Shown in pieces: positions 1-64,000 of a DNA stretch of 64,000 nt (position 1 is the first letter of the stretch; every line of letters starts with the position of its first letter). The notes beneath the pieces were generated by a model. The model had not been told where the DNA came from. It was given only the letters and a program-made list of their open reading frames with translations, and made no database searches. Both the position numbers and the translations under genes were made by a program. The stretch spans positions 2,914,001-2,978,000 of the forward strand of contig OZ218957.1 of assembly GCA_965112735.1 (NCBI GenBank). Reading direction: 5' to 3'. The stretch is from Phaeosaccion multiseriatum (lineage: Eukaryota; Protista; Ochrophyta, other classes).

Positions 1-621
1 TGCTCTCCGCCAGCTTGATGCACCCCATGTTGTCCTCCTGCCCCCCCTTCACCTTCACCTGCCTATTACTAGCATATAATATCTCCAAAAAAGTTTCACG
101 ACACATTACCTGCCTACTACTCAATACCTGCCCACTACGAGTATACTTCGAAGTATAATATAGATGCAGTCGCCCTAAGTGATGGGCGCACCCCCGTACA
201 TCAAAGTGTAACCAGTCGAACTCCTGCGAGTGCCAACACATGCAGCGTAATCGCGTCTGCATAAGCTTCCAAAACACAGTCGCCAAGTCAACATGCACAC
301 TACCTTTCAGGTACCCAAACACACCCATAGCCTGCTTCCAATGCCCGGGGCCGAGGTTCTTCATGTACCGCATCCGAGATTACATCGGGGCTGGAGCCCA
401 CTCATGCCCTCTTCGCACCTCTTCGACAAAGGCACGCGAGCCGACCCTTCCATCCACTCGCCTTCATCCCATCGAGTCGGTAGGTAGGGCAAGCGTCTTC
501 CATCGCCCCGCTTCAAAAATGGAAGCGACGTAATATACAAAAGTCATCATAACGTCCCTTTTGAAGCCGCCGCTTATCTCGCCCCCTCCAGCGCCTTGGC
601 AACCCTCTTGGCTACAACCAC

Positions 622-3600
622 TTAACGTACGGTACTGTCCTTGCGGCACTTGGTGCAGCAGCAGGCCAGATAGTCGCACAGAGGGCCCAGCAAGGTGATG
701 GTGCCGGGGCTGTGTGCAAGCCTAAGGTCATCGCGCGACACCGTGAGGAAAGTCTCCGTATTGTTTCCGTGATGCTCCTCCTCCTCCTCCTTTCGATGAA
801 GCAGCTGGACACGCACGGTGTTGGTGGCATTGTCGGCCGCAGGCTCTACCACGCGAGCGAGCGCTATGACGGTCGAGGAGGGGTGCTTTTCGTTGTTGTG
901 GTCTGAACGGCTGCCGTTGACTTTCTGCTCCTCCTCCTCCTCCTCACCTCCGAAGACGTGCATGGGTGCAAGTACCTTGTCGGAGGAGGGCTTCGGCCGC
1001 CGCACGTGCACAAGTCTCCCCTGCAGTGGGGGTGCGTGTGTGTAGCGACAGACGGAGGGACAGATAGACCGACAGACAGCGAGATGTAGGAGTGAGTGAG
1101 CGAGTGAGTGAGTGAGTGCGTAAGTGAGTTACTGGCGGAGCGGATTGATTGGCGTGAATTGGCGGTGTGAGCAGTCGAGAAGAAGAAGAAGAGAGAGAGA
1201 AAGAGATACGGGGACGGGGAGGGGCAGGGGGGGTGCGAGGAAGGGGCGACCCAGGACACTTCGCTCTCGCCCGCTTCCTCTTCTTCTTTGCTTCTGCTCC
1301 GCCCTTCGTTCTTTCTCTCTCTCCTCTACATCTTTACCTTCTTGGCCGCTGCCTTTGCCCCCCATCGCTGCTCTGGTCCGAAGGCGGCCAGGTAGGCAGA
1401 GAAGGGCAGCAGTGAAAATACAACTGACTGGAGGATGAGGAAGAAGATGAAACCGCCAAACTTGGTGAAGAACACCGTGTAGGCGAAGAGTAAGGGAAAC
1501 ACGGCCCCGAGTGTTGATACGGCACCACTAATCGTATCGAAGGGGAGGGAGGGAGGGAGGGGAGGGGGGTATGCGTGTGTGCGTGCGTGCATTTAGAGGG
1601 GGGGGGGGGGGGGGGCAGGATGGGGGGGGGGGGTGAGAAGAGTGAGAGAAGTACAACAGGCGGCTGTTCACTTCGTCTCACCCATCACCAGCAGCGTTAA
1701 TGGAAGTCGTCTTCACACAGCACATCACATTGCCAAAGGGTTCCTGCAAACGCTCTTCTCTTTCGGCCCTCCGCCTCCCTCTGATGGGAGCAGACAGCTC
1801 GCCGTCGCTCGCTCCCTCGGTCCCTCACCCCCACCCTCTCTCTGTCTCTCTCTGTCTCTCCCTCCCTCTATCCCTCTATCCCTCTGTTCCTCCCCCCCTC
1901 CCTCCCTCCCTCCCTCACCTCAGCACCGACATGCCCATGATGCCGAGCATGTCTCTGGTGCGATCCTCTCGAGTCTTGGATGGGCTCTCGAGGTACGAGT
2001 CGGACAGATGCACCGTGTAGTCCACTGCGGTACCATTGTACATCACACATACACGCCATTTGTTGTGGTGCGTTGGTGCATCGGCCGTTAGATGGGATGG
2101 ATGGACAGACAGTGATGAAACCAAGCACAGCACAGCCCACCCAACAACAACAGAGAACAGAGAAGCAAACAGAGTGAGTAAGCGAGGGCGGTGCGAGAGA
2201 AAGAACAAGGGGGGGGAGCAAGGAACCGTTTCAGTGCACAACAAGCATCACATCACCGCACACGTTCTCATATCTGCACCGTCCACCGCCACTACCCAGC
2301 ACTGCGCTCAGCAGCGAGGTCCCTCCTGCTAGTCAATCACGCAAAGTCAGCATACAAGCAAGCAACAAGCAAGCAAGCAAGCAAGCAAGCGAGCAAGCGA
2401 GCGAGAAGCAAGCACAAAGGTAACGAACCTGAAAAGCCGACCACCATGACGTAAATCACGGCCTCGATGACGCCCAACTTCCATCCCCCCACCACGGTGA
2501 AGGCCATCACTCCGAGAACCATGGTCCCAATGGTGAGGGTAGCAACCAGGGAAACGATCCAATTGTGGGTAGCCACACACAAGATAATGAAGGCGACCAT
2601 GAGGGAGATGAGAATGCCGTTCGTCGCCTCGCGAATGATTTTATCCTGTAAGTAGAAGTAGTGGAACGACCCCCCGTCGCCAACAAAGCCGGATGCATAC
2701 ACCGCGCCAGTGGCGGTGCCGTAAACGTCGGTGTCGGTGGCTGCTCGGTCCACCCATTCCGCAACATAGGCCTTCCAAACTATGTACAGATCCTGTGAGT
2801 ACGTGTGTGCATGGGTGAGTGATGTGATGTGAGTGGGCGACTTGACTGACGGACTGATTGAATGACTGACTGACTGATTGATTGAATGCTTGACTGACTG
2901 ACTGTCGGAGTGATTGAATGAATGACTAACTGGCTGACTGATGGACTGCCTGACCGAATGACTGAACCACTTATTGGGTGACTTACTGACTGATTGGGTG
3001 AGCAAGTAACTGACTGCCTGCCTGACTGACAGGCTGACTGACCTGTCCATCGTTAAAGTCGTATGAAGGGCCGATCTGAAGCTGCGCCTCCACCACCATA
3101 TATCGAAGCGTGACAGGATTCTCTGCTGTGACCTCCTCAGCAGTACTTGTCCCCTAGGAGGGAAGGAGGAAGGCGAGGAGGCGAGGCGAGAAGAAGTGAG
3201 TGACCGAGAGGCGAGAGGTTGGTCAATCAACACAGGGAGGGTGCCAGAGGGGGGTCGTAGCTAGGGGGGAGTGCGAGGAAGCAAGAAGACGGGGGAAAGA
3301 CTAGAGCACTCAGCAACAAGACAAGTTACCTATCAACCACTGCAGCTGATGAATGGTCGTCGAATGGCACTTACAGCTACCGGACTGGAATGGACTGGAA
3401 AAAAGGACCCGACCCCACCCCGACCCCCACCCTCAGATCTCGAAGGCAACGCAACGCAAGACTAGGCAAGGCAATGCGAAGAAGCAAATGTCCGTACCCC
3501 GCCTTACATACCCTAATGTTATCAACATATATGTCCGCATAAGTTGAACCGGTGTCTGCAGAGCCCCCAGGGTCAACCTCGGACTCGAGGAAGGTGAGGA

Positions 3601-6600
3601 GCGTATCGCCAAAGACGTCAGCATCAACGATGTAGTCCTCCTCCGCCAGAGTGTCGTCCGTTTGACTGCAGCGTGTCGAGTCGGCCGTGCACCAAGTCTT
3701 GAAGCCGCTGTGTAGGCAGGTGATGGGCTCGGGAATGGTGTCAGAGGGTGCTTGGATAAGCAGATCTGGGGTGGTTGTGGATATGTGGTTGGGAAGGGTC
3801 GGGAAGGAAAGCGATGGGAAGGGAAGAAAGGTGACGACGACAAGACCAGAGGATCTGTACTCGAGCTGCATGTAGAGGCCGTGATACGCTGACGGTGGTG
3901 GAGAGGGACACAAGAAAGTGAGAAAGAGAGTAGACAGGCACTAGATGCAGAGAGAGTGAGGGGGGAAGGCGAAGGGGGAGGGGGGTAAGGGGGCGGCAAC
4001 ACAGAAAAGAAGGCCGAGCGAGGACGAAGAGACAGAGAGAGGGAGAGCGCACGCGCGCGCCTGAGACGCGAATGTTTGCTTCGACCGGGACGTCGTGAGA
4101 TTATCTTCCCTCACCCTCCCTCCCTCCCTCCCTCTCTCCCTCCCTCCCCCCATATGTCTCTCTGTCCATCCGTCCACCCCTCCGTCCCTCACTCACTTTC
4201 CGGTGCTGTGTCCGAGGCGAGAGCGGCACAGAAATCCAGCATCCAGTGCTGAGCGTTGACATCGGCAAGGGCATCCACCGTAAACGCCGTCTCATCCCAC
4301 ACGGGTGCACCCAGATCTTCGATGCGCGTGGGGTCACACTTGCTCCCGTCGCAGTCATCCCTGTCCACACCAAGGAGTCCAAAAGAGACTTGGGCGATGG
4401 TTCGGGTGTCGTCTGCGCTGGCAAAGTACCCCCTCAGCTTCTCCACGGCTTTGATGTATTGGTCTCTGTCCGGGAGCAGCGTGGGTTCGTCTGGGTCGGG
4501 CCGGAGGAAGGAAGTGCCCACGCAGTACAACACAAAGATGGCGCCAAATACGGCCAGGATGACGTACTTGCCCCTATTGATGAAGGGGAAGTACTTCTCG
4601 CGGAAGAACACCTCGGTGGCAGGCTTCTCCACCTTCGCTGCGCCTTCTCTCATCGGCTGAGGAGCGTAGCCACGGGGCTTCTTGTTCGGGCACTGGCAAG
4701 CGTCGGTGGCGAGGCCGGAACAGCAAGATAGGACGGCACTAAGCATTCCTCCTCCTCCTCCTCCTCCTCCTCCTCCCTGTCTTTCCCTTATCGCCTCTCT
4801 CTTGGGCTCTAGCCTGTCGGGGTCGTTGATGTAGTACTCATAGACCATCGTTACCTTGAGGATGGATGGAGGGAGGGAGGGAGGGAGAGGGAGGGGGAGA
4901 GCGAGCAAGTGAGTGCTCACTCACTGACGCTCTCACTGACTCACGCCCTCACTCACGCCCTCACTCATTCACTCACACATATACTTCTTAACTCACGCAC
5001 TCCCTCACTCCCTCACGTCCTCCCTCACTCACTCAATCACTCACTTCCTCACCCACCCACTCACTTACTCAATCACTCCCACTCACTCACCCACCCACTT
5101 CCTCCCTCCCTCATCCCCCCACTCACTCACAGCAGGGTACAACGTCACCACAGTAAGAAAGTTGACGAGGATCAACATGGCCGCGAAAACTCCAAAGCTC
5201 TGAATGGCTGGGAAGCTGCTCGTGGCGTTGGTGAGGAAAGCCACCATCGTTGTCAGCGAAGTGACTGCCATGGCTTTGCCCCCCCGGCGCAAGGTGTGAC
5301 GAAGCTGGTGGGTGACGCTGTCTCCATAGCTCTCGTGGTTGCGCATTTCATTCCAGGTGTTGGCAAACAGGAAAACATCGTCGGCTCCCACCCCCAAGAG
5401 AATAAATATGGCTAGCAAGTTTAGCGTACCTGCGTGTGTGTGTGTGGTGAGGAAGGAAGGAAGGAACGAAGGAAGGGAGGGACGGAGGGAAGAAGGAAGG
5501 AAGGAAGGAAGGAAAGGAAGGACGGAAGTCTCAGTCAGTCAGTCAGTCCGTCCGTCCTTCAGTCCGTACCTCACGCACTTTATACCACAATACATGACGC
5601 ACGCACGCACTGACTCACTCACCGAAGTAGGCGGAGCCAAAAACAATCCGATACAGAATGATGGCAGGACCGAAATTGCCCAAAATCACGAGGAAAGCCA
5701 TCAATCCCAGGAACCACGAACGTAGCTGCCACATGAGGAACGACAACACAAAGATGAAGGTGCCCGCGATGAGGCCCGTGTCCGCCGCCTGAACCTTGGA
5801 GGTGTATTCTTCCTCCATCCCGTTGTTGTTTCCTGTGCGGTTTAAGTCAGTAAGGTTGAGTGAGTCGATGAGTGAGTGGTCCACAGCCTTGTCCACCGCC
5901 ATCATGAGTTCAGTGTTGTTCGTCAACTACTACTACTAGGCCCAGCAGCATCAGGCTGCCTTGCGGGTCCCAAAACACCGCGTGGCTACTGATCTAAGCA
6001 ACCCACCTGCCCAGAAGATTTTCACGCCAGGCACACGATAATCGCTGAGCAAATCTGGGAGAGAGAGAGGGAGGGAGAGAGCGAGAGCGAGGGAGATAGA
6101 GGAGGGAGAGGGAGAGAGCGAGCAAGAGGGACAGAGGGAAAGAGAAAGAAATGGAAAGAGAGAGGGAGAGAGACAGTGTGAGTGTGTGTGAGAGAGACAA
6201 AATGAGACTAGCAGGGCAGGGGCAAAAGGACGCGTACAAAAGAAAGAAAACTGAAACTTACCGTGGTAAGTGTCGTACAAGAACACACCGAGATTCTCGA
6301 TCATGTCATCCTTTCCTGAGGTGTCGGTTTCGTAGAGTTCCCCTGTGCTCTCGTCCCTCACTTGCGGCGAGCCGAAGAGGAGCGTACTACTCATGGCTCT
6401 GACTCTCTGCTCCGCGTTTCCCTCTCCGTTCACTTTACCGAAAGAGCCATCCACCTGGGGGGACAGAAGATTCGGGACGGATATATCCGTGTCCTGGAAT
6501 GTCAGGGCAAAGGGTGTGGCGTCCGTGTCGCTGACCCCCGGGGTGCATGCTACAGAGGAACAGTACGTGGCCCAGTACTCAGTGATGGCGGCCACGTTGG

Positions 6601-7524
6601 CACTGCCGAGGAAGCTCTCGTCCATCTCCATCGCCGTATCGTAAGGATCGCCATAAATGTAAAACTCCGATTGCTGCACCGGAGATTGATCGAATCCGGC
6701 CGCAACCTTGGACGCAAGAACCACGTTTAGGTTCTCTAGACTGGGCACTGTGGGAGACGAGGAAGCGGTGCTGTTTGCGGCCGGAATGAAGTAGGCTGGA
6801 TCCATAAGGTTGATGACCGAGTCGGGCCGCAGACAGATCGGGTCGGAATCGTCGAAGTCGTAAGTCAGCGCACAGAAGGAAGTGTAGGAGGTGGAGCGTT
6901 GTAGAGTGCTTTCGAGGTCTCGAATCCCCGTGAGGATAGAGGACTCCAAAAGCGTGTCGCTGGAGGCGCTGTCCTCGTCCAGCTCGTACACAATCCACAG
7001 AGCGAAATCTCTACGGGAAAGGACAGCAGGGAGCGGGAGGGGGACGGAGAGGGAGATAGAAGAGCAGGGTCAGCGAGAGGGGGAGGGGGCGAAAAACTGG
7101 ACAGAAAGGACAGTGCGAGTAGCAGGCAGAGGGATACAAGGGAGATGGGCTGCAACAGTCCCGACAAGAGACGGACGACTCACGTGTCCACGAACTCTCG
7201 CTCACGGTAGCTCCCCTGAAGGCGGAAGTTCGCCGTGTCCCTGGCAGATGTGAGCGCCACTTGGGACTTGTAGCTCTCGTGCTTATACCAATAAAATGGC
7301 ACGTCGTTCGAGAAGCGAATAAGGTCCACGCCCGCAAAGAGGAGCCCACCAATTGCCAGAAGGACAATAATCAGCATGCTGCACATACAGCAGCAGGAGG
7401 AGCATGGTCTCTTCGCAGTGATGGGGACATTGCAGAAGGGATCGAAGCAGCATTCTTCCTCCTCCGCCTCCTCCTCGTCAAAGAAATACGCATCCTCCTC
7501 CCTTCCGACGACCGCCTTGGCCAT
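622..7524 (-). CDS. Patched/Dispatched-family (RND, sterol-sensing domain) membrane protein, multi-exon
   Basis: Exon fragments across ORFs 7180-7554, 5951-6991, 5615-5926, 5083-5418 (AIFILLGVGADDVFLF = TM4 GxxxDD; LRRGGKAMAVTSLTTMVAF), 4189-4920, 2337-3233 (WKLGVIEAVIYVMVVGFS), 1915-2061 (VDYTVHLSDSY) and 622-1011. Start Met at 7524 and several internal exon edges are approximate. Confidence 0.9.
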
Positions 7525-8512
7525 TGCGTACAAGTGGGGGTTGCTTTTCTCCAAGCACTCTCACATCTGTTGTACAGTTGTAAGTTAGGAAAACCCTTAA
7601 GTGCCATTTTTAGGGTTTGAGGGGGAAGTTGGTCATCGGAAGTGGCCAACTGTGAGGAAACAGTTTTGCGCTTGGTTTGGGCGCGGGTGCTGTCTACTTG
7701 GCAGGAGAGGGAGACGGGGTGGTTGAAAGGTGGGAAGAGGAATGACGCAAGAAACGTGTCACTACGTCTCAAGCACTCAGCACTGGGAACTGGGACGCAA
7801 GTCCACTCAGAGAGGATTATGATGGAAGCCCCCTTCCCCTTTCACCTACCCAGTCCTTTCAGCGACATTTCCCCTGCAGAAGAGGTGGGCGGAGGCGGCA
7901 GTAGCGCCGACGGGACGGTAGCGACGGAGTACGATAGATTTGGCCATAGTCGGGGCCACCATCACGATCACCGCCACGCCTTTAGCAATGAGTCGGCCGG
8001 CAGACCGAGAGGCACGCATGGCAGCGGCTCTGGCCCTGAACGACTCGGCACGGAAGGCGGTGCTCCCAGCCACCATACCAGCTACAGCACCAATAGGTGG
8101 GTTGCTGCGGCGGGAACTTGCAGGGGTTGCGAGTCTGTCCAATCTTGCGCTGCGCCTTCGCTCTCCCAACGTGTCGTCTCTTGTCTCTCTCTCTCTCTCA
8201 CGCACACTTTTCTCTTTGCTCATCCACCTATTGCTTGCCATCCCACGGTGGGCTTCGTCTTCCACCCCATTAACACCCATGCACCGCATGAGCAGCAGAA
8301 AGCAATACCATGCCACGAGGGAAAGGGGGGAGGAGGGAGGAGGCAACAGACACAGTTTCTGGGGCCAAGGTATGGCCTCTCTACGAACCCCAGCGGCAGG
8401 GGTCGCATCGCAACCATCGCAGTGGCAGCCGTCCCCGTCAACCTCAGCCACCACCACCGCGACGCACCGGAGACGCTTGCGCACTCGCTCCACGTCCCCG
8501 AGAGGGGGTGGC

Positions 8513-11257
8513 ATGTCGAGAGGAGGAGGAGGAGGAGGAGGAGGAGAGGGAGGACGAGGAGGTGGGCGAGGAGGAGGATATACAAGGAGGGATATGCCTC
8601 CTTACCTCGAGCGGTCTGGCGGCGGTGGTGACGGATGGAGGGAGGAGGGGAGAGGGTCTACCTCCTCGGCCTCTTTTTCCGAGTACAGGGAGCGCTACGG
8701 ATCGCTCAAGAGCACGTACGAAGATCGGCTCTCGTCTCTGGCGACGGCCTTTGCGCAGATCGGAGAACAACTCATGCAGGACGACACCGTGCGCGCGCTG
8801 CAGCAGGACCCTTCGTCGCTGGCCTTCTTGCCACAGCACCTGGAGGAAGTGGTGTCCGAGCAGATGGCAGCCGAACGGGCTTCGTTCATCAACAGCCTGG
8901 CCAATCGGCTGGCAGACACCGAAGCTCTGCTGACAGAAGCGCGGCGAGAGGTGGGCGTAGCTCTGATGGACGGGGAGGAGCAGGCACAGCAGACGGCGGT
9001 GTCTGTTTCAGAAGAGCTGAGGACTGAGCTGTATGAGCTCAAGGCGAATTACAAGGCAGCCTTGGACGAGAGTGTGGTCGAGCAGGGCAAGCTACGGGAG
9101 GGCATGGCGCAGTGTCAGCTCAAGGAGGCGGCTGTGACGGCGGCGAGGGAGGGCGTGGAGGCGCAGCTGCAGCAGGCAAATGAGGAGATCGAGAGGCTGA
9201 GGGGGACAGAGGGAAGGGTGGAGAGGCTCGCGCAGGAGAACAAACACATCGAAGCTGAGGTGAGGTACAGAGGAGGGACAGGGAGGGGGAGGGGAAGGAA
9301 GGCAGCCAAGGAGGGGTACGTGTAAGTGGACCAGATGGGAACGGGACTCAGTGCGTCGATGCCCGTCCCGTGTGTGACGAACCTCCCCTCTGCTATCGTA
9401 TCGTATCCCTCCCCTTCCCCCCTCCTTCTCTCTTCTCCCTTGCCCTCCCTCTCCAACCCCTCTCCTTGCACCAAACTAACACCCAAACTAACACCCAACC
9501 CCACCACAGCTCCAGCAGGAGAAGCGGCGAAGCGAGCGAATCACCGAGGAGCTGGGCGTGCTGCGGCGCAGAGAGGCTGAACTGTCGGACGGCGCCCAGC
9601 GGTCTCAGCTCACTGTAGCGGAGCTGAAGGCCACAGCGGCCCGGGCAGAGGAGAGGAGACTCATGGCGGAGGAAAAGGCACAGGAGGAGGAGCAGCGCTT
9701 CAAGGTCAGATTGAGGTTGAGGTTGAGTTCGAGTTTTTTGTTTTTGCTTCATTCACTCCGCTCGACTCTCCCAGCTTGGTTCGCCCTTGCTGCTTTTCTT
9801 GCCCTGCTGACGCAACCAAAAGTGTCAACAAGCCCCACAACAAGCACAACAAGCCACGTCTGCCACACACCACTGAAGTCAATCCCCAATCCTGACACCC
9901 CTGACTGACTTGACAAAAATCAGGCCGCCCACGAGCGGATGGAGCAGCTTCTGACCTCCGAAACCGAGGCCAACGCAACCGCCGTCGGAGAGCTGCGGCA
10001 GAGGGCCGAGCAGACGCGAGAGAAGCTCACAGATGAGCTCAAGCGGCAGAGGAGGAAGACGAGGGAGGCGGGGCAGGAGGCAGCACAGTTGAGGCATGAG
10101 GCGGTAGAGCTCAGGAGGGAGAAGGAGGTCGATGCGGAACGGGCCGAAAGGCGGCTGAGAGACGTGCAGGAGTTCTGTAACGCCAAGTTGGCGCAGGGGG
10201 AGGAGCTGGTGATCCAGACCAACGCCCGGCTGGCCCGGGTGGAGGCGGAGGCGAAAGGCGCCATTTGGGAGGCCAGGAAGGACGCGGAAGGGGCGAGGCG
10301 GGAAGCGGCGGCAGCGGAGGCGGCTCGCCTGTCCGCTGAACATGAAAGGGCTTCTGCCGATGCTGCCTCCGCTGCTTCTGCTGCCGCTGCTGCTGCCGCT
10401 TCTGCAGCTGCCGCTTCGGCCGCCATTGAACACGACAGAGACGCGGCCAAGAGCAGGAGCAAGAGCCGCAGGATGAGGAGGGGCGGCGGCGGCGGGGAGG
10501 GGGGAGAGGAGGAGGAGGACGATTGGAGGGAGGCGGACGAGGGAGGAGGAGGAGGGCGAGTGTCTGCTGCGGCGGTACTGGCGCAGAGTGCTCAGAGCAC
10601 TCAGAACAGCCTATTGGAGTATTGCTCCACCCTCACCCAACAGTTGGCGGCTGCGGCGGCTGCCGCCACGAGAGCAGCAGCAGGGGAAGGACAGGGAGAG
10701 AGAGACAGAGACAGAGCCAATAGGGAGAGAGACAACAGAGAGAGGGAGAGGGAGAGGGAGGCAGAGCGAGAGAGAGAGAGGGGCCCCGCTCACCCCCTGT
10801 TCGCTCCAACCACGGATGCGCAGGCTCTGCTGAGTCAGAAGCTGCTGGCGGACCGCCTGGAGGAAGCGACTACAAACATGGCACAGCTGAAACTGTTGCT
10901 CAAGGACCAGGCCAGGAAGGCGCTGCTGGCGGAGAGGAAGGTGGGTTGGCTTGGATGGTTGGCTGGGTGGGCTGGCCCGGTGGGATGAGTGGGTGGGTTG
11001 GGTGGTTGGTTGTTTGGGTTGTGGGCTGGTTGGTTGGTTGGTTGGTTGGTTGGGTGGGTGGGTGGGTGGGGTGTTCGTTGGTTGGTTGGGTGGTCTGTGG
11101 GTTGGAGGCATATGGGTGGGCGATACGGGAAGGCGAAAAGAGAAAAGAAGCAGGTGCTGGGTGGGTGCTTGAGAGTGAGTGAGTGAGTGAGTAAGTGAGT
11201 GGGTGAAGGCCTCCGTGTCTCTATGCTCTTGTACGGTGTGACCCACACACTTTCTCG

Positions 11258-11296
<39 letters not shown>

Positions 11297-12702
11297 ACAG
11301 GAGGAGTCCACTGCTGCAGAGCTCGAGCAGCTTCAGACTGTGCGAGAGGCGCTCGAGCAGAGCAACAAAGACGCTAAGCAACGCCTGGCCTCGGCCGACA
11401 AGGTCAGAAGTTGGTGATAAAGTGATAAAGGTCACAGAAGTTGGTGCAGCACCACACCAAACCAACCCATACCACCGCCACCACCGCACCCGAACACATG
11501 CACAACACCACACCCACACCACAACAGGGCCTCACCACACCCTCTGTCCTGACACCCCCTGTCTTAACAACACTCACCCCTCTGTCCTGACACCCCTCAC
11601 CCCTCTGTCCTGACACCCGTTGCCCCCCATCAGGCGGTGGCCCAGTCGGAGCAGCGAGTCGCAGCGGCCGAGGGCAGAGCCGTGACGGCGGAGGACGAGC
11701 TGCAGGCACGTTACGCAGCTTCATTTCTTGTGTTTTGCCGATTTGACCCCCCCTCTCCGCGCCGCTTGAGTCCCTTCAGACCACCGCACTTTGAAACATT
11801 GAAACAGCTTTGTGATCCGATTTTGACCCCTTCTTTTTGTCAAACCGCGCGTTGCATATCATCAATTACGTGACTCAATACCTGAACTGAGCAGAAGGTC
11901 AAGGCCGTGCTGAGCGCAGGAAGGCAGGAGCTGGACCGCCTCAGGGAGGTGTCTCTGAGGCTTGAGGAGCTCGGGGAAGGCAGCCTAAGGCAGCTCACAG
12001 AGAGGGACAGCAGAGTTGCAGACCTGCAAAGGGCACTCAGAGTGGCTCAAGATGAGCTACGGCAGCTACGCCAGAAGTTGAACCACCAACAGCAGCAGTT
12101 GGTGATGCAGCAGGAGGACAAGCAGCATCAGCTGCAGCAGCAGGGCCGTGGGTTGCCATCCTCCCCAACCCCCTCCTCGTCCTTCTCCGTGGGGGGGGGA
12201 ATTGGAGGGAGAGCGCTTGGCCTACACGTACGGCACCAGGTGTCAGGACTGAGGGAGGGGCTGGAGGACTTGTGCAGTGACGTGAGAGAGGGACAGAGGG
12301 ACTTGGCCGCCATCTGTGACAAGGCCAGGAGGGAGATTCGACGCAGGCACGAGTGGGGCCACAAGCAGCAGCAGCAGCAGTTGGTGATACAGCAGCAGTT
12401 GCAGCAGCAGTTAGCGACATTGCAGCAGCAGCAGCGGAGCCGGGAGGATGCTCTCAAGGCAGGGGCCGAGAGCGAGCGTCGTGAAGCGGTACACAGGTGC
12501 GTGTTCGTGTGTGCGTGTGGTGCGTGGGTGCGTGTGTGGTACGTGGGTGCATGTGTATTGCGTGGGTGCGGGGGGGGGGGTTGGGGGCTGGGTATGCTAC
12601 ACGGCGGGGGAAGATTGAACTTGTTTTGGGTTTGTGGAGACTGCTGTTTTGTTGGTGGTGTCCTCCCCGCTCTCTGTGTCGATACGTTTCTCTCTCTCTC
12701 TT

Positions 12703-12744
<42 letters not shown>

Positions 12745-12963
12745 GTTTCGTGCGATGCGTGTATCTATCTCATGGCCCGTCCGTCCGTCCTCCTCAAACT
12801 CAAATTGCACCTCGCCACACCACACAACCCAAAAGGGCCCTGCGTGAGAGCGAGGAGGCGCAGCAAGGCTTACTCCTGGAGCTTTGTGCAGCGCTCTTGA
12901 GAGAGGTGGACAGCGCTAGGGCTGCGGCTCCTGCCAGTGGCGATACTGCCCATGTCGAGGGAG

Positions 12964-13016
<53 letters not shown>

Positions 13017-15102
13017 GAGGCCCTTCGGTATCTGGTATCGAGTCTCAGAGGGTGGAGTGGTGGTGAAGTTGGTTATACAGGAACAGCAAGAGGAGGAGGA
13101 GGAGGAGCAGCTGGTGTGAGTTTAAGTTCGTTCGTGGAGTCGATGCGTGAGCGCGTGCGCGAGGCAGTGGTGCGACTGATCCGGCGAGTGGAGGAGAGCG
13201 AGCGGGAGGCTGCCATGGAGGCGCAGCATAGAGCAGTGCGGGAGGTGGAGGCATACGGGGAGAGGGAGCGCCACTCGCTCCGGGAAGAGAGGGAAAGGGC
13301 AGAGAGGGAAGAGAGGGTAGAGAGGGAGGGCTTGGAGCAGCAGTTGCAGCAGCAGCAGTTGGTGATACAGCAGCAACTAGAGGGGATGGCAGCGGACGCA
13401 GCGGCGGACTCCGAGGCGGCACTTCGGGAGGCCTCGGAGCGGGCGGAGCGGGCCGAGAGGGGGGAGGAGGAGCAACGGAGCAGAGGGGAGACTCTCCAAG
13501 CTTCGCTGAGGGAGGCACAGGAGTTGGTGATACAGCAGGGGGCTTCGCTCAGGGAGGCACAGGAGGCACTGGGGGTGGAGAAGGGACGTCTCAAGGAGTT
13601 GCTGCAGATGGCCAAGGGGGGGCTCCAAGGCGGCGGAGAGGGGCTGCAGCAGTTGGTGATACAGCAACAGGGACAGCAGGCGCGAGATGAGGATGGTGGT
13701 GGTGGTGGCAGTAGTAGGGAGACGAGCCTGGCTGACGCTGATGCGTCTCATCGGACACTAGTCGAGGGTGACGCGCCCTTCTTGGATGGCGATTGGCGGC
13801 GGCCGTCGGAAGCGGACGGAGAAGGAGAAGGAAGAGAAGGAGGAGGAGCAGCAGGGTCTGACGGTTACGCAAGCACACCACGCACAACCGGCTGGGACGG
13901 GGCAAAGGGAGGAGGAGGAGGAGGAGGAGGAGGAGGAGGAGGAGGAGGAGGAGGAGGAGGAGGAGGAGGAGGAGGAGGGGGAAGGGGGGGAGCGCCGGCG
14001 CGGAGGTTCAGTGTGGAGCAGGCGGTTCGAGAGGAGGAGTGGGCTCGCAACAAGAGCGAGTTCCTGATGCTTGCAGAGCTGTTCAAAATGCAGAGCGATG
14101 GAGACATGAGGAGCTTCCAGGCACAAGTGGACGAGGCCAACGAGAGGTGAGTGAGGGGGTGGGTGGGTGGGTGGGTGGGTAGGTGGGTAGGTGGGTGGGT
14201 AGGTGGGTGGGTGGATGGGTGGGTGGGTAGGTGGGTAGGTGGGTGGGTAGGTGGATGGGTGGGTGGGTGGGATGGGGTAGGTGGATGGGTGGGTGGGATG
14301 GGGTAGATGGGTGGGTGGGTGGGTGGATGTGTGGATGTGGATGGGTGTGTGGATGGGTAGGTGTGGGTGGGTATGGCTGGCTGGGTATGGCTGGCTGGGT
14401 GGGGGGGTGGGTGTGAGTCCGTGGGTGAGTGAGTGCGAGCGTGAGGAAGTGTGTTGGGGTGAAGGGTGTGTGGGTGGGTGGGGGAGAGAGTGAGGGAGTT
14501 GGGTGAGTGGGTGGGGGAGAGAGTGAGGGAGTTGGGTGAGTGGGTGAGGGAGTGGATGAGTGACGAAGTGAGAGGGGGACTCACTGACTTGAGTTGACAC
14601 TAGCTACGTAAACCCTTCTCATCCCCCCCTTCCTCCCCCCCCCCCTCCTCCTCCTCCTCCTCCTCCTCCTCCTCCTCCTCCTCCTCCTCCTCCTCCTCCT
14701 CCTCCTCCTCCTCCTCCTCCTCCTCCTCCTCCTCCTCCTCCTCCTCCTCCTCCTCCTCCTCCTCCTCCTCCTCCTCCTCCTCCTCCTCCTCCTCCTCCTC
14801 CTCCTCCTCCTCCTCCTCCCTCTCCCTCCTCCTCCTCCTCCTCCCCCCACCCCCCAGAGCCGAGAACGCAGTCCGAGAGGTAAACGCTCGTGTAACTGCC
14901 GCTGCCCAGGAGGTCAAAGCTCGCTGCGAGGAGGAGCTTCTCGCCTGCAGACAAGATCATGCCGAGGCCCTACGGACACTCGAGGACGCGCTGCGGGTAC
15001 AAAGTGAGAGGTGTCAGGACCTGCAGGGGAGGATGGGGGCTGACTCCAAGAGACACGATCAGGAGACAAATGAAATGGCAGAAAAACTCGTCGTGGCGCA
15101 GC

Positions 15103-15189
<87 letters not shown>

Positions 15190-15892
15190 CGTGCGTGCGT
15201 GTGTGTGTGTGTGCGTGTGTATATACGTGTGCGTGTGTGCGCGCGTGTGTGTGTATGCGTGCGTGCATATCCCTCCTTCTCTCTCCTCCCTTTCCACCCC
15301 CCCTCTCACCCCCTCTCACCCTAACCAACCCCCCCCCCATCCACTTCACCAGGAGGTGGTAACCACGCAGGAACAAGTAGAGGAGCTTCAGTTCACTCTC
15401 GAGACCAAGCGGCAGCAAGTGATCCGTCTAGAGAGTCGACTTCGCGAGATTGACGAGGCACAGACCTCGCTCAACAACACCTCCGCACTCTCACGCACAT
15501 CACTCAGCCCTCGTCGGAGTCACCTTTCTTCCTCCTCTCGGCCACTCATCTCCCCTCGCCTGTCGGGGTATCAGCGACTGCAGCAACCACAGGACCAGCA
15601 GGGGGGAGAGGGGGGAGAAGGTGGAGGGGGAGCGGTGGTGTCCAGCAGGGATAGTGTGAGGCAGGCTTCTCCCGCGCTTGCCCTCTCTTCTCGCACAGGA
15701 AGGAGGGTTGCAGAAGGCGGCGATAGAGAAGGGGTGGTGGCGACAGCATCAGTAGGAGAAAGAGCAGGAAGAGGGGGTGATGATGGTGGTGGAGGAAGAG
15801 GAGGCGGAGGAGGGGGGGTGCTTCCAAGTAGGAGAGGAAGTATGGGAGGGCAGGATAGACCTTTGACAGCGTCTAATTTAGCGTTCTTCCCT

Positions 15893-15928
<36 letters not shown>

Positions 15929-17155
15929 TTACTGATACCATCGGGTGAGCCCACAGACGGGACTGCGGTGGCTGAGGCGCCACTTCCGGAACGCTCTGGT
16001 CGGGCGGAAGAGAGACCAGTTGGTGGTACAGTTGGTGGTAGCAGCAGCAGAGTCATGGATGACAGCGGCAGAGGAAGCGCTAGGGGCAGCAGGGGCAGCA
16101 GGGGCAGTAGCATGAGCAGCACAATCAGCTCAAGAAGCAGCAGCAGCGTTGGCAGCAGCAGAAGGAGGAGGACCAAGAGGAGTAGCACCAATGATGGTGG
16201 TGATGGTGGCCTCACTGATCGTGGCCGTCCTTCTCCTGCTGCTGCTACTGCTACTACTGCTGCTGCTGCTGCTGCCGCTCGACCAACTGTGAGTCCGTCC
16301 ATCGGAGGGGCATATCCGGCGGCGGCGGAAGTACCAGTACCGGTAGTGCCGGTGTCAGAGGCACCACTGTCAGCAACAGCAGCAGTTGGTGATACGGCAA
16401 CGCCAGGGCCGGGGTCAGGGGCAGGAGGGGCGAAGAAGGTGTTCCGCAGCGGGTCTGCGCGGAGCATGGCTGCGGCGGAGGCAGTCGTCGAGGCCGCAAG
16501 GGCAAGGCTCAAGGCTTTCCAGGCGCTTAGCGATCCAGCACTTGGTGATACAGCGGCGGCCAGTTTCACAACTGGCACGAGCAGTAGCAGCCGTACTGTC
16601 AACGTGACGAAGAGAGTCGGCGGCGCAGCTGCTGTACGCCCTTTCGACGCAGCATCAGCAGTTGGTGATACACGGGCAGCAGGTGCCAGCCAGCCTGTCA
16701 CAAGTATTAGTGCTGGCTTGAGGAGCCGCAATTTGAGCAGCAGGAGAGGCAGCAGCAGCAGCGGCCATGGTGGACGTACGGCAGTTGGTCGTATGTATGG
16801 CGGCGACGAGGAGGAGGGGGAGGAGGAGGGGGAGGAGGAGGAGGAGGATGGCGACGTGGGTGGAGCATCAGTAGTCGCTAGGCAAGAGGAGCAGCGGCGG
16901 TGGCGGCGGCAAGAAGGCAACAACGAAGACGAGGAGGAGGATGGAGAAGGAGACAACGACAGAGAGCGGTCATCCTCGTTCTCATCATCATCATCTTCTT
17001 CGCCTTCTTCTTCTTCTTCTTCCTCTTCTTCCCTCTCGTCGCCGACCTGTCGCTCTCCGGCAGGGAGTGCGAGTGTGAGGAGTGCGGGGGGGAGTGTGTC
17101 GAGCTGGGAGAGTGAGGTGGGGCAGGGAAGGGTAGGGAAGGGTAGGGAAGGGTAG
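8513..17155 (+). CDS. Large multi-exon coiled-coil protein with low-complexity C-terminus, function unknown
   Basis: Phase-compatible E/A/R/Q-rich heptad exons at about 8513-9259, 9510-9703, 9924-10940, 11301-11402, 11634-11705, 11895-12496, ~12836-14146, 14858-15104 and ~15353-17115, separated by microsatellite introns. Start (an in-frame ATG also exists at 7988) and final exon are uncertain. Confidence 0.7.
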
Positions 17156-18045
17156 GGTGGGGTGAAAAAGACGTGTTGTGAAAGGGGGCGGGGCGAGGAG
17201 GGGGGAGGGCCGAGTGAGTGAGTGAGAGAGTGAGTGAGTGAGTCAAAGCCAGGCAATAGAGAGGGGTGAGGGGCTGAGGGGGCGGGTGGGGATTCTTTTT
17301 GACTTCCAGGAATCAGCCTAAGAATAAAGGGGGGGGGGGAGGGTAGACCGTGGGAAGTATATAAGTGAGTGGAGATTGTTTGGGGTGGCGAGGGGGAAGG
17401 GGGGTGTCTCTCTCTATTCTCTCTTATTTGAGGCTTATGCACCCCACACAGGCAGGCATGCTCTCAAAGCGTGATAACAACACCTGTAGTGTTAAGATAA
17501 TTAATTATTAAATTAAAAAAAGAAACATAAAGAACACTTTGGGCAATTGATCAAACGATGCGAGTGAAGGGAGGGAGGTCGTTTATGTATTACTATTCTT
17601 TTCATTCTCTTCGCAATCTGTCCTCTTCATATTCGTCGCACGAGTGAATCTGTCCTCCCGCGGTGAAGAAGGAAAATGCCAATTCTGCTGGAGAAGGGTT
17701 GTCCCAGCACTGCTGTTCGCCGCTTCCCCGCCTCTCTGCTCCGCCCCGTCCTCGGCAGCAGTAGCCACAGCAGTTGGTGATGGAGCAGCAGAAGCAGCAA
17801 GGGGTAGGGGGCAACAAGGACAGGGCCGCTTCCTTACCCCGGAGGCAGACAGAAGGCAAGCACAGCGCGCTCTTCATTTGGAATTGACGTACGCGCGTGG
17901 TGATGTAACGCCCTCTTTGCAATTGCCATACATAAATGGATGAGGTGGAGAGTGTAGGAGCGCCATCGGTCTACTTCGAACGCCCTCTCTCCTCGGCATG
18001 TCAAGCGCCCACAAGCTCCTTCGCCTCCTCCTGACGTGAAAAGCG

Positions 18046-18990
18046 TCATTCTTGGCAGCGGCAGGGGTGTCCATTGGCATGTACCCACCGCGTTTATCTC
18101 CTCAAAGGCGGCAGGGGGCATACCCCATCCAAGACCAGAAATGTCTTTGACGAACTGTGGACATGTCCACTCGTCCCAGGGAGCCCGCACCTCCTCCGAT
18201 CGGAGCCACTTCAGCATGGGTAGGCTCTTGCCCCCCCGGACCGCCCAACAGCAGACATGTTCATCCCACCTGCACAGCTCCCGTGCGTTGGCATGCAGCC
18301 ATTGCAGCACTTCCAGATTGCCCTCTTGGGCCGCCCAGAGAGGCCCCTCCCTCCACCTGCTGCTTGCGTCTACCGCCTCCATCTCAGCTCTGATGGTGGG
18401 ATGCTGCACAAGCTTTTCCAGCACGCTAATGCGCCCTGCCTTCACAGCCTCCTCCAACACAGATAAGCGCAGTTAAAAATCACACTCGTCGGACAGCAGC
18501 CACTCCAGAACCTCAGTGCGGCTTCCCGACTGATCTCAAATGCCGACCGAGGGCAGCGCTCCTTTTCAGGGAGGTCCTCGGATCGCAGCGACTTGAGGAC
18601 ACGTAGCCCATGCCCAGCGTTCCTCACCGCGGCCTGGCAGGCCTCTTCATGCCAGGGACATTGCATACTGAGACGCTCCTCGCACACGCTCAATCTCCGT
18701 ACTCTGCCGCCGCCTTGAAAGTGCTCACACTCAGCTCGTACCCACATTTCGTGGCCCACTGCAAGCGCTCTGCAGATCCCACCACGTTTGGAAGGAAAGT
18801 CTCGAGTGAAGGGCACGCCGCGCTGTACTGCTCTTGCCACTTCGTATACACAGTGGCGACGAAGACGTGGTGGCCCTTTCCCACCCAGCGCATGACTCCT
18901 CGCAGCACCTCCTCAATCCCCAAAGCCTTGACACTGGCCACGGAGGTTGGAGCAGCAGCATTTCTTCCCGCGCCTTCCTTGCTGCCCAGG
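18046..18990 (-). pseudogene. Frameshifted F-box-like/ankyrin-like repeat gene (paralog of 59468-60463)
   Basis: Homology to the intact 59468 protein is split over several frames (ORFs 18690-19088, 18442-18840, 17834-18460). There is a further shift before the terminal WVHANGHPCRCQE* and an in-frame stop near 18472. Confidence 0.85.
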
Positions 18991-19030
18991 CGCTGCCACC
19001 CCCTTGCGCCCAGGCCTGCGTAAGCAGACA

Positions 19031-19332
19031 CGAAGGAAGTGAGGCGTGGATGAGTTGAAGTACAATCGTAAGAAAGGGCTACAAACAAAAAGGACTAGGA
19101 GTGGGAAGAGCAGGAGCGGGGCGGTGACGTACCCCCTGCTTGGCGTGCGATGGAGACGACCTCCTTGCAGTCACAAGAAGAGCCCAGAGTTCTTGTGGCT
19201 GTAACGACATGGTCTCAATTTAACGCCAAGCAGGGGGTACGTCACCGCCCCGCTCATGCTCTTTCTTCCCCCTCCTCTTCCCCCTTTTTGTAACTCTTTT
19301 TTACTTCAACTCATCCACGCCCCACTCCTTCG
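19031..19332. repeat. Long imperfect inverted repeat (fold-back)
   Basis: Perfect 33-bp arms at 19114-19146/19223-19255, perfect 20-bp arms at 19043-19062/19302-19321, and a 15-bp inner stem at 19165-19179/19190-19204 with a 10-nt loop. Confidence 0.95.
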
Positions 19333-19434
19333 TCTGTTTGAGGAGTCCTCTGTCCCTGCCATGGCTGTATGCAGCAATCCACCTATTGGAAATTAATGGT
19401 CATGACTCGGAAGGGGGGAACTGTAGGGGGGAGC

Positions 19435-19494
19435 CGGCGCCTGTTCCTCCGCCCGCCCGCCCTTCGGCGCCTGTTCCTCCGCCCGCCCGCCCTT
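19435..19494. repeat. Perfect 2x30-bp GC-rich tandem duplication
   Basis: cggcgcctgttcctccgcccgcccgccctt occurs twice in a row. Confidence 0.95.
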
Positions 19495-19978
19495 GGCTGT
19501 TCGGCCCAGCCCTCCGCAGTGACTCACAGGGCCATCCGAATGACCAACTTGCCCTCTCGCCCTTGCGGACCTATTCGCTGACCATCCTCCCAGAAGCAAG
19601 CTCACACAGGTAAGAGTGCGGCGGTGGAGAGTAGAGGCTGGGAGGGGATTGGGAGAAGCCGAGGCCATGCTGGGAGATGGCGGTCAAGTCCATACACTCT
19701 TATCTCGTTCCCCCTCACTCAGCTCCTGCCTTATGCTTCCTCGACAGAATCCAACGCAAGAGGCAGTGCAGATACCTCCACACCCGTGTATTTTATTCAT
19801 ATTTCCTCATTTACCTCCTGCCTGCCGTTGTCCCCTTCCCTTCTCTCGTCATACCAGACTTCAATGGAGAGAGAAAGTTCTTCCCCTCGAGAAAGTTCTT
19901 CTTCCCCCAACTTCGTCTGTTATTGAGGGGAAGGTCCAGGAGCAGGGCGGCAAGCAGATCCAGCCCGCTCCACCCACC

Positions 19979-20977
19979 ATGGAGTCAGGTGGCGCCAGTT
20001 CCGCCGTGGCAGCTGCCCCCCATCCCGGTGCCCTTGTGGTAAGAGAGAGAAGTGATGTTGGGACCTTCGAACCTTGCGATCAGGCCCTGGCCCAGGCTTT
20101 GGTGCTCAGCAAAGTGATGGAGTGCTCGGGGGGGTGCGACGACTTCTTCATCGCAGCGTTGAGCAAGGTGTGGAAGGAACACTACAGACATCTCTACCCG
20201 GCCCGAAAGACACTTCGCAGGAGGGTGGTGGAGTCTGTGGAGCGCTTGAGCTGTGCCAGGAAATACGGGTATGAGCTGAGTATTAAGACGTTCGAAGATG
20301 CAGCACAGTTCGGAGATGTGAGTGTCTGCAAGGCTCTTCATAGCATGGGCTGTGCCTGGGATAAGGGAGTGTGTAAGGCTGCTGTGAGCAATGAGAGGCA
20401 CGGACTCAGCATCCTCCAATGGCTGCGGACGGAGGACCTCCCCGGCAAAGAGATATGCCCGTGGAATGAAGAGGTGTCTAGAGAAGCAGCTCGGCAGGGG
20501 AGGTTGGAGATGCTGGAGTGGTTGCTCACGGACGAGGTGAACGCGTCTTTTGACAGTTTCACTCTGATGGCATCTATTTGTTCGGGGCGTATTTCTGTGG
20601 TGGAGTGGGTGCTCCACCATCCCAAAGTCAGAGCTGAGATGGAGGCGGTAGGGGTGGAAGACTATAGGTGGAGTGCTGGGGCGTTTTGGGCGGCCCACGA
20701 AGGCAATCTGGAGATGCTGCAATGGCTGCATGCAAACGCACGGGACCTGTGCGGGTGGGATACAAGTGTTTGTTTTAGCGCAGTGCGTCATAGCAAGAGC
20801 CTCTCCATGCTGAAATGGCTCCGATCGGACGAGGTCATGTGTCCCTGGCATGCGGAGGTATGCCCGCAAAAATGGAAAGACATTTTGGGTGATGCCTGGG
20901 ATATGCCCCCTGCCGCCTTTGAGGAGATGAAGCAGTGGGTACACGCCAATGGGCACCCCTGCAACTGCGAGGACTGA
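19979..20977 (+). CDS. Intronless F-box-like/ankyrin-like (CPWDE-type) repeat protein
   Basis: Repeats of C-[PAG]-W-[DN]-x-x-V-C/S-x-x-A-A-x-x-G-x-L-E-M-L-x-W-L; C-terminus WVHANGHPCNCED; start taken at MESGG. Confidence 0.85.
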   Translation: MESGGASSAVAAAPHPGALVVRERSDVGTFEPCDQALAQALVLSKVMECSGGCDDFFIAALSKVWKEHYRHLYPARKTLRRRVVESVERLSCARKYGYELSIKTFEDAAQFGDVSVCKALHSMGCAWDKGVCKAAVSNERHGLSILQWLRTEDLPGKEICPWNEEVSREAARQGRLEMLEWLLTDEVNASFDSFTLMASICSGRISVVEWVLHHPKVRAEMEAVGVEDYRWSAGAFWAAHEGNLEMLQWLHANARDLCGWDTSVCFSAVRHSKSLSMLKWLRSDEVMCPWHAEVCPQKWKDILGDAWDMPPAAFEEMKQWVHANGHPCNCED

Positions 20978-21220
20978 TGGACTCTATCCTCCTTCGGCCT
21001 CTGTGGAAGAGCCCAGGTCAGCGCAAAAGCTATCGAATATCAGTTACAGTCTATCAAACCGGAATTGACCGCCCACAGTCACATGTGTATGTACAGTAAT
21101 TAATCCAAGGCACCCTTCGCTATGATACAACGCCCATCTGGCCACTCTGGCCCGTGCAGTTTGCACCTGATCCCCTTCATGAGAGGAAGCACCCACTGCC
21201 GCATCCCCCTCGTCAGCCCC

Positions 21221-23329
21221 TCATGACGGCATGTGCAAGACTTGCGCGTGACTGCTCCCGCCACAGCAACGCCAAAAGGGCTCCTTGGCCGGCTTCTGCG
21301 GGTCCGCGGTGCTGCTGCCCCTCAGTCTGGCGCGGCGGGCAGTAGCGACACTATGAGGTCCGTGCGGAGGACGATGACAAGCTCCCTGCCACAGCCCGAC
21401 TCGAGCTTGCGCCCCCGAAACCATAAGAGGCTCCCACCCGTCCTCCGAAGGCGCTGCCCCTGCTGGTGCTGCAGATGCTGCTCCTCCCAGTGCCGCTACT
21501 GGAAGGGGGGTGCCGATGGCGGATGATGTGCATCCGCTCAAGGCGTGCAGCGCCCCGCAGGCCTGCCGCCTCACTCGCAGATCGCCAGCGTGTCTGTCGA
21601 AGGCGGTCATTACCGCAGCGAGGCAATAAGCAGCACCGCCCACCCCCTCCCTTCCTCCTCCTCCCCCTCCTCCTCTGCGCCCTCTTTTGCATCCTCCTCC
21701 TCCTCTACCTCCTCCTTCGCTGCTGAGGATGAGGAGGGCCGCACAGGCGTGCTCTTGCACCCGTGGGTGGTCCACTTGAGCGCCCATCGTCCTCGCCAAA
21801 GCCTTGAAGACGCCCACCTCTCGCAGGGCCGCACCAGCGGAGGGGCCACCACCCCCACCACCCCCACCACCACCTCCTCCTCCTCCTCCCACCCACTGCC
21901 ATCCCCTGCCAGTCCCACTCGAAGGAGTTGTCCTCGTCAGCAGGGTGCGGAGGGTCCAACACGCCTGCTCCTGCACGGCCCCGTCGTCGGCGTGAGTAGT
22001 AAGCATGCGCACCACCGCCGCACAGACCCCCGCCGCCAACAGCTTGCTGCGGTTCGTCGTAAGTCGCCCTGTGTTGTTCTCCTGGGAGGGCTGCTCGGTG
22101 GTGAGAAGGTAGCGGATGGCGCCGCAGCCCCAGCCTTGCACCAGGGGGTGCCCCGGGTGGTTGTGGAGGGCCTCCACCACCGCCTCGCAGCCTCCGACCG
22201 CGCCCAGCCGCCACGCCCTCCATGCGCCGCCATGATCGGCGTCCTCGTCCTGCTGCTTGGGTACGACCACACGCCGCCCTCCTCTTGCCCTTGCTCGAGA
22301 GATGAGGCTTGAAAATCGTCCACCAGCAGCCGCAGTGGGAGGGTCGATGGTGCCCCTGCCGCTGCCCCTGCCGCCTCCGCTGCGGTGCCCCTTGTGCTGA
22401 CTGCGGATGAGGGCCATACTGCTCTGCTGCAGCTCAGCATCTCCGGGGTGGGCGGTCATGGCCGCCACGATGGCTGAGCACGAGGCCCAGTCCCCCAGCT
22501 CCAGCCTGTTGGCGTCGTTGCCCCGCATCAGCGACCGCATGGCCCGGCAGCCCCTCTCCTGCAGGCGAGCGCAGGCCAAGTGTGTGCTCATGGCAGAAAG
22601 GACGGCTTGGCACGCCCCCGCCTCTCCAAGCTTGAGCTTGTTCGCCTTGCTGTTGCTGCTCAGACCGTGGATGGCGTCCAAGCTCTCGCCCAACAGGAAG
22701 GGGTCGGTGGAGTGGACCATCATGGAGGCGACCACAGCCTGGCAGGCCCCGGCCTCGCCCATCTCGGCTTTGATGGCGTCATTGTTCAAGATCAGACCTC
22801 GCAGCGCCGCGGTGGCTAAGAGCTGGATCCGATCATCGCTTCTATACCGCTTCATGGCAAGAGTGACAACTTGGCACACCCCTGCCCTCTTGAAGCGAAC
22901 TCCGTTGGCCGGAACGTAGCTGAGACACAGCACGGCCCCGAGAGCCTGGAGCTGCACACACACACTGTCGGGACTTGCTCGCGCAATCGCCATGAGCAAC
23001 AGACATGCCCCTGCTTCCCCGAGCTTCGCGCCATGGGCCAAGTGAGCGCTCGCCTTCCTGATGGCTCGACAAGCGCCGGCTTGACGCTGTACTCTTACGC
23101 GGGCAGCGTCATCGCCGTCATCGCCATCCCCGTCAGGCAGCAAAGTCTCCCACATGGAATCAATCAGCCTCCTCTCCTTTCCCCGTTGCCGCTGCCCATG
23201 TGCCTCAAGTCCCACCACTCTCCAGCCTGCCTCTGCTGCTCCGCCTGAGGCGGCTTCATCCCCTCTGTCCGTCCCCACAGTGGGAAGCCGACCCCAAAGC
23301 TTCTGAATCTTTTCCGTCAACTCCGACAT
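21221..23329 (-). CDS. Armadillo-repeat protein
   Basis: ~42-aa repeats such as LGEAGACQAVLSAMSTH...LQERGCRAMRSL and GVCAAVVRMLTTHADDGAVQEQACWTLRTL; single long ORF, first ATG at 23329 (MSELTEK). Confidence 0.85.
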   Translation of the reverse strand: MSELTEKIQKLWGRLPTVGTDRGDEAASGGAAEAGWRVVGLEAHGQRQRGKERRLIDSMWETLLPDGDGDDGDDAARVRVQRQAGACRAIRKASAHLAHGAKLGEAGACLLLMAIARASPDSVCVQLQALGAVLCLSYVPANGVRFKRAGVCQVVTLAMKRYRSDDRIQLLATAALRGLILNNDAIKAEMGEAGACQAVVASMMVHSTDPFLLGESLDAIHGLSSNSKANKLKLGEAGACQAVLSAMSTHLACARLQERGCRAMRSLMRGNDANRLELGDWASCSAIVAAMTAHPGDAELQQSSMALIRSQHKGHRSGGGRGSGRGTIDPPTAAAGGRFSSLISRARARGGRRVVVPKQQDEDADHGGAWRAWRLGAVGGCEAVVEALHNHPGHPLVQGWGCGAIRYLLTTEQPSQENNTGRLTTNRSKLLAAGVCAAVVRMLTTHADDGAVQEQACWTLRTLLTRTTPSSGTGRGWQWVGGGGGGGGGGGGGGGPSAGAALREVGVFKALARTMGAQVDHPRVQEHACAALLILSSEGGGRGGGGCKRGRRGGGGGGGREGVGGAAYCLAAVMTAFDRHAGDLRVRRQACGALHALSGCTSSAIGTPLPVAALGGAASAAPAGAAPSEDGWEPLMVSGAQARVGLWQGACHRPPHGPHSVATARRARLRGSSTADPQKPAKEPFWRCCGGSSHAQVLHMPS

Positions 23330-23760
23330 CGTGGCGGCTTGGGCAGTGGAGGGGTTTGGAGTCTCTGCCTGAAGCTGAGAAAGGCTTCGCCGTGAGAAGT
23401 TCCCCCCTGACCTGAGCCAGTGGCATAGTACCCTCGCCTTTTTCCAGAAAGCGTAAGGACAAAAGAGGCCCAGGAGCATACTCTTCAAGAGCCAGCATCG
23501 TCGCCTGCAGATCCCTCAATCTTCCCTTGCAGCACCCACCACCATAAAAAAAAAATAAGCCCCTCTGTATTTTCGCGTGCGAGCGAAGCGAGTGCGCTTT
23601 ATCCGATTTTCCCGCCTCTTCCTATGCTCGTATGCCTACACTTTTTGGGCTCAGAGGGTCTAGAATGAATCCCAATTGATGGTGGAGGAGTGAAGATCAC
23701 AACAAACAGAGCGAGAAAAAACAACAACAACTAACAACAACAACAACAACAACAACAAAA

Positions 23761-24723
23761 ATGGCCACTACTTCGTGTTGCACTGGAGGTATGTGAGAGA
23801 GACATTCTACGGCTTGTGCCTTCTTCTCTTCCCTCGTCGCGTCGCTGAGACTTGCCCGTCGGTTTTGTTTGCTCAGCTGCGCCCCGGGCCGACTCCTTTT
23901 TTCCGAGATAGAGACATGCTTGACTGTGGGAGCCACCTCCCCCCCTCTTCTTCGTTATTTATTTATTTTTTTATATGTGGAAACAACTTTGTGGAAAGTC
24001 GCATGAGCTTCATTGACTCACCCACTCAACATCACCGCTGCTTCTGACTCTCCCTCTCTCAACCCTCTCCCGCCTGCTGTCTCTGATACCTCCCCCTTTC
24101 TGTTTGAACGAGCAGGGACCTGCGCCTGCGGATCGGGTTGCTCCTGTACCACGGCCAGCTGCTGCACCCTCACCCCCTGCACCGCCACCGCCCCCTCCAA
24201 GGAGACCACCGATGCGGTCAAGGTAAGGCTGCGAGAGAGAGGGAAGGAAGAGCAGGGTTGGGGCTGATGTCGAGGCTAGGCTGAAGAAGAGAAGGGCTGA
24301 AGGGAGGGGAGTTTCTGCCTCTGTCGGAACGCCCGATGCGCCCCTTGCTAACCCTTTGTATTCTCTCTGTTTGGTGTGTGTATTGTCTCCTGTCTGTCAG
24401 ACCGTGTCCTGCTCCCGGAGCGATTGCGCTTGCGGAGACACCTGTGCATGCGGCCCATGTAAGTCGGTGTCAAGGATGAGAAAGAGTTCATTGCAGTGCC
24501 TGCCCGATCCAAAAAAATGGTTCTCTGACATCTCCCTCCCTCCTCCTGTTTCTTCTGTTGGGCAACCCCCCTTCTCTCCTACTTCAAAGCGGACTGCTCC
24601 CGCGGCGGAACGACTGCCAAGACCGAGGAGGCGGCTGTTTCCGGTGAATGCCCCTGGACCGACTGCACCTGCTGCGCGGATGCCTGCACGTGCGGCGCGA
24701 CGTGTAAATGCGGAACCAAGTAA
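23761..24723 (+). CDS. Metallothionein-like protein copy 1 (108 aa, 23 Cys, 4 exons)
   Basis: Exons 23761-23788, 24116-24222, 24401-24458, 24590-24723 splice in frame: MATTSCCTGGTCACGSGCSCTTASCCTLTPCTATAPSKETTDAVKTVSCSRSDCACGDTCACGPSDCSRGGTTAKTEEAAVSGECPWTDCTCCADACTCGATCKCGTK. Confidence 0.88.
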
Positions 24724-25274
24724 CGGCGACGTCGATGGTACTGTGATGGTGTATATATAGTGTGGAAGGGAGCGAGACACGAGAAGACAACAGAGTACTG
24801 TACATTGGGACTAGAAATGACCAAGAGGGCTGTGTGTAGGGAAGACTTACGGCAACTAGAGGACCATGGCAGGCAGGCGCTGTATGTTGTGAAAGTTGTA
24901 TTAAGGGTCGAGAGGGGGGGGGGGCACACCCCACTCGCTCCAAGCATGGATTTTGTACTGTAATCTGAGAATGAAACTTCTAGAACTTTATGCAATGACA
25001 AATGACAAGGACCTGGCACGAGATGGGAGCAGATGGAGACCGTTTCTGCTCAGCTCAAGAGAGGCTTGCACGCCCCCCCCACACAGGTAGGACATGACTT
25101 CACCCCAAGGAGGCAATACATGGCACAGCGTGGTTCTTTCGCTTGACTTGACCCCCAGCAGACAACAAGTCGGCCAGAGCGAGGTTCAGAATTGCCCACC
25201 TCATCAGCCAACTCACTCACTCACGCTCTCATGGCTGGTCCCAAAAAAGAGATTCTGGCGCGGCTGGCTGAGAC

Positions 25275-25360
25275 TGTTTCAACCCCTGATGCACTATCCG
25301 CTATCCGCTATCGCCGGCGCCAGGATAGCGCGTTATCGGGCCCCCCGGGGCCCGATAGGG
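25275..25360. mobile_element. Degenerate/truncated relative of the 48601-48815 MITE
   Basis: tgtttcaacccctgatgcactatccgctatccgctatcgcc matches the MITE left end tgtcgacccctgacgcactatccgctatccgctatcgcc. No intact right TIR seen. Confidence 0.7.
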
Positions 25361-25810
25361 GGGCTTTTGGTACACAGCACGGCACACCTCTCTCACACAC
25401 ACACACCTGTCGGCTTGCTCCGCAATCGTCATGGGCAAGCCTTGCAGCAGCCAAGCAGCACAGGGAGACGGAAAAAATTCTTCCTTTTCCTCTCCCCTGA
25501 AACTGCATTCTCATGTTTTCCCGCCAAGACCCCCCCCCCCCTGCAACAAGGTAAGGGCAGACTGTCTGGGACGCTTTATACATCGCCATCACCATCATTA
25601 CCCACAACAAAAGAGAAGGACGGTTGAGGATGGGAGGTATCCTACCCGTGGTAGGAAGGGGAGGGGAGATCGGGCCCGTGCATACATCTTTCCATTTGCT
25701 CGTATGCCTGTCCCCATGTTCTAGACTGTTGAGGAGGGATCACAAACACACACACAGAGCGAGAAAAAACAACAGCAACAACAACAACAACAACAACAGC
25801 AACAACAAAA

Positions 25811-26947
25811 ATGGCCACTACTTCGTGCTGCACTGGAGGTATGTGAGAGAGACATTCTACGGCTTGTGCCTTCTTCTCTTCCCTCGTCGCGTCGCTGGGA
25901 CTTGCCCGTCGGTTTTGTTTCCTCAGCTGCGCCCCGGGCCGACTCCTTTTTCCGAGATAGAGACATGCTTGACTGCGGGAGACACCTCTTCTACACACCC
26001 CACGACTCTCCTTCTTCTCGGAAGAGAGGGCTCAGGAAACCGAGGAAGTGGCATGACTGTGCCATTCCACCCTTCGGAAAAAGTAGAATGTACTACTAGA
26101 GGGGCCCCTACTAGAGCTCTGCTGTCTGCTTGCTGCTGCTGTTCACTCTTGTCGTCAGAAGAGAGGCATGGTCGACTGTGAGCCACCTCCCCCCCCTCCG
26201 CCACCCCTGTCCTCCAAACAAAAACTCACATGAACTTCAATATGACTCATCCTTTCCCGCCGCCTCCTCTCTCTCTTGCCTCCCCTTTTTCTGTGAACGA
26301 GCAGGGACCTGCGCCTGCGGATCGGGTTGCTCCTGTACCACGGCCAGCTGCTGCACCCGCACCCCCTGCACCGCCACCCCCTCCAAGGAGGCCATTGATG
26401 CGGGCACGGTAAGAGAGAGAGGGAAGGAAAGAGCAGAAGAAGGGTTGGGGCTGTTGTTGAGGTAGCTGAAGGAGACAAGGGCTGAAGGGAGGGGAGTTTC
26501 TGCCTCTGTCGGAACGCCCGATGCCCGATGGCACCAAATGCCTAGCTATGCGCCCCTTCCTTACCCTTGTATTCTGTCTCTCTTTTTTTTGTCTCCTGTC
26601 TGTCAGACCGAGTCGTGCTCCTCTACCGATTGCGCTTGCGGAGACACCTGTGCATGCGGCCCATGTAAGTCGGTGTCAAGGATGAGAAGCGAAAGAGTTC
26701 ATTGCAGCCAGTGCCTGCCCGATCACCGCTCAATCGCATTCTGACATCTCCCTCCCTCCTCCTGTTTCTTCTGTTGGGCAACCCCCCCCTTCTCTCCTAC
26801 TTCAAAGCGGCCTGCTCCCGCGGCGGAACGACTGCCAAGACCGAGGAGGCGGCGGTTTCCGGTGAATGCCCCTGGACCGACTGCACCTGCTGCACGGGTG
26901 CCTGCACGTGCGGCGCGACGTGTAAATGCGGAACCACCACCAAGTAA
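25811..26947 (+). CDS. Metallothionein-like protein copy 2 (109 aa, 23 Cys, 4 exons)
   Basis: Exons 25811-25838, 26305-26408, 26607-26664, 26808-26947 with the same intron phases as copy 1; ends ECPWTDCTCCTGACTCGATCKCGTTTK. Confidence 0.88.
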
Positions 26948-27594
26948 CGGCGACATAATGGAAGGGAAGGGATTGTGATGACGCATGTACAGTGTGAAAG
27001 GGAGTGAGAAAAGAAGAAAATAGAGTACTGTACATTAGGGAAAATATTAGGAGAGGAGGAGGAGATCACCGCAGAACCTTGCCTCTGACTTCCTTCCTTC
27101 CTTCCCCCTCCCCCGAGGATTTTGTACTAAAAATCTGAGAATGAAGCTCGAAATTTTCCCCCTTTTTAGAGACGGTTACTGCCGTGCACAAGAGAGGCTT
27201 GCACGCCCCCCCCACACAGGAAGGACATGACTTCACCCCAAGGAGGCAATACGTGGCAACACAACGGGGTATCACTTGACTGCTCCTTCCGACCATCCAC
27301 ACTTCCCTACTGTCCCCTGAAACTGAAACTGTAAGTATTTTCCCGCCAGGCAGGAACCAGCACATCTGATGACAATAGAGACTGCGACGCTTTACAGACC
27401 CGTCTCCTCCACCCCCCGGACCCTTTTTTCCCCTATATTCACTGTTACTATTTCCAAAAAGGGGGAGGTTGGGTTCGATGCGTAGGTCCATCTAGTGCAT
27501 ACTTTTCTTCCATATGCTTTCTCGAGGTCCCTTCCACCACACCATACCTTCAACGCTTCGAGAAGGAAGAGAAAGGAAGAACGAGGAAAACACC

Positions 27595-28653
27595 ATGGCG
27601 ACTACTTCTTCGTGCTGCTCTGGAGGTGTGTGAGAGTGCACTTGGCCGTGGTCCGTTTTGTTTCGGTTTTTGTTGCTTGTTTGTTGCTGTTGTTGCTGTT
27701 TTGCTATAGCTCCGCAGCCCTCTTTACAGGCATGGCTGTCTGCGGGAGCCACCTCCCCCCCCCCCCTTCTGTCTCTCCTCGGAAGGGTCTTATCGTAAGA
27801 GAGGTCTCGTCGCAGCTCAGGAAATGTCATCCCCCCAATCACTTAACTCTCTGGGGACCCCAAACTAACGCGGCTCCTGCTCGCCCTGTCCCGGCTGCTG
27901 TCTCTGGTACCTCCCCCTCTCTATTGGACGAGAAGGTACCTGCTCCTGCGGACCGGGTTGCGCCTGTACCTCGACGAGCTGCTGCACCCCCTCGAAGGAG
28001 GCTATCGATGCCGTGAAGGTAAGGCTGTAGCTTGAAAGAGAGAAGGGGAGGGGTCCCTCCTATGTACTCACTGTTGTGTCTCCCTCCCTGCCACTCCCTG
28101 TCCTCGTCTGTGTTGCCTTCTCTCGCTCGTTTGTGTTTTTCTTTTCTCTTCTCTTCTCTCCTAATCCCTGCCATCCTCTCTTCCGTGTTGTTTCCTCTCT
28201 GCTGGTCTGTCTCTGTGTCTGTGTTGCTCTCTGTCGAGCAGGCCACGTCCTGCCCCTGGACCGACTGCCCTTGCGGAGGCACCTGCGGATGCGGCTCAAG
28301 TAAGGCGAGGCGGTCCTGAGAGAGAGAGACAGAAAAGAGGAGCTCACGATGACCACCCCTTCACAGCAAACACGCTCAATCTCAATCCTGACACCCCCCT
28401 CCTCCTCCCCCTCCTACTACTGCCCCTCCTTCCCCCCCCTCCTTGCTCTGTCTTGTCGCCCACCACCCCCCAACCAGCCTGCTCCTGCGGCGGAAAGACT
28501 GCCAAGACCGACGAGCAGTGGACCGCCCTGGCGAAGGAGGGCACGGCGGAGAGGGACAACTCCGGTGAATGCCCGTGGGCCGACTGCACCTGCTGTAAGG
28601 AGGGCGTCTGCAAGTGCGGCTCGGCGTGCAAGTGCGGCACCACCCCCAAGTAG
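27595..28653 (+). CDS. Metallothionein-like protein copy 3 (115 aa, 23 Cys, 4 exons)
   Basis: Exons 27595-27625, 27936-28018, 28242-28299, 28478-28653: MATTSSCCSGGTCSCGPGCACTSTSCCTPSKEAIDAVKATSCPWTDCPCGGTCGCGSTCSCGGKTAKTDEQWTALAKEGTAERDNSGECPWADCTCCKEGVCKCGSACKCGTTPK. Confidence 0.88.
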
Positions 28654-30248
28654 TACGAGTGGCATGGCGGCGCCACCACAACGACACCACAACGACGCCA
28701 CCACAACGACAAGCAATGGCAACAGTGTGGTGTGGTGTGGTGTGTGGTGATAGTGTGTATGTGTGTGTTCCATGGCAAGCGGGAGCGAGACACCAGTCAT
28801 GTCCAAAGAGGTGCGCTGAGGAGTTCCTCCTGTACATTAGGACTGGGCTCGGCTCTCTGTCTGGGTGTGTGTCTCTCTCCCTCTTTTTAGCTGTGTGAGT
28901 CAAAGGACCGAGACGGAGGAGGAGGAGAGAAGACTCTAGCTCGGGCTGTGGGTGAGGAATTATTATGGCAAACGAGCGTGTAGTGAGGTAGGTGAAATGG
29001 AAGCATATGAGCCAGGTGGCATCGGGAGAGAAAGAAGAGTATTGGGAGGCAGGAGGGCGGGAGGCGCTGAGGAGGCTGGAAGGAGACATGGATGCCTCCA
29101 TATGCCTCCACTTATGATATTTTGGGGGGTGGAGAGGGGAGACAGGCATGTAATCCTTCTTGCGTTGTTGTAGGGGAGGCAGGCACTTACCATAAAAGAG
29201 TCTCTCTTTTGGGCTTTGGTGCTCGCTCCCTCCTGACACATGACATGGATTTGTACTCTAAGCTGAGAATGAAGCTCAGAAATCAGGTATCAATAATAAA
29301 TTCAATCTAGACATCGATATCCCATCAGTGCTCAGTCCACCCACGACTTTCCCACGATGCGTCGGTCGACGGCCCCCATCCTCCCCTCTTCGCCCCTCCA
29401 TTCCCGCTGCACTCGAGTGATGTGGGGTGTGTGGCCGTGGTAAATGGCAGCAGATGGATACCTTGGGCGGGAAGGAGTGTGCTTGCCTCTCTGCACAGCA
29501 CAGCAGAGGCTTGCACGCCCCTCCCCTCCCCACAGCCTCGGCCACTTGTAAGACACAGCATGACTTCCACCCCCCAAAAGTGCATGACTTTGCCCACATG
29601 GCATGGCATGAGTTGCCCCAAGTCGACAGGTCGGTCGGACCGAAGGCCCGCCTGACTCACTCACTCACGGTCTCGCACACCCAAGAGCCAGGAGAGGGAG
29701 ACTCGCACCTGTAGAAGCCCGTGTGTGTGTGTGTGTGTGTGTGTGTGGAGAGCGGTGTCTGGCAATACTGCCCCCCCCCCCCCCCCCATAGCCCCCCGGT
29801 GCCATTCCTCCGTCGTGACTTCCGTGTGTATGGCTCATGGGCTTCACTCGGCAGTGCGATGCGAATGCAATCGCTGACTGCCACACCTCGCGGGGAGAGC
29901 CTCCTCCCTCCCCCCTCGTCACTGCACTCGACAAAAGCGAATCTCTCAACGGCAAGTGACAAGTGCTCAACTGTCCCTGGCCGGTGATGCTGCATGTACA
30001 GCAGGCAGAATGGCACCAGGTCACGGAGGCTACTCCACCCACGCCGCCGCCGCCCCCGAGGAGAGAGAGGCGAGACACGCTGCTGCTCGACCGACCGGGC
30101 CCAAGCCCAAGCAGCAAGCACCACCGGCATCCACGGCCCGTGCATTGCTGGGGACAGACAATCAATCGCCAGTCCCTTGCACACGCCCACTGCTTGACCG
30201 GTTGTTCATCTCCGACGGGACTCACAAATCACAAATGGCGCCTACGAC

Positions 30249-30387
30249 TCACAAAGGAGCGAGGTAGGTGGCAAGCCGCTGGAAATAGCCCAAGTCCCCC
30301 TGAGACCACCTTCCCTCGCCGGGCAGCGCCGTCCCCACAAGCAGGAGCACGGGAGGAGGGGCCTCTACAGTATTGCCCACCCTTCTA

Positions 30388-30424
<37 letters not shown>

Positions 30425-31610
30425 TGTTGTTGTTGCTGCGCACTGTTCCCATGACGACCACTCCTCCCTTACACGAGTCTGGTAGAAATCTCATCGCTGC
30501 TGCAGATACACCTGCATCAGCAGTTGGTGATACAGCAGCAGCAGCGGACGTGACCACAAGAGGAGCGCCTCCGCTAGCCTGCATGGCAGCACTGGACAGA
30601 ACATTGATGGCCGCAGAAGCAGCTGCCTTCTCCTCCTCCTCCTCCACCTCCTCCGCCTCTGATGATAAAGACGAAGACACCAGCCCAAGCCGAGCCAGCA
30701 CTTTCCCCCGGCGTAGCAGCACCACGGAGCAGGCCGGCGTGAGCTGAAGGATGACGTCAGCGGCCCAGCGGATTCTCTCCTCGCCGGCGGCGGACACGTC
30801 ACTTCGATTAGGAGTGACCCAAGCTGCCAGCCCTGCCGTCTCCTCCGCAGCGGCCATTTGCTCCGGAGAGGCAGACGCTACAGAAGCCGCTCGCTCGGCC
30901 ACCGCAATGTCAGTCTGTCGGTCAACAACTTTAGGGGCCGAGAGGGGGCGGCGAGGGAGAGGAAGAGAGAGGGACAGAGAGGGACAGATAGGACAGATGG
31001 GTTAGCCCCTGTCTGTGGAGAAGCGGCAGCGTTCTAAGTGGCCAAGCCCCCTCCAGCGAAGTCATAGACCTGGAGGGGGTGATCGAAGCGCCACGTCCAA
31101 TCCACTGCTTTTATTGAAACTGTACTCGATAAGCTCTGACGCAGTGACAACAAGTACCCCACCTGATTGGAGAATCAGCACCAGTCCCGCCGCGGCCCCC
31201 ACCGCCTCGCTAGTAAGCTGACTCGTCCCCACATCGTAGCCCGGAAACCGATTGATGACGAGGAGGGCGAAGATGAGGAGCCCCATCAGGAGTCGCAGGC
31301 GGTATCCTTCGAGGCCCGGCACGAAGAAGCCCCCTCCTCTCTCAATCGCCGCAGATGGCCGCCTGTAGTAGCTGCCGAGATTCTTGCGAGGGACACTCGA
31401 GGGAGGACCGCTAACACTCTTGCTGCTACTGCTGCTGCTGCTGCCACTGGCCATGGCAATACTGAACCCCCTCCTCGCCGTGCTCCTGTTGCCCTCGACT
31501 TTGCTTGGATTGCAAACAGAACGGGGATACGTCGGCGGCTGGAAAGCATAGCACAAGTTTTTGCCTAGCAAGACCAGCAGCCCCACCACTCGCACAAGCC
31601 GTGGCGCCAT
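30249..31610 (-). CDS. CCB2/CCB4-family cytochrome b6f heme c_i assembly factor (more CCB2-like), plastid-targeted
   Basis: Signal peptide ending CYA-F. Core FFVPGLEGYRLRLLMGLLIFALLVINRF...SQLTSEAVG resembles, from memory, CCB2 IPG..LPR..G..LLLNHF..QLRSEALG. C-terminus VLLLVG...WSQGDLGYFQRLATYL. Exons 31610-31163 and 30928-30249 are phase-compatible. Confidence 0.7.
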
Positions 31611-31763
31611 AGCAACAACGACCTTGTCGCCTTTGGGATTCATTTTGTTTGAGGTGATTTTCAGTTTCAGTTTCAGTGTCCGTTTTGCTGACTTCCTTTT
31701 CCCTCTTCAACCCTCTCCTGATCCAATCTTCCCTCCTCTCTCTCCGGCCGTCCCTGGGCTTGG

Positions 31764-33900
31764 ATGGGAATGGAGATGGGAGTGTTGCGGGTGCTGCTCG
31801 TACTTCTCTTGCCCCATGGCCTGCTTGGCTTTGTGCAGCCTCCTCCCGCAGCAGCAGCAGGAGCAAGGTGGTCTAGAGTGCCAAATCCTCTGGCCCTCTC
31901 CACATCAGCAGCAGCAGCTACAGCAGCACCCGTAGAGGAGCCTCTTTGGCTGGGTCTGGACCTCAGCACGCAGAGTCTTACTGGCGCTGTGCTGGGCGCC
32001 TCGCTGACCCCCGTGCTCATGGAGACGATCAACTTCGATAGCGACCTTCCTGAAGAGCACACTTACGGTGCCGTCAACGGCATGCTGAAGGACGGGCCCA
32101 GAGTACTTAGCCCGGTGCTGATGTGGCTTCATGCGCTTGATGCACTACTTGCACGGTGAGAAGAAGAGACCCGGCTCGAGGGAGCGAGACAGAGGCCGGT
32201 GTGAACGAGGAGGCAAGCACACAACTGACCCCGTCTTCCCCTCTTTGTGCAAACAGATTGGCAGCCTCTCCTGACTTGGACCTCTCTCAGGTGCGTTAAT
32301 AGGTCAACCGCAGCTGTCTGTGTGCGGTGAGAACTGCCTACTGACAGCCATCTACTGCGATCTACTCCCATACCCACACCCTGTCTGCCTCACTGTCGTA
32401 CTGCCCTGTGCTATTGGTCACGCCCCTGCTGCCTCGACTCTAACACGCCACGAACGGGCGCTCTCTACCACGATGACTCTGTCGTGCCTTGCCTCTTGTC
32501 TGCAGGTCCGGAGCATCTCTGTGTCGGGACAGCAGCACGGAACAGGTCAGTATTGCAGGCATTTCACGCGGGTAGGACGTAGCCTTGCACGTGGTGTTTC
32601 GAACGGGCTTGGGCCTCTGTCAACCCCAACCCCTCCTCTCTTTCTCCCTCTCCCCTCCTCCTTGGCGCTCTCTCCCTCCGCTCGCTATCTCTTTCTGTCT
32701 CCCATGGGTTGGGCCGACGCATCCCTCATGTCCCCTCCTCTTCATCCTCCTCTTCCTCCTCCTCCCTGCACGTAACCCTCAGTGTACTGGAGTCAAGGCG
32801 CGGCGGAGAGGCTTCACAAAGCCATGAGCCGAGACTCCTCCTCCTCCTCCTCCTCCTCCTCCTCCTCCATCGCCGAAGCCCTCTCCGATTGCTTCGCGTT
32901 GCTGGAGACGCCCATCTGGGCAGACAGCAGCACGGAGCCGCAGGCCGCACGGCTGGAGCAGGCCATGGGGGGTGCCGAGGCCCTAGCACAAACAACAGGA
33001 AGTCGCGCTCACTTGCGGCAGGTGAGGAGGACGAGGTGGTTGGTGGATTGGTTGTCTGCTCTACATCTGTCATCTGTTTGGTTTGGAGGAAGGGATGCTG
33101 ATAGTGTAGTGGACTGAACGTTTGAATTGCTACATCGGTACCAGTGTCGGCCATTTTCGCTCGCCGCTCCCTCCTTCTCCTCCCCTCCCTCCCTCTCACA
33201 CCCCTTTCCCTCCTTCTCATTCAGGGGGCCCCGCAGATTATGAAGATATTCGAGGAGATGCCCGAGGCCTACGCCAACTGTGAACGAATCTCTCTCGTAT
33301 GCTCCTTCCTGCCCTCCGTGCTGATGGGTCACTACTGCCCCATAGACACTTCGGATGGCAGTGGAATGAATCTCATGGACATTCGCTCCAAGCAGTGGCA
33401 CCAAGGGGCTATCAGAGCCACAGGTGGGAGGGAGGGAGGGAGGGAGGGAGGGGAGGGAGGGAGGGAGGGAGAGAGGTGAAAGAGAAGGGTGAGTGGGGGA
33501 CCTCATGCAGACTTAGCGTGGGAGCGTGCGTGCGTGTGATTGTGCTTCGTGTTTTTTTTTAGATGTGTTTGGGAGGGGCTCAGTGCACTCTCTTTGTCCA
33601 CGTATGCGATGCACAGGGGTGCCGGGACTCCTTACACGCCTTGGCGAGGAGGAGCTTGAGGAGGGAACGGGAAAAGGAGACGGAGAGGGAGAGGGGGGGT
33701 GGCGGAGAGAGGAGCAGCTGAGTGAGGGGCAGCCGAGCGGGAGGAGGAGGAGGAAGGCGAGCATCGTGGATTCACACGAAGTAGTGGGGCAGGTGTGCGG
33801 CCGGCTCGTGGAGGCTTTCGGCTTTAGGGAGGGCACCGCTGTGGTTGCGGGGAGCGGAGACAACTGCTGCTCTCTCGCCGGCCTGGGGGTCAGCATTAGC

Positions 33901-33971
<71 letters not shown>

Positions 33972-35768
33972 CAGCAGCGGCATTGGTAGTACTACAGATG
34001 GAAGCACCTCGAGTGTGGACAACGCTCTTATGGTAAGCCTGGGGACATCGGACACGCTGCTCGGAGTGAGCACAGCGCCTCGGCCCGCCACGCTGGGCAA
34101 TTGCATGTACCATCCCTGCAACCCTAAGACATGGTTCGCAATGCTCGTGTACAAAAATGGCTCACTGACGAGGTAGGTGTAGGCGTGTGGGTGTGTACCC
34201 CATCATTCTCTTTTGTCTCTTCTTCTCTCTCTCTTTGTCTCCACTCTGTCTCTACCCCCTCTCTCTCTCTCTCTCCTCCTCCTCATCTCTCTCTCCATCT
34301 CCGTCTCTCTCCTCTCCCCTCTCAATCCCCTCGTTATCACTGCCATCCATCCATTCGCTTATGTATCACTGCCATACACCAACCTCCATTGATACCTTCG
34401 CTTACGACCAGGCAACGGGTGCGTGATGCAGCGGCACAGCAGGATTGGGCCCGCTTCAGCCAGCTCATCGAAAGCCAGCCCCCAGGTCAGTAAGTCACTG
34501 ACGCCGTATATCGCTGACGGTGTCTTGAAGCACAACGTTGTTGAGCTTTACATGCAACCTTTTGGGGCAAGCCTGCGAGATGCTAATTCGTGTGTCAGCC
34601 TCGTGTCTTTCAAGCTTCTGTTTCAGTTATAGCGAAGGAATGGACTCATGCCTTGCTTGTCCCCCCCCCCCCTTTGACGCATCCATTGCCACCCACTGCC
34701 ATCCACTACCATCCACTGCTACCCCCCCTGGACGCAGGCAATGACGGCGCGATGGCTCTGCACCTGGACATGGAGGAGATCACTCCGCAGATCAATAACA
34801 AGGGCGTGTGGCGCATCGACAAAGGGGGGGAGTTGGTGATACAGCAGCAGCAGGAGGAGCAGCAGCAGCAGATCGAAGAGACAGAGACAGAGGTAGAGAC
34901 AGAGGTGGGGCGGCGTATTCGGGAGGGCGGATCTCCTCTGCCCCCAGGACAAGAGTGCCGTGCAGTGGTGGAGCAGCGCTTCCTCAGCATGAGGGGCCAT
35001 GCCGAGAGTATGGGGGTGGGCAGACCGACGAGACTCATCGCCACGGGGGGGGGCAGCAGCAACAGAGCGATGTTACAGGTGAGAGGAGACAGTGGAGGGA
35101 AGAAGGGGGAGTCACTCGGTGAGCTTCGAGTCAGCTTCGGTCTCAGTTTGAGTTTGACTTTCATGTGCGACCACCCGACAATCGATGTTTGGTCCTCGGA
35201 ATGATCGATATCGGATTTCAGCTCTCTTTGATTGGAACTGAAACTGAACCCCCCCCCCCTCCGCCCCTTCCCACGCCCACAGGTGTTGGCTGACGTGTTC
35301 GGAGCGCCCGTGTTCACGTGTGAAGAGGAGGAGGGAGGGGGGCAGTCTGCTGCCATCGGAGCTGCTCTCAGGGCTAAGCATGGCTTCCTGGCGGCAGAGG
35401 CAGGAGCAGTTGGTGATGCAGGAGGGGGAGACGTAGAGGTACTCGACTTTATGGAGGTGTACAGAGTCAGCGCCCTTGCCAGTCGGCGGCGGATACGAGG
35501 GGGGCCAGCATCCGCAGCAGCAGTTGGTGATACAGCAGCAGCAGCAGCAACAGCGCCCCTGCATGGGGTAGGGCCAGAGCGGCAGCAGCAGCAGCAGGAG
35601 GAGGAGGAGGAGGAGGAGGAGGAGGAGGAGGAGGAGGAGGAGTACAGGGCACCTGAGGAGCCTGTAGCGGTGCCGACGGAAGGCTCTTGGGAGATGTACA
35701 CGCCATTGGTTGCCATCGCCCTGGCCTTGGAGGAGGCCGCCATCAAGGGATCAGGATCAATGCACTAG
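31764..35768 (+). CDS. XYLB: Xylulose kinase (FGGY family, eukaryotic XYLB type), 9 exons
   Basis: Motifs LGLDLSTQS, SPVLMWLHALD, SVSGQQHGTVYW, PIWADSST, ERISLVCSFL, DGSGMNLMDI, SGDN, SLGTSDT, KNGSLTR, ATGGGSSN, QVLADVFGAPV. Exons 31764-32155, 32257-32290, 32506-32545, 32783-33021, 33225-33423, 33617-34172, 34412-34485, 34738-35078, 35283-35768. Confidence 0.93.
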
Positions 35769-36662
35769 CACGTAAGGTGACGCACGCACGCACGCACCTC
35801 TTTTTTTAAATTAAAATTGAAAAAGGTTACGAAACTGTATAAATTTTATATAAAAAGTAAGGAATGGCGTGAACGACAACCTCCGGGAGGGAGGCAAGAG
35901 GGATCAAGCAATTCTACTTCTTGTATCAGAGCAGGAGGTCCTTACTACGGATGCTGAGGGCCCTTCTTATGATGCCCACGGTAGCTGCTAGGTCGATTGC
36001 TCCGATACATGTATTAGACGTACAACGTCAAGCATCTCCGATACATGCACAACGTCAACACACCTCCTCTCCTTTCGTAACATAATAAAACATGTATGTC
36101 GGGTCGGGAAAACCCAGGGAAATGCCCGACATAACCCTCGCTTGGCCTTGTGCGCATGGTCCAACGCTTCCTCGTTCGGACCCCTCACCTCTCTCAAGTG
36201 GAGAGCACAGCAGCGAGAGGACTTGGGTCATATACAATACCCATGGCATCACAGCAAAACGCCAGTGCAAGGGCAGTTCGAGGGGGGATGTGGACACATG
36301 ACTCGAACAAGAGTCCCTCCACACCCGCACTGCTACGTAAGCAGGGAGGTGACGTACTTTCCATGCAACAGCACAACGACAGCCCCTCCCCCTCAACACT
36401 CCAAGAGGGAGGGAGGAAGGGAGGGGACGAGCGTTGCGCACCCCTCTGCGCCATCTCAGGCCGGCCAGTCCACCCGGGAGGGGAGGATGGCAGTGGATGG
36501 ATGAGAGGGACGAGGGAGGGAGGGATGGCAGTGGAAGAGAAGTATGACCAGTGTACAGTGTGGGGGCCTTCCACTTCCCTTCGCCTCTGCCCCTCCCTTC
36601 CCCCCTCCTCCTCGTCCTCCTCCTCCTCCTCCTTTCCCCTCACGCCCGCTCTGTCGTCTTGT

Positions 36663-38107
36663 TTACTGAGTGGGGTCTTGCTCCTGCTCCTCCCTGCTTG
36701 TGCGGTACTGGTACAGTTGAGTCGCATCGGTGAGGGCAAGCTCGCCAAGCACAGCTGTTGGTTGTACGTGCGCATGTATGCATGTATGTATGTATGAAGA
36801 CCACGGAAACACAGGACACAACCCGGGGGCAGAGGGAGAGGAGGGGACATGAGATGAGAGGAGGGGCATATGGGCAGAGAAGCGGAGAGAACCCTTTGAT
36901 ACATTGTACCCTGCAGCGGAGAGGAACTTTTGATAGAATATAGATACCCTGTACCCTACATCTTCAGCACACACACAAACGCAAACACACGCACGCACAC
37001 ACACACACAAGTCTCACCATAGAGCACTACACGAACATAAGCAAAGCGCGAACGGTATCACCACATGGCCTACCCACCTGTGTACTTGCCAAACACGTCC
37101 ATGACGGGCGCCTCCTTGCCGAGCGCCTCCTGCTCCTCGCAGCGTGCCGTGCCCACCCCCTCGAACACCTCCTCGTGGGCATGTCCCAAGCGAAGCTGCA
37201 GCAGGGAGGAAGGGAGTAGGGCATGCACGTACAGGGTTACAGAGTTAATTGGTGAAGTACATACTGTGAATTTTTGAAGGACATACTTAAGGGAGTACGT
37301 AAGGTGATGTAGATACACATTCGTAACCTCTTACCTGCAGCTGCTCCCACTCGCCCGACGCGCCCGCTTGGTGCATGGCCGCCCTCACCGGGGACAGAGA
37401 CGGGGACTGAGACCCCAGGGGGGAGGTGGTGGCAGATCCGTCAGAGGCAGGCCCCAGGGGGGAAGCATGGAAGATACCGCTGCTGCCGCCATTGACGCGT
37501 CGAGACTTCATCGTCCCTGCGAATGTTCTGCCCATATGACTCTTGCTACTGCCCGCCTCGATCCCCTGCTCCTTCTCCTGCTGCTGCTCTTGCTGCTGCT
37601 GCTGCTGCTGCTGTGAACGCTTCCTGCCCGAGAGGCTCAGACCTTTACCGCTGCCTCTTCTGCTGCCCGAACCGCTCCCTCCTCCTCCTGCTCCTCCTCC
37701 TCCTTTCGCCGCCCTCCTGCTTCTCAGCAGTGAGCTCGCTCGCCTCAACACGCCCGTGGTTGTCCCCAGCCCCCCCTTGCTGGTGCTGCTGCCACTCAGC
37801 CCCCCTGCTCCTCGTCCTCCCCCCTTGGTACCCCCTTCGAGCCACTCTTCGAACATGGCGTCGTCCTCCGCGTCGGCCCCATTCTCACCGTACGTAAGTG
37901 CGAGAGCGAAACTCGAGTTTGAGTCTCTCCTGCCGCTGTTGCTTCCTACTCCTCCTCGGGAGCCGCTTTCGCTCCTGCTCCCGCGCCGCAGCCCAAAGGG
38001 GCGCAATGACGAACGCAATGGGGAGAAGCCCGAGCTAGAGCAAGGGCTTGAAGATGCTGGGAGAGGCGTGTGTAGCGTCTGTGTTCCCTCTAAGACCATG
38101 CTGCTGC

Positions 38108-38141
<34 letters not shown>

Positions 38142-38729
38142 ACTGTCGTCGTCGTCGTCGTCGTCGTTGTCGTCGTTCTTGTTGTTGCTGCTGTTATTGT
38201 TGGTGTCGGGGCAGTCGGTGCTGCTGCAAGTGCTACCTCGCCTTGGTGTACACGTGCACGTGTTGGTTGTGGCGCCGCTGCTGTTGAGGTCCTCGCTAGC
38301 GAAGGTGCTCGCGGTGTGATTGGCCCAGTCCTTCCCCTTCTCCATCCCCTCTTCGGTAGGAAACGCATGAACGGTTAGGCCCACTTTGCCCTCGTCCCCA
38401 TCCCCGCCCTGAGCCTTGTTGCCCCCCTCGCTGCCCTTGGTGGCCTTGGTGATGGTGCCGCCGTCCGTGGAGATAGCAGGAGTGCCCGGGCCAAAAGCAC
38501 CGGCAGCGACAGCCGCGGCAGTAGCGACTGCCCAGGTGTCGGGCCCGTCATAGTCAATCTCTTCTTCGTCGTCATCAAAGTCACCTTCACTGCCGACTGA
38601 GTCTCCATCTTCGTAATAGGGATAGGGCTCTGGTAAGTAGTCGATGTCGTAGCACCGCTCCATGTCAAAGGCACCATCGTCGACATCCGTGCACGCCCCG
38701 CAGCAGAGCGTGGAAGCCGCCTGGCCCAT
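36663..38729 (-). CDS. Uncharacterised low-complexity protein with N-terminal MG..S..CC acylation-like motif, 3 exons
   Basis: ORF 37287-38729 starts MGQAASTLCCGAC. Phase-compatible exons 38729-37335, 37195-37078, 36754-36663 end ...DVFGKYTAVLGELALTDATQLYQYRTSREEQEQDPTQ. Confidence 0.6.
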
Positions 38730-40239
38730 GATGCTTTGCTTCCACCTCTGGCTTTCTCTTCCTTCCTACGTGCTCCCTTTCTTTCTCACCGGTCAGGCCA
38801 ACAACACTGGTACAAGTAGACTAGAGCCGCCGGTCACTCCACGGATGGTGGATGGAGTCAAGGAGCCTTCACTACTCGCGCATCCGCTCTCCTCTGTGGA
38901 TGAGGACCTATCTCTCTTGTGTGGTATCCTGCCTGTCTCCGCCGATGTTGTTCTGCTGGAGGAGATCCAATCCACCGACTGGAAGCCTATCGCTCAATGG
39001 CCCCGCCGCCGTAACTGATACGCGTCAAGCACCAAGTCTGGATTGGAAGCATAACATTTCCAGAAACTAGTGATGAGACGGGTAGAACAGAAAAGAGGGT
39101 GGGGAAGCATATTCCAAATTTGTAGTAGAAAGAGGGAGGGCGAGGGGTAGAGGGCGTAGAAAAGAGAGACCCACAGGGAGAATAGGCCTACCTTCTACCT
39201 TCTATGCATGCAGCTGCAAGTGCTCCTGCTGCATACTTGCTGCCGCTACTGCCCTAACGCCATACATGCACACAAGCCGTGGGGAGACGCAGAGTCTTCT
39301 GCTTCCTTTCTCACTCACCTGCTTTCCAAGTTTCCCCGTCTCACTTCACATGCAACGACTTAAAGCCCAGCCAATGCAGCTCAGTTAAGCAGACTGAGTT
39401 GAGCACCACCAACAACCGAAGAAGGCGGCAGCAGAAGCAGCAGTAGGAGCAAGGAGGAATGCGGGGAGAGAGACCGTTGGGGAATTTATCGTAGAAATTA
39501 AGGCGGAGCGTCGAACCTGTGATTTTCAGAGCACCAACTTGTGAGGAAAGCCTCGTCGGCTTGCTTCGCCTTCATCCTCGATGGCACGCAAGAATATAAT
39601 ACATAGCTTCTCTTCTCCTCGTGCCTTTCGGGATGGGGCAGCAAGGGGAATTTGGTCCCGTCAGCGCAGGTGTTTATGAAAACACTCGCCACCCACATGG
39701 CTGGCTAAGATGCTCGAGCTGTAATTACTGAGGCGCTAAACAGTGGCGCTCCAGAGGGCCCGGCACGAGGGATCGATTCGACACAGGGATTTGGCTGGGA
39801 TCAACTTTGATCCGATGGGGAGGACTGACGAGGCGGAGGGATACGACCTCGGGGTCGATCGGGGGTTAAGTCCCCAGGGGGGGGGGGGGGTCGGTAAACC
39901 ATAGATGGCACTTGGGTGTGTATATATTTCTCCCTCTAGATCCCTCATCCTCCTTTGCTCTTGACTGACTAAGTCTCACGAGCGTCTTGTTTGAGTAGCA
40001 CTCGTGTACTCTCCGTCTGTACTACTAGCTGTCGCGTGGCGATGATATCAAGTTCTGCCGAAAACAAAACAAAGCTGAAACTAAAGCTTCCGCCCTTGTG
40101 CCAGTGGCATTACCACACTGTGTTTTCGCCTTTATATACTCCCTATCGAAATATCTGCCAAGTGTCCCCCTTTGCATTTCTACGCGTTGCCCCTTCCGTG
40201 TTCACTAACTTCGACCCTGTGGAGTTCCTCCCAATCGCA

Positions 40240-40490
40240 GACCAAACAAACAATCAATGTCTGAATCAGCCAACCAATCGATCAATTCAATCAGCCAATG
40301 ATCAGTCAGTCAATCAACTAACCAACCAACCAACCAACCAACCAACCAACCAATCAACCACTCATTCAATCAATCAAGCAGAGACTAATCAACCAACCAA
40401 CCAACCAACCAACCAACCAGTCAACCAACCAATAAATAAATCAATCAATCAATCAATAAACCAGCCAGCTTATCAACCAACCAATTCATC
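40240..40490. repeat. (AACC/AATC)n compound microsatellite
   Basis: Runs of aaccaacc and aatcaatc; a similar tract lies in the ERG24 intron at 56640-56900. Confidence 0.9.
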
Positions 40491-40509
40491 AGTCGAGCGA
40501 TCAAAGAGA

Positions 40510-41671
40510 TCAAGCGCCCAGGAGCGAGGAGACTCTCGCGCCCGCACTGCTGACCCTCTGCCGGAAGGAGGCCCGTCTGCTACCGCTGCGGCTGCTGCTG
40601 CGACTGCTGCTTCGGCTGCCTCGACTGCTGGTGTCGCCGCTGGGGGGGGCTGAGGAGGCGCCCCCATCAGTCCCAGCTACAGCGGCCGGCGATAAGACCG
40701 CCTCTTCTGGTTCACCTCCTCCTACTCCTACTCCTCCTCCTCCTGCTGCTGCTACCTTCGCTGCTGCAGATACTTCCGCAACCTTTCCTACACCCGTGGC
40801 ACTGGCACTGCTGCTGGTCCGCTCTTGGGCCTCGCTAACACCACCCTGCTCGCCGCTGCTGTCAGCAGAGGGCCTTCCCCCTTCGCCCCCTCCTCCTCCT
40901 CCTCCTCCTCCTCCTCCTCCTCCTCCTCCTCCTCCTCCTCCTCCTCCTCCTCCTCCTCCTCCTCCTCCTCCTCCTCCTCCTCCTCCTCCTCCTCCTCCTC
41001 CTCCTCCTCCTCCTCCTCCTCCTCCTCCTCCTCCTCCTCCTCCTCCTCCTCCTCCTCCTCCTCCTCCTCCTCCTCCTCCTCCTCCCCCTCCTCCTCCTCC
41101 TCCTCTACAACCCCCCCTTCCCGCGTCCACAGGGGCCGTTGGCTGCATGACCTCCTCTTCTTCGCCTTTGACCGTATCACCAACTGCTGGACTTGCTAAA
41201 CTTGCTGGTCTTGCTGAGCTTGTTCCTGCCGCGGCCGCTGCGACGGCCCCTCCAACTTCAACACCGTCACCACCCACACCTTCTCCCTCCTCTTGCTGCT
41301 GCTCCTTCTGCTCACCCCCCCCTCCCGCGGGCGAAGCTTCTTCTTCTTGAGCAGCAGCAGTAGTACCATTCCTACTTGTGCCAATAGGGGTCTCCTCCTG
41401 CGCTTGCCCTGCCTGTTCTGCGTGTGCTTGCAACTGTCGAATGGGAGCGTCGGACTCGTCCGCCTGGTCCACCAGAGTCTCGCTCCGCTCCAGCATGGGC
41501 CTTAAACTTGCTTGACTCGCTGGACTTGTTGGACTCGTTGTATTCGCAGCAGCAGGGCCATCATCGCCACGCGGGTCCTCACCGCTCGTCTGCGTCGGGC
41601 CTTCGCCGCCTCCTACCCCGGCTGACCCCTTCTCCCCCTTCTCCCCCTCCTCCCCCTCCTCGTCCTCCTCC

Positions 41672-41728
<57 letters not shown>

Positions 41729-44700
41729 TGCTGCTCCTCCTGCTGCTGCTGCTGCTGCTTCTCCTTCTCCTGCTTCTTCTCCTCACTGCCCCGGACCGTC
41801 TCGCCTTCGACGGCGATAGTAGGAGCCGCAGCAGCAGCAGCAGCAGCAGTACTGACTAGGACCTCCTCTCCCGCTGCCGTAGTTTCGCTGCCATCTCCAC
41901 CCGCTTTGCTTGTTACTCCTCTCGAAGCTTCTGACTGGGGCACTCCTGATGGTTTGCTCGCCGGTACCGAGGCTGAGGACGGAGTCGTTCCCGACCGTCC
42001 TGCTCCTCCTCTTGGTGATCCTGATGCCGCCGCTGATGGCGGTGTCGCCGAATTCCTCGCGGATGCCGCCACTGCTGCTGCTGTGCGAGCCTTTGGCACA
42101 CTCGCCCTCCCACCCCCACCTGCTGGAATGGCTGCTGCCCCCGCCTTGCTTCCCTTGCTGCTGTTCCTCTGCTTCACGCCGCCCGCGGTGCTACTGCTTG
42201 TGACGCTGACGCTCCCCCGACTGGCCGCGCTTGGGGAATGGTGCGAGCGATGGGCGTGGTTGCCTGCTTCTCTGTCAACACTTGCGCTGTCGAGGCTACT
42301 TCTGCTCTTCTGCGACTTGTTTGCGCCGCCTTTGTCGCCCCCCTGGGGGGCGGTCGCTACGCTGCGCCTCCTGCTGCTGCTCTTGCCTCTTCCCCCCCCG
42401 GGCCTCTTGGTGGAGCTGTCCCCTCCTCCCTCTTCTTGCTTCTTTCCATCTTGCTCTACGCCACCTTCCGCTGCTGTATCACCAACTGGTGTTGCTGGCC
42501 CTTGTACTGCGTCTGTTCCCTCTCCTCCTGCTTCTATTGCTGACGTTGGAGCCGCAGTCAGCTGCTCCTCGTCATTGTCTAGCTTGTCGGGTACTGCTGC
42601 TGCTGCTGCTGCTGCTGTATCACCAACTGCTGCCTTTCTCGTCTCTGCCGCTGCTGCTTGGCCTTCTACAGGTGGCGGCGACGGCGACGCGACTCCCTCC
42701 ACCCCTCCTGGAGAGGCTCCTGCTGCTGCTTGCTTCGCTTGCCCCTTGTTAACTTGGGTGGAGCGTAGCCCACTCTTGTCCGCAGCTGCGTTACGGGGCG
42801 CAGCCACCGCTGCATCTTCTCCCCCTGCTGCTGCCGCTGCTGCTGCCGCTGCTGCTGCCGCTGCCGCTGCTGCCGTACCCTTGGTCCTGGATGTGCTGAT
42901 GGACGATCGGTTGCTCACGGACGACCGCCCGCCTCTTCTACCGGGCCTCGAACGCTCCCCCCCTCCTCCTCCTCCTCCTCCTCCTCCTCCTCCTGCTCCT
43001 CCTGCTCCTGCTCCCCCTTCCCGCTGCGGAGGCAGCTGGTACGGACTGTTGCTCAAAAACTTGGCCACCTCCGTCTCCGCTGCAGCCGCTTGCCTCCGAT
43101 CGCGATCGTTCATCTTTCTCGTCGTTGTCGAGCTCTGGGGTGACACTCCGGCTGCAGCTCTCTCCGCCTCCTTGAGTGCTAGTTTCCTGGCTCTTCGCAG
43201 GGCCCGCATCTTCTTGTAGGCCTGGCGACTGCGCTCGGCATTCTGAATCACCACCGCGGCAAGGAGCCTCCTCCGTCGCCTCCGAATGACGAGCCGCTCC
43301 ACTGCGGACACGATGAAGCGCGAAGCCTTCCTTCGAAGCCGCTCCCTCTGGGCAAGCTTGACGCGATAACTCGACTGCACCACCACCGCCGCTCCCTCAC
43401 GTATCCTCGCGGTTCGATAGGCAAAACCCCTCCCCACTGCCTGCAGGCGCGTCACCGCCCGACGATACGTGTCCACTTCGATCCTCACGGCCGTCCCTCT
43501 CACCCACCGCTGAATCTCCCTCGCGTATTTCTCAACAGGGTACATGAGCTCGAGCACCACTTCCTCCACCATCCCCACATAGGAAGGGTCACTATCTTCG
43601 CCCCCCCCATCCATCCCGTAGCCTCCTCCTCCTCCTCCTCCTCCCCCCCTGGTGCCCCCCCTTCTCGAGTCGTTGTTGCTGCGATTGCCCATGCCATCCT
43701 CGTCTTCATCATAGAAGAAGCCACCGTAATTGTAATCATCGAACCCCGAGTCGTAACTGCCGACTCCAACTCCTCCACCACCACTACCTCCGCTCGCCCC
43801 CCTGCTGCTGCCCCTGCTGCTGAAACCTTCGCTGGTATATCGCCCCCTCTGCTGCTTCTGCTGTAACTGCTGCTGCATCGCCAACTGTGCAGACTGCTGC
43901 TCTGCCCCCCCCCCCCGACTGTTATTGCGCAACCCACTCCCTCTGCCGCCGTCCACAGGAAGCAGCACTATCCGGAGCAGCAGGCAGTCGGTCACCCGTC
44001 GCCAGAGGGCGTCGGTTACTTCCGCCCACCTGTCCCGCCTGCTTCCTTTTCCATGCGATCTCCCCACCGCCGCCGCTACCCCTCCTCCTCCTCCTCCTCC
44101 CCCCCCCGCAGTGCTCCGACTGCTGGTGGTGTTGGAGTTGTTGTTGCTTGCCCATGCAGCGTGGGCACGGCGAGCGAGGGGACACCGAATCATGTGCTCC
44201 AACGCAACCAGACTATCCCCTACGCACTTGCGCACTTCCCTAGCGGTGAGCTCGAGCGTGTACTCAGAGCTCGTCACAGAGGTGTAGCATGTTACGGTGA
44301 AGCCCTCCTCCTCTTTGCTACTCCTGTACCTCTCTCTCTCGCCCCCCCTTCCTGTGCTGCTGTTGCTGCTGCTGCCAAGAATGGGTCCCGACCCAAGACT
44401 GCTTGGACCGGGTGTCGCCGCCGCCGCCGCCGCTGGTGCTTGCGCTGCTGCTGCTGCTGCTGCTGCCGCTGCTGCCACCTGTGCGGCTGTGCCCCTTGTG
44501 ACGAGCACCTTCATGTAATCTCCTCCCACCAGGCAACCCCCGCGGAACACGGTACCGCCGATCTTCACCAGGCGGTGGTGGGGCTGGTGCTGGCGTTGGT
44601 GCATCGCATGGTGCTGCGGGTGGTGTTGCGGGTGGTGTTGCGGGTAGTGTTGCGGGTGGTATGGGTGGTGCCCCTGCTCCTGTTGATGCCCCTGCTCGTG

Positions 44701-44964
44701 CTCGTGCGGCTGGTGCTGATGCTGCTTCACTGCTCCGTACAGGGGTTGGTCCGGATGGTGTCCCTTACGATGATGATGGCCATGGCCGTTGCCAGTGCCA
44801 CTCCCATGGCCGTGAAGAGCCTTCCCTGCAGCGTCTATGGCGCTGTGTAGCTCCTCCACTGCTGCCGTGACTGTGTCTGTGCTCTCCACCCCTGCCTCGC
44901 CACTGTCGGCACCACCCAAAGAAGTATCATTACCCTCTGACCCCTGAGGTACCTCAGGCCGCCT

Positions 44965-44995
<31 letters not shown>

Positions 44996-46266
44996 TTTCC
45001 CCCCTCCGCCTCCTGCTGCCGGGACTGGTTGCTTCTGCTCATTCTCGTCGAACGTGACGCCCCGCGCCCTCTTGCAGCAGCTGAATCACCTTTATGCCCC
45101 TCTTCCGCTATTGCCACTGGCTCCGAGGCGGGACGGGCCCCCCTTCCATCGGCACCAGCAGGCGTGGAAGCAGAGGCATCCTCCTCACCCCTGCTGCCTC
45201 CTCCTCCTCGGCCGCCGCGAGATGACCCTTCACTTGTCGCCGCTCTACTTGTGCCCGTGCTTGCCCCCCCGCCACCTTCCTTCCCACTCTTCCCCGCCGA
45301 GGGGCGTGTGGGTCGATGCCTCTCCCCCGTCGTGGTATCTCCTCCCCCTTCTCCTCCCACGCTGGAGTGGTGGCTGCGTTGTCTCTGGTGGCCGGGGCGC
45401 TGGTGTTGGTTCATGGCGCTCACGTTGTGGTTGGCTTTATGGGCGGCCGCCGCCGATGCGGCCGCGTGCATGGCCCGCGGAAACACGCCCAAGTGAGGCG
45501 CCTGGAACATTTTGGGCCGCAGCTTGCGTCGGTCGTACATCGACCTCGTCTTGGCAATGCGCTCGAAGATGAAGGCGTTTTCCCTCTCAATCTTGTCCTG
45601 CGTGCGCTTCCTCGATCGATAGTTGAGAGTGCCGGGCACGACGGCGTAGTTGCCCCCGCCTTTGCCCGACGGCCCGTACTCCTTCTCCTGCAGCCGGATG
45701 AGGTGCTCGATGTGGGCCCTCTCCTTCTCCGCTCTGATGCGAAAGTCCCTCTCGCGCTGCTGCAGCTCCAGAGCCAGCGGCGAGCCTCCGTGCATGATCT
45801 TCATGAGCTCTTTCATGAGGGCTTCGTTCTCCTTGGAAATGGTCGAGACGCGATCGTCTCGCAGCATGTGTCGCTTTGCGTCACTAAACACCTTCATCCG
45901 GGGAGGGCTCACGTCCACCACACTCGACGTGATGAGGAGCGCCTCCTTGTGCTTCAGAATCTTCAAGTCTGCCTCCTCCTCCCCCCTGTGCCTTCTCTTT
46001 GCAAGTGGGTTGGCCACCCGGGCCAGCTCTTCTGCTTTGGCCTCCTCATATGCCGCTCTGGCCGCTGCTGCCGCCGCCCCCCTCCCTCCTCCAGGCTTCC
46101 TTCGACGCCCTTCAGGGCGAGGTATTTCCCCCTTTTGCGGTGGTACCTGCTTCTGCTGTTGCTCCTGCTGCTCCTGCTCCTGCTGGCGGTCGCCCCCCTT
46201 GCCTCTCCCATCCTCGTGGTGCCTCCGGGCCTCGGCCCTCGGCAAACTGTCCATAACCACCGTCAT
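40510..46266 (-). CDS. 1918-aa protein with N-terminal CFAP97/Hemingway (KIAA1430)-like region, IQ-like motifs and long disordered tail
   Basis: RVSTISKENEALMKELMKI and TLNYRSRKRTQDKIERENAFIFERIAKTRSMYDRRK resemble CFAP97 repeats. IQ-like motifs: AREIQRWVRG, AVTRLQAVGRGF, AAVVVQSSYR, AAVVIQNAERSRQA. Confidence 0.75.
40889..41103. repeat. (CCT)n/(GGA)n tract of about 70 units; similar tracts at 13908-13978, 14644-14818, 59367-59426
   Basis: Direct inspection of the sequence. Confidence 0.95.
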
Positions 46267-46505
46267 CGACTCTCGGCTGCGGTATTCATAAGATCCCGGA
46301 GGTTCAGTGCCCCATCCTCCTGCTGGCGTCTCCTCTTCCCCTCTCTATCTCTAGAAAAGGGAAGCAGCAAAAGCAACGTGTGTGGGTGGTCTCGCAGGAA
46401 AGACACGGACGTTTCAGAAATGTGTATTACTTTTAGGCAGATGGCACTTGAGTGACACCCGATGCGTCTCCGATTTGCTTTGCTTTTTGCTTTTTGCTCC
46501 GTTGA

Positions 46506-47810
46506 ATGCAAGAGCAGTCGACGCACAAGCACCCAACGCAGGATCAGCGGCGGAAGTGGAAGCAGAAGATCGAGCCGCAGACGCGCGGGCAAGGCCATAA
46601 GAGGCTTCGGCAGGGGCAGCGGCAGAAGCAGGTTTGGCGGGTCGCAATCCAAAAGCGAAGACAAGGGCCGTGCAAGGCTTGTGCCGCGGGGCGCTTGCTC
46701 TCACGGGCCTTGGGGGCTGTCTTTCTGCTCCGCAGCGCTTTTTCATGCGAGGCGAGGACGGGCGGGGGAGATGGGGAGTGGGGGGGGCGAGAAGAAGAAG
46801 AAGATGCCATACTGGGGGTGCCACCTCTCGGGGGGCGGACGGTGGTAGAAGATGGAGGAGGAGACAGTTGCCGCGTGGATGACTGGTTTTCGCGGGTAGA
46901 GGACGAGGCACGCCTCGAGGGAATCGCGCAAAGCTTGGGCTTGGGCGGCAGGGATGGAGCCCACCCGTCTGTTCACCTCTCCATGATACCTCCATCGGCA
47001 CGAGTCAATGCCTTTTACCGCGACTACCTTGCTGCTTTCCAGCCTGTGGACATGGGGGAAGGGACAGGGAGAGGTGGAGAGGAGGGGGGGCGCGGGAAGC
47101 GGGGTGGCCATGGCGGCGGAGGAGACACTCTTGAAGACGACCACGACGACCGAGGCCCCGGGGGAGGCCACCCAGCACTCTTGCCGCCTCCTCGCTGCAG
47201 AAGGGCGACGCTGTTTGTTGCCATCTTGTCGCACCCCGACGCGCTGGACCGCAGGCAGGCCATCCGAGGCACGTGGCTCAGCGCCGAGGTCAAGGCCATG
47301 CACGAGGGGCGCTTCGGAGTCGTCGAGCACCGCTTCGTACTAGGGCTAGTACAGGGGGCTGGCGACGGCAAGCATTGGAAGGACGAGGAGGAGGACGAAG
47401 ATGGTTTCGACAGTGGGGGGGTGGGTGAGCGGCAAAGGGAAGGGGGAGCTCGGAAGCACAGCAAAAAGAGGACGAGGACGAGGGGGGGGGTCTCTGCAGC
47501 AGTGCGGCAAGAGGCAGCCGAGTTTGGGGACGTGGTGGTGCTCCAGACCGCCGAGGGATATCGCAACATTTACAACAAGGCACTGGGGGGACTGCTGCAC
47601 GGACTTGAGCAGTGCGAGGCAGCCCCCACCTACCTCATTCGTGCCAACGACGATGTGTATCTGGACTGGGCCACGTGGCTGGGCAAGGTCACGCCTTACC
47701 CGCCTGTGAATGTGTACTCCGGCATGATGGTGAGCGGAGTGAGGGTCCTGCGCCCCTGGATGTACATGAAGCAAGAAGCCGAGGAGGAGGGGGGGCACAC
47801 TATCCCCAGT

Positions 47811-47841
<31 letters not shown>

Positions 47842-48201
47842 GCGGCAGCACCGCCACCACTGACTCGACGGAGAGCATTCCCGAAAAGTCCTCTGCGGTG
47901 GACATTGCCACCTGGCCCTCGGACGTGTACCCCAGTCCGCTGGCGCAGGGCAACGCCATCCTGCTCTCCCGGGACCTGGCATTGCGTGTGACGGGGCTCA
48001 CGCGAAAGCCGTGGGTGCACCCCCTGGCCGATGACTTGCAAATCGGGCTGGTGGCGCATGCGTTGGCGACGACGGCGATTCACACTCCGGCCAGCTGGAG
48101 CATGGACGGGGCAAGGGTCGAGTGCAACGCGGAGGCGGCGCTTCACTTTGACCTCTCTGGCGTGGACGTGATGTACGCTCTGCACGATAACTACCTCCGG
48201 C

Positions 48202-48238
<37 letters not shown>

Positions 48239-48371
48239 CACGGGCGATGAAAGAGGCTTGGAGGAAGCAGGAGAGCCTCTCCCTCGGCCCAAGGTTCCCG
48301 GGGTTGGGGGTGCCGAAGAAGGAGGCCCAACCATCGGAATGTGCGAGGGGCTGACGGGGTGGGGTGGGTAA
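46506..48371 (+). CDS. Glycosyltransferase family 31 (beta-1,3-galactosyltransferase-like), intronless
   Basis: LFVAILS...RRQAIRGTW, RFVLG, EAAEFGDVV...EGYRNIYNK, YLIRANDDVYL (DDV motif), YPSPLAQGNAILLSRDLA, DDLQIG. Start codon uncertain. Confidence 0.88.
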
Positions 48372-48600
48372 TGGGTTTACAGGGCTCTTGTGTGCGTGTC
48401 GTTGTTGGTCGCTTTCGACGTCGGGGCCGGCTGAGCGTGTCGCAGAGAGGTCAGGCACGAACCCTTGAGGTGCTGCAGGATGTGGCGTCTGAGATGAGGT
48501 GAATGGGGCGGATGAAAGAGGTGTCTCTCGCCTGCCGTAAGATCTCACTGTCAGGGCGTTGGGAAGGGAGCCTGGCGACGGCCTAAACGGAGGGCCAAAC

Positions 48601-48815
48601 TGTCGACCCCTGACGCACTATCCGCTATCCGCTATCGCCCTAGCCGGCGCGCTATCCGCTATCGTTGGCGCCAGCCGGCGCGCTATCTGCTATCGCCGGC
48701 GCCAGCCGGCACGCTATCCGCTATCGCTGGCGCCAGCCGATCCGCTTTCGGCTATCGGCCGGCGGCCGATAGCGCGCTATCGAGAATGTGGGCGACAGTG
48801 CGTCAGGGGTCGACA
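48601..48815. mobile_element. 215-bp MITE with perfect 19-bp TIRs and 4-bp TSD
   Basis: TIR tgtcgacccctgacgcact (48601-48619) / agtgcgtcaggggtcgaca (48797-48815); aaac flanks both sides (48597-48600, 48816-48819); internal GCTATC repeats. Confidence 0.9.
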
Positions 48816-48920
48816 AAACTGGAGTGATATGTCTGTCATATTCGTGATCAACAATCAGATTTGATCAGGGGGAAAGCTGACAGCCCCCCAAAAAAAGGTT
48901 CTTGACGCACAGACTACCTC

Positions 48921-51082
48921 TCAGCCCAGTACGGGTATGTTTGTGTAGTCAAAGTAGTGCACCTTAAAACGCTCGTACACCCTCTCCGGGTCAAGCTCCT
49001 TGGCCACCCTTCGGTGGCACGCCTTGCCCGCCTCCGACCCCATCACCTGCCGCTTGTGCATGCCCTCCGCCCGCCCCACGCCCTCCCTGTCCGGCATCAT
49101 GAAGAGGGAGGTGAGTTTGCTGCCCCTGGCCACCCAGAGCGCCACCAGATCAGGGAAAGTGTCGGTGTCCTCATCGTCATCGTCGGCAACATCAACATCA
49201 GCATCATCATCGTCGTCGTCGTTGTTGCCTCCTCTGCCTGCTCGGCCCTTTGCCAGACCTTGCTGCAGAAGGTGGCTCAGAGCACCAAGGGCCCGGCCTT
49301 GCCCACCCCCTTCTGTTCGACGGCGCTTCCTACTCCCGCCGCCGCCGCCGCCGCTGCTGCTACTGCTGCTGCTGCTACTACTACTGCTGCTGCTGGTGGT
49401 GGTGGTGGTGCCGTTGTTGTTGTCACCGCCCTCACTACTCTTGGCGAAGTGGAAAAAATCGAGGCAGAAGGTGGGCGTCTGTGTGGGCCCCGCATCACTG
49501 TACTCACACTCCAGAAATACACGCTTCAGCACCACGAGTTGCCGGGGAGAACTTCCTGCTAGCGCCAGTCTGTAGTAGCCGTTCGGGCAGCGAGTAGAAG
49601 GCAGGGAGAGAGAGGGGAAGAAAGAGAGAGGGGCGGGAGAGGGGGGGGGAGATGCGGGAGAGGCGGGAAGGTAGTGGACGGGTCAGTCGCTGGTCGTTTG
49701 GCGGACGGGCGGAAGGTGTGGACAGAGACCAGAGAGGGCGCGAGGACGGAGCACTTAGAATACCAAGCGACTCTCCCACCAACGCTGTGCGTAGAAGCAT
49801 GGGACCAGAGAAGAACAACAATAATAGGCACAAGAACCGAACAAACACACAATACGAGCACCATAATTCAGAGCGGAGCTGAGCTACTGAGTTGAGCTGA
49901 GCTGAGCAGTCTCCATTGATCCATTCTACTACAAGTACGAGAGAAGGCCCCACCGCACTCCCGCGCCCGCAGTACATCGCACTTCTTACCGATACGCCTC
50001 TTGCATGGCGGATCGCGACTCGCCCTCCCCCTCCCCCTCCCCCTCCTCCAAAGACATGGCGGAGGAGGGCGGCGAGGAGGATTGCGTGGCCATGGCGCTA
50101 CCGTTTGTTGCCGAGTCAGGTCCTGTGGAGGCAGGGGCTGCTGGGGAGGGGGAGGTTGCGGTGGTGGGGCCGGGGGACACCACACAGCGAAAGTCGTCTG
50201 CGAAGAGCTCCATGAGGAGGCGGATCTTGTCCTCCAAGGTGCGGCACCCCATCGGACCGCTTCCTCCGGCGAGCCTCAGGTTGTAGACTTCGCACTGAGA
50301 GAGGCGAGAGGTCATGTATAAGAGACAAGAGAGAGAGGGTGTGGGGGGGGGGGGAGGGAGAGAGGGAGAGAGATAAGCCATGGCACACATGTATTCATGT
50401 CAATGCCAGCCCAGGTACAACATACAACAATTCCTTCCTTCCTTTCACCAAGCCGCTTCCCACCCACCTGCCGCTCCGCTAGCTGGGCCGCAGAAAAGGA
50501 GAAGAAAGGCGTCTCGTCGTTGCTTGGCGACATTGATCTTTCCGCGTCTTTCCTCTTCTTGCGGTCCAGCCTCGCCCTACTGCCACCCAACTCCTCGTCT
50601 CCCTCGGCATCACTTCTGCTCCGTCGCCGGCTTTCCCCTTCATCACGCTTCCTATCCCGTCCCCGATGCCTGCTGCTACTGCTGCTGCTGATACTTCCGC
50701 TACTGCTGCTCCTCCTCCTCCTGCTGCTGCTGCGATCCGTCCTCCTCTCTTTACTTCCTCTTCTATCTCTCTCTCGCTTGTTCCTGCTGGGCCTTCCTCT
50801 GCTCGTGCTCCTCCTCCTCTCCCAATCTCTACTCCTGCTTCTGCTGCATGCCCTCCTTTCTTTTCTTTCCTTTCCTTCCCTTCCCCTCCTCTTTCGTGTG
50901 CCGCTGCTGCTGCTATCGCTCCTCGCCCTCCTGTCTCTTCCCCTCCCCCGATCCCAGTCCCTGCTCCGGCCTTCCCGTCCTCTCTCTCTAGAATGATAGC
51001 GCCGCCGATCTCTTCTGCCGGTCCCCTCCCTTGCCCTTTCTCTTGCCCTTTCTCGGCTTCGGCTTCGACTGTACCTCGGCAT
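48921..51082 (-). CDS. RS/RD-rich N-terminus fused to SnoaL/NTF2-like domain, 3 exons (~522 aa)
   Basis: Exons 51082-50468, 50294-49990, 49569-48921 are phase-compatible. AERQCEVYN...ELFADDF...SAMQEAY...VLKRVFL...FCLDF...VALWVARGSKLTSLF follows, by eye, the COG4538-type SnoaL-like pattern. Confidence 0.65.
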
Positions 51083-51397
51083 GCCGCTCACACATTAATT
51101 AAAAAAAAAAAAGAGAAAAGCGCGATGAATGAGAGCCCCGAGACGTCGCCAAGGATGGGGGAGAACAACCAACCCACACAGGGAGCCAGCGTGGGCCGAT
51201 GGCCTATCATTTTCAATTTGCGCGACAGCCTTTGAGGAGAGAGATTGTGTTGAATCAGCCACACGAGCGAAAGGAGAGGACACTTGAGAAGGTGAGGTTC
51301 TGTATTGCCCTCTCTGCCGGGGACACCAGACCGTTGCGCAACCATTTCGACCTCAATTTGAAACACCTCCTCAACCGATCGTTCTGCTGTTCCGCAG

Positions 51398-51907
51398 ATG
51401 AGGACTGCAAGGAGATGTACGGCCGTGGTGGCAGCTATCTCCATGGCCCTGCCATGTTCGCAAGGGTTTATCATTAGCGCTGCACCTCCAGCGGCATTAG
51501 CGGGAGAAGCAGCAGCAAGACGAGCACCAGCAACAGAAGGAGTAATCCGAGTTCGCCGGTCAGCAGCCAGGGGGGCGATGTGGGAATCCAACGTGGAGAC
51601 ACAGGATCGACATGACTCGCGCCAGGTAGACAAGGCGTCGCCCGCAGTAGCAGCAGGGGTAGGCGTTGCGACTCAGGCGGAGCAGCTCTCTCCTCCGAAG
51701 CAACTTGAAGCAGCAGCCCGAGTCGCTGAGAAGGACAGGATAGCGTGGAAGCAGTGGTCTGTCGGGGCGCTGCTCGAGGAAAGGGAGGGGCAAGAGGACG
51801 AGGAGGCCCTTGACACCTACGACGCCTCGTTGTTCGACTTTGCCACAGTCTTTGAGCGAGACAACTACACTGGGGAAGAGAACGAAGGCGGCTACCACTA
51901 CATATAG
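51398..51907 (+). CDS. Uncharacterised 169-aa protein with bipartite plastid-type presequence
   Basis: Hydrophobic signal ending SQG-F, Ala/Arg-rich transit-like stretch, and an acidic/aromatic C-terminal segment (WKQWSVGALLEE...YDASLFDF...GGYHYI). Confidence 0.65.
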   Translation: MRTARRCTAVVAAISMALPCSQGFIISAAPPAALAGEAAARRAPATEGVIRVRRSAARGAMWESNVETQDRHDSRQVDKASPAVAAGVGVATQAEQLSPPKQLEAAARVAEKDRIAWKQWSVGALLEEREGQEDEEALDTYDASLFDFATVFERDNYTGEENEGGYHYI

Positions 51908-52047
51908 CTATATAGCTGGAGGGGAGTATGTATAGGGTAGAGGACCGGGCGGGGAGGGGCCAATGAAGAGGACTGGGGCGGCCAATGACGGAGGTGTGGC
52001 AATCGTCCTCCTATTCCCCCTACTGAGGAGAGATGTATGGTTTTACC

Positions 52048-52098
<51 letters not shown>

Positions 52099-52319
52099 AT
52101 TCATGTACATACTGTGTGTGTGACCGTAACTGTTCTAAAACAGTGATTTATTGATTTTTCTCTCCTTCCTAACACTTCTTTTCAACGACTTGTCACTGTT
52201 GAGTAAGCTCCTTCCTTCCCTCGGACCGCATGCAATATACATCTCTCTATACACTTCACCTCTACTCACCACCTCCAACAATACTCATTGCCCTGTCTCT
52301 TCACCTTCATCATGACCAT

Positions 52320-52760
52320 GCACGCCCATGGCCTACCTACGTCAGCCATAGCTTCGTATCGTGCTCTCTCCAATACCGCCCGTTGCCCAACCTCGGCTCT
52401 CGCTTGTATCTCGTCCTCACCCCTCAACTGTCGCATCCTGCGGTGTGTTCCTTTTCGTATCCACAATACTTGCCATCGCTCTTTCTTTTTATCTACACTA
52501 CATATGTACCCACCCGTCCATTGCCTACCTACACCTTAGCTGCCTTCTCTGTCACGTCGCCTGCCTGCTTGGTCCTTACTTACGTCCTCACTCCCTCTCT
52601 CTCTCACTTCACATGTCCCAGAATACTCTCTGGGGTGTGTGTCCTCCTTTTCATATCCACATACGCTTGCCATCATTCTACCTACACTTACGTCCCTACC
52701 CGCCCATCGGCTTGCCTACCTTCCTTACTTCAGCCACCGCTTCAGTATCGTGCCTCCCTC
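52320..52760. repeat. Degenerate tandem repeat, period about 190-200 bp
   Basis: cggtgtgttccttttcgtatccaca..cttgccatc (52441) recurs as gtgtgtcctccttttcatatccaca..cttgccatc (~52637); cg(c/t)ccat...gcctacct recurs at about 52323, 52515 and 52701. Confidence 0.7.
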
Positions 52761-52778
52761 ACACAGTCACTCACTCAG

Positions 52779-52891
52779 TCAAATGTCGCACTCTGCAGTG
52801 TCCTTTGTGTTCATGTACTGCTCGGGCGCAAAGTCGTCCTCCCCCGTGTCTTCAAAGTACAGCTTCCTCCTGTGTGTGTATACGTGAGTGT

Positions 52892-52934
<43 letters not shown>

Positions 52935-54094
52935 CGTGCGCGGCGGGCGTGTTGTGGTGACAAATCACATGACGATGGATACACATGGAGAGGGAGCGGA
53001 ACACCAGAAAGGGCAACAGTTGTCAGTTGTGAGGGCGGTGGAGCGGACAAAGCGAGGAGAGTGAGTCCTTCTTGAGAGGAGCGGTGCCCGCACATACCCT
53101 TACACACACGCCCACACATGCACGTGTGAGTTGCCACCCGGGGTGGAGGGGCATCCAAACATGGAAGCAACAGCACCGACCCTGTCTCGACGATCCGATG
53201 ACTCACCAATCATCTTCCTCCTCAAACATCCTGTCGCCGTTGAATACTGTGAAGTCGAGGCCTTGAGCGGCCTTATACTCTCCCCTGCTCTTCTTGTTCT
53301 TCTTGTACCTCTTTTCGTCTCTGTTGTTTGGTGATGAGGAGTGGGTCAGTGGGGGCGCAGGAGGGGATAGATCAGTCAAGACGACTCCTCAGAGGCCATA
53401 AAAGAAGACCTGTGTCCGACTTGCCGCCGAGGAGCAGCGGCTGAGGAGAGCGAGAGGAATACACGAAGGCATACCAGTGGAGAGGGTTTGGCCCGGCCAA
53501 GCCCCCCCCCAGCCAAGGCCCCTCCCTCCCAAACAATACTGTAAAATCACGCACCGTTTCACATACTCTTTCCAAGAGTACGCTCCTGAAGGAGAGTGAT
53601 ATCGCGGATCCAAGGAAGAGGGCGGGGGTTGAGAGGGGGACAGGGGGTCGTTTGCAAAAGGACGGAGGAGAGCAGCGAGGCGACGTCTCAGAACACAGGC
53701 GGAGAGGGGCACAGGCAAAGGAGCAGCCGGGGAGAGACTGATGAACACATGTAGACGGTCAGGCGGAGCGAAGTGACCGAAATGGACCTCCACTTGAAGC
53801 TTTGAAGAAAGAGCGGGTGCATGAGGCGAGGGCCGCATCGGCCCCATCCAGCGGCCCAGAGAGAGGAAAGATGGCTGACTTGAGGTCCCTCAGAGTCAGA
53901 GGATAGTCGTGTCTCTCTCTGGCTCACATACCTTCGCTGTCGATCACCATGTCCTCGCCGTCCCCTTCTGGAATGCGACTCTTCCTGGCTTTCCCGATAT
54001 GGGACAACGAGACGGAACTCACCGGGGAAGGGGGGATGAAGGCAGAAGAGAGCAACATGCCCGAAAGAAGCAGAGCACAGACGAGGAATTGCAT
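52779..54094 (-). CDS. Uncharacterised 132-aa plastid-targeted protein, 4 exons
   Basis: Exons 54094-53932, 53585-53555, 53320-53207, 52869-52779 splice in frame. N-terminus MQFLVCALLLSGMLLSSA-FIPP is a clear ASAFAP-type presequence. Confidence 0.75.
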
Positions 54095-54444
54095 GTTGGA
54101 AAGACTTTTATTTAACTTTTCTCCGATCAGCAAATAACAAAAAAATCAAACTACTGTGCCTTCTGTTGCCATCTTTGCTACCTCGCGGTCCCTTCAATCT
54201 CTTCCCTCCTCTCTCACTGTCTTACTGCTGTTTTGCACATTGCCAGGTGAGGCTGCTGGTCGTTTTGCTGCCCACGCTACCGTAGGCTTTTCCTTTTCCT
54301 CTCTCCCTTTCTCTTTCCTTCTCTCCTTCTCTTCCCCAAGTTTTAAAACCCAACGGCCTCCCACACAGGGCGTATTATACCAACACCTCCCACACCCCAC
54401 GCACACGAGTGTTTTGGAGCCCTCCCCACCGGCTGTAAATCAGC

Positions 54445-56105
54445 ATGTCTCTGAGGGGTGAGACCAGAGAGCAGGAGCAGCTGAGGCGACGGATGCAGTT
54501 CCAAGTCGAGCCTGCCCCGGACCGAGTGGAGGGCACCCCAAGGAAGAGCAGCAGGTTGGCTTCTGCCGGGTCCTCTGCCGGCCCGTCCGAGAGAACCAGG
54601 AGCAGCAGGGAGGATGGGGCGAGCCGGCAATCGGGAAAGAAACTGAAGATGGGGTCCAAGGAAGGCCGACGGGGCAAAGGCCAGGAAGAGGATGACGGCA
54701 CATCATTCAACTACTACTTTGGCGGCCCCTGGGGCACCTTCTTGTGCGTGGCGCTTCTCCCCTACGTCATCCTTGTGCTGGTGTACTGGACCAGCAAGGA
54801 GTACACATTGCAGTGGCCCAAGGGCGGTGTTTCTGCCATGGACTGGGTACGTTTGGGATGAGAGGGATTTGAATGAGCTATTGATACTTTACTTTCCCCG
54901 CGCTGTGGATTGTGCTTGATTATGGACCCAGCGACGGCCTCATCTGCCTCTTAAGCGCTTGTCCCTTTGTCTGCCCCTTTCCTCTCTCCCCTCATCAGCT
55001 GAAGGAGTTGTGGGCTCACCTGCCCCCGCCTCCTTGGCGCCTGGTGCCCCAGCTGCTCACCAGCACCGGATGTGGCATCTTCGCCTGCTGGCTCGTCTTC
55101 CAGGTCGTCCTGGAGAGACTGCTTCCCGGGAAGAAGGTGGAGGGAGCCGTTCTTCCGGACGGACAGCGCCTAAGGTGAGTCGGGGGCAAAAACTGCTGCT
55201 GCTTGGTGGACAAGGACTTGCCAAAGAATCTTAAATCTTAACCCCCCTATCGTGTCTGTCCTATCACACGCACACACACACATACACAGCTATCGCATCA
55301 ACGGACACCTCGCCTTCTGGACCACCCTCCTCGCTATGGGGCACAGCGGCCCTGTGATGGCCCTTCTGGGCATGTCCCCCTTGAGACTGGCGGTACTGTA
55401 CGACCACTACCTCGAGGTGGCCATGGCGTCCATTGTCTTCTCCTTCGGGCTCTCGCTGGTCCTCTTTGGCCTGTCCTTCAGGGAGGGGGAGGTGCTGTTG
55501 GCGGAGAGCGGCACGTCTGGCAATTCGATGTACGACTTTTGGATGGGAAGGGAGCTCAACCCGCGGATAGGTGAGTAGAGCAAGGCCAGACCAGACCAGA
55601 GCAGAGCAGAGCAGAGCAAGCCAGAGCAGGGAGCTCGGTGGGGTGAAGGCAGTTGGTGAGACAGAGAAGAGCAGAGAGAGGAGAGTTGGGAGCTTGCTGG
55701 GGCGAAAGTATGGACGAGGAGAGGAAGAGAGCAGTGTAGGATTGAAAGGCACCCCCCTCCATCCCCGTCCCAGCCTTGACTTCCCCCGCCCCCCGCCGCC
55801 TAGCTGCTGCTCTCTGCTGAGCTGTATTACCAACGGCTGCTTCGTCTACTGCTTCCTTGACCTTTGACCTTCGCCCTTTGCCCTTGCACAGGCTCCTTCG
55901 ACCTGAAATTCTTCTTCGAGCTCCGGCCAGGCCTACTCGGCTGGGCGGTGCTCAACATCGGAATGGCCATGAAGCAGATCGAGCTCACGGGCAACATCTC
56001 CACGGCCATGCTGCTGGTTCAGATCTTTCAGGGAGTGTATGTGTGGGACTCCCTCTTCCAGGTCCGTACCGTTTGTTTCATTCGTCACAATCCAGGAGGC
56101 GCGCC

Positions 56106-56158
<53 letters not shown>

Positions 56159-57594
56159 CCTCTCTCTCTCTTCTCTCCCCCTGTACATGTCTGCCTCTCT
56201 CGCACGCAAAAATACCTTTTATGTGGGGGTGATCTTGGGACGTGTGGCATACACGATATGCCTCCCTAAACCACCGCACCCAACACACACACGTCCTTTC
56301 ATCCCTCCGGCTTTGCCCAGCTGTCCTGCTGCCGTCTCTCTCTCTCATCCACATGCCCATTCTCCCCCACCCCCTGCCCCCCACCCTCCCCACACACCGC
56401 AGGAGAGCAGCATCTTGACGACGATGGACATCACGACGGAAGGCTTCGGTTTCATGCTCGTGTTTGGGGACATCTCGTGGGTACCCTTTGTGTACAGTCT
56501 GCAGGTGAGAGAGAGGGGGCAAAACAAGCTCAGAAAATGTTCCATGAAAGTCCACTCACGCTCTTGTGACCCTGATGACCCTTTTGATCCTCTGTCTTCT
56601 TTCTTGCCCTTCTTCGACTCCCACCCCGCGCCGCCCGCCGTCAAACACTCAATCAAATCCACCAATTAACCAACCAACCAATGACTCAATCACTCTGTCA
56701 CTCAATCAAATCAACCAATTAACCAACCAACCCATCACTCCATCCCTCTGTCACTCAATCAAATCAACCAATTAACAAACCAACCAACCAACCAATCACT
56801 CAATCGAATCTTCAATCAATCGGTCACTCTCTATCACTCTCCCACTCAATCAAACCAACCAATCGACCAACCAACCAACTAACTACTCAATCAACCAATC
56901 GAAAGGCGCGGTACCTGGTGGAGCACGACGCAGGCCTGCCCTCCTGGGCCTATGTCCTCATCTTCGCTGTGCACTGGCTCGGGTATGCCACCTTCCGCTC
57001 CTCCAACTCGCAAAAGGACGCCTTTCGCAGAGACCCCAAGGGGGAGGATGTACGCCACTTGGAGTGGATGCCCACCACGCGGGGCACCAAGCTGCTGACC
57101 TCGGGCTGGTGGGGGATGGCCAGGAAGATCAATTACACAGGTACGAGCGGTGTGGAGAGGGTGGAAAGAGGGTGGAGGGGATAGAGAGAGGGTATAAACA
57201 AGTTAGTGACCTCCCCTGGGAAGCATACATAACCATACATGTCATCAAGCTTCAAACCTCACACCCGCAATTCGCGAATGAATGACATGACGTGTGTGTG
57301 TGTGCGCGTGTGTGTGTGAGCATTCCTCCTCCTTCACTCGCAACCCCTCACGCACTCATCCACCCCTCTCCTCACGCACTCTCTGTGAGCACAGGAGACT
57401 GGATAATGGGCCTCTGCTGGTGCCTCTGCACGGGCTTCAACAGCCCAGTGACTTACTTCTACGCCGCCTACTTCCTCGTGCTGCTGGTGCTGCGAGCCCA
57501 GAGGGACGACGCTCACTGCCAAGACAAGTACGGAGCGGACTGGGCCACTTACAAGGAGAAGGTGCCCGCTCTGTTCATCCCCGGCGTGCTGTAA
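54445..57594 (+). CDS. ERG24: Delta14-sterol reductase (ERG24/LBR family), 7 exons
   Basis: [131 protein letters not shown]. Exons 54445-54846, 54999-55174, 55290-55570, 55892-56061, 56403-56504, 56906-57140, 57395-57594. Confidence 0.95.
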
Positions 57595-58555
57595 ACGCAC
57601 ACACACACACACACACACACACAACCAGCCAATCGAGAGCTACAAGGCAAAAAGCAGGCGAGGGAGGGGGGGCATTCTTCACTCCTGGTGTACTATAGAC
57701 AAGCCTACCTGCGGCTTACCACTCGGCCTCTGTGTGTGTGTATGTGTCTGTGAGCTGTACACAGCCCACTCGGGCCTGTGTACATGTGTGCTATGCGGTC
57801 TATACTACCCCGAGCAACAAGAGAAGACGAGGGGAGGAGAGGGGTGTGAGTTGAGGTCGACTGGGCCGAGACTGCTGTGGGAGGCAGCGGGGCACTGCAC
57901 TACCGAAGAGGCTTGGCATTCACGGGTTTGGGATGGAAAAAAGATTCGCGATTCAATCAAGATGGGGACGCAGAGAAAATATAAGAGAGAAGAAGGAAGG
58001 AGAAGGAGGGGCAATGGATTATTGATAAGTGAGATAAAAGGCGCCGGAGAGCAAGCCGGGGGGTGCGACAGATGAAAAGGCGCCGGGGAGCAAGCCATGG
58101 GGTACGACTGAGGGAGAACGGACGAGGCGACTAAAGCGGCGTTGCTGTTGCGGCGCTTTGTTTATCGTCGGTGGCGGCAAGGAAGACATGTGTGGGGGGG
58201 GAGGGAGGGAGGGAGGGAGGGGCACCACTCAGGTATACGAAAGGCGGGGGGGGGGGGAGAAGAGGGGGACAGGATAATGTGTGTGTGTGTGCGTGCGTGG
58301 GCGTGTCGTGTCAGGGGGATTTGAGACCTCTTCTCTGCTTCTGTGGACGGCGACCACCATGCAGCTCCGTTTGGCGTAAGTTTGTTTGATCACAATTAAA
58401 AATAGAACAAGAGAAAGTGTATGATGTTGGGGGAATGTGTGGGTGACCTTTCCTCCTCCGCCCCCTCGGGAGGGCTGTGGGTGACCTTTTTCTTCGTCGA
58501 CCCTGTGCTTTGCGCATACACCACCACACACACAGCACACAGCAAACAAGGAAAC

Positions 58556-58845
58556 ATGTCTGGCAAGGGAAAGGGAGGAGGGGGAGCGACGGGCGGCAGC
58601 GGCGGTGGGGCAGGCCAAGGAGGAGAAAGAGGCGGAGCCGGAAGAGGACTAGGCCCCGGCGACGCGGGTAAGATACGCTTTGACTTGCTGTTGATTGTCT
58701 TGAAGTTTGCATGCAGTAGCTTCTAACGCGCGTTTATCCCCTCTGTTGCTGCTACTGCTGCTGCTGCTGCTACTCAGGGGGGTGGCCATCCACGACGGGG
58801 AACCCCTCTGGTGGTGGAAGAAGCAATAACCCGCCCAAGAAGTGA
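58556..58845 (+). CDS. 59-aa Gly-rich microprotein with C-terminal WPSTTGNPSGGGRSNNPPKK, 2 exons
   Basis: Strong context aaacATG; exon 1 58556-58667 with GTAAG donor; CAG acceptor at 58777; phases match; stop at 58843-58845. Confidence 0.75.
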
Positions 58846-59467
58846 TTTAGTGAGTCGGCCGAGAACACCGCCCTCACGATGCAACAAGGGCAGCAAGAAT
58901 GCAACAAAGGCAGAAGCAAGGATGCCCGGCGAAGCGGTCCAATGGCGCAAGATTTTTTCAGTGTTGTAGTCACTTAAAGTTGAATGAAGCTCCGAATGAA
59001 GCCAACACAAAAGCAAGGAACACGCTCTTGGTACAGTAGTAGATGTCTAGAAGCCAAACCAGGCCACATCGTCGCTGCTGCTACTCTAGCTGTCGCTTGG
59101 TGCTTCCCACTTCGCTCGCATTCGAGCGTAGGTATGATGCCCTCCTGACGCCGCACTCCTCAAGCAGCAGGCCAGCAACCGCCCCCCACCGAATGTGCAT
59201 ATATATAAAATGCAGAGGGCCAGCAAGGTGCCGCTCTCCTCTCCTCTCCTCTCCTATTCCGTCTTGTTGAAAGTGCATGACCAAGCCTTGTACTCGGGCG
59301 AAAGGCGGCCTGTACCGCATGGCTTGCTGGCCTAAAAGCTGCCGCAGCACGAGTAGAGGGGGGCGTGGAGGAGGAGGAGGAGGAGGAGGAGGAGGAGGAG
59401 GAGGAGGAGGAGGAGGAGGAGGAGGAGCAAACTGCCTCATGTGGCGCCCCGGCCAGCGCCAGATTGG

Positions 59468-60463
59468 TCAGTCTTGGCAGTCGCAGGGGTGTCCATTGGC
59501 ATGTACCCACTGCTTAATCTCCTCAAAGGCGGCAGGGGCCATATCCCACACCTCATCTCCATACTCATCCTTCAAGAACTGTGGGCATGCCTCTCTCGTC
59601 CAGGGACACATGACCTCCTCTGAGCGGAGCCATTTCAGGACAGAGAGGCTCTCGGCATAAACTGCGTCAGAACAGACAGTTACATCCCAATCGCACAGCT
59701 CCCGTGCGTTGGAATGCAGCCATTGCAGCACTTCCAGATTGCCCTCTCCGGCCGCCCAGGTAGGCCCTAACCTCCACATGTTGTCTATCTCTTGCTCCGC
59801 CTCCATCTGAGCTCTGACCTTGGGATGCTGTACAAGCATTTCCAGCACGCTGATGCGCCCCAACTTCACAGCTTCCGCCCACATGGTAAAAAAAGGAGGG
59901 TCCTCAAACTCGTCGGACAGCAGCCACCCCAGAACCTCCACATTGCCGCACTTGCCAGCTTCCCTACAGATATCAGGTTGCCACCAAGGACAGCGCTCCT
60001 TGTTGGGGAGGTCCTCGGATCGCAGCCACTTGAGGACACGCAGCCCATGCCCAGCATTCCACACCGCGGCGTTGCAGACCTCTTCATTCCAGGTGCAGCC
60101 CATGCGATAAAGCTCCTCGCACACCCTCACATCTCCGTACTCTGCCGCCGCGTCGAAAATATCCGCACTCAGCTCGCACCCATAATCCATGGCCCACTGC
60201 ACGCGCTTGACAGACTCCACCACGATTGGAAGGGAAGTCTCGAGTGAAGGATACGCCGCGCTGTACTGCTCTCGCCACTCCTTACACATGGTGGCGACGA
60301 AGACGTGGTGGCCCTTTCCCACAAGAAGCATGACTCCTCGCAGCACCTCCTCCATCCCCAAGGCCTTGACACTGGGCACATAAGTCTCCAAAACCAAATT
60401 CCTTCCTGCAAAATCCTTGCTGCTCAGGCGCTGCCTCTTCGAGGAATCGTCTGCCTCTGCCAT
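59468..60463 (-). CDS. Intronless F-box-like/ankyrin-like (CPWDE-type) repeat protein
   Basis: Intact ORF from MAEADD; N-terminal EEVLRGVMLLV...FVATMCKEWR (F-box-like), CxW repeats, C-terminus WVHANGHPCDCQD. Confidence 0.85.
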   Translation of the reverse strand: MAEADDSSKRQRLSSKDFAGRNLVLETYVPSVKALGMEEVLRGVMLLVGKGHHVFVATMCKEWREQYSAAYPSLETSLPIVVESVKRVQWAMDYGCELSADIFDAAAEYGDVRVCEELYRMGCTWNEEVCNAAVWNAGHGLRVLKWLRSEDLPNKERCPWWQPDICREAGKCGNVEVLGWLLSDEFEDPPFFTMWAEAVKLGRISVLEMLVQHPKVRAQMEAEQEIDNMWRLGPTWAAGEGNLEVLQWLHSNARELCDWDVTVCSDAVYAESLSVLKWLRSEEVMCPWTREACPQFLKDEYGDEVWDMAPAAFEEIKQWVHANGHPCDCQD

Positions 60464-60752
60464 GGGTGCCTGCAGCAGCGACAAAGCTGATTAATGATGG
60501 GAGTAGTAGGACGGAGAAGGTGGTGGGTTGCAGCCAGCGAGGCCAATCAGCCAGGCAGGAGGTCGTATTATGGTTGTCTAAAAGTAACGCCTAGATGGTG
60601 GGAGAGCGATGATCCTTCATGTCATGTGTTGAACTTTCTCTTTTCCAACCCCGCCTCCTTCCCTTCGTTGTACCAGTCTTGACTACGAGAGCACGGACTC
60701 GGACATCACGCTTTCGTACGATCCAAGCAGAGGGGGAGGAGGGAGCGGAAAG

Positions 60753-62889
60753 ATGGGGAAAAACGCGTTCCTGATGCTGTCGTGGAGCCTGGCAAGGCTC
60801 TGCACTGCAGGGGCGCTCACACCTTCTGCGCCCAAGGCAGCAAGAGCACCTGCGCAGGGGTGGGGACCAACCCCCATTCGAAGCGTTGCACAGGCCTCGC
60901 AGGTCTCCTGCCGCTATGGCCTTTACCGTGGCCAACGAGTAGTGCGCACGTGGCCGGGGGGAAGCAGCAGCAGCGGTAGAGGAAGGGTGGTGGTGGTGGC
61001 AGGGGCAACAGAGCAGACCGGAGAGCCCAGTACTTTCGGCACGGAGACCCCTCAGCAGGAGCAGCAGCAGCAGCAGCAGCTCGTTTCAGTCGCCTCTTGT
61101 CCTGAAGGGGAAGGGAGCGGACGACCCGTTGTGAGCTTTCCAGGTCAGACTTTGTTTCTAAAAGGGGGATGTGGGTGTGTGTGGTGTGCGTGAAGCGTTC
61201 CATGTCGCTCCATTCATCACCTCAGTGTGGAGTTTGGGGTACGAAACGGAAGGATGATACATGGCTGCTGCGACACATCACACGCCGCCCCGATCGTCCT
61301 CTATTCATCTGTTTCTTTCGTTCTTCTTACTACGTCTCATCGCTCCATACCTCTGTCGGACCCATCATGATGTTCATGCTTTGGTATCGCCATCGGCAGG
61401 CGGAGGGATCTACTTTTGGTACCAGGCAGGGGTGATAACAGCGCTGAACGACTACTACGACCTCTCCGAGGTGAGAGCGAGACCACCTCCTCAGACCACC
61501 ACCTCAGGCCTCAGGCGGTGCACCTGGGGAAGAGAATTGAGAATTGGCGGATCATGAATTGTGGGCATGGACGGGCGCTTGAAAGAGAATGGGCATACCA
61601 TGAGTGGGCATGGCCGGTCAATCAAAGAGGCTGACACGTGTAGAGGCCAGGGGAAGGGTGGATTAGCGAGCGACGACAGCAGAGAATACGTGCGGCGGGC
61701 AAGCGCGAGGCACATACTCTATCTAAACACGTCTCCCTCCTGTCCCGACACTTCACTCCACTCTCTCCCTCTCATTACCTCCCTCTCTCTCTCTCTCACA
61801 CACTCACTGCCTCCCTCCCTCCCTCCCCCCCCCTCTCTCACTGCCTCCCTCCCTCCCTCTCTCCCTCTCTCTCTCTCTCTCTCTTGGCACTGCCAACACA
61901 GGTCGACTTTGTGGGTGGGTCGGCGGGAGCGTTGTCCGCCTCTCTGGCGGCTTGTGGAGCGGATATGGACAAAGCTATGGACTTGGCTCTGGCGCTGTGC
62001 GACGAGAATGGCGTGTGGGACCGCCCCCTCGGCTTGGGAGGAGTATGGGGCGGTATGGTGCGCAGGTGCGTGTATGTGTGTGAGCATGTGTCTGCGTGTG
62101 TGTGTGCGTGTGTGTGCGTGTGTGTGTGTGTGTGGAGGAATAGAATGAGAGTGACAATGTAGATATATTTCCTGGATCGATCACAGGGCATGCCAACATC
62201 GCTGTAACCCAACACCTCTCTCTCTCACCCCTTGACCTTCCTCGCTTCCCTCCCCCCCTCTCTCCCTCCCTTCCTCGCTCGCTCCCTCCTTCCTTCCCTC
62301 CCTCCCTCAATCCCTCCCTCCCCTCAGCTGGCTGAGGGACCTGCTGCCAGACGACGCCCACTCGATATGCAAGGACAGAGTTCACCTCCTCGTCATGAGA
62401 GTACGTCTATGGCCCCCTCCTTATCGGCGACTTGTAACCGACTTTGAGTCGAAAGACGACCTTATCGACGCGCTCATGGCATCTGTCCACGTGCCCTACT
62501 TTATGAACAAACGCTTCTCAGCACGCTACAGAGGCAAGCGGTACCTGGATGGGTCCTTCCGGGCGAGTCGGGAGAAGCTCTCGCTCGGGCTCGGTCAAAG
62601 GCACACCGCATGGTTCCATCACACGGCTGATCCCCAAGTGGACACCAAAGAGATGGGCGGGTTTTTGGCTCTCACCACGCGAGAGGGCTTGCTGCAGATG
62701 AGAGGGAAGGGATATGCGTATGTGGAGAGGCTGCGAAGAGAGGGGCAGCTCGACTTCCTGCCGCAGAGGGAGGGGAGGGGCGGCGGGAACGGTGAGGGTA
62801 GCAGCACGAGGAGGAGCGTGGAGGGGGGAGAGAAGGAGGAGGACCAAGCCGCAGCAGCAGGAGCAGTTGGTGATGCAGCGGCACGATGA
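60753..62889 (+). CDS. Patatin-like phospholipase (PNPLA type), 4 exons
   Basis: SFPGGGIYFWYQAGV oxyanion loop, GGSAGAL nucleophile elbow, ASVHVPYF and YLDGS catalytic Asp. Exons 60753-61143, 61400-61470, 61902-62065, 62328-62889; N-terminal targeting-like extension. Confidence 0.9.
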
Positions 62890-64000
62890 CAGCGCGGGAG
62901 GGCGAGAGAGGGAGGGGAGTCGGCCCGACCAAGCCACTGTCTGTATGATGCTTCCTCCGAAGCTCCCGCGAGCAGCAGACGACTGCCTCGGTACTGTGAG
63001 AGGCACCTCAGAGGCTCGGCCAAGGGCATGCAGGCAAAGGAAGGGAAGGGAGTGGAAAGTCGCTCTCTTTTGGCATGGCGGCAGGGTGCGCAGGCAGAAA
63101 CCGGTAGCACCACCACCACCACCACCAGGAGCATCAGCATCAGCAGCAGCGGCAGCAGCACCAGCAGCAGCAGCAGCAGCAGCAGGAGCAGGAGCAGGAG
63201 CAGCAGAGCAGCAGTAGCAGCAGCAGCAATGGCAGTGGCAGGACCAGTCACACCCGCAGCAGCAGTAGCAGTAGCAGCAGCAGCACCACCACCACGAACT
63301 CGGCTGCGGCAGCAGCAGTAGTAGTTTGTAGTACAGCAGCATGGGCGGTGGAAGCAAGACCAGGGTTGAGGCAAGGGGCACGACCTTCCCCATCCAGGAC
63401 ATAACCGTGCTGGGATAGGTCATGCCCGTATGCCCGTGCTCGGAAAGGGTGGAAGGTTTGACAGATCAAACGGGGCAGGACCCTTTGACTACGCACTGGG
63501 AAAGGAGACTAGGTCATGCCCATATGCGTAGGGCAGGGCCTTCGGCTTGGACCTGCAGTACCGCCCAGCTACCCACCCGCACGTTCATTTTTTCCCAGTC
63601 GGATGGTCCTGCCTGACTGCCTACCCCTTGGCCCGTCTTCAGGGGCTTGAGGACCACCTGTGTGCGGGGGATAGGCTCGTAGGACTGTAGGTTGTAGAGG
63701 AAATTAGATGAAGGAGGCGAAGGAGGCTGAAAAAATAAAAAAATAAAAAATGAAACAGAATTGTCATCTGTGAATTTACTGCCAACAAGCCAGAACTGAA
63801 ACTCCATTAGAGCCACCATTTTGCCAACACAAAGCGTTGGACACAAAAACACAGCCAAGACCAGCTCCATAAGGAGTGTGAGCAGCGAGAAGCAGCAGTG
63901 AGAGAAGCGTACGTTTCCTGGGTGGGAACGCCCTTCGTCGGAACATGGGGAAGAAGAGGACCGCGAAGGGGGGAGAGGCGAGTGCCGAAGGCGTGGCTCG

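Follow-up and report, generated by a model that had tools for sequence, protein, structure and literature searches.

A tandem array of three four-exon genes for three-module, cysteine-rich, metallothionein-like proteins in the ochrophyte alga Phaeosaccion multiseriatum

In the window, i.e., the whole 64-kb stretch of Phaeosaccion multiseriatum DNA that we analyzed, we identified a tandem array on the forward strand that we read, with a probability of roughly 0.7, as three functional, tandemly duplicated nuclear ochrophyte genes for cytosolic ~11 kDa proteins of three Cys-rich modules, most likely metallothioneins. A previous sequence-only reading of this region had proposed three genes of four exons with intron phases 1,0,1, and rebuilding and translating each gene by script confirmed this structure. 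Copy 1 was defined from ATG to stop by spliced translation and family alignment (23761..24723, +; exons 23761-23788, 24116-24222, 24401-24458 and 24590-24723; product of 108 aa), and copy 2 (25811..26947, +; exons 25811-25838, 26305-26408, 26607-26664 and 26808-26947; 109 aa) and copy 3 (27595..28653, +; exons 27595-27625, 27936-28018, 28242-28299 and 28478-28653; 115 aa) by spliced translation. Each of the three products contains 23 Cys, as had been claimed, and the Cys-free linkers PSKE..DAVK and GG(T/K)TAKT..SGE are present as described. All nine introns are of the GT...AG type, and spliced translation revealed stops or frameshifts in no copy. Intron lengths vary freely among the three copies, and exon lengths in copies 1/2/3 are 28/28/31, 107/104/83, 58/58/58 and 134/140/176 nt, with every difference being a multiple of 3. 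The third exon, which encodes most of module 2 (24401..24458, 26607-26664 and 28242-28299, +, in copies 1, 2 and 3, respectively), had been called invariant; this holds for its length in all three copies and not for its sequence, which is 90% identical between copies 1 and 2 and 76-78% identical between either of these and copy 3. The genes had also been described as missed by the mechanical list of open reading frames, and no whole gene is indeed in that list, but exon 4 is partly visible in two of the copies, through listed fragments terminating at the stop codons of copy 2 (26702-26947) and of copy 3 (28453-28653). A search of the window found no further copies of the gene beyond these three. 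The sequencing runs that cover the locus are of genomic DNA only, with contigs that cross the introns at flat depth, and the predicted splice junctions of the three copies are supported by conservation.

The products have masses of 10.5, 10.5 and 11.4 kDa (copies 1-3), i.e., the low molecular mass of a metallothionein. Cys accounts for 20-21% of residues and lies nearly always in CxC or CC, with 8-9, 6-7 and 8 Cys in the three successive modules. The proteins contain no His, Phe or Tyr and one to three Trp each, and their hydrophobic or aromatic residues total four to eight. Only one or two hydrophobic residues occur in the first 30, so there is neither a signal peptide nor a hydrophobic core. 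Small size and high Cys content are also properties of disulfide-knotted peptides, and the genes could be imagined to encode secreted, defensin- or toxin-like disulfide-rich peptides instead of cytosolic thiolate proteins. We consider this highly improbable, given that the N-terminus (MATTSCC...) has no signal peptide or hydrophobic stretch, that homologues of these proteins too begin directly with the first module, and that contiguous CxC/CC spacing with an odd number of Cys (23) is atypical of disulfide scaffolds.

Although a word-indexed protein search with full-length copy 1 returned no match, the HMM search of the spliced proteins that had been suggested as a check, once run, gave three-module homologues in several algal and protist groups. 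In an exhaustive HMMER profile search of 1.84 billion proteins, the exon-4 profile alone gave E values of 1.7e-11, 4.9e-06 and 2.1e-05, and the full-length profile gathered 24 proteins, with established members re-scoring at 1e-34. Transcript-derived homologues come from Hemiselmis tepida (A0A7S0W5N0), Roombia truncata, Heterococcus and two MMETSP organisms, and a further homologue is the hypothetical protein JKP88DRAFT_350846 of Tribonema minus (P0011), whose UniRef name is "Metallothionein". The three-module homologues are 45-59% identical, and copy 3 is 46-57% identical over the family alignment and at most 59% by local BLASTP; clade support is 93/92. The repeated unit of the family is a Cys-rich module of the form C-x(1,2)-W-x-D-C-x-C ... 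C-x-C-G-x-x-C-x-C-G, with 7 Cys in the relatives, and the order D1 - linker 1 - D2 - linker 2 - D3, with conserved linker motifs, is common to the window proteins and the homologues.

Gene structure is shared as well. The genes of Tribonema minus and Chrysoparadoxa australica likewise show intron phases 1,0,1 and contain a 58-nt exon (L001 8327-8384 and L002 900-957, respectively); introns 2 and 3 occupy identical alignment columns, with identical phases, in the window, Tribonema and Chrysoparadoxa genes, and intron 1 in the latter two has an equal phase and lies one codon away from its position in the window. In Chrysoparadoxa, both ends of the automatic gene model are incorrect. Chance open frames in GC-rich duplicated DNA, for which nothing speaks beyond the general abundance of open reading frames in GC-rich sequence, have already been refuted as an explanation by these homologues, with E values that span 1e-11 to 1e-44, and by the conserved intron positions in other genomes, and we give them practically no weight.

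The sequence-only reading had further inferred a three-domain type of protein expanded by tandem duplication, and both the three modules and the tandem array stand, while the architecture proved not to be special to this genome. Since homologues with equal layout and introns occur in other groups, the three-module type is old and widespread, common to cryptophyte, katablepharid, xanthophyte and Chrysoparadoxa sequences, and no invention of this genome. What is local to this genome is the tandem triplication together with a remodeled first module, in which WAD was lost and CC pairs were gained. Thus, modules, module order and the two linkers are as in Tribonema minus and the transcript-derived relatives, but relatives start with C-x-x-W-A-D-C-x-C, which in all three window proteins is replaced by MATT(S)SCC, without WAD and with SCCT(LTPC) added after module 1. 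In module 3, the window proteins have CTCC where relatives have C-S-C-K, and their 23 Cys compare with 20-22 in the three-module relatives. In the relatives, unlike in the window genes, linker 2 or module 3 is interrupted by additional introns, and Tribonema shows no tandem array, with no second copy within 8 kb of its gene in either direction. The missing WAD start is a derived state within the family and not a reason to exclude the window proteins from it. Copy 3 keeps both family linkers, with the QW helix still present in the second, and its module 2 retains CPWTDC, whereas in copies 1 and 2 module 2 is without its Trp and last Cys and linker 2 is shortened (by 12 residues in copy 1), with most of the helix deleted.

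Comparison of the three copies bore out the proposal that copies 1 and 2 are recent and copy 3 is older, all by tandem duplication. Copies 1 and 2 share 89% protein identity, with a dS of 0.064 and introns that are 56-82% alignable; against copy 3 the dS is 0.33, and identity is 63-84% in exons and 46-57%, i.e., near random, in introns. The stem branch of copies 1 and 2 measures 0.52 vs. 0.06; copy 3 is ancestral-like, and copies 1 and 2 form a young pair that evolves fast. GC3 is 0.76-0.83 in the three genes vs. an intron GC of 0.50-0.56. None of the 22 Cys columns that align among the copies varies, whereas copies 1 and 3 differ at 30 of 77 non-Cys positions (39%); keeping all 22 Cys at the non-Cys rate of change has a probability of about 2e-5, which demonstrates purifying selection on every Cys. 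The dN/dS is about 0.5 against copy 3 and 0.82 between copies 1 and 2, the latter value leaving room for relaxed constraint on one of these two copies.

Shared sequence also flanks the genes. A promoter-proximal block, CTTCCTATGCTCGTATGCCT, lies about 125 nt upstream of the copy 1 ATG (23621..23640, +), and upstream alignment located it again in front of copy 2 (about 25691-25711) and, in part, in front of copy 3 (about 27509-27530); we infer from this that it is a candidate core promoter or regulatory element. Direct reading and upstream alignment showed that a (CAA)n-rich leader immediately precedes the ATG in copy 1 (23713..23760, +) and in copy 2 (about 25770-25810), and this leader is absent from copy 3. 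In the 3′UTR, the motif CTGTACATTRGG occurs at 24798..24809 (copy 1), 27028-27039 (copy 2) and 28830-28841 (copy 3), all +; these are its only matches in the 64-kb window, one per copy, where 0.02 are expected, and it is a candidate 3′-end processing or regulatory element. Scans of the region against Rfam and for tRNA genes returned no hits. A repeat of very high copy number, with GCTATC subrepeats and a palindrome, is inserted in the spacer that separates copy 1 from copy 2 (25133..25506, unstranded); contig depth in it reaches 14,000-96,000 vs. about 100-500 around it, and it is outside the genes. The position of this repeat upstream of copy 2, the dN/dS of 0.82 and the purely genomic origin of the runs that cover the locus are what one would cite for one or more copies being a silent or decaying duplicate. 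Such silence or decay seems very unlikely to us, because all three copies have intact frames, canonical splice sites at each of their introns, every aligned Cys and in-frame indels only, and because the upstream block and the 3′UTR motif are common to all three.

The metallothionein-like identity proposed from the sequence is supported by composition and by a homologous family that includes the one UniRef-named member, and the putative label "metallothionein" rests on this composition and on homology to uncharacterized proteins. Searches with Pfam metallothionein families (PF00131, PF01439, PF02067, PF02068 and others) gave no match to the window proteins or exon pieces, and among ten homologues no such family scored above threshold, the sole sub-threshold match being Metallothio_5 (17.2 bits vs. 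a cut-off of 25). Searches of PDB sequences with a single protein and with the family profile found no metallothionein, only chance matches to PKC eta and Mediator 16. An AlphaFold model of one homologue (P0001; pLDDT 73.5) had no PDB match by Foldseek or VIA-align wide (best Z 2.7) and no fold match in the Swiss-Prot AFDB. In language-model features, the named close clusters are metallothioneins of several families, ranked behind unnamed top clusters, a weak lead; the named clusters nearest to the Tribonema homologue are plant type 4 metallothioneins (0.82-0.83). In the literature searched, we found no metal-binding test of any member of the three-module W-x-D-C family.

These results bear on whether real genes of this family might have a main role other than bulk metal buffering, i.e., encode a structured adaptor that depends on Zn, a sensor of metals or redox state, or a metallochaperone. 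The family linkers are conserved across supergroups and predicted to be helical, and the Trp of linker 2 is invariant in the relatives; this would mean more order than in classical metallothioneins and could point to another role. In addition, a single module or a pair is found fused to other proteins, for example in a C2H2 zinc-finger protein of Diaphanoeca grandis (P0008), and no similarity to any characterized metallothionein was detected. Against this, copies 1 and 2 have lost most of the linker-2 helix and its Trp yet keep every aligned Cys, which argues that selection here has kept the thiolates and not the helices, and tandem amplification with extra Cys fits selection for dosage or capacity, typical of metallothioneins. 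On balance, a non-buffering main role is unlikely, and metallothionein remains our preferred reading.

The characterized brown-algal metallothionein is reportedly that of Fucus vesiculosus, described by Morris et al. in 1999. Its N-terminal 7-Cys domain probably has the pattern C-x-x-W-x-D-C-x-C...CxCGxxCxCG, as does the module of the present family. The Fucus protein is a metal binder of two-domain CxC layout, with 67 aa, 16 Cys and a 14-residue Cys-free linker between its Cys domains (PMC6981760). It thus resembles the window proteins in being small, algal and CxC-rich, with Cys domains parted by a long Cys-free linker, but it has two domains and a different second domain, whereas each window protein is built of three modules and has 23 Cys in 108-115 aa. 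In Ectocarpus, a metallothionein transcript rises under copper, and the qPCR primers used for it encode CGSSCS and DNCNCG (PMC5907779), motifs compatible with, but not decisive for, the three-module W-x-D-C family. Outside the algae, gastropod multi-domain metallothioneins reportedly grow by repeating one Cys domain (PMC7826182, PMC7084494). The three-domain protein of Littorina and the multi-domain proteins of Alinda, for example, share this modular growth with the window proteins, but belong to an unrelated animal family with 9-Cys domains and short linkers. Plant type 4 (Ec / PEC) metallothioneins have three Cys-rich regions. In plant metallothioneins generally, Cys-rich regions are split by Cys-free linkers, of ~15 residues in type 4 (PMC6981760). 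The type 4 family (PF02068) gave no HMM match and uses His as well as Cys, whereas the window proteins are without His, and the likeness is probably convergent.

Each of the three modules would form a single thiolate cluster for Zn(II), Cd(II) or Cu(I) from its share of the 23 thiolates, and metal binding of this kind would serve buffering or detoxification. Metallothionein domains with 6 to 9 Cys bind 2-3 divalent ions each, and by analogy we would guess a load of 6-9 divalent ions per protein. Copy 3 has retained the ancestral form, and the line that led to copies 1 and 2 went on to evolve fast; the loss of Trp and Cys from module 2 and the shorter linker 2 in these two copies suggest that metal specificity diverged or simply that dosage was added.

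Algal metallothioneins are, to our knowledge, poorly known; the literature searched holds one characterized brown-algal metallothionein, with two domains, and brown and red seaweeds are said there to have a single metallothionein gene. At the locus described here, an ochrophyte alga carries three or more tandem genes of a three-module type, and this type and its intron pattern are common to several algal and protist groups, yet have no Pfam model or functional study. Such genes are missed or mis-modeled by ORF-based or automatic annotation. The step from the ancestral-like copy 3 to the derived copies 1 and 2, which have additional CC pairs and a shorter linker and are missing a Trp, offers a natural series for relating Cys number and linker structure to metal capacity and specificity. 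Tentatively, and at somewhat less than even odds, we suggest that the family represents undescribed and unusually ancient metallothioneins built of 7-Cys W-x-D-C modules and structured helical linkers, with conserved gene structure, present in red algae and in lineages carrying, or allied to, red-derived plastids (cryptophytes, katablepharids and ochrophytes), that may have spread by endosymbiotic gene transfer, and whose module has been recruited elsewhere, for example in a C2H2 zinc-finger protein from a choanoflagellate transcriptome, perhaps as a metal sensor. As a rule, a metallothionein family is confined to one lineage, so one that spans supergroups would be unusual.

Our analysis confirms the trio of tandem genes proposed by the sequence-only reading and supports their interpretation as metallothioneins, and corrects the emphasis of that reading, in that the three-module type is not local. 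After direct reading of window positions 23400-29100, the gene models were rebuilt by script, placing copy 1 in exons 23761-23788, 24116-24222, 24401-24458 and 24590-24723 (108 aa), copy 2 in exons 25811-25838, 26305-26408, 26607-26664 and 26808-26947 (109 aa) and copy 3 in exons 27595-27625, 27936-28018, 28242-28299 and 28478-28653 (115 aa), all on the + strand. This rebuild bore out the four-exon structure with intron phases 1,0,1 (9 of 9 introns are GT...AG), and all three translations contain the 23 Cys that had been counted. The invariance claimed for exon 3 holds for its length, 58 nt in all three copies, and not for its sequence, in which copies 1 and 2 share 90% identity and either shares 76-78% with copy 3. 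The claim that the ORF list misses these genes is correct for the whole genes, but two listed ORFs terminate at the same stop as copy 2 and copy 3, respectively, and thus contain exon 4. A tblastn search of the 64-kb window with the three products found no fourth copy.

Differences in exon length between copies 1, 2 and 3 are all multiples of three (28, 28 and 31 nt for exon 1; 107, 104 and 83 nt for exon 2; 58 nt for each exon 3; 134, 140 and 176 nt for exon 4), and intron lengths vary freely (327, 466 and 310 nt; 178, 198 and 223 nt; 131, 143 and 178 nt). Identity to copy 3 is 63-84% in exons and 46-57% in introns, the latter being about the value obtained by globally aligning unrelated sequence. 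No substitution occurs in any of the 22 aligned Cys columns, with 30 of 77 non-Cys positions differing between copies 1 and 3, and the probability that all 22 Cys would be retained at the non-Cys substitution rate is ~2e-5. Comparisons with copy 3 give a dN/dS of 0.48-0.54 (dS = 0.33), and copy 1 against copy 2 gives 0.82 (dS = 0.064); GC3 is 0.76-0.83, compared to an intron GC of 0.50-0.56. Genomic contigs traverse the introns at flat depth and without intron-skipping joints, all public runs containing the locus being genomic DNA.

A word-indexed protein search with copy 1 returned no match. When 1.84 billion representatives were searched exhaustively by HMMER with a profile built from the exon-4 translations of the three copies (alignment A2), the matches were the proteins P0001 (115 aa, E 1.7e-11), P0002 (109 aa), P0004 (118 aa) and P0005 (194 aa), together with P0007 and P0008, where the module is at the C-terminal end; these matches come from MMETSP transcripts, Roombia truncata, one EukProt species and the choanoflagellate Diaphanoeca grandis. 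The HMM search of the spliced proteins, which the sequence-only reading had proposed as a check, was carried out with a full-length profile (A3) and found 24 homologues, including proteins from Hemiselmis tepida (118 aa), Tribonema minus (125 aa; “hypothetical protein” in NCBI, “Metallothionein” in UniRef), Heterococcus (127 aa), Chrysoparadoxa australica (a partial model) and the red alga Agarophyton chilense (two modules). Identity between copy 3 and the three-module members is 46-57% across the family alignment and reaches 59% in the best local BLASTP match.

The family alignment displays a single common architecture, module 1 - linker 1 - module 2 - linker 2 - module 3, where module 1 reads C-x-x-W-A-D-C-x-C...C-x-C-G-x-x-C-x-C-G, linker 1 (V/I)(T/S)-x-E-x-x-x-x-x-K, module 2 C-P-(W/F/Y)-x-D-C-x-C-G-x-x-C-x-C-G-x-x-C-x-C-G-G, linker 2 T-x-K-T-x-x-x-W..., and module 3 E-C-P-W-x-D-C-x-C...C-x-C-G-x-x-C-x-C-G. 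Judged from these patterns, the three modules are visible repeats of one 7-Cys unit. The N-terminal domain of the Fucus metallothionein may have the W-x-D-C pattern of this family as well, which would be a lead to a characterised protein. The ECPWSDC 7-Cys module is also found outside three-module proteins: P0008, a D. grandis transcript, contains two after C2H2 zinc fingers, and P0007 and P0029 contain one each, C-terminal in low-complexity proteins. Tandem duplication recurs in the family, since an unrelated Logan contig (SRR23274491) also bears two intronless members, P0028 and P0017, in tandem on the same strand (327-647 and 1796-2062); Tribonema and Agarophyton contain a single family gene each in the loci fetched.

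We placed the Tribonema protein on the corresponding genome locus (L001, JAFCMP010000530.1) and re-modelled the Chrysoparadoxa gene on its own (L002, CAXMZZ020002708.1). Both genes contain a phase-1 intron just 5′ of the second CxC of module 1, a phase-0 intron directly after the Lys of linker 1, and a phase-1 intron within module 2, with a 58-nt exon again lying between introns 2 and 3 (L001 8327-8384; L002 900-957). Introns 2 and 3 occupy the same alignment columns as in copies 1-3, and intron 1 has the same phase at a position one codon off; in the relatives, linker 2 or module 3 is interrupted by further introns that are absent from copies 1-3. Because Tribonema and Chrysoparadoxa share this gene structure, the predicted junctions of copies 1-3 are independently validated. 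The annotated partial Chrysoparadoxa protein (P0022) is wrong at both ends, as it begins inside an intron and stops early; our model has six exons (L002 501-537, 778-842, 900-957, 1029-1069, 1150-1221 and 1348-1398) encoding a complete, three-module protein of 107 aa. A short annotated Tribonema exon (L001 9147-9182, ILFDCSGPGYS) is without counterpart in the Heterococcus transcript or other family members, and may be an annotation artefact.

Copies 1-3 form a clade (support 100/98) in which copy 1 is sister to copy 2 (100/99); with a dS of 0.064 against 0.33, this upholds the proposal that copies 1 and 2 are recent and copy 3 older. Copy 3 has a very short branch (0.06), and the stem leading to copies 1 and 2 is long (0.52). 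Copy 3 retains the CPWTDC of module 2 as well as the Q-W helix segment in linker 2; the Trp and last Cys of module 2 have been lost from copies 1 and 2, whose linker 2 is 12 residues shorter. In all three, MATT(S)SCC replaces the C-x-x-W-A-D start of module 1, which has gained an SCCT(LTPC) tail, and module 3 has CTCC where relatives show C-S-C-K, the total being 23 Cys compared to 20-22 in three-module relatives. The segment duplicated in copies 1 and 2 begins ~140 nt before the ATG and extends ~420 nt beyond the stop. At the 3′ end of intron 1, copy 1 (24063-24107) matches copy 3 (27884-27928) at 87% identity, versus 60% with copy 2, and this likeness may reflect a conserved intronic element or a trace of gene conversion.

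A promoter-proximal block is common to all copies, and the 3′UTR motif CTGTACATTRGG, a candidate 3′-end processing or regulatory motif, occurs once per copy (24798-24809, 27028-27039 and 28830-28841) and nowhere else in the 64-kb window (3 observed, 0.02 expected). Copies 1 and 2 have 5′ leaders consisting of long (CAA)n runs up to the ATG (23713-23760 and 25770-25810), which copy 3 lacks; CAA-rich leaders are unstructured and, in some systems, act as translation enhancers. Between copies 1 and 2, a spacer element (25133-25506) with GCTATC subrepeats and a GGGCCCCCCGGGGCCC palindrome has a contig depth of 14,000-96,000 in genomic runs, versus ~100-500 around it, and probably belongs to a MITE-like family also present at 48597-48819. 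Genomic contigs with a depth close to single-copy connect 26956 with 24735 through 19 other letters, and 24829 with 28916 through 16 letters, and carry three SNPs (24765, 24781 and 24783). These joints and SNPs point to a further copy, or a second haplotype, in which the CDS end resembles copy 2, the 3′UTR resembles copy 1 and copy 3 is absent. Copy number may differ between haplotypes.

The products of copies 1-3 are acidic, 10.5-11.4 kDa and 20-21% Cys, with no His, Phe or Tyr, almost no hydrophobic residues and no signal peptide. With such a composition they cannot build a hydrophobic core, and a location in the reducing cytosol would be expected, which is the classical metallothionein situation. 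The predicted metallothionein-type function is thus supported by the Cys-rich composition and by the UniRef name of the Tribonema homologue, itself a weak lead. Other weak leads are a sub-threshold match to Metallothio_5, the only one from Pfam among the homologues, and language-model features, by which named clusters close to copy 3 exon 4 are metallothioneins of several families (0.69-0.80) and those close to the Tribonema protein are plant Ec-type metallothioneins (0.82-0.83), with unnamed clusters ranking first or nearly so in both searches. Other results speak against a straightforward classification: no Pfam metallothionein model matched the window products or homologues at threshold, none of the solved metallothioneins shows sequence similarity, and no fold match was found to the AlphaFold model of P0001 (pLDDT 73.5, pTM 0.54). 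As both linkers are predicted helical in this model and the Trp of linker 2 is invariant, this family may have more order than classical metallothioneins do.

The surroundings point to a photosynthetic ochrophyte host, as an upstream ARM-repeat gene (21221-23488, - strand) has its best named matches in Tribonema minus and Phaeothamnion confervicola (25-27% identity), and an ORF at 30249-30902 (- strand) has a CCB2/CCB4-like domain of cytochrome b6f cofactor assembly (E 2e-05, just below the Pfam cut-off). No metal transporter or other metal-related gene was found near the three copies.

According to PMC6981760, metallothionein is encoded by a single gene in brown and red seaweeds, and copper raises the Ectocarpus transcript (PMC5907779). 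The Fucus protein (67 aa) has 16 Cys in two domains with a 14-residue linker (PMC6981760), whereas copies 1-3 have 23 Cys in three modules, and our search of the literature found no report of three-module algal metallothioneins and no printed family motifs. The three-module type is an old, widespread and uncharacterised family that did not arise in the Phaeosaccion multiseriatum genome; what this genome contributes is a tandem set of three members whose first module is derived and enriched in Cys.
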